From Octopus sinensis (taxonomy: Eukaryota): a DNA stretch of 64,000 nucleotides. Location: the NCBI RefSeq assembly GCF_006345805.1, contig NC_043017.1, positions 13,888,001-13,952,000 of the forward strand, in the 5' to 3' direction. The translations under genes and the position numbers were made by a program. The notes under the pieces are model-generated. The model searched no databases and was not told the DNA's origin. It was given only the letters and a program-made list of their open reading frames with translations. Shown piece by piece: positions 1 to 64,000 of the stretch; positions within the stretch are counted from its first letter, which is position 1, and every line of letters starts with the position of its first letter.

Positions 1-198
1 ACAGCTACAACAGACACTGCACCACCATCAGCAGCTGACACAATTTCTTCAGGTGCAGATCTATGGCTTCTTGAGACTGATGGATGCCAACTACTGCTAT
101 CATCTCCACTCACATACATTTTCCTTATCTATTTGATACTCTCTCTTGCTTTTATATTTTTCTTCTATTTTTAACAAGTTCTATCTCAGACGTTTTAA

Positions 199-413
199 CC
201 CTTTAACATTCAGATTATTCTGTCTAATCTAATGCTTACTTATTCACATTGAATTAAACGTGCATTATCTTTTTGCATTGAGAGTTCGATGATGTGCTTG
301 TTTATTTTTAGCATGACATCATAGGGCAGGTGTGAGAAGCTGAATATAAGCAATCTGTACATAAAACAGGTAGAATATCTGGGCTGGATCTGGCCGGTTT
401 AAATGCTAAAGGG
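199..413. mobile_element. piggyBac-like MITE
   Basis: TTAA|CCCTTTAACATT...AATGCTAAAGGG|TTAA; related copies at 4808 (SINE-interrupted), 8356, 10342 and 24180. Confidence 0.75.
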
Positions 414-563
414 TTAAAGTTGATCTCTCTCTTCCCTTCTTTTCTCTGTCCCCTCCTTCGCTTCCTCTTTCATGACACCTTGGTTAAGTGCCTTCTACTC
501 TAGCTTTGTGAGTGGATTTGGTTGATGGAAACTAAAAGAAGCTCATCATATATATATATATAT

Positions 564-925
564 CGCAGGAGTGGCTGTGTGGTAAGTAGCTTGCTAACCA
601 ACCACATGGTTCCGGGTTCAGTCCCACTGCATGGCATCTTGGGCAAGTGTCTTCTGCTATAGCCCTGGGCCGACCAATGCCTTGTGAGTGGATTTGGTAG
701 ACGGAAACTGAAAGAAGCCTGTCGTATATATGTATAAGTGTGTGTGTCTGTGTTTGACAACCGATGCTGGTGTGTTTACGTCCCCGTCACTTAGCGGTTC
801 GGCAAAAGAGACCAATAGAATAAGTACTGGGCTTACAAAGAATAAGTCCCGGGGTCGATTTGCTCGACTAAAGGCGGTGCTCCAGCATGGCCACAGTCAA
901 ATGACTGAAACAAGTAAAAGAGTAA
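564..925 (+). mobile_element. tRNA-derived SINE family A with internal (TA)n
   Basis: Head with A box TGGCTGTGTGG and B box GGTTCAGTCCC. Copies at 7570-7980(-), 29165-29570(-), 36785-37580(+), 38665-39030(+), 44812-45215(+), 56262-56683(-) and 59506-59850(+); partial at 12123, 19325, 33080 and 39090. Confidence 0.9.
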
Positions 926-1065
926 TATATATATACATATATATATATATATGCTGAGCTTCTTTCAGTTTCCATCAATCAAATCCACTCACAAAGCTTT
1001 GATTGGCCCAAAGCTAGAGTAGAAGGCTCTTAACCAAGGTATATATCTATCTATCTATCTATCTA

Positions 1066-1132
<67 letters not shown>

Positions 1133-2021
1133 ATATATATATGCATGCATATATTTCTATGTGTGTGTCTTTGTATCTGTGTTTGCTCCTCACCACTGCT
1201 TGACAACCGGTGTTTGTATGTTTATGTTCCCGTAACTTAACGGTTCAGCAAAAAGAAGGCCGATAGAATAAGTACCAGTACTTTAAAAAAGTAAATTCTG
1301 GCGTCTACTGATTTGGTCGGCTAACATCTTTCAAAATAGTGCTCCAGTGTGGCCTCAGTCAAATGAATGAAACAAATATAAGTGTTAAGGGTTCCTCACA
1401 TATCTTTTGTCCATCTTTTCTCTCGACCAATCATATTATCTCCCTTGTTGCCAGATATCTATGCAAAATAATGGACTTAGTATTGGCAGCAAATGAACTT
1501 TGAAAAACGGTAAAAATCTTGCTGCAGTATCACGATAGGTAAATTTAAGTAGAACTGATAAACAAGTATAGGCCTGTTCGTGTAAGGGAGATAATCACTT
1601 CTAGATAATACTTGATAGGATTAGAAGTTTGGAAGTGAAATGGAAGAACGAAGAAGCGCTACATTTTCGTTATCTCACCCCCATTAAAAAATTGGGTTAT
1701 CTCCCCTAACTAAAAAATTGCTTAACCCTCAAATTGATGGCAACCACAAGAACGTTATTTTGGTGTGTTTATGTTTTAAATGTTTTTATTTTTATGAATA
1801 TGAATGTTTTATGAAAATAATTTTTAAGAAAATGTTTTTAGTGTTTTTATTTGAAAAAAATTTTACTGATTTTACTGATTTTTGTTCAATATTTTTATAT
1901 TTTTATTGTTTTTATTCTGATGTTCATCAGAAACCCTCTTTAATCCTTTAATCCTTACTAATTCTCTCCCAAACCCTTCTGATCCTCTTGATTAGAATTA
2001 ATCTCCAGTTATAAAAACTGA

Positions 2022-2057
<36 letters not shown>

Positions 2058-2449
2058 AAACGTTGTTCATTTATTGTTTCTCCCTTCCTTCGAACCCCAA
2101 GGGGTTAAGGGACTTGTCAATTGTTAATTGTCCTTATGTGATTGCCAGAAACAGCAGCCAAATCTCCCTAAAATCAAGGTTTTCAGATCGATTTCCTAAA
2201 TAAAAACCTAAATTTTTCAGCAAGTTGTAGATTATTTGAGAAAGCAGCACAAAACAAACATTTTGTGAGTAAATTAAAAAAATATTGCTCGTAGATTTAG
2301 TCTAATTTAGTTCTTTGATGATTTAATATGATAGTCAATAGTGTGGAGGGGATTTGAACCCTAACTGCTAGGTGGGCACCACAAGTGAGCCACCACTGTT
2401 TCAAGCGATTGCTGAATCAGCGTGAAGCTCTGGCATGACATGGCTTACT

Positions 2450-2660
2450 CAGGTGTTCTAACATTTAACGGGAAGGTTTACGAAAATAAACAAAAGACGA
2501 AGGCAGGTGGAGTACAAACAAACAAATGTATTAGTATGGCGCTCAGGAATAGAAATAGAAAAAGTCTTTTACGTTTCGAGCCTACGCTCTTCAACAGAAA
2601 GATACACAGAAAAAACAAGGAGAGAAAAAAAATGCGTGTAGGAGCTAACGATCTAACTAC
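2450..2660 (-). mobile_element. PLE-like pseudo-LTR fragment carrying a minimal HHR
   Basis: Homologous to 21525-21715; HHR layout of the PLE minimal type. Confidence 0.5.
2565..2602 (-). ncRNA. Minimal hammerhead-like motif with CUGUUGA core variant
   Basis: Minus strand TCTTT-CTGTTGA-A-GAGC-gtag-GCTC-GAAA-CG-TA-AAAGA. Confidence 0.5.
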
Positions 2661-3347
2661 TTACACTTTTTAAAAACAATTGGGTGCTTAACACATGGCA
2701 GAGTGTTGAGAATGGCCAACTGATTCACATGCCTCACCCTTTGCCCTGCAGATGACCACTGGCATTCGATCAAGCAACATCAGACTTTTGCACAGATGAC
2801 TCGTTTCTTGGACAAATCGATTCTAAACATTCTCACCATGTCCTATAAGTAACTTCTATAGATACAGTATGGTTTTTTCCTCTCCTTCCAGTCTGCAGTT
2901 GTATTCTTTTCTACTCTAGGCACAAGGCCCGAAATTTTTGGGGAGGCGGCCAGTCGATCAGATTGACCCTAGTACACAACTGCTACTTAATTTATCGATC
3001 CCCAAAAAATGAAAAGGCAAAGTCAACTTTGACGGAATTTGAACTCAGAACGTAAAGACAGACAAAATACTGCTAAGCATTTCACCTGGCGTACTAACGT
3101 TTCTGCCAGCTCGCTGCCTTGAAACATATTCTTTTCTACTCTAGACACAAGGCCTGACATTTTGGGGGTGTGGGGGTGTTGGGGTGGGGTGGGGGCGTGC
3201 GGACAGTCGATCACATTGACCTCAGTACGCAACTGGTACTTAATCGATCCAGGAGATCGTCAGACAACCAAGAGTCGGACGGCGTAGTTATGTTTGGGAC
3301 GCCTGTAATTATATATTTTTTTTCAATCAAGGCTGACGACGTAAAGC

Positions 3348-3521
3348 AGTGCTCCGCAACCGGTACGCTGCGGCACATTGGTGTACCACGAGACGATGCT
3401 AGGTGTGCCGCAGTGTAACCTGGATATAATTTTTTTTACCTATACTCTTAGTTATATTTTTAGTTCAGGTGTGCCGCCGAATATTGAAAAGAATCTAAGT
3501 GAAAAAAGATTATGGAGCAGT
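3348..3521. mobile_element. Degenerate hAT MITE
   Basis: CAGTGCTCCGCAACC...GATTATGGAGCAGTG; imperfect 8-bp TSD acgtaaag/atgtagag. Confidence 0.55.
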
Positions 3522-3544
3522 GATGTAGAGACAATTTCAACAGC

Positions 3545-3670
3545 ATCGCTGTGTTCGTTCGAAGTCCTCTCTGTGTGAGAGTGGTCGCCATTTAAACCTT
3601 ATCGTTGTCGTGATGTAAATACCATAAAATGTCAGCCTTCTGTTGTGAAAGTTAATAGAAAATCTTTCAG
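3545..3670 (+). promoter_or_regulatory. Candidate promoter / non-coding first exon of TFIP11
   Basis: Unique CpG-containing stretch with a YY1-like CGCCATTT near 3586 and a cag|gtattt donor at 3670/3671. The start-codon exon has an upstream acceptor, so a 5' UTR exon is expected. The 5' boundary is a guess. Confidence 0.4.
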
Positions 3671-4616
3671 GTATTTCTGACAAAAAATACATTTTCTTTT
3701 GTCTCTCAATTAACTCGAATCAATAACACCATATCTGTGGTATATTTCTTCACTGTGTCAATCATGGAAAATATATATATTTCATTTATTCTGCATGTGA
3801 CTTAAATAACTTCAATGTTTTCCAAAAAAAAAAAAAAATGTTTCACTCAAACAACACAATAATCTCTCTGAATGTTTCTCCGTCGCTCCACCAATTCTTT
3901 CTGCTTTATGTCCACTTTCTGTTCCCCCTTCTCTCTCTTTTGATATATCGACTTTCATTTTAGTCTCTCCTCTACTCCATCCCTTTTACGTATATCTACA
4001 ATCTAGGATCTTTTCGGTTTGACCGGCAGTTTTTTTTAAATAATTTCCACGTAACTAAAAAATTTTAAACTTCGTATACTGGTAGAATGTGTTGATCGAA
4101 ACAAAGAAACAAAGTCATCAACAGCAGATAGGACATCATCATCATAGTGATACTGGCTCTCAGCCAAGTGATTTTTCATGTTTGGGAAGGGATAATAGTC
4201 AGATGGGGGCCACACCTGAGTAAGTGGTCAACTGTGACAGTCAGAGAAACTAATGATTGACAGATTCCAATATCATCATTGTAAACCATGACAGATGCTA
4301 GGGTAGTGAGTTGCAGATGAGAGAGAGAGGGAGCATTTCCTGTGCAATGCTGTTATGCTACTATTTGTACTGTTTTTTTTCCCTGTCATTAGGCCAGCTC
4401 CTCTAATAATTTAGGAAATCTGGAAGATTATGAGGGAACCAAAATTTTATAAAGAAAATATATTTCACTCTTAAATGTCATTCTTGGATATCTCTCTATA
4501 TCTCTCACTTCATCTTCAGATACCTTTCTTGCATTTCATCCACTCATCCATCAGTCAAACCAATTTATGAATCAATCAATTATTTTATCCATCTTTCTTT
4601 CCAGTAGATTTACAAA

Positions 4617-4725
4617 ATGTCATCTCCAGAAATTGAGAAGTTTGAGGTGACAGACTATGATTTGGCAAATGAATTTAACCCCAACCGAAGATATCGGCGC
4701 CAGACAAAGAACCAAGCTACATATG
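4617..4725 (+). CDS. TFIP11: TFIP11 coding exon 1 ([37 protein letters not shown])
   Basis: ATG at 4617 in context aaaATG; acceptor ttctttccagtag upstream; donor gtgagt at 4726, phase 1. Confidence 0.93.
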
Positions 4726-7700
4726 GTGAGTAAACCTACGTCTTATTCATATCCAACCCAACTGTGGTTCCAGTAGATCTGTATCTCTTAGTTCTGCATA
4801 CACTTAACCCTTTAGCATTCAGATTACTCCATCAAATGTAAGGGGGTAAAGACCCCCTTCAGTCATGAATGACCATGGGATTGCACCTAGAAAGTTACCC
4901 TCCTAGACACAAGTCCGGGCGAGGTTGTTTATGGAAGACCAGCAGTCGCCCATGCATACCGGCCTCCCCTCTCCATGCCACCAGTGTTATCCAAGGGAAA
5001 GACAAAGGTCGATACAGCTTGGCACCTGTGACATCGCAACTCATTTCTACAGCTAAGTGAACTGGAGCAACGTGAAATAAAGTGCCTTGCTCGAGAACAC
5101 AACACGCAGCCCGGTCCGGGATTCGAGCTCACAACCTCATGATCGTAAGCTCGACGCTCTAACCACTGAGCCATGTGCCTTCACGCATGGCTCAGTGTAA
5201 TGCTTATTTATTCACATAGTTTTGAATTAATCGTACGTTACTTCATAGTTATGAAATTTTGATGATGTGATTGTTTACTTTGTGGCATTAGGAAGGCAAA
5301 CCAACTCAGACTGGAACCCGGTGCAGACTGGAACCCGGCTTGCCACTAAGCATTTTGCCTGGCATGCTAATGATTCTGCCAGCTTCCGCCTTATTCAGAA
5401 CAAATATTACCAAATATTTTATCTGACTCTCTAAAGATTCTACAAATGTATTGTTTGTGAGTGAGATTTAGCTGTTATTTCTAGTAGAGATGCAATCTCC
5501 TTTATTGACTCCAGTTAAAACTCATTCCATGGGATGCATTCAAATATTTTATCCAATGTCTTACAGATGCTTCCAATTCTGTCATTTATATAAGAATTAT
5601 TGTATTTTATTGTATTTTTGCTTTATTTCACGTTTTTTTAAATTTTCTGTTGTTAGGAATCTGGGCTGATCCCGAGAGTGATGAAGAAGAAGAACGGCCA
5701 AGGTTTGGTAAGACAGGCGGTGCTATGTCTAGTAATGACTATACCATGAATTTTGTGAGTGGTGGCTTGAAACAGGAGGAGAAGTTACCTCAGAAAGATG
5801 ATATGGTAAATAATTATTGAGTTTGTTAAGGGTTTTTGTGGCTTTTTGTTGGTTGTTGTTGCTGTTGTTTAATCCCAGGTCAGTCCTGATCAAGCAGATA
5901 TATAACCAAAAGGGTTCCAGCTATGATCATTCCACCTTTTCGTAATATGTAGAACTATGTTATCAAAAGCGTCCCTTAATCATTCAACTCAGTAGGTTGT
6001 GATTTTAGGGAGACTGGGTAGTTGAGTGGTTGAGTGCTCACTTTGAGGGCCCCTCATTTGGAGCTTGTGATGGGAAAGAGAGAGGGAGAGAGGAGAGAGC
6101 TAAAAAGAGAAGAGAGAGGGAGAGCTAGAAAAATAGAGAGAGAGAGAGAGAGAAAGGAAAAAGAAGATGGGAGATGTATGATTGGTGATGACAATGTTAA
6201 AGTAAGTGGTTGGAGTTAGTATTGTTCAAAGTCTATCACCCTGAACATTGTTGTGTGATTTTTGGATAAGACTCTACTCATCTAAACCAAGCTGCGTCTG
6301 TCCTCACCCCAGGTGCACACCCACTATTCTCAGATTTTCTTGAAAGGCAATGTGTACCACACCCTTCCTCCAGATCATCATGGTAGTGGTTGATTAATGT
6401 CCTCCTTCCCATGCTGGTGTAGGTTAGACAGGTTGACAAGAGCTGGCAAGCCAGAGGACTGTGCCAATCTCTGATGTCTACTTCAACATGGTTTCTGTGA
6501 TTGGATGACCTTAATGTTAACCACTTCACAAAGTGTACTGCATTCTTTTTTTATGTGGCACTGGTACTCGTTACGGCGGTGAGCTGGCAGAATGGTTAGC
6601 ACGCCGGGCGAAATACTTAGCGGTATTTCGTCTGCCGTTACGTTCTGAGTTCAAATTCCGCCGAGGTCGACTTTGCCTTTCGTCCTTTCGGGGTCGATTA
6701 AATAAGTACCAGTTATGCACTGGAGTTGATGTAATCGACTTAATCCCTTTGTCTGTCTTTGTTTGTCCCCTTTGTGTTTAGCCCCTTGTGGGTAGTAAAG
6801 AAATAGATTGACAAGAGCTGGCAAGCCAGAGGACTGTGCCAATCTCCAATGTCTACTTCAACATGGTTTCTGTGGTTGGATGACCTTAATGTCAACCCCT
6901 TTACAAAGTGTATTGCATTCTTTTTTTATGTGGCACTGGTACTCGTGAAGCCACCGAGTAATTGCCATGACAAGACTCCTTGACTAAGGTTGATGTAGTA
7001 TTGAAATGGCTTTATACCAGGTGACAGAGGTTAATGTATGATAGAGGGACACATTCTGGTGTCTTGCTGTGTGGGAGATCTATGGTTACCTCAGTTGGAA
7101 TAGAAAGAAGGTGGTGAGGAAGAGGTGTCAGTGGGGGTACCTTCAGGCTACAGCAGAGTAAATATAAGGGGTCCAGAAAATCTGGACAGGAAGAATGGTT
7201 AGGTAAGTTCATGAGTATGTGAAAGGAGAGTGGCAGATGGATAGAGATGAAAATGGCAGTGAATAAAAATCACAAGTATGGCTGTGTGGTAAGAATCTTC
7301 AGGTTCAATCCCACCGTGTTTGTTCAGTGTTCAATTATTGTTGATGTTGGTATAATTCCTTCATCATCTCTCTTCTGTCATTATCATCATCATCATCATT
7401 TACCATCTGCTTTTCATGCTAGCATGGGTTGGATGATTTGACTGAGGTCTGGCGAACCAGATGGCTGCACTAGGCTCCAATCTTGATCTGGCAGAGTTTC
7501 TACAGCTGGATGTCCTTCCGAACGCCAACCACTTTGAGAGTGTAGTGGGTGCTTTTACGTGCCATCGGTTCTTTTTTTTTTTGACTTGTTTCAGTCATTT
7601 TGACTGCGGCCATGCTGGAGCACTGCCTTTAGTTGAGCAAATCGACCCCGGGACTTATTCTTTGTAAGCCCAGTACTTATTCTATCGGTCTCTTTTGCCG

Positions 7701-7774
7701 AACCACTAAGTGACGGGGACGTAAACACACCAGCATCGGTTGTCAAGCAATGCTAGGGGGACAAACACACACAT

Positions 7775-7818
<44 letters not shown>

Positions 7819-10800
7819 GACAGGCTTCTTTCAGTTTCCGTCTACCAAATCCTCTCACAAAGCATTGGTCGGCCCGGGGCTATAGCAGAAGGCACTTGCC
7901 CAAGATGCCATGCAGTGGGACTGAACCCGGAACCATGTGGCTGGTTAGCAAGCTACTTACCACACAGCCACTCCTGCGCCTGTATAGAGTTAATAAATGA
8001 TTTACCTGTAATATACTTTAGGTCAGTTCATTTCACTATATTCCTCACCCCTTGTCTTTGTTTTTTTTTTCTTTCTAGGATTCAGAAGATGATTCTGAAG
8101 AAGAAACTGCTGTGAAGGTTCCACAAAAGAAGAAAGTTCCTCTCAAGGCACCACCACCAAGAAGGTTTGCTGGAAGTAAAGATTTTGAAAGGTATGATTG
8201 CAATTAAGAGATAAAAGCTGTGGGGCAGGTGACCTGTCATGAAGTGAGTGGGTGTGTGTGGAGAACAAGTGGTGGTGTAGTGGGGCCAGTGACCTGTGGG
8301 GAGGGGGGGACAGATAATATGTGGCTGATTATTCCCCAGACATGCACTTCCTTAACCCTTTAGCATTTAAACCGGCCATATCCGGCCAAAAGTATTCTGC
8401 CTGTTTTAGGTTCAAACTGGCCAGATCTGGTCTCTCACACCAACCCTACAATGTCATTTTAAAAATTAACAGCTACCTCATCAAAATCTCATAGCTACAA
8501 GATAATGCAGGATTAGTTCAAGACAAGGTGGATGAAGAAGCATTAATTTTGGCAGAATAATGCGAACACTAAAGGGTTAATGTAATTTTCAATCAGGATC
8601 ATAAAGGCATGACATGTGACAAGGCTGTACTCTTGAATTACAGGTAAGGTCTCTCTGGTTGTTTGGATGCTACCTTGGATTGTCATCAGTTTCGTTCAGC
8701 AATTGAGTTCAAATGCCACTGAGGTTGAGTTTACCTTTCATCTTTTTGTGGGGGTCAATAAGTACCAGTTGAGCACTGGTACTTCCTCTGAAATTACTGG
8801 CCATATGCCAAAACTTGTGTGTATGTAAAAGGGAGGTATGTGAATGTTTGTGTGTGTGTGTGTCCAATGGAAGTGGGATGGTGAACATTCAATGCTGAAA
8901 GGGAAATTCAAACAGCGTTTCAACTCTGAGTATGTATGTATGTGTGTTTGTGTGTGTGTGTCCAATGGAAGTGGGATGGTGAACATTCAATGCTGAAAGG
9001 AAAATTCAAACAGCATTTCAACTCTGAGTATGTATGTATGTATGTGTGTGTGTGTGTACAAGGGAAATATGTGAATGTTTGTATGTGTGATTATTACGTA
9101 CCTTATTTTGTACCTTATTTGTATATAAGATACTACAATTAGCCGCCAGTTTTAACGGCACTGGGCCAGCTAGTAAATATTATATTTAACATAGTAATTG
9201 GAAAGCTAAAGGGTTAAAGATATAAATGTGGCTAACGGGAGGTAATTCTCTAAAATTATTCAAACTCAAAATCATTTCAATATTTAGAGATTGATTGAAT
9301 GAGTAGGAGACAGTGTGTTGGATTTGTTATAAATAAATGACTAAAAACCTTGGTGGTAATACCTCGGCATGGCCACAGTCACATAACTGAACTAGATCAT
9401 CATCATCATCATCATTATCATTTAACGTCCGTTCTCCACGCTAGCACGGGTTGGATGATTCGACTGGGGTCTGGGAAGCCAGGAGGCTGCACCAAGCTCC
9501 AGTCTGATCTGGCAGTGTTTCTACAGCTGGATGCCCTTCCTAACGCCAACCACTCCGTGAGTGTAGTGGGTGCTTTTTACATGCCACCGGCACAGGTGCC
9601 AGGGGAGGCTGGCAGTGGCCACGATTGGCTGGTGCTTTTTACGTACCACCAGCACAGAAGCCAGTCAAGGCGGCGCTGGCATCGGCCACGTTCAGATGGT
9701 GCTTTTTACGTGCCACCGGCACAGGTATCGCAACTACTATTTCCATTATATATTTATTTCGATGTTGATGTACTTGACTCAATAGGTCTCCTCAAGCACA
9801 GCAGGTCATGTACCACTGGAAAATAATAAAATGTGTTTGTGTTAAATGGAAATAGATCTACACTCCTTCCACCTTCCTCAGTTCATTTATTGACTACATG
9901 TTTGTAAACCATGTTTTTTTCTGTTTCATTTTATCTTTTTTAGTGATAAAAACTTTGGAAAATGGGAGAAACATACCAGGGGAATTGGTCAGAAACTTCT
10001 GGAAAAGGTAAGTTTGGCTCACAATAATTGTTTTGGTGGTTGTAAAAGTAGTCTTCATCAGTCATAACTAGTTTTATTTTGTCATAACTGTAGCTTTAAC
10101 AGGTTATAATTACAGTCTTTGCTGGTCATAATCATAGTAGCTTTGTTTAGTTATAACTAGGTACATCTTGTTATTGTAGCTTTATCTGGTCATAACTGTA
10201 ATTTTAGTAAGTTATAACTATTACCTTAGCTAGTCATAGTTTTGTCTGGTCATAACTATCGCTACATTGGTTATAACCATAGCTTTATCTTTCATAACTG
10301 TAATTTTTTCTCTTTATCATTAGAGTTATATGTCTTTACTTAACCCTATAGCATTTAATCTGGCCCAAATATTTTACCTGTTTTATATTCAAACTGGCCA
10401 GATCCTACTTCTTACACTACCTTACAATGTTATTTTGAATATATATAATTACATAATCAAAATCTCAGTGCTACAAGGTGATAAATGATTAGTTGAAAAC
10501 TAATGGGAATTAATAAACATTACATTAGACATGCTAAAAAATTAAGAATTAATTCATCCATTTATAGTTTGTTCTGTAAATTCTCTGATGTCACCATCCA
10601 GCAACTAGCTTCTTTTCCTGATAAATTTTAGATGGGTTACGAAAAAGGTAAAGGCTTAGGAAAAACCGCCCAAGGTATCACTGCACCCATTGAAGCTGTG
10701 AAACGTCGGCGCCGTGCTGGGTTGGAGTTCAGTGGCAGTGAGAGAACACAGCAGTCTTTGAAACACTATCCTGTACAAGATTCTGATGAAGAGGAAGAGA

Positions 10801-10903
10801 CTGAATTTAAGAATGAGCTTCACCAATGGAAGAGGGAACCCACGGTAAGTTTGTGATTTCTCAAATTTCTAAATTTATTCAGATAAATGTTGGTATGTTT
10901 TTT

Positions 10904-10935
<32 letters not shown>

Positions 10936-13900
10936 GTTTCTATTTTTTGTAAATTATTGTATTTTTGTTTGTTTGATGGTTAGTAATTTGTGAGATCAGA
11001 ATGCTGGGCTCCTAACTGTCCATATCTTGAAGGCTGAGCTCCTGATTGTCCATGCTCCATCCCCCACATAAATCCCATTTGAAACACACTACCAAATCCT
11101 TCTCTCCAGCAGCAACCATCTGGAACATTGCTCCTTTTCTGCCTTTAATTTCACTTCAGACATAAATCAGTTAAATATGCAGCACATTCCTCTCATTAAT
11201 CTGGAAGAAGCTGTATAAGCTAACAGTGTTGCTCTACCTCCTCTATTGAACTGTTCCCCCTTGAACCATATGTAGGTTGACCTTACTATCGCCTCTATTT
11301 TCTGCTTCATCAACTGTACACACATCTCCCTGCCTGAAACAAATGGAGACATCACTACTTTGAGCCAACATGACAGCCTTTTAAGCTTCCTTATTCCCTA
11401 GGGCAGTGGTTTTCAACCAGGGTTCCGCCAGTACAGTCCAGGGGTTCCGCAAGAAGTTACAAAACTGCTAAAATCGGCAGTAATTTTTAATTCTCCTGTG
11501 CAGATATGTGTGCATAAAACTATTAAATTATTGCACAGAAGTTCCTCGAGCCAGTGGAATGTTTCCTTGGGGATCCGCTCCAGCAAAAAGTTTGAAAAGC
11601 ACTGCCCTAGGGTACTACAATCCTCAGGGAATGTTGAGAATACTAATAAAACTTCAATAACTTTGAGTACAACTAGTGAATGTAGGGCTTTTCTCCACTG
11701 TTAACAAGACTGCGTCCTCTCTGTCTGTTGGTGTCTGGGGCCTCAGCACTTTTTCTGTTCATTATCAAACTCTGTTACCTCTCCTCCATTAGCCTGTGTT
11801 AATGAACTTTATGAAAATAGTTTTCAATGTTTGGTACAAAAAAATATTGCATTCTTCTGAAGATTGTCTTTGATTCCTTGTAGGGAAATAATCGTAAACC
11901 AAAGTACGTCTACAAAACGGCCCAGGATGTGATAGAGTCTGGCCTGACACGGAAGAAGAGACCGATTCAATCCAGTGAACTGTCAAAGGTGAAGGTCATC
12001 GACATGACCGGCAAAGAGAAACGAGTTCTTTCAGGTTTCTATGTCTTTTTTTATTTCAACATCTTTGAAACTGTAAATCAAAACAAACTTAAGATATTAC
12101 AACAAGTTATAAACGTAACATAGGTGCAAGCATGAGCATGTGGTAAGAAGCTTGCTTCTCAACCACATGGTTCTGAGTTCAGTCCCACTGTGTGGTGCCC
12201 TGGGCAAGTGTCTTCTACTATAATCCCAGGCCAACCAAAACCTTGTGAGTGGATTTGGTTGATGGAGACTGAAAGAAGCCCATCTCCCCCCCCCCCCCCC
12301 AGTGTTTTAGTATGTAGTAAAATTGACAGGGCTTTCATCAGGGAAATGGCCTTGCTTGATATGTAGAAAAGGTGAGGTAGAAATTCCATATGATGTACGC
12401 ATTGCACACAGTGGACACATATGCAGTGGTATCACATCCAGAGTTCACAGAGATCTATTATGTGGCAGATGTACAGGAAGAATAAACACTAAAAGTGTAT
12501 GGGAAATTGATTTTTTCATACACCCTGGATGTTCCCATGAGGAGTAGATAGTTTCTGTTATCAAGGTGACCTAATTAGTATGAGGGAGTGCTGAAAAGTT
12601 TGAGGCTTTAAGGGTATTGTGAAAGGCCTGGTTGGAGGCCTCACCTTCCAAGTTCTTTTTCAGGGCTTAGAAAAGCTCAAAGACCGCTGTAATAAGTGTG
12701 TGCATCTGTTGAATAAAATCATAATTAACTTATCCTCTTGTATTTTCTTTTACCCAAAGCCAGGAACTTTTCAACACCCCTTCGTAGTGGAAGAGGTTGT
12801 TTTGAAATTATAGTTTCTAGAATAAAAACTGCTTAGAGAAAGTTCAGAGAGCTATTATTACTTCTGTTGCAAAAAAAAAGTCTCCCTCTCAGAATGAAAG
12901 GTAGATTGTATGATGCTTGTGTATAGACAGCAATGCTACATGAAAGTGAGATGTGGGCCCTGAATACAGAGGACTTGTGAAGTAGAAAGAAATGAAGCAA
13001 GCATGCTCTGCTGGACTGCTGAGTTCAATTTTGTTACAAGACTGTTGTTTAATCCCAGAATGGGTCAGACTTGAGCTAGCTGATCATAGTCTAAGACATT
13101 CTAGCTATGATCATCCCTTCATTTTTTTTATTTTTAGTATATGCTGGACAACATTATCCAATATGTTCTCTTTTTAAGATTGGTAGGTGAGGGAGATTTT
13201 GCTTCTGTTTCTAGTCAACTTTGTGAATGTACCTAAACTTAATTGGCTCAGATTGTTGATGTTTAGCCCAGATTAACGAAGACTAAACAGAGCTTTGATA
13301 ACAGGTAATCTGACCATGAGGAATGCTTCTTTTAAGGGTGATGTAGAATACATCATATGTTGTATCATATCCTTAATATAAGACAGTAGAATGGGATTTG
13401 AGGGAGACTTTGTTGCTATTACTATCAGATTAAGCATATGTTTGCTTTATTTGCTAGGTTACCATGCCATCTGTCAACGTCACGACAAACCAGATGAAGA
13501 TGATGATGTCATTGAATCAACCCCGAAAGCAAGGACAGCATTTGATGTTCCTGAACTTGTCCACAATCTCAACATTCTTGTCAATATGTCAGAAGTGGAT
13601 ATCATACAGAATGATCGCAAGTAAGACACCAGTGGCCTTGCCAATTTCTAATTCATTCTGTTGGATTTATCATTCATGTGTGTGTGTGTGCACGCGCACG
13701 TGTGTGTGTATGTAAAATTGTTCTGTTGTTGGTGGGATCAACAAAAAGCGTTCTCCATCCAGTGAGAAATATTTAATTTAACACAGGCATGCTATGCAAG
13801 CTTGTCTGACTATTGTACTAGCAGAGCATGAAACTTGTATTAGCTCACATTTAGATCCTGTGTGCATTACAAAATAGCATAACAGAGATGTTAAGGTGCA

Positions 13901-16900
13901 GAGGTGAAGAGTCATGGAAAATCTTCATTCTGTATTTCAGTGCTATCTGAAAGGTAAAATATCCTTACTGTGGAGAGAGTCAAATAGACTGGACACATGG
14001 CATGAACATCAGTGGTAAGCTACTAACACATCTTCGATTCACAGAGGACATTGTCCTCATTGATGAAACTACAGATCAGCTGCAGACCATGCTGTCAGAG
14101 TTGGACACCCATGGCTCAGCAGTGGGCCTTAAAGTGAACCTCATGAAAAAAAAATACATGCAGTCCAGAGACGTTGCATGAAACTGAATAGGGGTGGGAA
14201 GTGATGACATCATGAGGTAAAGGAGTACATCTACTTAGGGCACACAGTGAATATGCACCGCTATTTTCGTAGATTCCCATGACTCTCTGTTGTATTATGA
14301 ATTTGAATTGGGAGCTTGAATCATAGTGGACCTTTCATTAGCTGATTGCACAACCATGGACACCACCCCTATGGATGCATTGCGGTTACCCTCTTGATAG
14401 AGCTTGGTGATCCTGTCCATTGATCTTCTGGGATTCCTCTGTTTAGCATCAATGTAAGAAGCACCATTGGTTCGGTTGAACTCTTCCACCTACCTATTCA
14501 CAACCCACCATACTGCAGTCCCATCACTTTGCTGTATCCCTGGCAGGGTGGTTGAACGAGTGCTATGCCTTGCCAAAGGGCAGTCAGTAACTATGCAGGA
14601 CATGGTCGTCACTCTGTAAGGTATTTTCAAAATACCCGCATACACATATTGTGCATCCTATGTAAAGTGTAGGTGCATAAGAGATGCAGTGGGATGCCTG
14701 ACTGCTTCACAGAAGAGTGTTGAGGCTGTATAAGAAGAGTTTGCTACCCACAGCTAAAATATTTAACCTTGCATCTGTAGCAGAAACCATTTGTTGATCC
14801 TATGTGTTAATTTTATTTGTTAATCTTATCTTGTTAATCATATCTTGTTAATCTTATCTTATTAATTTTATCCTGTTAATCCTATCTTGTGGAGGTACAA
14901 TGGCCCAGGGGTTAGTGCAGTGGACTCACGGTCGGAGGATCGCGGTTTCGATTCCCAGACCGAGCGTTGTGTGTGTTTATTGAGTGAAAACACCTAAAAC
15001 GAGGCTCCGGCAGGGGGTGGTGGCAATCCCTGTTGTACTCTTTCGCCCCAACTTCCTCTCACTCTTTCTTCCTGTTTCTTGGGTAACACTGCGATGGACT
15101 GGTGTCCCGTCCAGCTGGGGGGAACACATACGCCACAGAAACCGGGAAACCGGGCCCATGAGCCTGGCTAGGCTTGCAAAGGGCGTATAAATAAAAAAAA
15201 AATAACCTTATCTTGCTATGTTTTGCTCTGATATTTGAACAGACTTCGTTACAACAAAGACCAGATTGTCAACATGACTCATGAGAAGGAACGTCTTGAT
15301 GTTGTTTGTGAACAAGAAAAGAAACAGTGCGACCGACTGCAGGAGATTCTCGATATGGTTGAAAGGTAATCTTCTCTTTCTCTTTGTAGTCAGCTATCTC
15401 TGTTTGCAGGTTTCTCTCTTTTGTCTTTCTCTATTTGTATTTATCTCTCTCTCTTTTTTTCTTGATTTATATTCATCTCTCTCTCTTTCTATTTATATTG
15501 ACCCTCTGTTCTCAACTCTCAATTCTGTTTCTACCAGCCATCACCCTCCCCCATCATTCATCATCATTGTTCGACTGTGGTCGAGACAATGGAATTTACT
15601 ATGTTACGCCAGACTTCACGGTCCATCATAGCATTACGGAGGTCCTGTTGCTGGATGCCTGTATCCCTGGAGATTACATCAGGGTAGGAGAGTGTGCGCC
15701 CTCTGGTATTGCGAGTAGATGGCTTCCAGAGGAGAAGAGTAGAAATTACTTCTTTTTCAGCTCTCTCACCACCCTCACCAACTCCTTCTTTTATTGAGTT
15801 TTTATTCGAAGATACCCCTTCACACCATATCGGCTGCTGTGACCTTTCACCCCTGACCTAATACAGCCAGAAATTACTTTCTCCAGCCACCAACCCTCTC
15901 TTCTGTTGTGATTTAACGTTAACAACCATTATTGTAAGCCCTCCTCCAAAGGTCACTTCTGTGACCTTTGCCCCCCCCCCCCTGCCCCACTGTAGCCCCC
16001 AACTATTTAACTATCTATTACCAACGAATGAGGTAGCCTCTATATCAGTAGATCTCAATCAGAGTCCATGTGATCTTTGGCAGTCCATAGATTTTTAGGG
16101 GTCTATGCTAGTAAAATAGTAAATTGGGGATCTACACTAGTATTTCAAGGGTCCGTGAGAAGGATTTTGCTTTAGTTGTATTTGTTGCAAGAAGCAGCTA
16201 TGTTGCTTTCTCAAACATTTTGCATAGTTTGACAGGTTTCTGGCCCTTGACACATGTTCTCTCAGTGAGTGCTATGGCAAACCTATGCAAATGGACTTGT
16301 GAGAAAGAAAATAAGGATTTTGAAAGAAGTATCTATAAAACTACATTTTAAACATTGAATGCCTATGGGGTAGGGGTCCACTATAATAAAATAATAATGA
16401 AAGGGGGTCCTTGCAAGCAAAATAGTTAATTGGGGATCCAATACAACATGTTTCTGGACACTGAACTGTGTCCTCTCAGTGTGTGCTTTTGCAAATCTAA
16501 CCAAGTGAATGTGTGAAAACACAAAATAGGAATTTTGAAAGAAAATATCAATAAAATTAGATTTTAAACATTGAATGGCTATGGTGGGGAGCAGCAGAAT
16601 AAAATAGTAATCAAAGGGGTCTGTAGGTAAAAAATAGTTGAGAACCACTGCTCTGTGTTATCACCTGACCTGCTAGAAATAGCAGCTTGCACTCACACAC
16701 CATGCAGTCTTAAAGTATAGGATGCATCAGACAATGTAGTTGTAGACTCCCTGCATGTAGGAGAAAAGATGAGATGGTCATGGCTGGAATACTTTTGGTC
16801 ATAGATGTGCTCAGTCAGAGCTGATCCAGGTCTGAACAGCAACAATAATTATAACCATCTCTTTCCATCTCTTGTTCAATGTGATCTAACATCCTTTATT

Positions 16901-19479
16901 CCAAACTTTCTTTATCCCTCCACCCCAATCAACTGTAGCTACCCCTTATCTGCTACAACAGTCAGCTACTGTTTACCCACTGAAAAACACCCTTTATTCC
17001 AAGCTTTTCTTTATCCCTCTATGCCCTACATCAACTGTTGTGACATTCCGCCTTTGACCCTCAAGTATGATCACCCCGCCATTTATTACCTTCCCTTTCT
17101 TTCTCAGTTGTCAGAAGCGGACCCAAGCTGACGTTGAAGATGCGATGAGTTTAGATGAATGTGTGAGTTTGTTCAAGAAACTGCAGGAGGAGTATTATGA
17201 AGAATACAAACTTTATGACCTTGGAGCATTAGCCATAGCACTGGCCTTCCCCATGGTAAGTGATGGATTACTACAGTGGTCTATGATTGTATATATTCCG
17301 TACCCATCCATATATGTATGTATACACCCCCCCCACACACAGAGTAAAGGAGCTGTGGAAATGACTTGCGATGCCACTGGTGCCAAGCAGTATCGGCCTT
17401 TGTCCTTTCCCTTGGATAACATCAGTGGCTCAGAGAGGGATGGCTAGTATGCATGGATCACTGCTGATCTTCCACTAACAACCTTGCTTGGAGGGGAACT
17501 TTCTACAAAGGTACCAATTCTCCTCTTCCAGTTCTATTAATCTGTCTAACCTCTTACACTTTTTTTGAATTTCAGATGAAGCAGTTTTTCAGCAGTTGGG
17601 AACCCCTGAAGGAAAATACGAAGGGTCTAGAGGTAATGGGAGAATGGCGCTGTATCCTTGAAGATAGCAATCACAAATACGCCTATGATGCCAACAACAT
17701 GGATGTTTACCAAAGACTTGTGTGGGATATCTGGATGCCAGTGATAAGGAAAACCATTCTGTAAGTTGGTGATGGGGGTTTTGCAAGTTGGGTGTTGGGT
17801 TGTAGAGTGTTGCATTCCTGATTGAAATTTACAATCAGAGACATTCCAGCCATAACCATACTGTCTATTTTGCGGTATGTTGTATCACATCCAGTGTGTC
17901 CTTTCCTTACTTAAGACAATGTAGTTTGATTTTAGGTAAGTTTGACTGCTATTTCTAGAGTTTGAGTGACCAAGTAGAGGCACCTTTGTTGGCCTGTGCA
18001 AAGCATTGTAGAAATTTGAAGCTGGAACTGGAGTGTAGATGTGTGTTTGGGTTATGGTTAGTGTATATACTGCGATTTTGTGTGTGTGTGTTTGCACGTG
18101 CCCACGTGTGTGCATGTGTGAGTGGCATAACGAGTTTTGTTTAAAGGTAGTTTGATTGAGCAGAGCAGAGACTGTTGTAGTTGTAGTGTTTGATGATATG
18201 TAGAGTGGACACAGGTCTAGGCCAATCATCATCATCATCATCGTTTAACGTCCGCTTTCCATGCTAGCACGATTTGACTGAGGTGTGGCGAACCAGATGG
18301 CTGCACCAGACTCCAATCTGATCTGGCAGAGTTTCTACGGCTGGATGCCCTTCCTAATGCTAACCACTCCGAGAGTGTAGTGGGTGCTTTTATGTGCCAC
18401 CGGCACGAGGGCCAGTCGGGCGGTACTGGCAGCGACCATGCTCAATGGTGCTTTTTATGTGCCACCTGCACAGGAGCCAGTCCAGCGGCACTTGCAACGA
18501 CCTCGTTCGAATGTTTTTTCACCTGACAATTGTTGTAAAATACTACTTGACCAGAGCAGAGACTGTTGTAGTAGTAGCACTGGGGGTTTGGCAGTGGCAG
18601 CAGCAGAAGTGGTAATAATAGTATAAGGCAGCGAGCTGGCAGAATCGTTTGCACGCCAGGCGAAATGCTTAGCGGTATTTCGTCTGTCGTTACATTGTGA
18701 GTTCAAATTCCGCCGAGGTCCACTTTGCCTTTCATCCTCTCGGGGTCGATAAATTAAGTACCAGTTACGTACTGGGGTCGATGTAATCAACTCAATACCT
18801 GTGTCTGTCCTTGTTTGTCCCCTCTATGTTTGGCCCCTTGTGGGTAATAAAGAAATAGGTAATAATAGTATAAGTAAAAGTGAGTGGACACAGCTGAGTG
18901 AGTGAGTCATGTCAGATTTTAATTGAATATTTGTGTTTTCTCAACCATTTCAGGCAATGGAATGTAAGAGAGTGTAATCCATTGATTGACCTGTTGGATG
19001 TGTGGATGCCTGTTCTTCCATCATGGATCTTGGACAATATTCAGGACCAACTCATTCTTCCGCGGTTGATGCAAGAAGTAGAAAACTGGAACCCGTTGAC
19101 CGATACAATGCCCATTCATGCCTGGCTTCACCCTTGGCTACCACTAATGGGTAAGATGGTCAACTTTTGATGCTAAGTATTTCCTGTCACTGTTCTCAAT
19201 GTATTTAGGTCATCATAATCATCATTACTACTGTCACCATAATGTCACCATCACCGCCACCACCATCACTACCATCATCATCACCACCACCATGACCATC
19301 CTAGACTATTATATATGTAAGTGTAGATGTGGCTGTGTGGTGAGAAGCTTGCTTCCCAACCAAATGGTTCTGGGTTCAATCCTACTGTGTGTCACCTTGG
19401 GCAAGTACTTCTACTATAGCCCCAGGCCAAACAAAGCCTTGTGAGTGGACTTGGTAGACAGAAACTGAAAGAAGCCCAT

Positions 19480-19523
<44 letters not shown>

Positions 19524-21466
19524 TATGTCAGCATGGAAAACAGATGTTAAAGGGTGACGATGATGATGATATATATATATATATATTTATGTATCTGTCT
19601 TTGCGAGTATATTTGCCTCCCACCATTGCTTGACAGCCAGTAACCATTATTATATAATTGTCTTTTGCCACTGTCGAAATTGGCCTTTGACAATTCTAAT
19701 TGTCAAATTCTCATTGTTAAATCTACACTTAACTGACAACCCCCACCCTTCAGCAAAACGCCACTTTTTCTTTACCTTGGGTAACTCTGAGGTACATTCC
19801 CTACACTTTTCAACTTCATAGTGGACCCTGACAAAATACGTAGACATTTCTGTAACAATCCACCTAAGATCACTGGTACTGAAGAATTTGCATTTAAATT
19901 AAAACCTCAACCAAGATCCCAGAATAATATAAACGATTCTAAGAGACTTCAGTTGGTTGACACCAATGTATAGCAGGTATATAGATTGATGCACAGCTCA
20001 GTGGTTACAGTAGTTGGCTCATGGTCATAATGACATGAGATCAATTCCCAGTGACGTATTGTGTTCTTGAGCAAGACACTTTATTTCATGTTGCACAGCT
20101 CAGTGGTTACAGTAGTTGGCTCATGGTCGTAATGACATGAGATCAATTCCCAGCGACGTATTGTGTTCTTGAGCAAGACACTTTATTTCATGTTGCACAA
20201 CTCAGTGGTTACAGTAGTTGGCTCATGGTCGTAATGACATGAGATCAATTCCCAGTGACGTATTGTGTTCTTGAGCAAGACACTTTATTTCATGTTGCTC
20301 CCATCCACCCAGCTGTCAAAAACGAGTAGTACCTGTAATTCACAAAGGTTAGCCGTTTCACATACTGTATCATGCTGAATCTCCCTTAGAACTATGGTAA
20401 AGATACACATGACTGTGGAGTGCTCAGCCACTTGCACGTTAGTTTCACGATCCGGCTGTTCCGTTGATCGGATCACCTGGAACACTTATCACTGTAACTA
20501 ACAGAGTCCCAGTTTCATATTTTACCGAACATTCTCATAATTATCGTTGCCATTTTAAAAATTAATTGAAACATTTACTCATAGGAAATCATCATCATTA
20601 TCATCATCATCATCATCGTTTAGCATCTGCTTTCCATGCTAGCATGGGTTGGACGGTTCAACTGGGGTCTGGGAAGCCAGAAGGCTGCACCAGGCCCAGT
20701 CTGATCTGGCAATGTTTCTACGGCTGGATGCCCTTCCTAACGCCAACCACTCCGTGAGTGTAGTGGGTGCTTTTTACTTGCCACCGGCACAGGTGCCAGA
20801 CGAGGCTGGCAAACGGCCACGATCGGATGGTGCTTTTTACGTGCCACCGGCACAGAGGCCAGGCGAGGCTGGCAACAGCCAGTGTCTATATAAAAGTGGT
20901 AGAATATATGGACTGGATATGACTGGTTTAAATGCTAAATGGTTAAACCAGTAATTCCCTATCATTTTTTTATTTATGGGCCCTTTTGACCCTTATTTTC
21001 CCAAACCACTAGGCCATTCATCCTCACAATAATTTACCATTAAAATATATGTGTAATAAATTGGTTACACTTCTACAATACATGAAATAATAATAATGAT
21101 CAGATGGTTCTTTTTACGTGCCACTGGCACGGAGGCCAGTCGGGGCGGCGCTGGCAACGGCCAATCATAAATAAAATCATGACAAGAGACAAAAACATTT
21201 TTTAAAGCTGTTTCTGTATTCTTCTCTAGGGGACAAGTTGGAACCTCTCTACGCTCCGATCAGACATAAACTATCCAATGCCCTCAACAAGTGGCATCCT
21301 TCAGACTCGTCTGCTAAAGTTATTCTTCAGCCATGGGTCAGCGTCTTCAAACCAGGTCACATGGAAGGCTTTTTGGTGAAGAACATTCTACCCAAGCTTG
21401 AACTCTGCATGCAGGAGTTTGTCATCAACCCACACCAACAGATCCTTGGTTAGTATATTATTTTTA

Positions 21467-21509
<43 letters not shown>

Positions 21510-24500
21510 TTAATAATAATAATTGAAATTTACAGAAAGTCAAAAGACGAAGACAGGTGTATGCACAACAAGCAGGTGTGTTAGTTTGGTGCTTGGGAAA
21601 GTGAGAAAGTCTTTTACATTTTGAGCCTGTGCTCTTCAACAGGAAGGAATAAGAGAAAATAAATAGAAGGAGAATAAAAAAAAACATGTGGATTTAGTGA
21701 TCAAGCATGGTGACTATAATAATAATTATGGTTTCAAATTTTGGCACAAGGCCAGCAATTTTGGGAGAAGGTGTAAGTTAATGTAATTGACCCCACTGCT
21801 CAACTCGTTCTTATTTTATCAACCCTGAAAAGATGAAAGGTGAAGTCGACTTCAGCAGAATTTGAACTCAGAATTAAAGATGGGCGAAATACCACTAAGC
21901 ATTTTGTCCACTGCGCCAGTTTGACACTTTAATAATAATAACAATAAGAAGAAGAATAAGAATGATTGTTTCTAATTTTGGTACAAAGCCAGCACTTTTA
22001 TATGAAGGGGCTTTGTTGATTACATAAAATTACATCTGTGTATATATATGTATATGTATGTGTGTGTGTAGATAGATGGATAGATAGATAGATAGATATA
22101 GATATATATAATGTTGGTTAAATACCTATCAATATACATTCTTGTAGAATAGTTGCAGAACAGTTATTAGTGAGGCAGTTAAGGCATTACTAATTTATAA
22201 CTCACTTAAGAATGGTTTGCCTAATTAATAATAACTTTTTTTTTATTCATTTTTGTTTCATATAGAGCCATTACATTGGATGATGTCATGGAGAGATATC
22301 ATTGCTCTGCCACACTTAATATCAATATTGGAGAAGAATTTATTCCCCAAATGGTTACAAGTGCTTTGTACCTGGCTTAGCAACATGCCAAACTATGAAG
22401 AGGTCACCAATTGGTATCTTGGATGGAAATCACAGTTCCCTGAGGAATTTCTCAACCACGCTTATGTTAAAGGTAAACATATAAATGTACTGATGCTAAA
22501 AATGAAACCGTGGCACAGGCTTATGACAAAGGAATAAATGGAGTATATTGATGATGACTATGATAATACCAGAGAACGTTTCTGCGACTCTGTTTGTGTT
22601 GGTACAGTTTGTGGTAATGATGATGGATGTGTAGCTGTTACTTTATCTACCTGTGTTAATTAATACTTTATACTATTTATCTGACTCGACTCTTTATATA
22701 AGCTGCCTGTCCTAACTCTTAATACTTGTAACTTTGTGTAGTCCCTACCTATCTTAACTCATCACAGTATGTATTTACCTGTAATAAAAAGAGTTTGATG
22801 TCTAATTAAAAACACAGAGGACCTTCATGTAATGATTGCTGAGAGTGTGTGTGGCATATAAATCATTATCCTCCTCCTCCTCCTCTTCCTCATCATCATC
22901 ATCATTTAATATCTGCTTTTCATGCTGGCATGGGCTGGATGGTTTTATAGGAGCTGGAGAACTGCCTAGGTTCCATTTGTCTGTTTTGGCATGGTTTCCA
23001 CAGCTGGATACCATTCCTGGGTGATTTTTCTTGGTTCCAGCATGAGTGCTTTTTATGTGGTGTTGGAATGGATGTGTATTACGTGGTGTACGCATGAGTG
23101 CATTTAACATGGCATTGGCACCTGTGTATTTTATGTGGTGCTTGTACAAATGCTTCTTACTTAGCACCGATGCCAGTGCTTTTTATGTGACACCAGCATA
23201 AGTGCTTCTTATATGCCACTGGCACGAGTGTTGGCATGAGCGCATTCTACATGGTGCTAGCAGGAGTGCATATCACATGGTGTCAGTACAAGTGCTTTTT
23301 ATGTGGTGCCGGCACAAATGGATATTATGCGGCACAGGTACATGTGTTTTTTACATGATGCAGGCACGTATGTTATTACATTGCTTGACAGTGAAGGTAG
23401 AGATGATGTAACTTGCTGTGTGTATGCATGTGAATACATGTGTGTGTGTGTGTATTTGTATGTGTGTGTGTGTATTAGTGTGTATGTTTGGTGACAGTGC
23501 TATGACGTATGGCAGTGAAGGTAGAAGAGCTGCAGTAATTGGTGTAGCTTGGTGTGTGAGTGTGTGTGTATGTTTGTGTGTGTGTGTGTGAGAGAGAGAG
23601 AGAGGGTATGTGTGGCTGTGGGTGGGGTGTGTATTTGTGGAGTGACACAGGTATGATGTATGGCAGGAAATTGTGTGACAACAGCTAAACTAATGTTTCT
23701 GTTTTCTGTTTATTAACACATTTTAAAAATGTTTCTTTCTTTTCTTTTTTTCTCTCTCCTCCCCCCTATCTCTACCACCACCGTTACCACTCTCCGCTGC
23801 CACCACCATTACCACTCTACAACCAAAAGATCAGTTCAACCGAGCCCTTGACATAATGAACCGTGCCGCCACTGGTTACTTCCAGCCCGGGGCTAAAGAG
23901 AACATGGCCTATTTTGCACACAACGAACGCCGTCAGATGGGGACAATATCAGCACCACCACCGCCACCACCTTCAGCAGTATTGAACATGATCCCCCCCA
24001 CTTCAGGAGTCTCTCATCACCCAGCTCAAGATTACGATGTATGTTTCCACAATTTTGCTTCATTACGTTTCCCTAGCAACCACCCTAATGGTGGCTCTAC
24101 CTCTGTCTGATTTTAAACCTCACTACAGCTATCGTATTGGGCCTCTTCAGCCAAGACATATATGTCTAAACAGCTTTTAACCTTTTATCTCTCAGATTAA
24201 TTTATCAAATGTAATGCAGGTTTATCCTCATTTTAAAAAATTAATCATGCATCGTCTCATAGCCTTGAGACTTTGATGATATGCTTGTTTATTTTTAGAA
24301 TTACATTGTAGGTAGGTGTGAGAGGCTGGATCTGGCCCGTCATCATCATCATCATCATTTAGCGTCCGCTTTCCATTCTAGCATGGGTTGATAGTGCAAC
24401 TGGGGTCTGGGAAGCCAGAAGGCTGCACCAGGCCCATCTGATCTGGCAGTGTTTCTATGGCTGGATGCCCTTCCTAACGCCAACTACTCCGTGAGTGTAG

Positions 24501-27118
24501 TGGGTGCTTTTTACGTGCCAGACGAGGCTGGCAAACGGCCACGATCGGATGGTGCTTTTTACGTGCCACCGGCACAGAGGCCAGGCGAGGCTGGCAACGG
24601 CCAGTGTCTATATAAAAGTGGTAAAATATATGGACTGGATATGGCTGGTTTAAATGCTAAATGGTTAAACCAGTAATTCCCTATCATTTTTTTATTTATG
24701 GGCCCTTTTGACCCTTATTTTCCCAAACCACTAGGCCATGCATTCTCACTATAATTTACCATTAAAATATATGTGTAATAAATTGGTTACACTTCTACAA
24801 TACAAGAATAATCATTCTTTCAAATTCTCTGGGGTTTGAATAATTCACCTCTGAAAGCAGGGGTATTTTGTTCATCATCCTTAAACAAACTGAGTGGGAT
24901 AAGCTACTTGACCTGAAGAAAATTGTAACTGTGCCCCACCTGCAAAGTCATGCACTGTTTATTTTGATATGAGATCACATGTGATGTATGTGCCTGGTGT
25001 ACTCTTATCAGACAGGTAGTCATGATGAGTATAGTGGGCTTCATATATTTCACCCCAGTGTCACTTTGCTGGCATGCACTGCTCTCTCAATCACTCAATA
25101 ATAATAATAATAATAATAATTCTTTCAAATTTTGGCACAAAGCCAGCTGTTTTGTGGGGAGGGAGTAAGTACTCAACTGGTACTTATTTTATTGAACTTG
25201 AAAGGATGAAAGGCAAAGTTGACCAAAGTTGACCTTAGTGGAATTTGCGCTCAGAATGTAAAAGCAGACGAAATGCCACCAGTCATTTTGCCTAACACAC
25301 TAACAATTCTGCCAGCTTGCTGCCTTAAAATAATTATAATAATTATGACGATAACAATGACAGTTTGTTTTATAATAATATTTGTTGTTATTTGCAGCGT
25401 AACCCATCATATCCGAGCAGTTTCAAAGAACTTGTTGAAAAAATGGTGAGTAGCAATTTCAGTTTCAAAGAGATTCTATTGTTAGATAACTATGTGTGTG
25501 TATATATTGCACTGTAGGTGTGTATGAATGTATTATTTCTCTGTATTTGTGTGTCACTATGTATGTGTGTGTATTTCACTGAATCTGTATGAGTGTTTGT
25601 GTATTTTATTGTATGTGTGTTTTAGTATGTGCGTGTGTTTCACTGTATGAGTGTTTCACTGTAGGTGTATTTCAATATTTATATCTCTGTTTGTGTGTGT
25701 ATATATTTTACTGTGTGTGTGTGTGTGTGTGTGTGGCTGAATATATTTAATTTTAGTGTATGTGTCAATGTATTTCACTCTGTGTGTGTGTGTGTCAGTG
25801 TATATCTCTGTATGTATATGATTATATTTCTCTCCATGTGTATGAATATATTTCTCTGTGTACCTATATGTATCCTTTATCTTTTACTTGTCTCAGTCAT
25901 TTGATTGTGGCCAAGCTTTGTGTGATGATAGTGTTAGTTGTGTGATGGTGGTATTGCAGTGGTTATACTGGTTGTAGTGGTGATACTGGTTGTAGTGGTG
26001 AAAGTGACTGTCAAGGTAACCGTCATGATAACATTGATGGCGGTGTATGTGGTTGAAATGGAAGCAATGACAATGCTGCTGATGATGATGTTGGTGGTTG
26101 TGAACTGCTTCAGATGATTCCTGTTTTTAAAGGTTTTTTTCTTCTTAAAGTCATATGGATGTGTTATTTTTTTATCCCCACCAAGGAGGTTATGTTTTTG
26201 CCGGTGTTGGTTTGGGAAATTGGGTGATTCTCAGCATGCATGTATATGGGTGGAAATGAGCTGCTTGGCGGAGGTCTGCGCTCTCCGAGTGCCTTTCTAG
26301 TTTTATCTGCGAGGATGTGTAGACTGGGTGATTGTTTGATACTGGTCATATAGTCATTTAAGGATTTAATACTGGTCATATAGTCATTTAAGGATTCAAG
26401 GATTCTACCCAACATGACTACCTGTCTGATAAGGGTACACCAGGCACATGCATCACAACCATATGTGCGCGAAATGGTAATCTCATATCAAGATAAACAG
26501 CGCATGACTTTGCAGGTGGGGCCCAGTTAGAATTTTCTTCTGGTCGAGTAGCCCATCCGTCTCAAAAAGGTCCCTGAATAAGGGTTGTTTAAGGATGTTG
26601 AACAAAACACCCATGTTTCCAAAGTTAGAATAATGAGTTAGAATAGTACCAAAACCTTATCTTCTTTGCAACGCTCCATAAGTCAGTCTTGAAGTTCTCA
26701 AGGTCTTTCATACGCGGGGTGCACTTTCAGGATTTAAAGCTAAACTTATTTGTAGATCTAGTAGCGGTTTGGGTAATTGGGCGATTTTCAGCATGTGTGT
26801 ATATTGGTGGAAATGAGCCGCTTGGCGGAGGTCTGCGCTCTCCGAGTGCTTTTCTAGTTTATGTTTGTTTTTATTTTGCAAGAACACAAGACAGACCAAA
26901 AGAAGCTTCAACTAATTTCTATTTTGTTTCATGTTTTTCAGGCCATTGATCATAATTTGGTTTTCATCCCAATTCCTGGAAAATCTCATGAAGGGAAACA
27001 AGTTTATCGGTTTGGCAGTGTTGTGATGCATCTCGACAGAAATGTTATCTTCATGTTTGATAACCAAAGCTGGATTCCTGTCTCTTTGAACACACTCATT
27101 GACCGTGGCAAGCACTGA
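4617..27118 (+). CDS. TFIP11: Tuftelin-interacting protein 11 (TFIP11/Ntr1/Spp382), spliced gene, 16 coding exons, 824 aa
   Basis: Manually joined exons give one open frame of 2475 nt. It contains the N-terminal TIP_N motif ([23 protein letters not shown]), a G-patch ([27 protein letters not shown]), a GCFC-type region ([49 protein letters not shown]) and the C-terminus ([28 protein letters not shown]). All introns are GT-AG with matching phases. Confidence 0.97.
5657..5805 (+). CDS. TFIP11: TFIP11 coding exon 2 ([18 protein letters not shown]...QKDDM)
   Basis: Acceptor tgttgttag; donor gtaaat; phase 1 to 0. Confidence 0.92.
6573..6806 (+). mobile_element. tRNA-derived SINE family B (MetaSINE-like central region)
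   Basis: ggcggtgagctggcagaa head, B box GAGTTCAAATTCC, gtcgactttgcctttc.tcctttcggggtcgat core. Copies at 18627-18858, 48541-48770 and 59910-60140 (+), and 2905-3120, 5290-5390, 21730-21925 and 25120-25325 (-). Confidence 0.88.
8079..8191 (+). CDS. TFIP11: TFIP11 coding exon 3 ([19 protein letters not shown]...KDFE)
   Basis: Long pyrimidine tract + ctag; donor gtatga; phase 0 to 2 bridges exons 2 and 4. Confidence 0.88.
8356..8576. mobile_element. piggyBac-like MITE (opposite orientation to 199-413)
   Basis: TTAA|CCCTTTAG...CTAAAGGG|TTAA. Confidence 0.8.
8820..9173 (+). mobile_element. Helitron-like 3' end with two ~100-bp tandem units
   Basis: Hairpin ccagt..actgg then CTAG|T at 9170-9174; gtgtccaatggaagtgggatggtgaacattcaatgctgaaagg duplicated. 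Confidence 0.45.
9397..9730 (-). mobile_element. SINE-like family C with (TGA)n tail
   Basis: (cat)n-tttaacgtccg..ctggatgcccttcctaacgccaacc..tttttacgtgccaccggcac. Copies at 7381, 18226, 20590, 22890, 24340, 27692 and 28449. Confidence 0.85.
9944..10007 (+). CDS. TFIP11: TFIP11 coding exon 4 ([21 protein letters not shown], start of G-patch)
   Basis: Acceptor tctttttag; donor gtaagt; conserved [13 protein letters not shown]. Confidence 0.95.
10632..10844 (+). CDS. TFIP11: TFIP11 coding exon 5 ([11 protein letters not shown]...QWKREPT, G-patch)
   Basis: Acceptor ttttag; donor gtaagt at 10845; G-patch glycine pattern. Confidence 0.96.
11404..11604. mobile_element. hAT (Charlie-type) MITE
   Basis: TIRs CAGTGGTTTTCAA / TTGAAAAGCACTG; perfect 8-bp TSD CCCTAGGG. 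Confidence 0.9.
11884..12034 (+). CDS. TFIP11: TFIP11 coding exon 6 ([12 protein letters not shown]...[17 protein letters not shown])
   Basis: Acceptor ccttgtag; donor gtttct; conserved KPKYxYKT and KVIDMTG motifs. Confidence 0.94.
12340..13020 (+). mobile_element. RTE-clade LINE fragment
   Basis: [12 protein letters not shown]|SGRGC...[27 protein letters not shown], the RTE post-RT region. Confidence 0.7.
12581..12784. mobile_element. Mariner-type MITE nested in an RTE fragment
   Basis: TA|TGAGGGAGTGCTGAAAAGTT...AACTTTTCAACACCCCTTCG|TA; the flanks rejoin as RTE coding sequence. Confidence 0.8.
13458..13620 (+). CDS. TFIP11: TFIP11 coding exon 7 (YHAICQRH...[14 protein letters not shown]...IIQNDR)
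   Basis: Acceptor ttgctag; donor gtaaga; conserved PELxHNL. Confidence 0.94.
13900..14270 (+). mobile_element. RTE-clade RT fragment
   Basis: [43 protein letters not shown] (decayed LRFADD), EYIYLG. Confidence 0.75.
15243..15365 (+). CDS. TFIP11: TFIP11 coding exon 8 ([18 protein letters not shown]...LDMVE)
   Basis: Acceptor ttgaacag; donor gtaatc; phase 2 to 2; coiled-coil-like sequence. Confidence 0.92.
16046..16650. mobile_element. hAT MITE with internal ~200-bp duplication
   Basis: CAGTAGATCTCAA...TTGAGAACCACTG; TSD ctctatat/ctctgtgt; 16240-16430 resembles 16445-16640. Confidence 0.6.
17108..17255 (+). CDS. TFIP11: TFIP11 coding exon 9 (CQKRTQAD...[25 protein letters not shown])
   Basis: Acceptor ctttctttctcag; donor gtaagt. 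Confidence 0.94.
17576..17760 (+). CDS. TFIP11: TFIP11 coding exon 10 ([12 protein letters not shown]...[17 protein letters not shown])
   Basis: Acceptor atttcag; donor gtaagt at 17761. Confidence 0.94.
18627..18858 (+). mobile_element. SINE family B copy with ~17-bp TSD
   Basis: ggtaataatagtataag on both sides (18611-18627, 18858-18874). Confidence 0.88.
18954..19150 (+). CDS. TFIP11: TFIP11 coding exon 11 ([10 protein letters not shown]...[21 protein letters not shown])
   Basis: Acceptor atttcag; donor gtaaga; highly conserved motif. Confidence 0.96.
21230..21448 (+). CDS. TFIP11: TFIP11 coding exon 12 ([15 protein letters not shown]...[10 protein letters not shown])
   Basis: Acceptor cttctctag; donor gttagt. 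Confidence 0.96.
21525..21715 (-). mobile_element. Second copy of the PLE-like fragment, abutting (AAT)n in TFIP11 intron 12
   Basis: caaaagacgaagacaggtg...gtcttttacattttgagcctgtgctcttcaacag matches 2490-2600; GAAA has decayed to AAAA. Confidence 0.5.
22266..22472 (+). CDS. TFIP11: TFIP11 coding exon 13 (PLHWMMSW...[18 protein letters not shown]...YVK)
   Basis: Acceptor catatag; donor gtaaac. Confidence 0.95.
23830..24038 (+). CDS. TFIP11: TFIP11 coding exon 14 ([14 protein letters not shown]...[10 protein letters not shown]...QDYD)
   Basis: Atypical aaaag acceptor required by frame and by the conserved [14 protein letters not shown] motif; donor gtatgt. Confidence 0.88.
25398..25445 (+). 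CDS. TFIP11: TFIP11 coding exon 15 ([16 protein letters not shown])
   Basis: Acceptor tttgcag; donor gtgagt; 48 nt, phase 0 to 0; FKELVE motif. Confidence 0.9.
26173..26300 (+). mobile_element. Helentron/HINE-like non-autonomous element; 3' end duplicated at 26768-26857
   Basis: 5' atccccaccaagg pairs with subterminal cttggcggag; 3' hairpin then CTAG; T-rich insertion site. Confidence 0.6.
26942..27118 (+). CDS. TFIP11: TFIP11 last coding exon ([25 protein letters not shown]...RGKH*)
   Basis: Acceptor tttttcag; stop TGA at 27116-27118. Confidence 0.95.
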   Translation, partial: AIDHNLVFIPIPGKSHEGKQVYRFGSVVMHLDRNVIFMFDNQSWIPVSLNTLIDRGKH

Positions 27119-27442
27119 TGTGCAGAGTGTCATCTTCCCTCACGTTGTTGTGTATTTAGGTGGATGGGTGTGTGTGTATTGGCTGGAACATCCCTGCAGT
27201 ACATTCAAATATATATAGACATATATACACATTTATAAATATTTTGTGTACTCATAAAATTTAGAGTGAAAGAAAGAGAGAGAGAGATTGATGGATTATT
27301 TTGTGTATATAATAGATTATATGAGAGGGTTTTTAAAGTATATAAAGATGTTTGTATGTGTGTGTGTATGTATGTATTTATTATAAACAAGGAACATTGA
27401 GAAACATGAACAGACTTAGAAATGTTCTGTTACCAAAAAATG

Positions 27443-27448
27443 AATAAA
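27443..27448 (+). terminator. Probable TFIP11 polyadenylation signal AATAAA
   Basis: AATAAA about 325 nt after the stop codon, followed by GT/T-rich sequence (gtcctgtctttttt). Confidence 0.6.
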
Positions 27449-27686
27449 AAAGATGTAAGTTGTACAAAGTCCTGTCTTTTTTACAAGTTTAAAAGGTCAG
27501 AAGGAAAGTCACTCCCTTGATAGTGAAACGGAAAAGATGAAAAAAGTATTGTCTGAATTCCAGAGGAAACTTGACAGAATGCTGCATGTCAACAGAGAAG
27601 GCAACAGGCATTCTACAGTTAGAAAAAGCTGACGCTGACAATTCAAAAATGTTTATTAAGTATTTTTATTTATTTATAATGTTGTT

Positions 27687-27717
<31 letters not shown>

Positions 27718-29359
27718 GTTTAACGTCTGTTCTCCATGCTAGCATGGGTTGGACGGTTCGACTGGGATCTGGGAAGCCTGGAGGCTGCACCAGGCTCCAG
27801 TCTGATCTGGCAGTGTTTCTACAGCTGGATGCCCTTCCTAACGCCAACCACTCCGTGAGTGTAGTGGGTGCTTTTTACGTGCCAGGCAAGGCTGGCAACA
27901 GCCACGATTGGATCGGTGCTTTTTACATGCCACCGGCACGGAAGCCAGTCAAGGCGGCGCTGGCATTGACCACGTTTGGATGGTTCTTTTACGTGCCACC
28001 AGCACGACTACGATTTCCATTGATTTTTTAATGTAAAATTGTTTAGTAGACACTGCAGTGGTTATTTAGTAGGATGAGGACTTTGAAATTTCTCATGTTA
28101 AGATCATCTCTATAGATTTTCTGTAGAAATTATAACCAGCACTGATTTGTTAATTATGTTTTATATCCAGATATGTCTAATGTAAACAACAATGTGATTA
28201 AAGATGGAAAAATCGTTAATGGGTGTGTATACCATACTTCAGGAGTTTTTGCTCCTTCTTCAGCGTCACATCAAACCCATTAACCATCATATGAAATCAT
28301 TGCTTAAATAACCACTAAATACAGCAGTGTAGCATTATTGGATATACCAATTTTACATATTAAACACATTCCTGGCAGCTTGTAGGTACATATTAATGAC
28401 TTATAGGAACACCCTATTTCATTATGTAACTGTAATGTACTACATTATTCATCATCATCATCATCATCATCATCATTTAACATCCGCTTTCCATGCTGGC
28501 ATGGGTTGGATGATTTGACAGGGCTGGTGAACCAGATGGCTGCACCAGGGCTCCAATCTGATCTGGCAGAGTTTCTACTGCTGGATGCTCTTCCTAATGC
28601 CTACCATAGTATATTAAAGGCTTATAAGTCATACTGTGTCCTACCTGTGTTAGCAATGCTATTAAATATCGTATTATTGTAAATTATGGTTGCCTAATGA
28701 AATACAGGTGTTCCTACAAGTAATTAATTTGAAATTTCAGGTTGCACAAGATGGTTGTGAGTAAGGCGCCTCCCAACATTTGTTAAAGCGTGGGCCAGGG
28801 TGAGAGTACTACTGTGTCTAGCAGTACTGTGACAATATAACTAGGTGGGAGTTTTGGTTTAGCAGCCTTGGAAGGCAGCCAGACTAGGAGGACAATGCTG
28901 ACAAAATCATCAAACTCATAAAGAAATGCATGCCTGAGTGATATTGTATTATGTACATACAGTGTTTAGAAGAACTTCTAAAATCCCCGAGTAGCTCCTG
29001 CAGATTCTGTATGGGGCAAAGCATCTCTGATGTTTATTGCCACTGCCTCCTCCTCATCATTTAGTGTCTGTTTTCCATACTGTCATAGGGTAGGTGGTTT
29101 GACTGGAACTGAAAAAAATGGAGAGCTGTACCAGGCTCCAGTGTGGTTTGGCTTGGTTTCTATACTCTTTTACTTGTTTCAGTCATTTGACTGCGGCCAT
29201 GCTGGAGCACCGCCTTTAATCAAGCAACTCGACCCTGGGACTTATTCTTTTGTAAGCCCAGTACTTATTCTATCGGTCTCTTTTGCCGAACCGCTAAGTA
29301 ACGGGGACATAAACACACCAGCATCGGTTTTCAAGCAATGCTAGGGGGACAATCACACA

Positions 29360-29406
<47 letters not shown>

Positions 29407-30311
29407 GACGGACTTCTTTCAGTTTCCGTCTACCAAATCCACTCACAAGGCTTTGGTCGGCCCGAGGCTATAGTAGAAGACACTTGCCCTAGGTGCCACG
29501 CAGTGGGACTAAACCCGGAACCATGTGGTTGGTAAACAAGCTACTTACCACATAGCCACTCCTGCGCCTATATTCTATGGCTGAATACTTTTCTTAACTC
29601 CATCCCATTTTGTCATTTCGTTGTATTGTTTTCTCATTTAGCTATAATTCATTGTTTCCCACGGGGATGAAGTGGGTATTGTGTGAACGGAAAATGGGAT
29701 GGACTCATTGCCATATTTTGATAAACAAAATTAGTTTTAAACTGTTTACAGCGTGTCCAACATCATGGCAAAGAAAGAATTACTAAATGGATGTTATGGA
29801 AAGGAGGTGGAACGAAAGCTTTACTAATATTTCTTGCGTGAGAAGAGAGAGCGCCGTGGTTTTTCCGTTTAAGAATCGTTGCTAGAAACTACACCTAACT
29901 CCATCAAATATAAATAAAACAAGAATTATCTCCCCTCACTATTAATTACCTCCCCTGTCAATCCTTCCAACTGTTAGTCCTTCCTCGTTACGCAGCAAAA
30001 GCCAGCCAGCCACACACACAGACGCGCATGTACACAATTCCTTTTTGGAACAGTGAAATTTGAATCAAATAAATTAAAAAATAATAGCATATAAAATATT
30101 GAGTTTTAAAACCCTTTGGATAGAAAACGTCGAAAGCTACTCGTAGGACTCAAACCCACATCTGTAAATATGACAGACGTCCTGTATAGCTTAATGTGCT
30201 TCACTTTCCATTGACTCAAAGAAGAATTATTTCAGGTCTCTGGAAGTTTCTTAAATTCTTATGATGTCAACTATAAGTGTGTGTGTCCGCATGCATATAT
30301 ATATATATGTA

Positions 30312-30878
30312 TTGGGTTGTCCGGAAAGTTCGTGCCGATTTATAGTAGCTTACCTTTCGACTTATTTTAGAACATTGTTGAGTCCATAAAATAGGATTTG
30401 ACTATACCTCCATTTAGAGCACAGTTTAAGCTATCTTTTCGTAGAAGAAGGTTTATGTTCCTATAACCTGTGTTAATTCTGTAACCCTTTAAAATGGAAG
30501 ATAAGAAAGTTCATTTTCGGCACTTGATGCTTTGGGAACCAGACAAAAATTGCTGCAGCTCGGCTGGGATGTGTTACCCCACCCTGCATATTCACCAGAT
30601 ATTGCTTCCTTCGGATTTCCACTTATTCAGGTCTCTGCAGAATAGTCTTAATGGTAAAAATTTCAATTCCTTAGATGACGTAAAAAGATACCTTGATGAA
30701 TTCTTTACCATGAAACCACCTCAATTCTGGGAAGAGGGTATTTTTAAGTTAATGGAAAGATGGAAACGCGTTGTGCAACAAAATGGTTCATATTTGGTTG
30801 ATTAAGAATGTAATGGCAAATATTTATTGACCCTTTTTTTCCCTTTAAAAATCGACACGAACTTTCCGGATAACCCAA
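30312..30878 (+). mobile_element. Internally deleted mariner element
   Basis: TA|TTGGGTTGTCCGGAAAGTTCGTGCCGATTT...AAATCGACACGAACTTTCCGGATAACCCAA|TA; N-terminal MEDKKVHFRHLMLWE fused to C-terminal HPAYSPD..SDFHLFRSLQN..WKRVVQQNGSY. Confidence 0.92.
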
Positions 30879-31089
30879 TATATATGTACACATGTACACA
30901 TTGTTGGATGACCGTTGACTGCTCGAGTTCGCCCTTTAACAGGTATTTTTTTTGTCCCGCAGTGTGTCCAGCAATCACCCCGCCTCACCAAGCAAGCTCG
31001 GTGGGATTGTCAGTTTAGTCGCTGACGACCCGACCGTGCCACAGATACTGGGTTACGTGTTACGTATAGCACTTGAGAACGACCTGACA

Positions 31090-32578
31090 CAGTTTAAGTG
31101 CAAAGCAAAGGCTCTCAAAACATTTGTCAGAGAAGTGCTTTATGTTGATGTTGCCGATTTGTTGTCACACTCAGGTGAGAATATGCAACATATAATGGAC
31201 AGATTTTCCACTGCATGTGTACTTTTCGGATTCACAATTAGTCCTTAGGAAAACCAAAGAAATGTTTACTCCCGCGCCAGGACAAACGTAATTCGAACCA
31301 AACATTTTTGTGAATGCAACAATGTTAGACAGAGATACACTATCGTATAGGGAAGAGAAGTGTTGGATTTGGAAAGCTGGAAAAGCGAGTATGGATGGAT
31401 AGAGGTATTTCCTTGCGGCAAAAATCACTGTCTATAAAACGTATGTATTGACAGTGGTTTCTTTATTCGAGTGGGCCACGCATAGGCGTCATATGAAAAT
31501 ACTGGAGAGATTTCACCAAAAGTAATTCAGGCGTATCTTGGGAGTCAAGTGGGAATGTTTCATACCAGATATACAAGTTTTGCACGTGGTACGTGGTAGC
31601 TCAATTGGACAACACATCATTTTGGCTCAAATGTATCTTGGGAGTCAAGTGGGAATGTTTCATACCAGATATAGAAGTTTTGCACGTGGTACGTGGTAGC
31701 TCAATTGGACAACACATCATCTTGGCTCAAATGTATCTTGGGAGTTAAGTGGGAATGTTTCATATCAGATATAGAAGTTTTGCACGTGGTACGTGGTAGC
31801 TCAATTGGACAACACATCCTCTTGGCTCAAATGTATCAAATGTACAAGTGTGGTACGTGGTAGCTCAATTGGACAACACATCATCTTGGCTCAAATGAGA
31901 TAGGTTGGACATGTTATTAGAGTGAAAGATGAGAGATTGCCAAAGCATCTTTTTTATGGTGAGCCCAACTCTGGTAAGCGACAACAACATAAGTCAAGGA
32001 AAATGTATAAAGACTGAAAACCTGAAGAAACTAGATATGAAGAAAAGTGAATGGGAAACTGATGCTTAGGATCAAAATAAGTGGAGGTGCTGTTAGGACT
32101 GATTGCAACGGCTGGGAGAAAAAAATGATTCACTGCTCTGAGCTTTAAAGGGCCTGTTGGAAAGGAACAATCGGAATTGAAATCAACAGTGAATATTGGA
32201 TATGTATTGTGGGATCGTGTTCTGTTGTCAGAAGCAGGATACGTGAATCATATGAAGTCACACGAAAATGGAAATGTCCAGGCAGGTAATCTTGAACTCC
32301 GACCATCTTTTATGACTTGTCATTTGTCACAAAACTTGTAAGACAAGATCTGGACTTAAAAAAGACATACGCTAGTTCACATAAACATTCCTTCAGAATC
32401 AGATTCCAAAGGGCAAAGACGTAGAAGAAATTTGAATAATAGCTGTCACTGCCAGTCAGCAGTTGGTCTTAAAAGTCATTTGAGGGCTCATCAATGGGAG
32501 GATCATGCTGTGTGATGGGGTATGATGCGTGTGTTGAGGGATGGCTATCAGCTGTCAAGAAGAAGCAATCATCATACG
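31090..32578 (+). mobile_element. 5'-truncated RTE LINE (RT end to 3' end)
   Basis: REVLYVDVADL..MQHIMDRFSTACVLFGFTIS; GHVIRVKDERLPKHLFYGE; C-terminal C2H2-like remnants (HMKSH, HLRAH). Confidence 0.85.
31533..31895. repeat. 100-bp tandem repeat, 3 copies plus a partial, inside the RTE
   Basis: gtatcttgggagt.. units start at 31533, 31633 and 31733. Confidence 0.92.
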
Positions 32579-32744
32579 TGTGTGTGTGTGTAAAAACATA
32601 GTACACACACATATATAAATACATGTATGATTACACACATACACACATATACATTCATACATATACACACATATATGGATATATAAATATATTAGTGTGT
32701 GTATGTGTGTGTGTATTATCCGAAATGTATTGTATTAAATATCC

Positions 32745-32845
32745 ATCATGGCTGGTCTTACCAATCGATTTCGCGTAAAGAATACAATGGAGTGTTAGGT
32801 AACAAACCAACTGTATAATTTACGCTCATCAGAGTTAGCCGATAT
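32745..32845 (-). ncRNA. Hammerhead ribozyme motif (left arm of fold-back element)
   Basis: Minus strand: ggctaact-CTGATGA-GCGTAAA...TTTACGC-GAAA-TCGA-TT-ggtaagaccagcc; palindromic AATCGATT stem III. Confidence 0.6.
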
Positions 32846-32924
32846 GGAAGGAAATATGGTCACTGTTCTTGCCATATTCCCTTCCGTATCAGCTAAGTCT
32901 GAGCAGTCGCCATATTCCCTTCCA

Positions 32925-33025
32925 TATCAGTTAACTCTGATGAGCGTAAAGTTATATAATCAGTTTGTTATCTAACACTCTATTGTATTCTTTACACGAA
33001 ACCGATTGGTATGACCAGCCGTGAT
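32925..33025 (+). ncRNA. Hammerhead ribozyme motif (right arm, more decayed)
   Basis: CTGATGA at 32937-32943, stem II GCGTAAAG...CTTTACAC, GAAA at 32998-33001. Confidence 0.5.
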
Positions 33026-34929
33026 GGATATCTAATACTATACATTTCGGTTCATTCTTTTTGAATAACCCCGTATACATACGACGGATTTTTCTTTCAG
33101 TTTCCGCCTACCAAATCCACTCACAAGGCTTTGGTCAACCTGAGACTATATTAGAAGGCACCTGCCATAGGTGCCACGCAGTGGGACTGAACCTGGAACC
33201 ATGCGGCTGGGAAGTAAGCCTCTTACCACACAGCCACACACGCACACACACACACACATACACACATTGTGTTACAATATGCAATTCAGACTTCCAACAA
33301 AGATCTGCTCATGAAAGAAGTAGGATCAAATGACCCCCCAAGCATCTTTAAATTCCCTGTTGTAGATCACAGTATTACATCAAAGGAGCAGAAATGTTGC
33401 TTAAGAGCACATATATTCAAGGTGAAGGTTCTGTGTTTCCTTGAAAAAGCATTTAAGTATTTAAATAATCAGATCCATTAATTCTATATCGGTACTCAGC
33501 ATTTTCCAGTATCTTATCTACATTACTGTATTAATGAGTGCACATTCACCGTTCTATAATTTAAGTTACTTGACACTTTAAAGTTGTATTATTTTTAAAA
33601 CAACAATCATATTGAACAATATCATATTAAAATAATCAATCGCAGAAAATTTGAACTGATTTTACTCAAAGACAGGAAGTTGTATTATGTTTAATGAAGA
33701 TTTTCTTTGAATGACAATTGATTTTGTAAATTAAAAATGTTCAACGTGAATAGGTTACGTGTTTGGAATACCTTTATAGAAATGGAATAAAACGAACGAT
33801 AAAACAAAAGAAATAACACTAATAAACAAATAATAAAACAGAAGAATCAACAACAACAACAAAGAAAATATAAAAACATAATTAAACTAATAACTAAGAA
33901 ATATAACACCGACCTCAGTTTGAACTCATGTCTTCATGATTCGTGTATTTGCAAGTTTATTGTATTTCACAGGTACTATAGTGGCATTACCTCTAAAAGA
34001 ACAGTATTTCTTTCGTATCTTTTCTTATCTTTCACACAAAACCATTGGGAGTGAAGGACTCCTAGCCTTTGTTAGGGCATCCTTCTAGGAGAAGGTAACT
34101 CAGGTAACTGGGACAACTCCGACATAAAACCTGCGGCTCAGTGGTTACCGATGATGTTGACTTGTTCTTCTTTTCGGATTATGGCTGCTGTTGCTTTGTG
34201 AGTGGGATCGACTCATTGCACAGCCTTTCCTCACTTTAAAAAAAATCTTCTTGCACAGGCATTGCACGATAACAACATTGATTAAGCTTCGTGCAATGGC
34301 CATACTCGATAACGAGGGGGCAGCCACCATGTATGTATGTATGTATGTATGTATGTATGTATGTATGTATGTATGTATGTATGTATGTGTCCTTGTGTTG
34401 ACATCATGTGTTAGTTGTAAATGAGTGTCACCGTTATACGAGTAGTGTGATTCTTTTTCAGCATGCCTGGCTTTGAGGAAATATATTACCTTGCTTGGAA
34501 ACAGATAAGGGTTGGTGATAGGAAGGGCATCCAGCCGCAAAAAATCTGACTCAACAAATTCTGTTCTGACCCATGCAAGCATAAAAAGAGGACGTTAAAA
34601 TTATGATGACGCATGCGTGCGAGCAAGCACACACACATATATACACACACATACAGACATGCACACATACATACACAAGCACATACATTTATACATACAG
34701 GCAGACAAACAACCTACATACATACACACATACATCCACTCATACATACACACACATACATGCACATATACACACATACATTATACGTACACACATACGT
34801 ACACTTACATACATACATACACACATACATGCACATAATACACATACATACATACATACATACATACATACATACATACATACATACATACATACATACT
34901 GCATGCACGGACAAGATAACTACTCATAC

Positions 34930-35560
34930 ATGACAGTCAATCGTACAAGTGCTATACTACAAGTGTGGAAGATATCACCCACACCATTAACAGCTGCTCC
35001 AAAATATCAACGAGATACTACCTGCCTCTGAGGTATGATATAGATGCAAAGACAATTTATAACACTATCTACAGGAAGGATTGCCCTGATAATATACATC
35101 AAAAGCATATCAGAACCAGCATATATTCACACCTTTATTTACAAAGAATAATGATAGAACACTTCAATAAAAACAACAATTTGGCGCAGGCATGACAATC
35201 TTGATATTGTTCTGTGAGACCGTGATCAAAAGTCATGCGCTGTTATAGAGGTCCGCTGTCCAGTAGATGTGAATGTACCATCAAAAGTCAAAGAAAAAGA
35301 GAACCTTTATGGTGAATTAATAGGGAACTTACTCCTCATGTACTCTGTCTATAAATTTTCATTTGTATCTATCACCATATAGGCATTAAGCCTACAAAAT
35401 TTGCACAAAAACCAAGAAATACTCGATTTTTGGAAGAAAGAGCAAAAACTGATGCAGATTCTCCAAATCCAATCTATCAGTGGCACAATGAAGATTTGTA
35501 AGATTTTCCAAAGATGCTCCATTTGAAATTCTTGAAATGAATTGATGTGCACACGTGGTT
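34930..35560 (+). mobile_element. Decayed RLE-type (R4/NeSL-like) non-LTR fragment
   Basis: EDITHTINSC (CCHC remnant), RYYLPLRYD, AVIEVRCPVDVNVPSKVKEKENLYGEL. Confidence 0.65.
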
Positions 35561-36053
35561 AAGTGCATCAACAGCTCAACCAGCACACAAACTCAACCAC
35601 ATATTTACAGAACCGGGAACTCTCAAACAGCTCCACCAAATCAAATAAAATTTGACCCCGCGAGTGTCAATATGTAATTTTTATTTTCATTTGGATTGAA
35701 ACAATATAACATTTTCTTGAAAATAATTTTTCTATAGTCAACTTATAGCAACGGAATTTTATACAACGACGACGTCACATTTTGTATATGAATATGTGTG
35801 TCTGTGAGTGTGAATATGTTTGTACGTTCATTACGTACGAGATAGCAAAGGACATTTTATACCACTACGACGACGTCACATCTCTATCATTCTCTCTTCA
35901 TTCTGTCAACCATTCTGGCTTTTACCGTTGTAACGATGTCTGGTACCAAAAACATTATTACAGTTACTTTCATTGTTTACAGTTTTCTCAGTAAAATGAA
36001 ATGATGCGAAAATGACAGGAGTAGAAACGTATTTCTTCTTCCATTACAAGTAA

Positions 36054-36420
36054 TTGTCTGTTACTCGAATCATTTTGGAAAGAAGGTCGGTAGACGAGCT
36101 ATTAATGGATAACAGCACAGTTTTTCGCCCAGAGCAGCTGAGAGAGATGCTTGGGAGATGGAGCACAAGACGCTTCTTCAAAGCTGCATACAGACTAGAT
36201 GGAAACGGCATTGTGGAACGGCACCACCGTACGATTAAAGCCATGTCTGAGAGGAGACGAATCTCCCCTATGGAGGAAGTTTCTTGTATATGTCGCTCAT
36301 GGTAGGGAAAGCCGAAGAGTTGGTCCTGCACAGGACCATATTCCGATACAAATGGAGCGTGGTGCCGTAGCAGCAAGAGGTGGAAGAGGTGGAACCTTCT
36401 GTGCAGGCTAGAGATGAAGT
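36054..36420 (+). mobile_element. Gypsy-type LTR retrotransposon integrase fragment
   Basis: ELLMDNSTVF..FFKAAYRLDGNGIVERHHRTIK = rve core (second D to E). Confidence 0.8.
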
Positions 36421-36875
36421 ATTACTCGAATCATTTCAATTTTCAAAAAAGTTTCCGAGAAAAATGTTCTCACTCTCTACAAGAGGAGACGGGGTAGATG
36501 TAGATGATCAGTATTCTATAGCGAGACAAAGATGAGTACAGGTAACCAGAGTAAGGTCACTAGAGATCTCCGCACAACGACAGCAAAGACATGAAAACGA
36601 CCGAAGGAGAGCTGCTGCACGCAGGGTCAATGAGTCACAAAAGTCATGGGAAAAACGGTTAGAACAATTATGTCAACAAAATGCAATTCGCAGGAGCCAA
36701 GAGTCAAAAAAGGAAAGAGCAAAACGTTTAAAGGTTGCATGACAAGCTGCCAGAGTTGCCAATGAGACAATAGGTCAACTACGTGGAATCTTTGGTAAGT
36801 GTCTTCTATTACAGTCTCAGGCCGACCAAAGCCTTTTGAGTGGATCTGGTAGACGGAAACTGAAAGAAGCCCATC

Positions 36876-36907
<32 letters not shown>

Positions 36908-36914
<7 letters not shown>

Positions 36915-37315
36915 TAACTAGATACAGAGCGCTCAACCGAAATCCAGTATGTATAAAGTTCTACATATTATATTTATGTGTATCTTTCAAATGCCTTCAC
37001 TTTGGCGCGCTGGATTTCGGTTGAGCGTTCTGTATCTAGTTCTGGAAATTGGGTTTTGTAAAAGACAGACTATGCTGATGATCTTGCAGATGTTTACGTG
37101 TCCATATACGTAAATATTAACAAGTGAAACTAATTAGTACATAGGTAATCGTTCTTTATTTCGTATATTTTCATTTGTCTTGCTTATTTTTACACTTTGA
37201 CTTTTTGGTGAATTTTTTCTTGAGAACACATTTTTCGTGGAAAATGGCGATTTTGACGTCTCTATCTAGCATATAGGCTGTCCACTTTTAATGGTCAGTC
37301 CTCTAAATTTTGTAT
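36908..37315 (+). mobile_element. (TA)n-inserted PLE-like fragment with 5' inverted repeat and HHR, nested in a SINE
   Basis: Flanked by (TA)n on both sides, inside the SINE at 36785-37580; ~32-bp inverted repeat within 36917-37041; HHR at 37070. Confidence 0.6.
37070..37144 (+). ncRNA. Type I hammerhead ribozyme motif
   Basis: CTATG-CTGATGA-[TCTTG..ATGTTTACGTG..TACGTAAATAT..CAAGT]-GAAA-CTAATTAG-TA-CATAG: stem I CTATG/CATAG, long stem II, palindromic stem III, GUA triplet. Confidence 0.75.
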
Positions 37316-37885
37316 ATTATATATATATATATATATGTATGTATATATATGAATATATACATATATATATATATATGTGTGTATGTATGTGTGCGTGCGT
37401 GTGTGTGTCTTTGTATCTGTGTTTGTCATCCTTGATAACCGGTGTTGGTGTGTTTACATACCCGTAACTTCGTGGTTCCGCAAAAGAGCCTATAAGTCCC
37501 GAGGGTGAGATTGTTTCACTAAAACCCCTTCAAGGCGGTGCCCCAGCATGGCCTCAGTCAAATCACTGAAACAAGTAAAAGATATTATTTACACATGATA
37601 CAGCAACAATCTTCGCGTTAACATGCAACTAATTAATTAATCCCTTGACGCTACTTCATATGTTGAAACTGTAGTAATAATCAAATCTACTAATCAGCAG
37701 AAATGATTATAATTAATCTTGGGAAATAATTAAACAAATCCAATTTGGGATTATAGTAAATCATTAATTGTTAAAGTTAGATGAACAATGTTAGCTGTTG
37801 GCTGTATTTTTAAGATAACGAGTAATTGGATTAACGAAACCCTTAATGAATGAGCTTATATCAGAGGATGCTGAGATCCAGCTAC

Positions 37886-38425
37886 ATTCTTCTTCTCTTC
37901 TTCTTCTTCTTCTTCTTCTCCTCCTCCTCCTCCTCCCCCTTCTCCCCCTGATTCTCCTGCTCCTGCTCCTCCTCCTGCACCTCCTGCTCCTGCTCCTGCT
38001 CCTTCTTCTTCTTCTTCTTCTTCTTCTCTCCTCTTCCTCCTCCTCCTGCTTCTCCTGCTCCTCCTCCTGCTCCTCTTTCTCCTCTTTCTCCTCTTTCTCC
38101 TCCTGCTCCTCCTCCTCCCTCTTCTTCTTCTTCTTCTTCTTCTTCTTCTCTCTGCTTCCCCCCTCCTCCTGCTCCTCCTGCTTCTCCTCCTCCTCCTCCT
38201 GCTTCTCCTCCTGCTCCTCCTCCTCCTCCTGCTCCTGCTCCTCCTTCTTCTTCTTCTTCTTCTCCTCCTTCTCCCAATTCTCTTCCTCCTCCCTACTCCT
38301 TTTGTCGTCGTCGTCGTTGATGTTCTTCCTCTTTCTTCTTTTCCATCTTTTTCCTTATCTTCTTCCTCTTCTTCTTTTTTCTTTCTCCTCCTGCTCCTCC
38401 TCTTCCCTTCCCACTTCCCTCTTCA
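37886..38425. repeat. Polypyrimidine (CTT/CCT/CTG)n array; a similar tract lies at 46645-47005
   Basis: Direct reading. Confidence 0.95.
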
Positions 38426-39345
38426 ATTAAGAGATGTTCACAATAGGTTGAATAGCAGTAATTAAAGCCATGTCAATCAAAATTGCAGTAACAAAGAGTC
38501 AGATGTTCTTGATAACACAGTAAGTGATTAATGAAAGCTCTCCATGTAATCACTCGACTTGCTAGAAATAGAAACCAAATCTGCTTCACATTATACCCTA
38601 TTGTCTTGAAGAAATGACACAGATCTTGTGAATGAAGTTGACAGACAGAAATGGTGTATATATAACAGTGGTTGTGTGGTAAGAAACTTGTTTCCGAACC
38701 ATTTGGTTCTGGGTTCACTCTCACTGCGTGGTACCTTAGGCAAGTGTCTTCTACTATAGTCTGAGGCCAACCAAAACCTTGTGAGTGAATTTGGTAGACA
38801 GAAACTGAAAGAAGCCAGTTGTATATATATATATTTATATATGAGTGTGTGACAACCAGTTTTGGCTTGTTTATATCTCCGTAACTTAGTGTTTGCCAGA
38901 AGAGATTGATAGAAATAAGTACCAAGCTTTTAAAAAATAAGTCCTGGGATCGATTTCTTTGACTGAAAATTCTTCAATGTGATGCCCTAGCATGGCTGCA
39001 CTCCAATGACCAAAACAAAGAAGAAGGAAAAAATAGAAAATATACACACATACATATTCATACATTTACATACACACACACAGAGACACAAGCATAGCTG
39101 TGTTACCACACAGAAGCTTGCTTCCCAACCACATAAACCTGGGCCCAGTCCCACTGCGAGACACCTCGGGCAAGTGCTCTCTACAGTAGCCTCAGGCTGG
39201 CTAAAATCTTGTGAGAGGATTTGGTAGATGGAAACTGAAAGAAGCCCGAGAAGATTCACCCACTTCAGCGAAACTGAGTTTTAGAAGCACTGTGGATTCC
39301 ACCCGCATGTTATTTTATCACATCCTACCCCCTATATACCAAACT

Positions 39346-39890
39346 ACAAGGGTTGTTCATTAAAGATTTCCCCTGACCCACTTCTCAAGGACTGGGATAA
39401 ACGAAGCTTGGCATAATTATTAGTCCTTCTCTACATAGCCACCACCAATGGTAACGCACTTCTCACATCACTTTATGCAGCTGTGAAGATCTCGTCTGTA
39501 GAAGTCAGTAGGTTGCGTATGGAGCCAATAAGTTCATCATCCCAAAAGTGTTTCCCCTTCAAAAAAGACTTCATGGATGGAAAGAGGTGGAAGTGAGTTG
39601 GTGCGGTGTCGGGAGAGTAAGGGGGATGATGAAGGATTTCATAACCGTAGGAGTGTGCTTTCCTCTGGGCAACATGCACATTGTGAACTGGAGCGTTGTC
39701 TCAGAGGCAGTGGACTCCTTTGGTCAGCATTTCACGCCTCTCTGCTTTGATGGTATCCCTCAATTTCTGCAGCAGAGAAGCATAATATACCCCATTAACT
39801 GTGTTACCCTTTGCCAGAAAATCCATCAGTACTACTCCATGCTGGTCCCAAAAGTCTGAGCATCACTTTGCCTGCTGATGGTTGGACACT
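39346..39890 (-). mobile_element. Mariner transposase remnant (3' part)
   Basis: HHPPYSPDTAPTHFHLFPSMKSFLKGKHF; TIR-like tacaagggttgttcattaaag at the left end. Confidence 0.85.
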
Positions 39891-40103
39891 CTCTGTCTGT
39901 CTTCGCCACCGCCCTCACCGTCTCTATGCTTAATATTACTCTCACCCCAACATGAGCAATAGTAGGAGTGTCAATGAATAGTAAGAGAGGGGTGTCAAAG
40001 TGTGACACACTGACACACAGAAATTACTTTTCGCATTTATTAGATATATATATATACACAACCTTTTTAGTCGAAGGGAAAAATATATACACATTCGTCC
40101 ACA

Positions 40104-40144
<41 letters not shown>

Positions 40145-40293
40145 TACCTTCAAAATTTTAACCTTCAACAGTACAATTTTTTAAAGAACTTTTATATTCT
40201 CTTGTTCTCCTTGTGGCAAACAAGCAAAAAACAAAAAGTAAAAAAATGAAAATCACGAAAAATCATTATTTTTATTATTATTATTATTATTAT

Positions 40294-40830
40294 TGAGTGA
40301 GAGAGCAGTTCATGCCATCAAAGTGACACTGGGGTAAAATATACGAAGCCCATCATGACTACCCGTCTGATAAAGGTACACCAGGCACATGCATCACAAC
40401 CATATGTGCGCGACATGGTGATCTCATATCAAGATAACAACACATGACCTTGCAGGTGGGGCCCAGTTAGAATTTTCTTCAGGTGAGTAGCCCATCCTGC
40501 TCAAACGGTCCTGAATAAGGGTTGCTTAGGATGTTGAACGAAACACCTATGTTTCAGAGGTGAACCATTCAACTCCAAAGAATCCCTCTCAACACATGGC
40601 CATGATGCTTCCCCACTACTTCTGCTCGTGATCAGAGATGCACATATCGTCAGCACTAAGGGACATGCTCAACTGGTAAGGTCAAACAACTGACAAGCAA
40701 ACCTGTGGGATTGAGCAGAATTTGCTGTAGCCCATCTTTTTACCCAGACAAAACAATGTACATGATAACACTTCCAGTCAGTTAAGATCAGAAGCCATGA
40801 GAGCCACTGCCTGGTACTGCATCAGGGCAT
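40294..40830 (-). mobile_element. Non-coding interspersed repeat embedded in (TAA)n; partial copies at 24810-25100 and 26412-26625
   Basis: Three homologous copies; the longest has (ATT)n on both sides; orientation inferred from the (AAT)n tail. Confidence 0.7.
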
Positions 40831-41001
40831 TTATTATTATTATTATATATTATTATTATTATTATTATTATTATAATCACTATCATTATTATTATTATTA
40901 TTCTTATTATTATTATTATTGTTGTTGTGTTGTTGTGTTGTTATTATTATTATTATTTTATGTTGTTGTTGTTATTTATTATAATTATTATTATTATCAC
41001 T

Positions 41002-41034
<33 letters not shown>

Positions 41035-41097
41035 TATTATTATTATTGTTGTTGTTGTTGTTGTTGTGTTTTATTATTATTATTATTATTATCACTA

Positions 41098-41130
<33 letters not shown>

Positions 41131-41370
41131 TATTATATATTATTATTATTATTATTATCATTATTATTACTATTATCATTACATTATTATATTATTATTA
41201 TTAATATATTATTATTATTATTATTATTATTATTATCACTATCATTAATCGTATTATCATTAATATATTCATTATTATATTATTATTATCATCATCATCA
41301 TCATCATCATCATTATTATTATTAGTTATTATTATTATTATCATATATTATTATAAATATTATTATATTA

Positions 41371-41406
<36 letters not shown>

Positions 41407-41774
41407 CCTTCATTATCATAATCATTATCATTATTATTATTATTATTATATTATTATTATTATTAGTGCTATTTTATCATTATTATTATTATTATATATT
41501 ATTATTATTATTATTATTATCACTATCTTATCATATCACACATTATTATTATTATTATTATTATTATATTATATTATTATTAGTGCTATTATTATCATTA
41601 TTATTATTATTAGTCTTATTTTATTATTATTATCATTATCATTATCATCATCATCATCATTATATTATTATTATTATTATTATATTATTATTATTGATAT
41701 TATTATCATATTATTATTATTATTATATTATCATACTACATTAATATTATTATCATATATATTATTATTATTAA

Positions 41775-41810
<36 letters not shown>

Positions 41811-41822
41811 ATTATTATTATA

Positions 41823-41857
<35 letters not shown>

Positions 41858-41872
41858 TATTATATTATTATT
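40831..41872. repeat. (ATT)n microsatellite array, ~1 kb
   Basis: Direct reading. Confidence 0.97.
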
Positions 41873-42768
41873 TCTTTAGACTTAATTCATCTTTCATAGG
41901 TACTCCAGTTTTATTTTTATATATCATACTAGAATATTAAATAATTAATGCAGATAAACCCACATACACCGCCACCACCACCACCACCACCACCACCACC
42001 ACTATTAACACTACCTCCAACCACAGCTACTATCATCACCACGACCACTAACACCACCACCTCCAACACCGCCGTCATCACCACAACATCTAGCAACGCC
42101 ACCATCTCCGCCACCACTCTAAGGTATCTCTGAATCAGATTAACATTTCAAACCTTATTTCTTTCTCAACTCAGGAAAACCTATATGGAACTACTGTTAC
42201 TATGGTGATGAAACATTGTGATAAAATTCACACATTTGTTCTTGTTTTATCATTCTTTTTTTTCTTTTTTTAAATGGGAAGAGGGGGGTGGTAGGTAGAT
42301 AAGCTGGAGGGTGGGAGTATAGAATTGATATAAGCAAAAATTAAAAATGATACAAAAATACCTACTACTTCCCCAACTCCTCCTCCCTCGTTTTTGTCAT
42401 CTTTCTCACATCGCCTTCATTGCCTCATCTGTCAGATGTTTAATGTTTCAACATTGGATGTAATGTGAGTGAAAAAGTTTCACACACATCTATATGTACA
42501 TATGTATATATATCTGTATTATATATTTATATATATATATATATATAATATATATTTATATATATATATATATATAGGTATACACACATATATAATACAT
42601 ATACATATATACGTACACACACACACAACATATATTATATATACATAGATATATATCTAATACACCCACGTATATATATATGTATATAGTATTATAATAT
42701 ATATACAAACACAAACACACACACACACATATATATATGTATATATATATGATATATATAATATATGT

Positions 42769-42804
<36 letters not shown>

Positions 42805-42827
42805 TACATATATATATATATATATAT

Positions 42828-42865
<38 letters not shown>

Positions 42866-43449
42866 ATATCTATATGTGGTATATATATATGTATACATAT
42901 ACATGTAGAATCCATATTTGTATGTATAACCCTATGGTGTATCTGTATATATATATATATATATTATATATATTTACATGCATTACACTTTATAATCTAT
43001 ACACCCAAACGTAAATGAAGTATATGTACATGATATTTTACAATCACGTATATAAAAAAACAAATAAAACACACAATATATATATTCAACATAAGAAATA
43101 AATACATGTTAATTTGATATTTATGCTCCTGCCACCACTTCTTATCTCCCCCTAACAAAGCTGAGATAATTTTCATTATTTTTATTTTTTTTATTTTGAA
43201 GTATTGTTTCACTCGTCCTCATAGCTGCAGTACTTTTTCATTAAATATAACCACTTTCTTTTATATGCACATACTTATGTACATACCTATATACATGCAT
43301 ACTTATATACGTACATAGTTATGTATATGTACATATAAACACATGTATATACATACATGCATACATAGAAATGCACACACTCATATAAACAGATAGCTAA
43401 CTATATATATATATACATAAATACAGGCATACATACATACATACATACA

Positions 43450-43481
<32 letters not shown>

Positions 43482-43503
43482 CATACATACGTACATACAT
43501 ACA

Positions 43504-43535
<32 letters not shown>

Positions 43536-43575
43536 CATACATACATACATACATACATACATACATACATGCATG

Positions 43576-43609
<34 letters not shown>

Positions 43610-44032
43610 TACATACACACACATGCATACGCACTTGTGCGCGTGCACACACACGTATACTCACATATACACACATACACACACATACACAGACACATAT
43701 AAATACATGTTTATCAAATATCAATCCATCTATATACTTATCCAAATATATATATGACATGTGTGTGTTTGGTTCTGCTGTTGAGTGTGTGAGTGCGTAT
43801 ATATATATATAATATATATAGATATATTATATATATATATGTATGTAGATATGTATGTATATATATATATATATATGTATGTATATATATATGTATATAT
43901 ATATGTATGTATGTATGTATGTAAGTATGTATGAATATATATTTGTTATATTGGTTATGGTGATATTTTTTGCGAATTAAATACATGGATTATATACTTG
44001 GTTTTCACTTCACCTTTATTATTATCATTATC

Positions 44033-44088
<56 letters not shown>

Positions 44089-44811
44089 TTTAGTGTCCTT
44101 TGTCTCAGCTCTTCCAGCACACATCCTGTGACCTCTTCAGCAACCCTTTATCCTATGTATCTCTTCTTGTTCTGTTTATCCCATTCTGTCTTTCTCTGGT
44201 AGGTAACCTTATCTGCAATGTGGTTGTGTCTGTATCTGTATCTGCTTGTATGTATGCGTGTGTACGTGTGTGTTTGTGTGATTGTGTTTGTGCGTATATA
44301 TGTGCGTGTGTGTGCGCATCTGTGTATGCGTGCATGTGCGTTTATGTATTTACTATGTGTATTATGTGTGTGTGTATGAGTTTGCTTTCACTGTTTGTAC
44401 CAGTTATTTTCTTTATTCGTTTATTTACTTATTTATTTTTTTCTCATTCTACATGCTGTTTTCTCAATGTATGTTTCTGCACTGTCGCTCAGTACACCAT
44501 ATACTATAGACTACATTCCAAATGTTACAGTTTCGCTCTGGAGTCATTCTACACAAGATACTGTTGCTGCATAGTGTGTATGATGAACCCACAAGTAAAC
44601 TGTAAGATTAGGAATGTAGTCTATAGTATATAGTGTTCAGAGGGATGGTGTAGAAACAGGACAGTGACATACGATGGAGAGACAGCATGTAGCATAGGTG
44701 AACAGACAGGTAACTAATGGCAGGAGGTCAAGGAGGAGAAAAGCTTATCAGTGCTCTACTAACATGTTCAATTAGAACATGGCGGCTCTTAAATGACATA
44801 GATGTTGATAT

Positions 44812-45215
44812 AGCGCAGGAGTGGCTGTGTGGTAAGTAGCTTGTTTACCAACCACATGGTTCCGGGTTCAGTCCCACTGCATGGCACCTGGGGCAAAGTG
44901 TCTCTGCTATAGCCTCGGGCCGACCAAAACTTGTGAGTGGATTTGGTAGACGGAAACTGAAAGAAGCCCGTCATAATATGTATATATATATGCGTGTGTG
45001 TGTTGTGTGTCTGTGTTTGTCCCCCTAGCATTGCTTGACAACCGATGCTGGTGTGTTTATGTCCCCGTCACTTAGCGGTTCGGCAAAATAGACCGATAGA
45101 ATAAGTACTGGGCTTACAAAAGAATAAGTCCCGGGGTAGAGTTGCTCAATTAAAGGCGGTGCTCCAGCATGGCCGCAGTCAAATGACTGAAACAAGTAAA
45201 AGAGTAAAAGAGAGA
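44812..45215 (+). mobile_element. Full-length SINE family A copy
   Basis: As for 564-925. Confidence 0.9.
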
Positions 45216-45556
45216 TATTGAACAGACACGACACTTACACAGGTTACAGAGGCTACACACAGTAATAGACAGACTGAGCCTCAATAGAAAGCATGAATGG
45301 AATAATAACATCCGTCCATTCCACAGCACTACGCAACCTGACAACTAAAGACAGAATGAAGAAAAGAAAAAAGAAAAGAACACAGACACAAACAGTATAA
45401 TGCACAGACCCATATACAAGCCATACCCATACTACAGACAGAATGAGAAAAATTGAATAAGTAAATAAATGAATAAACAAAATAAAAGACAGGCACAAAC
45501 GGTGTTGTAGGCAAAAAAATATACACGCGCACAACACATACTAAACACATAGGCAT

Positions 45557-45615
<59 letters not shown>

Positions 45616-45921
45616 AACGCATGTGCAGATAATAATACACACCACAGAAAGACAGTATGTACTACACAGAAGAAAAGAAATATGGGATAAAAAGTTGGTG
45701 AAGAGGTCACAGGATGTGTGACGAAGGAGCTTAGACAGAGGACAAAAAAATAATAATGATAATAAACCTGCAGTGAAAATCAAGTATATAGTGCGTGTGT
45801 TTAATTGAGAAAAATGTGGCCAATCCCAAATATAACAATATATGCTTCAACCACACAATTCCACATCAAGAATCTAGCAAAAGAAATAATATTATACGTA
45901 CGTATATATATATATAATATA

Positions 45922-45956
<35 letters not shown>

Positions 45957-46892
45957 AAATATATATCTTATATATATATATGTATATATATATACACATG
46001 TGTGTGTGTAGTTGTATGTATGTATGTATGTATGTATACATATGTAGTATATATATACATATATATATATAGTTATATGTTTGTATATATATATATATAT
46101 ATTCATATATATACATAAATATATGTATGTATATATATACATAAATATATATATATACATATAGACATTATATATATATACATATATGTATGTGTGTGAC
46201 TATGTATATATATATAAATATGTATGTGTATATATATGTGTACATAAATATGTATGTGTCTATATATGTGTATGTTTATATATATATATGTGTGTATTTA
46301 CATATATATATACATGCATATACACAGCCACACCCACATACATATATGCGCGGATACACGCGCATGCGTGTGCGCGCGCACACACACACACACTCTCTTT
46401 CTCTCTCTCTCTCACACACACACACACACTCTCTCTCTCACACACACACGCATTTATTTTCAGTTCCACTCTTGAATCTTGTTCATTTTCCCACTGAATG
46501 TGGTTTCTCATTTCTTTCACATCTTTTTTTTCTCCTTTGTTCTTTTTTGTTTTGTAAATCTGAAAATTCTTGGAAATATTATAACTCCAGGGGCCTTCTG
46601 GATTTTAAGATTTCACAAAATTCTTTCTTCTCCAATTTTTTCATTTCTTCTTCTTCTTCTTCTTCTTCTTCTTCTTCTTCTCGTATCTCCCCCCTCCTCT
46701 CCCCTCCTTCTTCATTCTTCATTTTCTTCCTCACATCTCCTCCTCCTCTCCCCAACCCCTCCTATCCCGCCTCTCCTCCTCTCCCGTTTCTCATTTCTCC
46801 TCCCCCCTTTCCTCTCATCTCTCCTCTTCCATCCTACACTCCTTTCCCTCCTTCACCAACGGACGGTTTTACTAGTTCTGTTTTTGTTTGTC

Positions 46893-46930
<38 letters not shown>

Positions 46931-47174
46931 CTTCTTCTTCTTCTTCTTCTCTTCTTCTTCTTCTTCTTCTTCTTCTTCTTCTTTTCTTCTTCTTCTTCTT
47001 CTTCGTCTCCTCGTTCATATCTTGCGGCCATTGAGTACAGTGATTTTAGAATTTGATCTCTCAATGGAGTTTTGATTGAAAAATTTGTTAAAATTCAATA
47101 TTTCACCAAACCAATTAAAGAAAATAGTTTTGTGGTAATAACTCTTGTTCTTTCTCTCTTCTCTCTCTTTCTTC

Positions 47175-47207
<33 letters not shown>

Positions 47208-47700
47208 CCTGTCTCTTATTGTTTTTTTTGCAATTTTACTTAAATACATTTTGCTGTTTTTTAAAAGAAAGAAAAGAAAATTTAGTCATTTAAAAATATT
47301 TTGCTTCTTTTCTTCTCCTCAGTGAAGTTCCTCCAGGGGCAGGACAATTTTTCTTTGTTATTTGAAAATTGCAAAAAAAGGAAACCAAATAACTAAATAA
47401 GTAAAAAAATAAAAATAAAAATGAGAAAAAAATCTAATAATAATAATAATATAATAATAATAATAATAATAATAATATTTAGAAATCATAATAAGCAAGA
47501 TTTTGCTGATAACTTTTCACGTAAGATTAGATGTAAGTCTGGAGAAAGAAAATATGAAATGAACACTTTGAAAAATTGTATGGTTTTTAGGAATGAAGGT
47601 TAATACCCAGGGTGGGCAAAGAATTTACTAATGTTAAAAAGTTACCCATAGACAGTAAACAACATTAAGAACAGATCATGGCTGTGGTAGTCTACTGTTA

Positions 47701-47995
47701 GTTAGGCAGGTACATATAGACAATTAAGTCCATCAGAGATAGATCTGTGTCTAATATTAGTTAGACAGGTACATATAGACAATTAAGTCCATCAGAGATA
47801 GATCTGGGTCTAATATTAGTTAGACAGGTACATATAGACAATTAAGTCCATCAGAGATAGATCTGGGTCTAATATTAGTGAGACAGGTACATATAGACAA
47901 TTAAGTCCATCAGAGATAGATCTGGGTCTAATATTAGTTAGACAGGTACATGTAGACAATTAAGTCCATCAAAGACAGGCCTTGGTCTAATATTG
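47701..47995. repeat. 59-bp tandem repeat, 5 copies
   Basis: gttagacaggtacatatagacaattaagtccatcagagatagatctgggtctaatatta. Confidence 0.95.
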
Positions 47996-49156
47996 TGACT
48001 GTGATAGTCTATTGTAAGAAAAGTTGATTGAATATATTAGACATGTCTTTAATTTCCAATAATACAAAATCAGATAGCGATAATCTGATTTTAGCCTGGA
48101 CTGGCCCTTGCATTTATAAAGGGGTTCCTCTTGTCAAGATCTTTCTGGGTCAGTGGAAGGGCAATACTTCAAGGGTCTGTCTTTCCACTGACAATCTGGT
48201 GTAGGGATTGTCACGAGAGTCAGTTATACAAGACTTAACAGGTCTCTGATGGGCACCTGCACCATTGGCAGGTTTAATGGGCAGTCAATGTTGATTATTC
48301 CTTGTTGAGTCCTGTCTGTGTGTCCACCCACACTCCACACGCTGGGGTTAGACCCAATAGTGAAGATGCTTATTTATTCACCGACGATCCCATCACAAAA
48401 GCAACTTAGAATTGGTTTATATAATTACTAGTAACAGATTAAGAATGGCCACAGAAAGCATAATTAAAAGAAGGCAAACAAATATACAACATATTCCAGC
48501 CTTCTAGCATCAAACGGCACGATACAGATGCATGGTATACAGGCGAGCTGGCAGAAGCGTTAGCACGTCGGGCGAAATGCGTAGCCATATTTCGTCTGCC
48601 GTTACGTCCTAAGTTCAAATTCCGCCGAGGTCGACTTTGCCTTTCATCCTTTCTGGGTCGATAAATTAAGAACCAGTTACGCACTGGGGTCGATGTAATC
48701 GACTTAATCCGTTTGTCTGTCCTTGTTTGTCCCCTCTGTGTTTAGCCCCTTGTGGGTAGTAAAGAAAGAAGAAAGAGGTGTCAGCAAACTGGTAAACTGG
48801 CAAACGAGCTGAATCGTTAGATCGCTGGATATTCGTTTCCTAGTTCACTGCACCCCGAGTTTAAATAACACCAACTTTAACTTTGCTTCCGTTATTTTAT
48901 GGTTGATAAATAATGTAACACTGTTGGAGCAATTCTTCTCAGATTATACTGTTTATCTCTGTGAAAGATTTTGAACGCGGTCAACACAGGATAAGGATAG
49001 GCATCGTCAGATTCAGATGTCCAAGACAGACTTGTATATTGCTATAATGTCTTAATCGGGAGTTGAGAGTCTACGACATAGGAGACACACACGCTCACAC
49101 ACGTACGCGTACATGCACACGCACTACACACACACGTACACACACACGCACGCACG

Positions 49157-49197
<41 letters not shown>

Positions 49198-49422
49198 CAC
49201 ACACACACACACACACACAAGACTTGACTCTTGAAACGAGAAACATGGCTTACTTCACTTGTCGACTATTGGTCTTGATAAAAAATGATAAGAGCAAAAT
49301 TGACAAAGGCGGGATTTGAACCCAGAGTGTAAAGGTTCGAAATACTGTAAAATATTCAATCCGATGCAGTCAATATACAAAGGCTACTTGCACTTTCTTT
49401 CTTTCTTTCTTTCTTTCTTTCA

Positions 49423-49458
<36 letters not shown>

Positions 49459-49689
49459 CCCAACCTCCCCCTCTCCCTATAATATAAATATATATATAAA
49501 TTCACTGTCTTTGAAGATTCTCTTATGATGCAGTGGCTTCTCTCTCAACACAAAATCTCAGATCAAATCACTTGCTAAATGTATGCCACCCAGGAACTAA
49601 CTGAAACATTTAAGGAAATTAAATCTCTAAAAATTTCCGTTGGAACTAATCTAAGCACCGTCCAATTTTTTAGATGTCACGTCAGATGT

Positions 49690-50560
49690 TATAGAAAAGC
49701 CAAACGAAGATATATTAACAGAAATTCCAACCGTCTGCTTACATTCATTAGATGTCTGTGACATTAATAAGATAACATCTAATATATTCTACGACAAAAC
49801 CATATTTAATCATGCTGCCGCACATTATTATAAGTAGGTGCTGAAAAAAAAAAAGAAACAAACTTAAAAGAGAAGCAGGAATATATATAATAGTAATGAT
49901 GAAGCTCACAGAATAACAACACAAAAAAAGAATAAAAAAGCTAGTAAATCAGTCCTTTAGTATGAATATAGCGTTCAGAATAGCCAGACAGTTCTCAATG
50001 TTAATGAAAACATTCCTCCACCAACCACAGCTACCACAAACTGTTCAATAAATACAACGTAATGCTGAACTGTCGTTGTATGGAAAACACCGCCATTCTG
50101 ATAACTGGAAGTAATATATCTAACTACAAAGGAAGAAGTAAAAGTCGCTACCCGAATGTAATTTACAGCAATATGATGTTCTCTTTGCTCATTGTCGGGT
50201 GTTGTACAAAGGTACGAGTCAAAGGAGTTAATATGTCGCCTTAAAACTCTGCCTAGAGAAATAATATTGGGATTACTGAAAACACAATTAAAAGGAAGTA
50301 CACACACACACACACATACACACACACGAACAAGGTTCCACTCCTTCAGTAACAAAAACAAAATAATTTCCCCATCACTATCGCAGTACATTTGGACCTT
50401 CAAGAAGCGTGATTTTGATAATACTCCTATGAAGTAGTCTTTAGTTGAAACTGCAGCATATATCAGCATGTCACTTCCGTTTGTCAGAGCAGTATATCAT
50501 GCAGAAATGATATCAAAACGAGATATGAGAACAAACATATCGAAAAAATCTCTTTTACAG
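49690..50560 (+). mobile_element. Penelope-like element thumb / GIY-YIG endonuclease remnant
   Basis: YINRNSNRLLTFIR and RFHSFSNKNK..SLSQYIWTFKKRDF..MK*SLVETAAY resemble the PLE C-terminus; many stops. Confidence 0.55.
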
Positions 50561-50759
50561 TGTATAATACTGCTTATTTTCTTTTTATATATTTTTTATA
50601 TCAAGGAAAATGACAAGTGATTGTCATCGTAATTCAGACGGAACAAATATTACACGAGGTATTTTCTTCGTAATTAACAGTTTTCAGTTAATCAACCATA
50701 TTTACAACTCTCACTATTACACATAAACACATCTCTTTGCTTGTCTGTCTGTGTGTCTA

Positions 50760-50842
<83 letters not shown>

Positions 50843-51254
50843 CTATGGACATTTGTACATTTATACATGCGTGCAAACACACACATTTACATACATACCT
50901 ACATACTTATACACATACAAATATGCACGCATACACACATACATGCAAATACACACACGCACACACACATATACCAGAAGAATGGGATTAAAAACTCCTG
51001 GCAGGTATCAAGAAAGCACTCAGCATAAAGACATAAGGTTAAATTTCCAACAAGCAGATTCCAGGAAATGTATGTAGAATATGAATCCAGTTATATCAGA
51101 TTTGATTATCGTCATTTTCAATAAACATGGAGTTTTCTGATTCCGTGTTACCATTTTTTTTTCCAGCTTGAAAAGGACAGGCGAGCTGTCGAAATATTGT
51201 TCAAACCAATAAACAATCTATTACAATTGCCTCGCACTCTTCTTATTGTCTATT

Positions 51255-52018
<764 letters not shown>

Positions 52019-52024
52019 GAGCAA

Positions 52025-52250
52025 ACGCAGAAGGAGTAACCGAGAATGAGGATTGCAAAACGCTGTGGGATGCAGTGATTTAGTACGATCATCTGAGCAG
52101 ACATCGGAAACCGGACATTGTTGGGGCAATAAAAAAAGAAAGAACATGCATGATAATCGACAAAGCATGTCCTGGCGACAACAGCATCAAAGAAAAAGAG
52201 GAAGAAAAACTGAACAACTCCGACGATCTGAAGTGGGAAATACGAATCCC
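52025..52250 (+). mobile_element. R4/Dong-like non-LTR retrotransposon, restriction-like endonuclease fragment
   Basis: ENEDCKTLWD..HRKPDIV..KKERTCMIIDKACPGDNSIKEKEEEKL..DLKWEIR = PD..D..K RLE motif. Confidence 0.8.
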
Positions 52251-52325
52251 ATCTTGGAGAAGACGAAATTCATCATTGATCAATTCACAAAATTCAATCT
52301 ACAGAGCTTAGTTGTACCGAAGGAA

Positions 52326-52905
52326 CATCATCATCATCATTGTTCGACCGTGGTCGAGACAATGGAATTTACCATGCTACGCCAGACTTCACGGTCCATC
52401 ATGGCATTACGGAGGTCCTGTTGCTGGATGCCTGTATCCCTGGAGATTACATCAGGGTAGGAGAGTGTGCGCCCTCTGGGTTTGCGAGTAGATGGCTTCC
52501 AGAGGAGAAGAGTAGAAATTACTTCTTTTTCAGCTCTACAACAATGTCCAGCAAACTGGATCTCCTACCTTTCACAAGAGTGACACAGGTGGTAGTTCCC
52601 ATATATTTGCATTTTGGTTGGATGGCGCTTCACGAGAGATTTTGAGCTCTCATAAGGAGGCGAGTGTAGGTTCCATCCAACCGCCTCTCAAGCTTCTTGA
52701 TAGCGTCCAGGTTCTGAGCCATATAGTAAAATTGGTTCGACTGTGGCTTTGAAGATTTCAAGTTTGAAGTCTCTACTTAGATTTGATGACCAGATCTTAT
52801 GCATGTCATTACAGGCTGACCAGGCCATACCCTTTCTAGTTAGAAAGTCTTTTCCAGATGATGATATGTATGACCCAAGATATTTATAATCAGAACCATA
52901 TTTAA
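52326..52905 (-). mobile_element. RTE-like LINE 3' end with (TGA)n tail; shorter near-identical copy at 15555-15765
   Basis: YKYLGSYISSS..KGMAWSACNDMHKIW..FKATVEPILLYGSE; [25 protein letters not shown]. Confidence 0.85.
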
Positions 52906-53341
52906 GGGCGCATTGTTGAGAGTTCCTCAACGAGGACATTTAATCTGGAGCAAAATTAAAATACTTGGGATCGCAAGTGGGAGAGAATGACTGAGTGGAC
53001 GGGTGAATTTTTTCAGGAAAGGATTAGAATAAAAAATATTTTCGAATTATTCATCATGTATTGAAATAGTTTTTAGGAGTCTATGTTATTATGTTGATAA
53101 CGTCAAAAGAAATTGACCAATGAGAGGTGCAGTTAGGCGAAGTGGGGGAGTGGTATTGATGGTGGTGCTGGTGTCATCATTGCAAGCACCTCCAGTGGTT
53201 TCATCATAGTTACACACACAATCACACAATACTCGCTTTTTACAACATTAGGATCGTGTCTGTTAATTTTGTGTAGCTTAATCAGAATTAAACACACTAC
53301 TCACTTCTTGCATAATTAAAAGGAAGTCCTTTAAATTTTTC

Positions 53342-53675
53342 ATTATATTATTATATTATTATTATTATTATTATTATTTATTTTGTATTATATTATTATT
53401 ATATTATTATTATTATTATTATTATCATTATTATTATTATTATATTATTATTATTAATTATCATTATTATTATTTATTATTATATATTATTATTATTATT
53501 ATATATCAATTATTATTATTATTACTATTATTATTATTATTATTATTATTACTATTATTATTATTATATTATTACTATTATTATTATTATTACTATCATT
53601 ATTATTATCATTATTATTATTATTATTATTCATTATTATTACTATCCATTATTATTAGTATTATTATTATTATTA

Positions 53676-53710
<35 letters not shown>

Positions 53711-53730
53711 TATTATATTATTGTTATTGA
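53342..53730. repeat. (ATT)n microsatellite array
   Basis: Direct reading. Confidence 0.95.
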
Positions 53731-54259
53731 TTTTTTTCCTTTAGTGTTTCAATGATTCCTAATTTTCGTATTTGTCCTTGTTTCAAGAACGGACACAATG
53801 ATTTCCGTCATTATTTTTCTACTTAATTCAACCACTCAATTAGCGTTTATATTTCTTAACATTAAAATAGACTTTCAAATGTTTACTCTCTTACATGACG
53901 ACAACTCATAAATAAAAGAATGCTTACAAACACACATAATTATATATTTCTTTTGAAAGTTCTGCAAGATTTTAACATCGAAAGCTTAAGATTGGTCTAC
54001 TTTTCGAAAACGAAGCAATTTTAACATAAAATAATGCTGGAGCAATTAAAATTGCTGTGATTTGAAATGCTTATTCTTTTAATTGTTTCAGTCATTACAC
54101 TGTGGCCAAGCTGAGGCACCACTTTAAGAAAGACCTTACTAAGACTGTCGCCTTCATGCATAGAATTAGTCAGATCATTTTTCCCCACGAAAAGGATATT
54201 GTCAAAGAAAGAAAGCCTCTTAATAAAGATTAGGAAATTTATATATAATAATGAAATTA

Positions 54260-54555
54260 TTGTATACAGTGCTCAGGTGCACCACAACTTGTCAGAAAGT
54301 GCATATAAAGTACATGCAGTAATGTAGAAATGTCTGGAAAGTGAACAGTGTATGAGTCAGATACTTGCTTGTGTGGTATGGAGGGGGAAGAAAATCAAGT
54401 GTAGTTTGGCGAATCTCAGGAAGCATGGAAGTTTTGAAGGATGCAGTGCTCCGACAACTAACAACCGATGCCGGCAGTTTGTTCCATGCTTCAGCAACTC
54501 TCAGCTTGAAAAAATGTTTCCTGAAGTCATGGGAGCTGTGCTGTTTTCTTACTTA
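54260..54555 (-). mobile_element. CR1 LINE 3' end (second family)
   Basis: RKHFFKLRVAEAWNKLPASVV..ASFK motif. Confidence 0.75.
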
Positions 54556-54568
54556 GTAAATATGTCCA

Positions 54569-55110
54569 TTATAAAAAGAACTTCAAAACCATAAAATTTC
54601 CACCTCCTAACCGCCATTTGGAGGCCTTTGAGAAGGATATATGGAACATCATCAAGAATACATAGTTTGTCAATGAACATTTGTTGAAAATGAAGGCTTT
54701 AGTATGTGAACTTATAAATAAGAGCAAAAATGGAATTATTGTGTTTTCGGGCAAAACTAGTAATTTATATCATATGGATATTTATAAATATCATGAATTA
54801 ATGGAAAATGAGATTACTAGTAACTATAAAGTAGTAAGAATGTCTTAGGAGCTATTAACTTAGAAGCTAAGAAAATTCTGTGTGATTATGATTTTGATAA
54901 CAGAACTGAGCCTCTTGTGCTCAGGAGGCTCAGAATTACATGGAAGATCATAAAGATAACATCTTCTCCAATCCTAAAGTTAGATTAATTTGCCCAGGCA
55001 GTTCTGACCTGGGTAGATTACATAAAATTATTCTAGATAATTATATACCTAAACTTAAGGAAATAATAAAGCTAGATCACTGGTCCAATACCCAGGAAGC
55101 CATAAATCGT
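54569..55110 (+). mobile_element. Penelope-like element reverse transcriptase remnant (N-terminal RT region)
   Basis: Frameshifted translation IIVFSGKTSNLY...INLEAKKIL...ITMEDHKDNIFSNPKVRLICPGSSDLGRLHKIILD...DHWSNTQEAI resembles the PLE ADKT / KDHK..PKxRLINP / QWxNT motifs. Confidence 0.7.
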
Positions 55111-55599
55111 ACTCTTTTGGCGGAAAATCCAACATTCACGACGAAAGGTGAAGATTGTTATGAACATCGAATTGAGAATAGAATGTCTCGCATTTTTTTT
55201 CTTTTACAAACCTCTTCTGTTTTTAGAGTTTAATGCCGAGAAAATTCTGCTGCTGAAGAATAATCTACTTGTATTGCTTTAAGTTTTTGGTTTCAAGTTA
55301 ATAAAATTCCCTTCAAAAATTTGGTTTCGATTGTAAAATAATGATGATGGTACCCATATGGATGTAAAGTATGAAACCTCGTAGAAAATTTGAAGACATA
55401 ATGTTTTGGCATCATTACACTATATTGTTTATAGAGACAGTTTTTTAGACTAAAAAATGAATTTAGTTATACGTTATTTCATTTAATTAATAAAGCAATC
55501 AGTAAATTAAATTACACACCACAAATATAATCATATGTTCAGGAAGTAATGTTTTGATCATAATAGACGGTAAGACTTCTTTTACTTACGGGAAATCAT

Positions 55600-56200
55600 T
55601 CCGCACTCCAAAGGAAATTGCTTCGAAAGATTTATGAGTCTTTTTGATATCAAAGTTAATTTTGAAGAGTATGAAGAGGACGGAGTCGTAGTTAAAGAAA
55701 TAAGAAAACATAAAACTAACAGATTATCTAGCTTGGATATTTCGGAAACTTAATGAGATAACATTTCAAGCCGAAGGAAAATTCTTAAAATTGATTGATT
55801 GTGAAACAATATTAAAGTCATTTACTGAAAAATTGAAAAATTTTCGAGCAAATTTACTTCAAAACTATTTCTCAGCATGCTTGAGTTATCATAAATTTCT
55901 TGTTCATGTAACAAAACATATTTTTGACGCTTATTATCGTTAGAAATCGACAAAAACAAAAGATTTGATTCATTTTCCTTTGAAGTAAAACCAAGGAAGG
56001 TGAAGAGACAATTAATTGTGATGGTTTTGTTGAAGGAGAATTAACTGAATTACGATAAAATGGCAATAAAAAACACACGGAAGCGGACAGAGTAGGAAAC
56101 AGTGAATTCTAACCATTAACATAGTAAAACATTCTATCCAAGGTTTGGTTCCATGGAAAAGAAATCCAGGAAGGATTAATTGAATACTTATAACTCAAAT
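55600..56200 (+). mobile_element. Decayed hAT (Buster/Charlie-like) transposase remnant
   Basis: Fragments SKGNCFERFMSLFD, IFRKLNEI, LIDCETILKSFTEKLK and EIQEGLIE resemble the ZBED8/SCAND3-type transposase C-half. Confidence 0.45.
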
Positions 56201-56261
56201 GACATGCATTATTAAGTAGGAACGAATGAAATTTGATCACCACGGAACCATAAAACGTTAT

Positions 56262-56683
56262 TCTTTTACTCTTTTACTCTTTTACTTGTTTCAGTCATTT
56301 GACTGCGGCCATGCTGGAGCACCGCCTTTAGTCGAGCAACTCGACCCCGGGACTTATTCTTTGTAAGCCCAGTACTTATTCTATCGGTCTCTTTTTTGCC
56401 GAACCGCTAAGTAACGGGGACGTAAACACACCAGCATCGGTTGTCAAGCAATGCTAGGGGGACAAACACAGACATACAAACATATACACTCACACATATA
56501 TATATATATATACATATATACGACAGGCTTCTTTCAGTTTCCGTCTACCAAATCCACTCATAAGGCATTGGTCGGCCCGGGGCTATAGCAGAAGACACTC
56601 GCCCAAGATGCCACGCAGTGGGACTGAACCCGGAACCATGTGGTTGGTTAGCAAGCTACTTACCACACAGCCACTCCTGCGCC
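56262..56683 (-). mobile_element. Full-length SINE family A copy
   Basis: Head gcgcaggagtggctgtgtgg, internal microsatellite, tail (gagtaaaa)n. Confidence 0.9.
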
Positions 56684-57156
56684 TGTATAGAGTTAATAAA
56701 TTTATGTTAAGAAAGAAAGTTAGGAAAGAAAAGTTAAGAAAAAAAGCCACTTAATGAAGATTATGAAATTTATATATGTACATATGTACATATATGAGTG
56801 TGAAACAAAATAGACAAAATTATTGTATTTCTCAACATTGTTGAAACTGAGTAAGCTTTGGGGAAGAAATTATTAAATGAATAAAGGAATGTATAAAATA
56901 TATGTAAAAGAGATGACATAAGAATTAATTTAATTATTTATATTTGAAACAGTATAAGATTAAGATAACGGAACGAATACTTTTTCGGTTTAGCTGAGAA
57001 TGTCCGGATGTGTTCATCATCGAAATGACTAAATGAGGTCGAAGCACTGGTTTTGACGATCCGGCAACGATATTCTGAGCATGTTCTTCAACATAAGTCT
57101 CGACGAGAAGTTCCTCTGATACAAAAGCTTACTCTAGTGCTGCTCAGTGATATATA

Positions 57157-57232
<76 letters not shown>

Positions 57233-57437
57233 ACAAGATAAGGGCAGAAGAAAAATTCTAATGCCAGATACGCCGAAACAAAAAATTTCTTGTTTTTTTT
57301 TTCGGCGTATCTGGCATTAGAATTTTTCTTCTGCCCTTATCTTGTAAATTATGTATAAATTTTACTTTAAAGGCATTTTTGATATGCTGACCATTGATAA
57401 AATTTTTTTTCCGAAAAATTTATTATCCTATATCAAT

Positions 57438-57469
<32 letters not shown>

Positions 57470-57838
57470 ATATTATATATATATATATAATTATTAACAA
57501 TTAAGGATAACTTCTTAATAAGGAATCTTAACAAGAAATTATCAGGTAGATAGCGTGAAAAACCTCATAAGAGAACAATTTCGAAAATAATTCTTTCTTA
57601 TTGAACATATTAATTTATATATAGAGGGCATTATTATACATACATGCCACACACTAAAAGGGACATTAGTCATTTCTACCAAAAATTTTAAGTAAAATTT
57701 TTGGTAGAAATGACTAATGTCCCTTTTAGCGTGTGGCATGTATGTATAATAATGCCCTCTATATATAATATATATATATATATATATGTACAATATGTAA
57801 CCAGCTGTATATACATTATAAGTGTATATACATCATGT

Positions 57839-57873
<35 letters not shown>

Positions 57874-58099
57874 ATATATATATATATATAAAATATGTGT
57901 GTGTGTGAGTGTGTAAATCAATATACATTGTTTAGTTTAAACTGATGTCGTGTTCAGCTTTCACAATGTATATACTATAATTTTATCATCCATCTCTGAG
58001 AAGCTTCGGTGAAACAAAATATTCCAACTAGTGTCATTCTACACTTAAAAGAATTTTTTAATACATGAATCTTATTCATGCCACTATTTTTAAAATTTT

Positions 58100-58410
58100 T
58101 TATTTATTTTATTTTATTTAGTTTCAGCTCACAAGCTGTGGCCATGCTGGGGCACCGCCATTTGGTGTTGCTACATGATCTTACTTCACGAATGCTTTTT
58201 AGCAAATGCCATCTGGTGCATGAGAGAGTTCGATGCAGCTGCCCTCATCTGCACCTCCTGCCGTGAAGTTGGTTCATCTGGGACACCTGACAAGAAGAGA
58301 TCCAGTTTCATTTTAAAGACATCTGCATCCACCCCATGCAGGTCTCTTAGGTTCTTCGGGAGGATATTGAAGAGCTGTGGGCCTCGGAAGCCTAGGCTAT
58401 CACAGTATCT
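58100..58410 (-). mobile_element. CR1-group LINE 3' end
   Basis: YCDSLGFRGPQLFNILPKNLRDL..VFKMKLDLFLSGVPDEP..RAAASNSL, then a 3' UTR and an A-rich tail. Confidence 0.8.
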
Positions 58411-58698
58411 ATAAGAATTAAACTCAGAAAAACTGAACCAAACTTTGAATATTTTGTAGACATCACCCCCACCAAATTCAAGGTCATCATAAAATATGAT
58501 AATAAATTTTAAAGCCATCGGTGAATTTACCTCCAGCTCACCAAGGATCTTACCTCTTGATTACCAATGAGTTACGTCTTCAGGGGGGAATAAGCAGGAG
58601 AAGAGGAGACAAATGGGACAGAGAGTCACTGATGAGGTCACAGATGTGTGGCAAAGATTGTTTTTTTAGTTTTTCATCAACGAGTTATTTCTTGTTCC

Positions 58699-59080
58699 GT
58701 GGAGGCGCAATGGCCCAGTGGTTAGGGCAGCGGACTCGCGGTCATAGGATCGCGGTTTCGATTCCCAGACCGGGCGTTGTGCGTGTTTATTGAGCGAAAA
58801 CACCTAAAGCTCCACGAGGCTCCGGCAGGGGATGGTGGTGATCCCTGCTGTACTCTTTCACCACAACTTTCTCTCACTCTTACTTCCTGTTTCTGTTGTA
58901 CCTGTATTTCAAAGGGCCGGCCTTGTCACTCTCTGTGTCACGCTGAATATCCCCGAGAACTACGTTAAGGGTACACGTGTCTGTGGAGTGCTCAGCCACT
59001 TACACGTTAATTTCACGAGCAGGCTGTTCCGTTGATTCGGATCAACCGGAACCCTCGTCGTCGTAACCGACGGAGTGCTT
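58699..59080 (+). mobile_element. tRNA-derived SINE family D
   Basis: A box TGGCCCAGTGG and B box GTTTCGATTCC. Relatives at 14890-15190(+), 19991-20512(+) and 4841-5185(-). Confidence 0.85.
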
Positions 59081-60371
59081 CCATTTCTTGTTCCACAAGT
59101 TTACTCCTTTTTCCGTGATGATCTTACTTTTTTGCTCACCAACGAGTTTACACCTTGTTTACAAATTGGTTTACATGTTGTTCTTCCAAGGGTCTCAATT
59201 CTGGTTCAACTAAGAACCTGCCTCTTGTTCTATGAAGAGAAGTTCTTATCAGAACACCGTCCTGCACAGATAATTCTACACAATATTCTTACAGCGAAAC
59301 TAAGAACTCAAAAAAGATACCCTAAGATGAGTTGAATCATCGGCCCAGTTTCGATTCTCCTTTCAAGCCATTCCATTTCAAACACGCTGGCAACAACATT
59401 GAGAAAAGCATGACTATCACTTAATCTCATACCACACAAATACAATTTTCCAAAATGAAAATACACAAAAATAACAACCCCCACAAAAAACAAAACAAAA
59501 CCAATGCGCAGGAGTGGCTGTGTGGTAAGTAGCTTGCTAACCAACCAAATGGTTCTGGGTTCAGTCTCACTGCGTGGCATCTTGTGAGTGGATTTGGTAG
59601 ACGGAAACTGAAAGAAGTCTGTCGTATATATGTATATATATGTATATGTATGTATGTGTATGTGTTTGTGTGTCTGTGTTTGTCCCCCTGGTGTGTTTAC
59701 GTCCCCGTCACTTAGCGGTTCCGCAAAAGAGACCGATAGAATAAGTACTGGGCTTACAAAGAATAAGTCCCGGTGTCGATTTGCTCGACTAAAGGCGGTG
59801 CTCCAGCATGGCCGCAGTCAAATGACTGAAACTAAAAGAGTAAAAGAGAGAGAGAGAGTAAGGGTAAAGATTAATATTCTACTTAACGATAAAAAATTCC
59901 TTATTTTAAGGCGGCGAGCTGGCAGAAACTATAGCACGTCGGGCGAAATGCGTAGCCGTATTTCGTCTGCCGTTACGTTCTGAGTTCAAATTCCGCCGAG
60001 GTCGACTTTGCCTTTCATCCTTTCGGGGTCGATTAAATAAGCACCAGTAACGCACTGGGGTCGATATAATCTACTTAATCCATTTGTCTGTCCTTGTTTG
60101 TCCCTCTGTGTTTAGCCCCTTATGGGTAGTAAAGAAATAGATAAAAAAAATTCCTTTTTTTGTCATTTTTATTTATTTATTTATTTATTCATTCAGTCCA
60201 TGAGCCAATTTGATTATAAAATAGCCAATTCCAAGTTCGAATTCTGCCAACGATTGCGGTTCACCAATTTATTTATAAATTTGTGTATTTCATATTTTTA
60301 TTCCTTGTCATCGATTTCTCTGCCAGGAAATGATAGATTCAATACAATAACACAGGAGTGAAATGTGGAGC

Positions 60372-60413
60372 ATTATATATATAATATTATATATATATAT
60401 ATATAATATATAT

Positions 60414-60446
<33 letters not shown>

Positions 60447-60479
60447 GTATGTATATATATATATATATATAATTATATA

Positions 60480-60569
<90 letters not shown>

Positions 60570-60639
60570 AATTTATGTATATGTATATATGTTCATACGT
60601 ATGTATTTTTTCTCTCTCTCTATATCTCCCCCCTCTCTC

Positions 60640-60679
<40 letters not shown>

Positions 60680-61050
60680 TATATATATCTATATATATAT
60701 ATATTATATATATATATATATGTATATATACACGCACACAGAATAGACATCCTAAGCTCAGTTAGTTTCGCCCCAACCACAATACTTCACCTTCTCTTCT
60801 CTCTCTCTCTCACCACACCTTACAGAAGTTGTTGTTGTGTCTCGAAGAGATAGCGATCTGTGAAAAAAAGAGACCGAGTGAGTGTGTCTGATTGAGAAGA
60901 GATTGATGGTGGCCAGTCAAGAATTATGGGATAGCAACGTGATTGGCCTTCGACTATGGGTTGTGTGACAGGCAAGGTCTTAGGTTTACTAGCACACACA
61001 CACACACACACACACATGCACACACGTATATATATATATATATATATGTG

Positions 61051-61087
<37 letters not shown>

Positions 61088-61204
61088 CATGTGTATATAT
61101 GTGTGTTTGTGTGTGCGTGTGTGTGTGTGCATGGGTATATATGTGTGTGTGTGCGTGAATATGTATACACATACACACGCATATATATATATATATATAT
61201 ATAT

Positions 61205-61242
<38 letters not shown>

Positions 61243-61355
61243 GCATACAAGCACACATATAAATGCATGAATATAAAAATAACGTAAATACATATATATA
61301 TATATATACATATACACACACATATATACATACATACATGCACACACACACACGC

Positions 61356-61431
<76 letters not shown>

Positions 61432-62015
61432 TATACATGCACACAGTATATGTTATATATATATGTATGTAAGTATATGTGTGTGTATGAATATATAAAT
61501 ATATTGATATGTATATAGTATTTATCTATCTATGTATGTATGCCTGTATACTTTGAGACAGACATACACACAAAGACACATGATACATACTTACAGACAT
61601 ACATACGCAAATATACTTTGGTAGTAAAACATTCATATAGTGTGGTAGTATTGGCATATATATAAACATATAAATGTATATACGCATGAATATATATTCT
61701 TACAAACGCGCGCACACTAACATACATAGTTACGTACATAAAAAAGATAAATACACTCATATATTCACATATACACACATACGTACACATAAATACGTGC
61801 GTACATACATAGATATATATACACATATTCGTACATATTTGCGTATGTGCTTACACACATGCATATACGTGCACATTCCTACATACACTCACGCATAGAC
61901 ACCTACCTACCTACCTACCTACCTACCTACCTACCTACCAACATACAAACATACATACATACATACATAAATACAGACAGACAGACAGACAGACAGGCAG
62001 GCAGACAGACAGACA
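60372..62015. repeat. Compound (TA)n/(TG)n/(TACA)n microsatellite region; similar regions at 42490-43940 and 45895-46450
   Basis: Direct reading. Confidence 0.9.
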
Positions 62016-62254
62016 CACGTGTATATTCTCTTTTCACAAATGTTAAGCAGTTATCTTGATGTTAAAAATCAAAAACAAAATACAAAACGAAAGCGAAACC
62101 ATCATTTTGAATTTGGGGAAAAGGATTAAAATATCTTTGATTTACATGAAAATAAGAGTTGTGTGGTGGTGGCACTCATCACATGCCAACAAATTCATTA
62201 TTAAACTTCTCACCAACAAAAATTGAACAAATAAAATAGAAGCAAAGTTGTTGA

Positions 62255-62490
62255 AATACTAAATTGATCACCTTAATTATAAAATGAACACCTTGATTAT
62301 CAATTGATCACCTTGATTATTAAATTGATTACTTTGATTATAAACTGATCAACCTTGATTATAAATTGATCTCCTTGATTATGAATCGATCAGTCATCAT
62401 TCTAAATTGATCAGCCTTGATTATAAATGATCAACCTTAATTATAATTTATCAGCCTTGATTATAATTTCTCAGCGTTGAACACCTTGAT
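62255..62490. repeat. ~20-bp minisatellite
   Basis: aaattgatcaccttgattat units. Confidence 0.85.
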
Positions 62491-62865
62491 CTGTGTCAAG
62501 CAAGAATTAAAAGCAGTTAATGAGAAAGTGTGATGGGAAAAGGAGGAGCGGAAAGAAAAAAAAAATCAAATAACTCAGTGGAAATTAACCAGCAGTTTCC
62601 AGAGAGATATGAGGGCGTAGTCATTAAAAGTCACAAGCTTTCCTTGCCAGGAAGATACGGTTTGGTTTTAGAGAAAAAATATGGAACGAGAAAAAAGTGT
62701 TCAACCAGGATATTGTGCGGTTTGAACGAATATGAATAAAATATTCTCCCCGTGTAACCAACAATATAGAGCAATGGTTTTCAGTGGGGTTCCATATGGC
62801 TCCTTGAGGGTCTATATGATATGATGTGGATGAAGTTTATCGACAATAAATTGGTTATACTTCTA

Positions 62866-63810
62866 TTAGGTTGTTCCGAAAATAATGGCTGCTCTGAGTT
62901 GTTTTGAAACGCAATTTTATCAGTATTTTAATTATATTTTATGTGAATTTCGACATACTTAATAATTGATGTATGCTCTTTAATAATTTTCTACTTATTT
63001 CAGACAGTAAACATTCTTGAAGCATATGCGCCCTTAATTATGAACATGACAAAAAAGGACCTTCGCTTACTTTTCTTGCGTGAGTTCAAGCTTGGGCACA
63101 ACACCTCCCAAACTGCTGCAAATATCAGCAGAGCATGAGGAGTGGGGTCCACAAGTGATCGCACTATACGAAGGTGTTTAGAAATTCCGTAGTGGTGATG
63201 AACGTCTTGAAGATGAAGAAGGTAGAAGGACACTCATGCAGTCTTGACAATGAACAATTGAAAGCAATTGTTGAACAAATCCCACGTCAAAGTGTTAGAG
63301 AAATGTCTCAGGCACTTGGTGTCGGTATTGCAACGAACTCATGCAATCTACAGAAGATTAGTATGATGAAAAAGCTCGATAAATGGGTACCGCATGAACT
63401 CGATGAAAATCAAAAAGTTTAGCGTTTTGAAATGTGCCCGATGCTCTTTCTGCGAAACACCAATGATCCTTTTCTTGACTGAATAGTCACTTGTGACGGA
63501 AAGTGGATCCTTTATGGTAACCGTACACGATCAGGTCAAAGGCTGGATCGTGATAAGTCCCCCAAACATTTCCCAAGCCAAAGTTGCATCAGCAAAAGAC
63601 TATGATGACTCTCTGGTAGTCTGCAATTGGTGTTGTCCATTACAGCTTTCTGGAAGCCAATCAGAGAATTTCAGCAGAGGTTTCTGCAATCAATTCGCTG
63701 AAATGCACGCTCACTTGCAAAAAATGAGACCTGCATTGGTGAATCGGTGTGGCTCAATTCTGCTCCACGATAATGCAAAGCTACATGTTGCAAGAATGAC
63801 GCTTCAGAAG
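62866..63810 (+). mobile_element. Mariner (Hsmar1/cecropia-like) transposase pseudogene, 3' truncated
   Basis: TA|TTAGGTTGTTCCGAAAATAATGG TIR; EFKLGHNTSQTAANI, KWVPHEL, IVTCDGKWILY and ILLHDNAKLHVA with stops and frameshifts. Confidence 0.92.
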
Positions 63811-64000
63811 CCCACAGGCTATTTCCCTGGGATGCATAAATATGTCACAGGTACCAAAGAATGGCTGAAAATATATTCAATGTTAGAACTTGTAACAAAG
63901 AACTTATAACTAGAAATATAACAATCGGCTGCAGGTAATAAACCAGTGGTGTACGATGTGTTTTCTGTAGCAGTAATCACACCACATCTGGACTACTCGA

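Follow-up and report, generated by a model that had tools for sequence, protein, structure and literature searches.

The Insertion and Its Hammerhead Motif

The window, by which we mean the whole 64-kb stretch of Octopus sinensis DNA that was analysed, contains an insertion of ~405 bp that lies between (TA)n runs, interrupts a common host repeat and carries a hammerhead motif. The features are given below in window positions, the unit positions being those of the 533-nt reference unit L005:1271-1803 (see the following section).

36778..36899, no strand: left part of an abundant host repeat, the internal (TA)n of which is the target
36877-36908, no strand: (TA)16 target, left side
36908..36917, minus: 10-nt stub of the site-B (tail) end, facing outward into (TA)n and ending as in B-ended copies
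36916..37012, minus: inverted arm, unit positions 165-262, 95% to the reference unit
37010..37312, plus: direct arm, unit positions 231-533, 94%, ending at site A
37070..37144, plus: type I hammerhead motif, stem I CTATG (37070-74) / CATAG (37140-44)
37075-81, plus: hammerhead core CTGATGA
37082 and 37125, plus: U10.1 opposite U11.1, base of stem II
37083..37124, plus: stem II in two parts (helices of 4 and 13 bp separated by a 2x2 internal loop and closed by a tetraloop), with compensatory changes among copies
37083-86 / 37121-24, plus: proximal helix of stem II, CTTG / CAAG
37089-37101 / 37106-37118, plus: distal helix of stem II
37126-29, plus: GAAA
37129-38, plus: stem III, ACTAATTAGT, a perfect palindrome
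37139, plus: predicted cut after this position, which follows from the GTA triplet
37276..37312, plus: hairpin directly before site A and the site-A end (from the sequence, the end positions and the folded equivalent in L024)
37313-37376, no strand: (TA)n-rich target, right side
37354..37582, no strand: right part of the split host repeat

The flanks of the insertion are adjoining parts of one repeat at other loci (e.g., L002, 1131-1260 and 1236-1483), and the runs at 36877-36908 and 37313-37376 bear out the insertion into (TA)n proposed in the initial annotation of this DNA. The site-B stub is joined to the inverted arm via a 2-nt overlap, and the site-A end is one of two fixed 3' ends and a likely start of reverse transcription. 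This truncated, partly inverted copy (family A, see below) is a dead end: most of unit positions 1-164 are missing, and the type I descriptor found no partner hammerhead for it in the 64-kb window.

The hammerhead motif at 37070-37144 is real. With positions numbered as is customary for hammerheads, it has the type I core (C3 U4 G5 A6 N7 G8 A9, G12 A13 A14, A15.1-U16.1 and H17, with helices I and II), and it is the single match of the type I descriptor in the 64-kb window, compared with 0.01 matches per block-shuffled window (200 shuffles, both strands). The initial annotation had placed here, in an element linked to Penelope, a type I hammerhead with an unusually long stem II, a GTA triplet and a stem III palindrome that would favour dimers, and every coordinate agrees with the sequence, including the 4-bp and 13-bp helices of stem II, the palindrome and the triplet. 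The canonical R10.1-Y11.1 pair is not present in the motif, which has U·U instead. A search with hammerhead models, also suggested in that annotation, gave no support: probably because of the long stem II, none of the Rfam hammerhead models was among the 21 matches at E<=10, which were microsatellite-driven only.

Elsewhere in the window there are a broken mariner-type transposase fragment (39473-39862, minus strand; PF01359, E 1e-12), a short frame at 36054-36305 that is reminiscent of a retroelement integrase fragment and has no Pfam match, and tandem arrays of 59-102-bp units with 95-98% identity (8849-9057, 19990-20298, 31533-31837 and 47690-47994).

A Clan of Non-Coding Hammerhead Repeats

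A DNA search of the 2.7-Gb genome returned 2309 first-look candidates, with 40 scored places at 91-94%. Loci were mapped on a natural reference unit of 533 nt (L005:1271-1803; predicted cut after unit position 360), on which the repeat is circularly permuted, unit position 533 continuing into position 1. The motif of the site-A end had 405 matches genome-wide, and the tail motif had 2414 exact matches (control 0), which led to the homologous families B, C and D. Families A to D are about 60-68% alike, and B, C and D all carry the hammerhead although they were found via the tail and not via the ribozyme. The unit contains no ORF (the longest ATG frame is 34 aa in A and 52 aa in B), and its length is nearly equal in A (533-539 nt) and B (about 535 nt) despite a likeness of only about 60%. 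Contigs of four runs that are presumed, not recorded, to be RNA cover the unit and carry no information on ends, strand or circle.

Family A copies are mostly shorter than one unit, and their tandems are partial, reaching about two turns (more than one turn of the unit is present in L005, L019, L042, L267, L273 and L274). Among the family A arrays examined, none had two intact cores, the closest being L042 with an altered first stem I; arrays proposed from a long-gap pattern were not accepted, the DNA search giving partial tandems only. Family B forms head-to-tail arrays of up to about 17 units, e.g., 16 scored hammerheads at ~533-nt spacing in L131 (C1:95539000-95548999), and because of these arrays the group fits the non-LTR retrozymes. 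It has 884 exact hammerhead matches genome-wide, the pair G10.1-C11.1, a CAATTG palindrome and inverted multi-unit insertions (L131, L133, L134 and L120:6964-8073). Family B is young and is the best candidate for current activity and circular RNA.

Conservation of the Hammerhead and Predicted Folds

Across 34 chosen family A copies, pairing is intact in 93.5% of cells, and both sides have changed in 8 of the 27 pairs; the covariation score exceeded that of all 500 shuffles and of all slid controls, which pair at 49.8% or less. The shuffle test is inflated by kinship among the copies, and the comparison between families is therefore the stronger evidence of selection on the RNA; one stem-I change (CG to UA) may also represent double CpG decay. 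Between families, stem I is fully replaced with pairing retained, N7 takes all four bases while the remaining core is constant, and stem III stays a palindrome or near-palindrome. Among copies, the palindrome is retained through substitutions and length changes, and in the U·U lineages it has been altered on both sides together (CCAATTGG to CTAATTAG). As judged from these alignments, all three hammerhead stems covary, a test on genomic copies that the initial annotation had proposed, and the core holds across families.

Predicted circular folds of the ribozyme strand in three family A copies and one family B copy gave z-scores against shuffles of -6.3, -4.1 and -1.9 (the last an old copy) for A and -6.4 for B, so that three of the four are far more stable than shuffles, the opposite strand folding near the shuffle mean. 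In the predicted circular fold the core is paired to the 3' strand of stem III. For the window motif, the active monomer has only ~0.1% of the predicted weight, and the monomer is predicted to be blocked in an inactive fold; the best two-molecule fold is an active double hammerhead (-44.8 versus 2 x -19.7 kcal/mol), with a predicted 10-bp intermolecular duplex of the stem III palindrome (-9.0 kcal/mol). The double hammerhead was the best predicted dimer fold in 5 of the 7 motifs tested; for the B and D motifs tested, the active dimer was not the best predicted fold.

The U·U Pair at 10.1-11.1

The U·U at 37082/37125 had been read in the initial annotation as a core defect, which a consensus of genomic copies might repair to R10.1-Y11.1. 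The pair is there, but it is no defect of this copy: the genomic copies show U·U as the majority and ancestral state of family A, and it is common to the sister families C and D. Decay of the window copy was therefore rejected as its origin. With positions 10.1 and 11.1 left free, the core had 298 exact matches genome-wide (reversed control 0), and the first 100 listed of these comprised 86 U·U, 5 G·U, 3 G-C, 2 U·G, 2 U·C, 1 A-U and 1 C·U. Fetched copies of family C had U·U in 5 of 5, those of family D had U·U in 29 of 40 and A-U in 8 of 40, and those of family B had G-C in 33 of 33.

A phylogenetic tree was built from 143 copies with at least 235 aligned nt; it includes only 4 of the 33 family B copies, and its family A sample was purposely enriched by 20 hand-picked loci, many of them non-U·U. 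U·U lies at the base of family A and in the sister family D. Three G-C rows (support 100/97) group with U·C and G·U copies in a clade of 11 rows (100/96) that is itself nested in U·U clades; this indicates that G-C was regained within family A. A-U looks derived within family D, with weaker support in the tree than the regain of G-C in A, and some G·U copies may represent CpG decay of G-C. U·U at this position has been published as a natural hammerhead variant (PMC3088659, accessible text), and for the axolotl HHR_Amex2, which has U·U, the accessible text of PMC7229834 gives 22% cleavage of the monomer in an hour and better cleavage of the dimer. With its U·U, G-C and A-U subfamilies, the clan offers ready material for examining whether cleavage is required of these hammerheads.

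Outside the clan, the genome harbours many Penelope-linked hammerhead lineages. In L114 (minus strand, about 5570-5610) and at L116:5631, the pseudo-LTR of an autonomous Neptune-type family with a 775-aa ORF carries a hammerhead that is also U·U; its stem II is short and its palindrome is GTAC. In L104, L107 and L118, PLE (Penelope-type) coding fragments are accompanied by a further and unrelated family of hammerheads, again with U·U, whose stem II has 3 bp and whose stem III is longer. Several other families, in which a long stem II goes with a palindrome in stem III (L120:6736, L114 minus 1385, L117:5966, L140:6841, L109:1849 and L112:880-940) carry A·A, G-C, G·U, A-U or U·C at 10.1-11.1.

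Insertion Ends and the Template

Copies end 3' at two fixed sites ~90 nt apart, site A (unit position 533) and site B (about 85-98), which correspond to the Penelope "tail"; in the accessible text on an anole PLE (PMC11167929), the tail reflects two RT start sites. A TA/CA/TG-type repeat adjoins 196 of the 211 classified 3' ends. The clan therewith carries the PLE signature of two fixed 3' ends (the tail), 5' truncation, an inverted arm and a microsatellite target. We consider it likely (with a probability of roughly 0.7) that the window element is a truncated copy of a 533-nt non-coding hammerhead repeat present in several hundred copies, a probable non-LTR retrozyme copied by a PLE into TA microsatellites.

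Two outward 3' ends were found in 79 of the 153 de-duplicated family A insertions. All 55 classifiable two-armed insertions were A+B, none being A+A or B+B (the other 24 had at least one unclassified end), and in the subset obtained without end-motif anchoring 17 of 17 were A+B. The same holds in family D (11 of 11 classifiable, 7 unclassified), and four family B insertions, by inspection, and the window copy agree with one arm per site. One-armed insertions use site A 39 times and site B 30 times, from which an independent choice of ends would predict A+B in about half of the two-armed insertions.

The two arms came from one template sequence: in L134 (family B) all units of both arms share changes that are missing in L133, and vice versa, and in the tree the two arms of L003, L105 and L107 (family A) are sisters. 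The inverted and direct arms of L133, L134, L131 and L120 are both multi-unit and each ends exactly at A or B beside (TA)n, which points to arrays laid down at insertion. These arms speak against post-insertion local amplification, by which the arrays would be satellites and the dispersed copies their offspring; satellite growth has been proposed for vertebrate retrozymes (Li et al., preprint 10.64898/2026.07.22.740005, accessible text), and homogeneous units within an array would also fit unequal crossover, but for this clan we hold it to be the least probable explanation.

Returning to a retrozyme copied by a PLE, the 5' ends bear on the form of the RNA. None of 100 site-A-anchored segments begins at unit position 361, i.e., at the cut site, and 32 of the 100 read through it, which argues for a circle or an uncut multimer as template and not for a cut linear monomer. 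(An apparent cluster of 5' ends at unit positions 287-297, 6 of 100, was set aside, as the hammerhead-anchored set spreads broadly over 250-297.) The lack of 5' ends at the cut site also fits the main rival explanation, which we regard as rather unlikely, namely that the element is PLE-mobilised with cleavage dispensable, its template being an uncut multi-unit transcript and the hammerhead fold being kept for dimerisation or protein binding. It accords with the weak U·U pair having lasted through three families and, in the accessible texts, with PAc, the one PLE tested in vitro, for which hammerhead mutants had no effect on insertion and unprocessed RNA was the main substrate (PMC11167929), with the low activity of PLE hammerheads (PMC4209133) and with the 8 of 9 Xenopus retrozyme dimers that remained uncleaved in vitro (Li et al., preprint 10.64898/2026.07.22.740005). 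It is, however, hard to reconcile with core bases that are constant across families only 60-68% alike while the free N7 varies, and with the regain of catalysis-favouring pairs at 10.1-11.1 (G-C in A, A-U in D); moreover, the near-identical units of the long family B arrays would arise most simply from a monomeric circle.

Under the retrozyme reading, multi-unit transcripts would be cut by hammerheads that act as dimers via the palindrome, and the released monomer would close into a circle with its core paired away. A borrowed PLE reverse transcriptase/GIY-YIG nuclease would cut both strands of (TA)n and use them as primers on the same RNA, one at site A and one at site B. Synthesis could then circle the unit more than once, and the arms would be joined at short overlaps. 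A stricter version has about even odds in our judgement: twin priming at two sites would be obligate, an RT dimer on circular retrozyme RNA starting the two target strands at A and B, rolling round the circle and producing inverted multi-unit arrays in a single event, and the U·U lineage would have regained a Watson-Crick pair twice. If so, the lineage from U·U to Watson-Crick pairs is a natural series on whether cleavage rate sets retrozyme success.

Autonomous PLEs in the Genome

A GIY-YIG search gave 5029 first-look candidates and three or more Neptune-type families. The genome contains intact ORFs of Neptune type, 775-781 aa long and encoding RT and GIY-YIG domains, in elements that end in (TA)n (we take these PLEs to be Neptune from their cysteine linker). 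No end or pseudo-LTR sequence shared with the clan was found in the 50 GIY-YIG loci examined, which are a small and biased subset of the 5029 candidates. The ends of the clan are marked by a hairpin, TAGGCCACT...ACCCTTATT. A D-type tail near the ORF in L121, considered as a link to a helper, proved to be a separate insertion. In a young Neptune-type family (L112, L119, L120 and L111), an intact ORF of 781 aa is overlapped by a second ORF upstream of it, and the copies have (TA)n at their ends; many identical GIY-YIG matches belong with it, and no canonical hammerhead scored in its pseudo-LTR.

The initial annotation had suggested a PLE pseudo-LTR or a non-autonomous derivative. The latter fits; the former is not supported, because copies extend for more than one turn round the unit and none of the 74 one-armed insertions leads into PLE coding sequence. 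Largely refuted, and very improbable in our view, is the idea that the copies are 5'-truncated 3' ends (pseudo-LTR and tail) of an autonomous PLE, each made afresh. Most A copies are indeed shorter than one unit, and tail, inversions, truncation and (TA)n targets are as in the canonical PLE insertions of PMC8557442 (accessible text). Against this, the tail leads back to the hammerhead and not to an ORF, the number of turns reaching up to about two in A and up to about 17 in B, and the 5' flanks of the 74 one-armed insertions have no common junction sequence (one pair excepted) and no match to six PLE proteins. Nor was a linked RT and GIY-YIG ORF, as expected on the 5' side of an autonomous PLE pseudo-LTR, found among the insertions examined.

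Comparison with Known Systems

Elements of this kind are already known, as PLE hammerheads (PMC4209133) and as non-LTR retrozymes, for which a PLE origin has been proposed (preprint 10.64898/2026.07.22.740005; both in accessible text), and among the Penelope-linked repeats of animals there is nothing unusual about the ribozyme. The accessible text of a recent octopus repeat annotation (PMC13282606) does not mention ribozymes, and searches of the accessible literature turned up no description of the clan or of a strict one-arm-per-site rule; outside of that literature lie subscription papers, Repbase/Dfam and supplements that could list them. What could matter is the insertion record: the interest lies in the end-pairing rule and the series from U·U to G-C, not in the motif.

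According to the accessible texts of PMC7229834 (Cervera and de la Pena 2020) and preprint 10.64898/2026.07.22.740005 (Li, Clavereau and Pollet 2026), the animal non-LTR retrozymes have several features in common with the present clan: a unit that is AT-rich and free of ORFs and contains a single type I hammerhead, head-to-tail arrays (here in family B) and a strongly self-paired circular fold (here predicted). U·U also forms the base of helix II in the axolotl HHR_Amex2. The 533-nt unit exceeds the 150-450 nt first reported but falls in the preprint's range of 51-972 nt. Its stem II is long and built of two parts, in contrast to the canonical 4 bp, and family A consists mostly of dispersed partial tandems, in insertions with PLE tails and inverted arms. 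The PLE pseudo-LTR hammerheads (Cervera and de la Pena 2014, PMC4209133, accessible text) are likewise of type I with a 5-bp helix I, a long helix II, a palindromic helix III and a predicted dimer, whereas in the present element A9 is followed directly by 10.1, U·U replaces the conserved G10.1-C11.1 and no ORF is linked.

Compared with the endonuclease-positive PLEs of Neptune/Poseidon type (Craig et al. 2021, PMC8557442; Frangieh et al. 2024, PMC11167929; accessible texts), the element is non-coding and its tail is about 90 nt instead of 30-40 nt. An ORF-less retrozyme clan that carries the full PLE signature bears on how retrozymes are mobilised and on the meaning of the PLE tail. PLEs are known to form partial tandems and inverted arms, with the tail "often only at one end" (PMC8557442, accessible text), and PAc in vitro showed no difference in start site between strands (PMC11167929, accessible text), whereas the classifiable two-armed insertions of the clan always have one end of each site. 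Two fixed ends, one per arm, hint at how PLEs prime copying, and the strict one-arm-per-site rule yields a sharp prediction that the in vitro system already available for PLEs could address.
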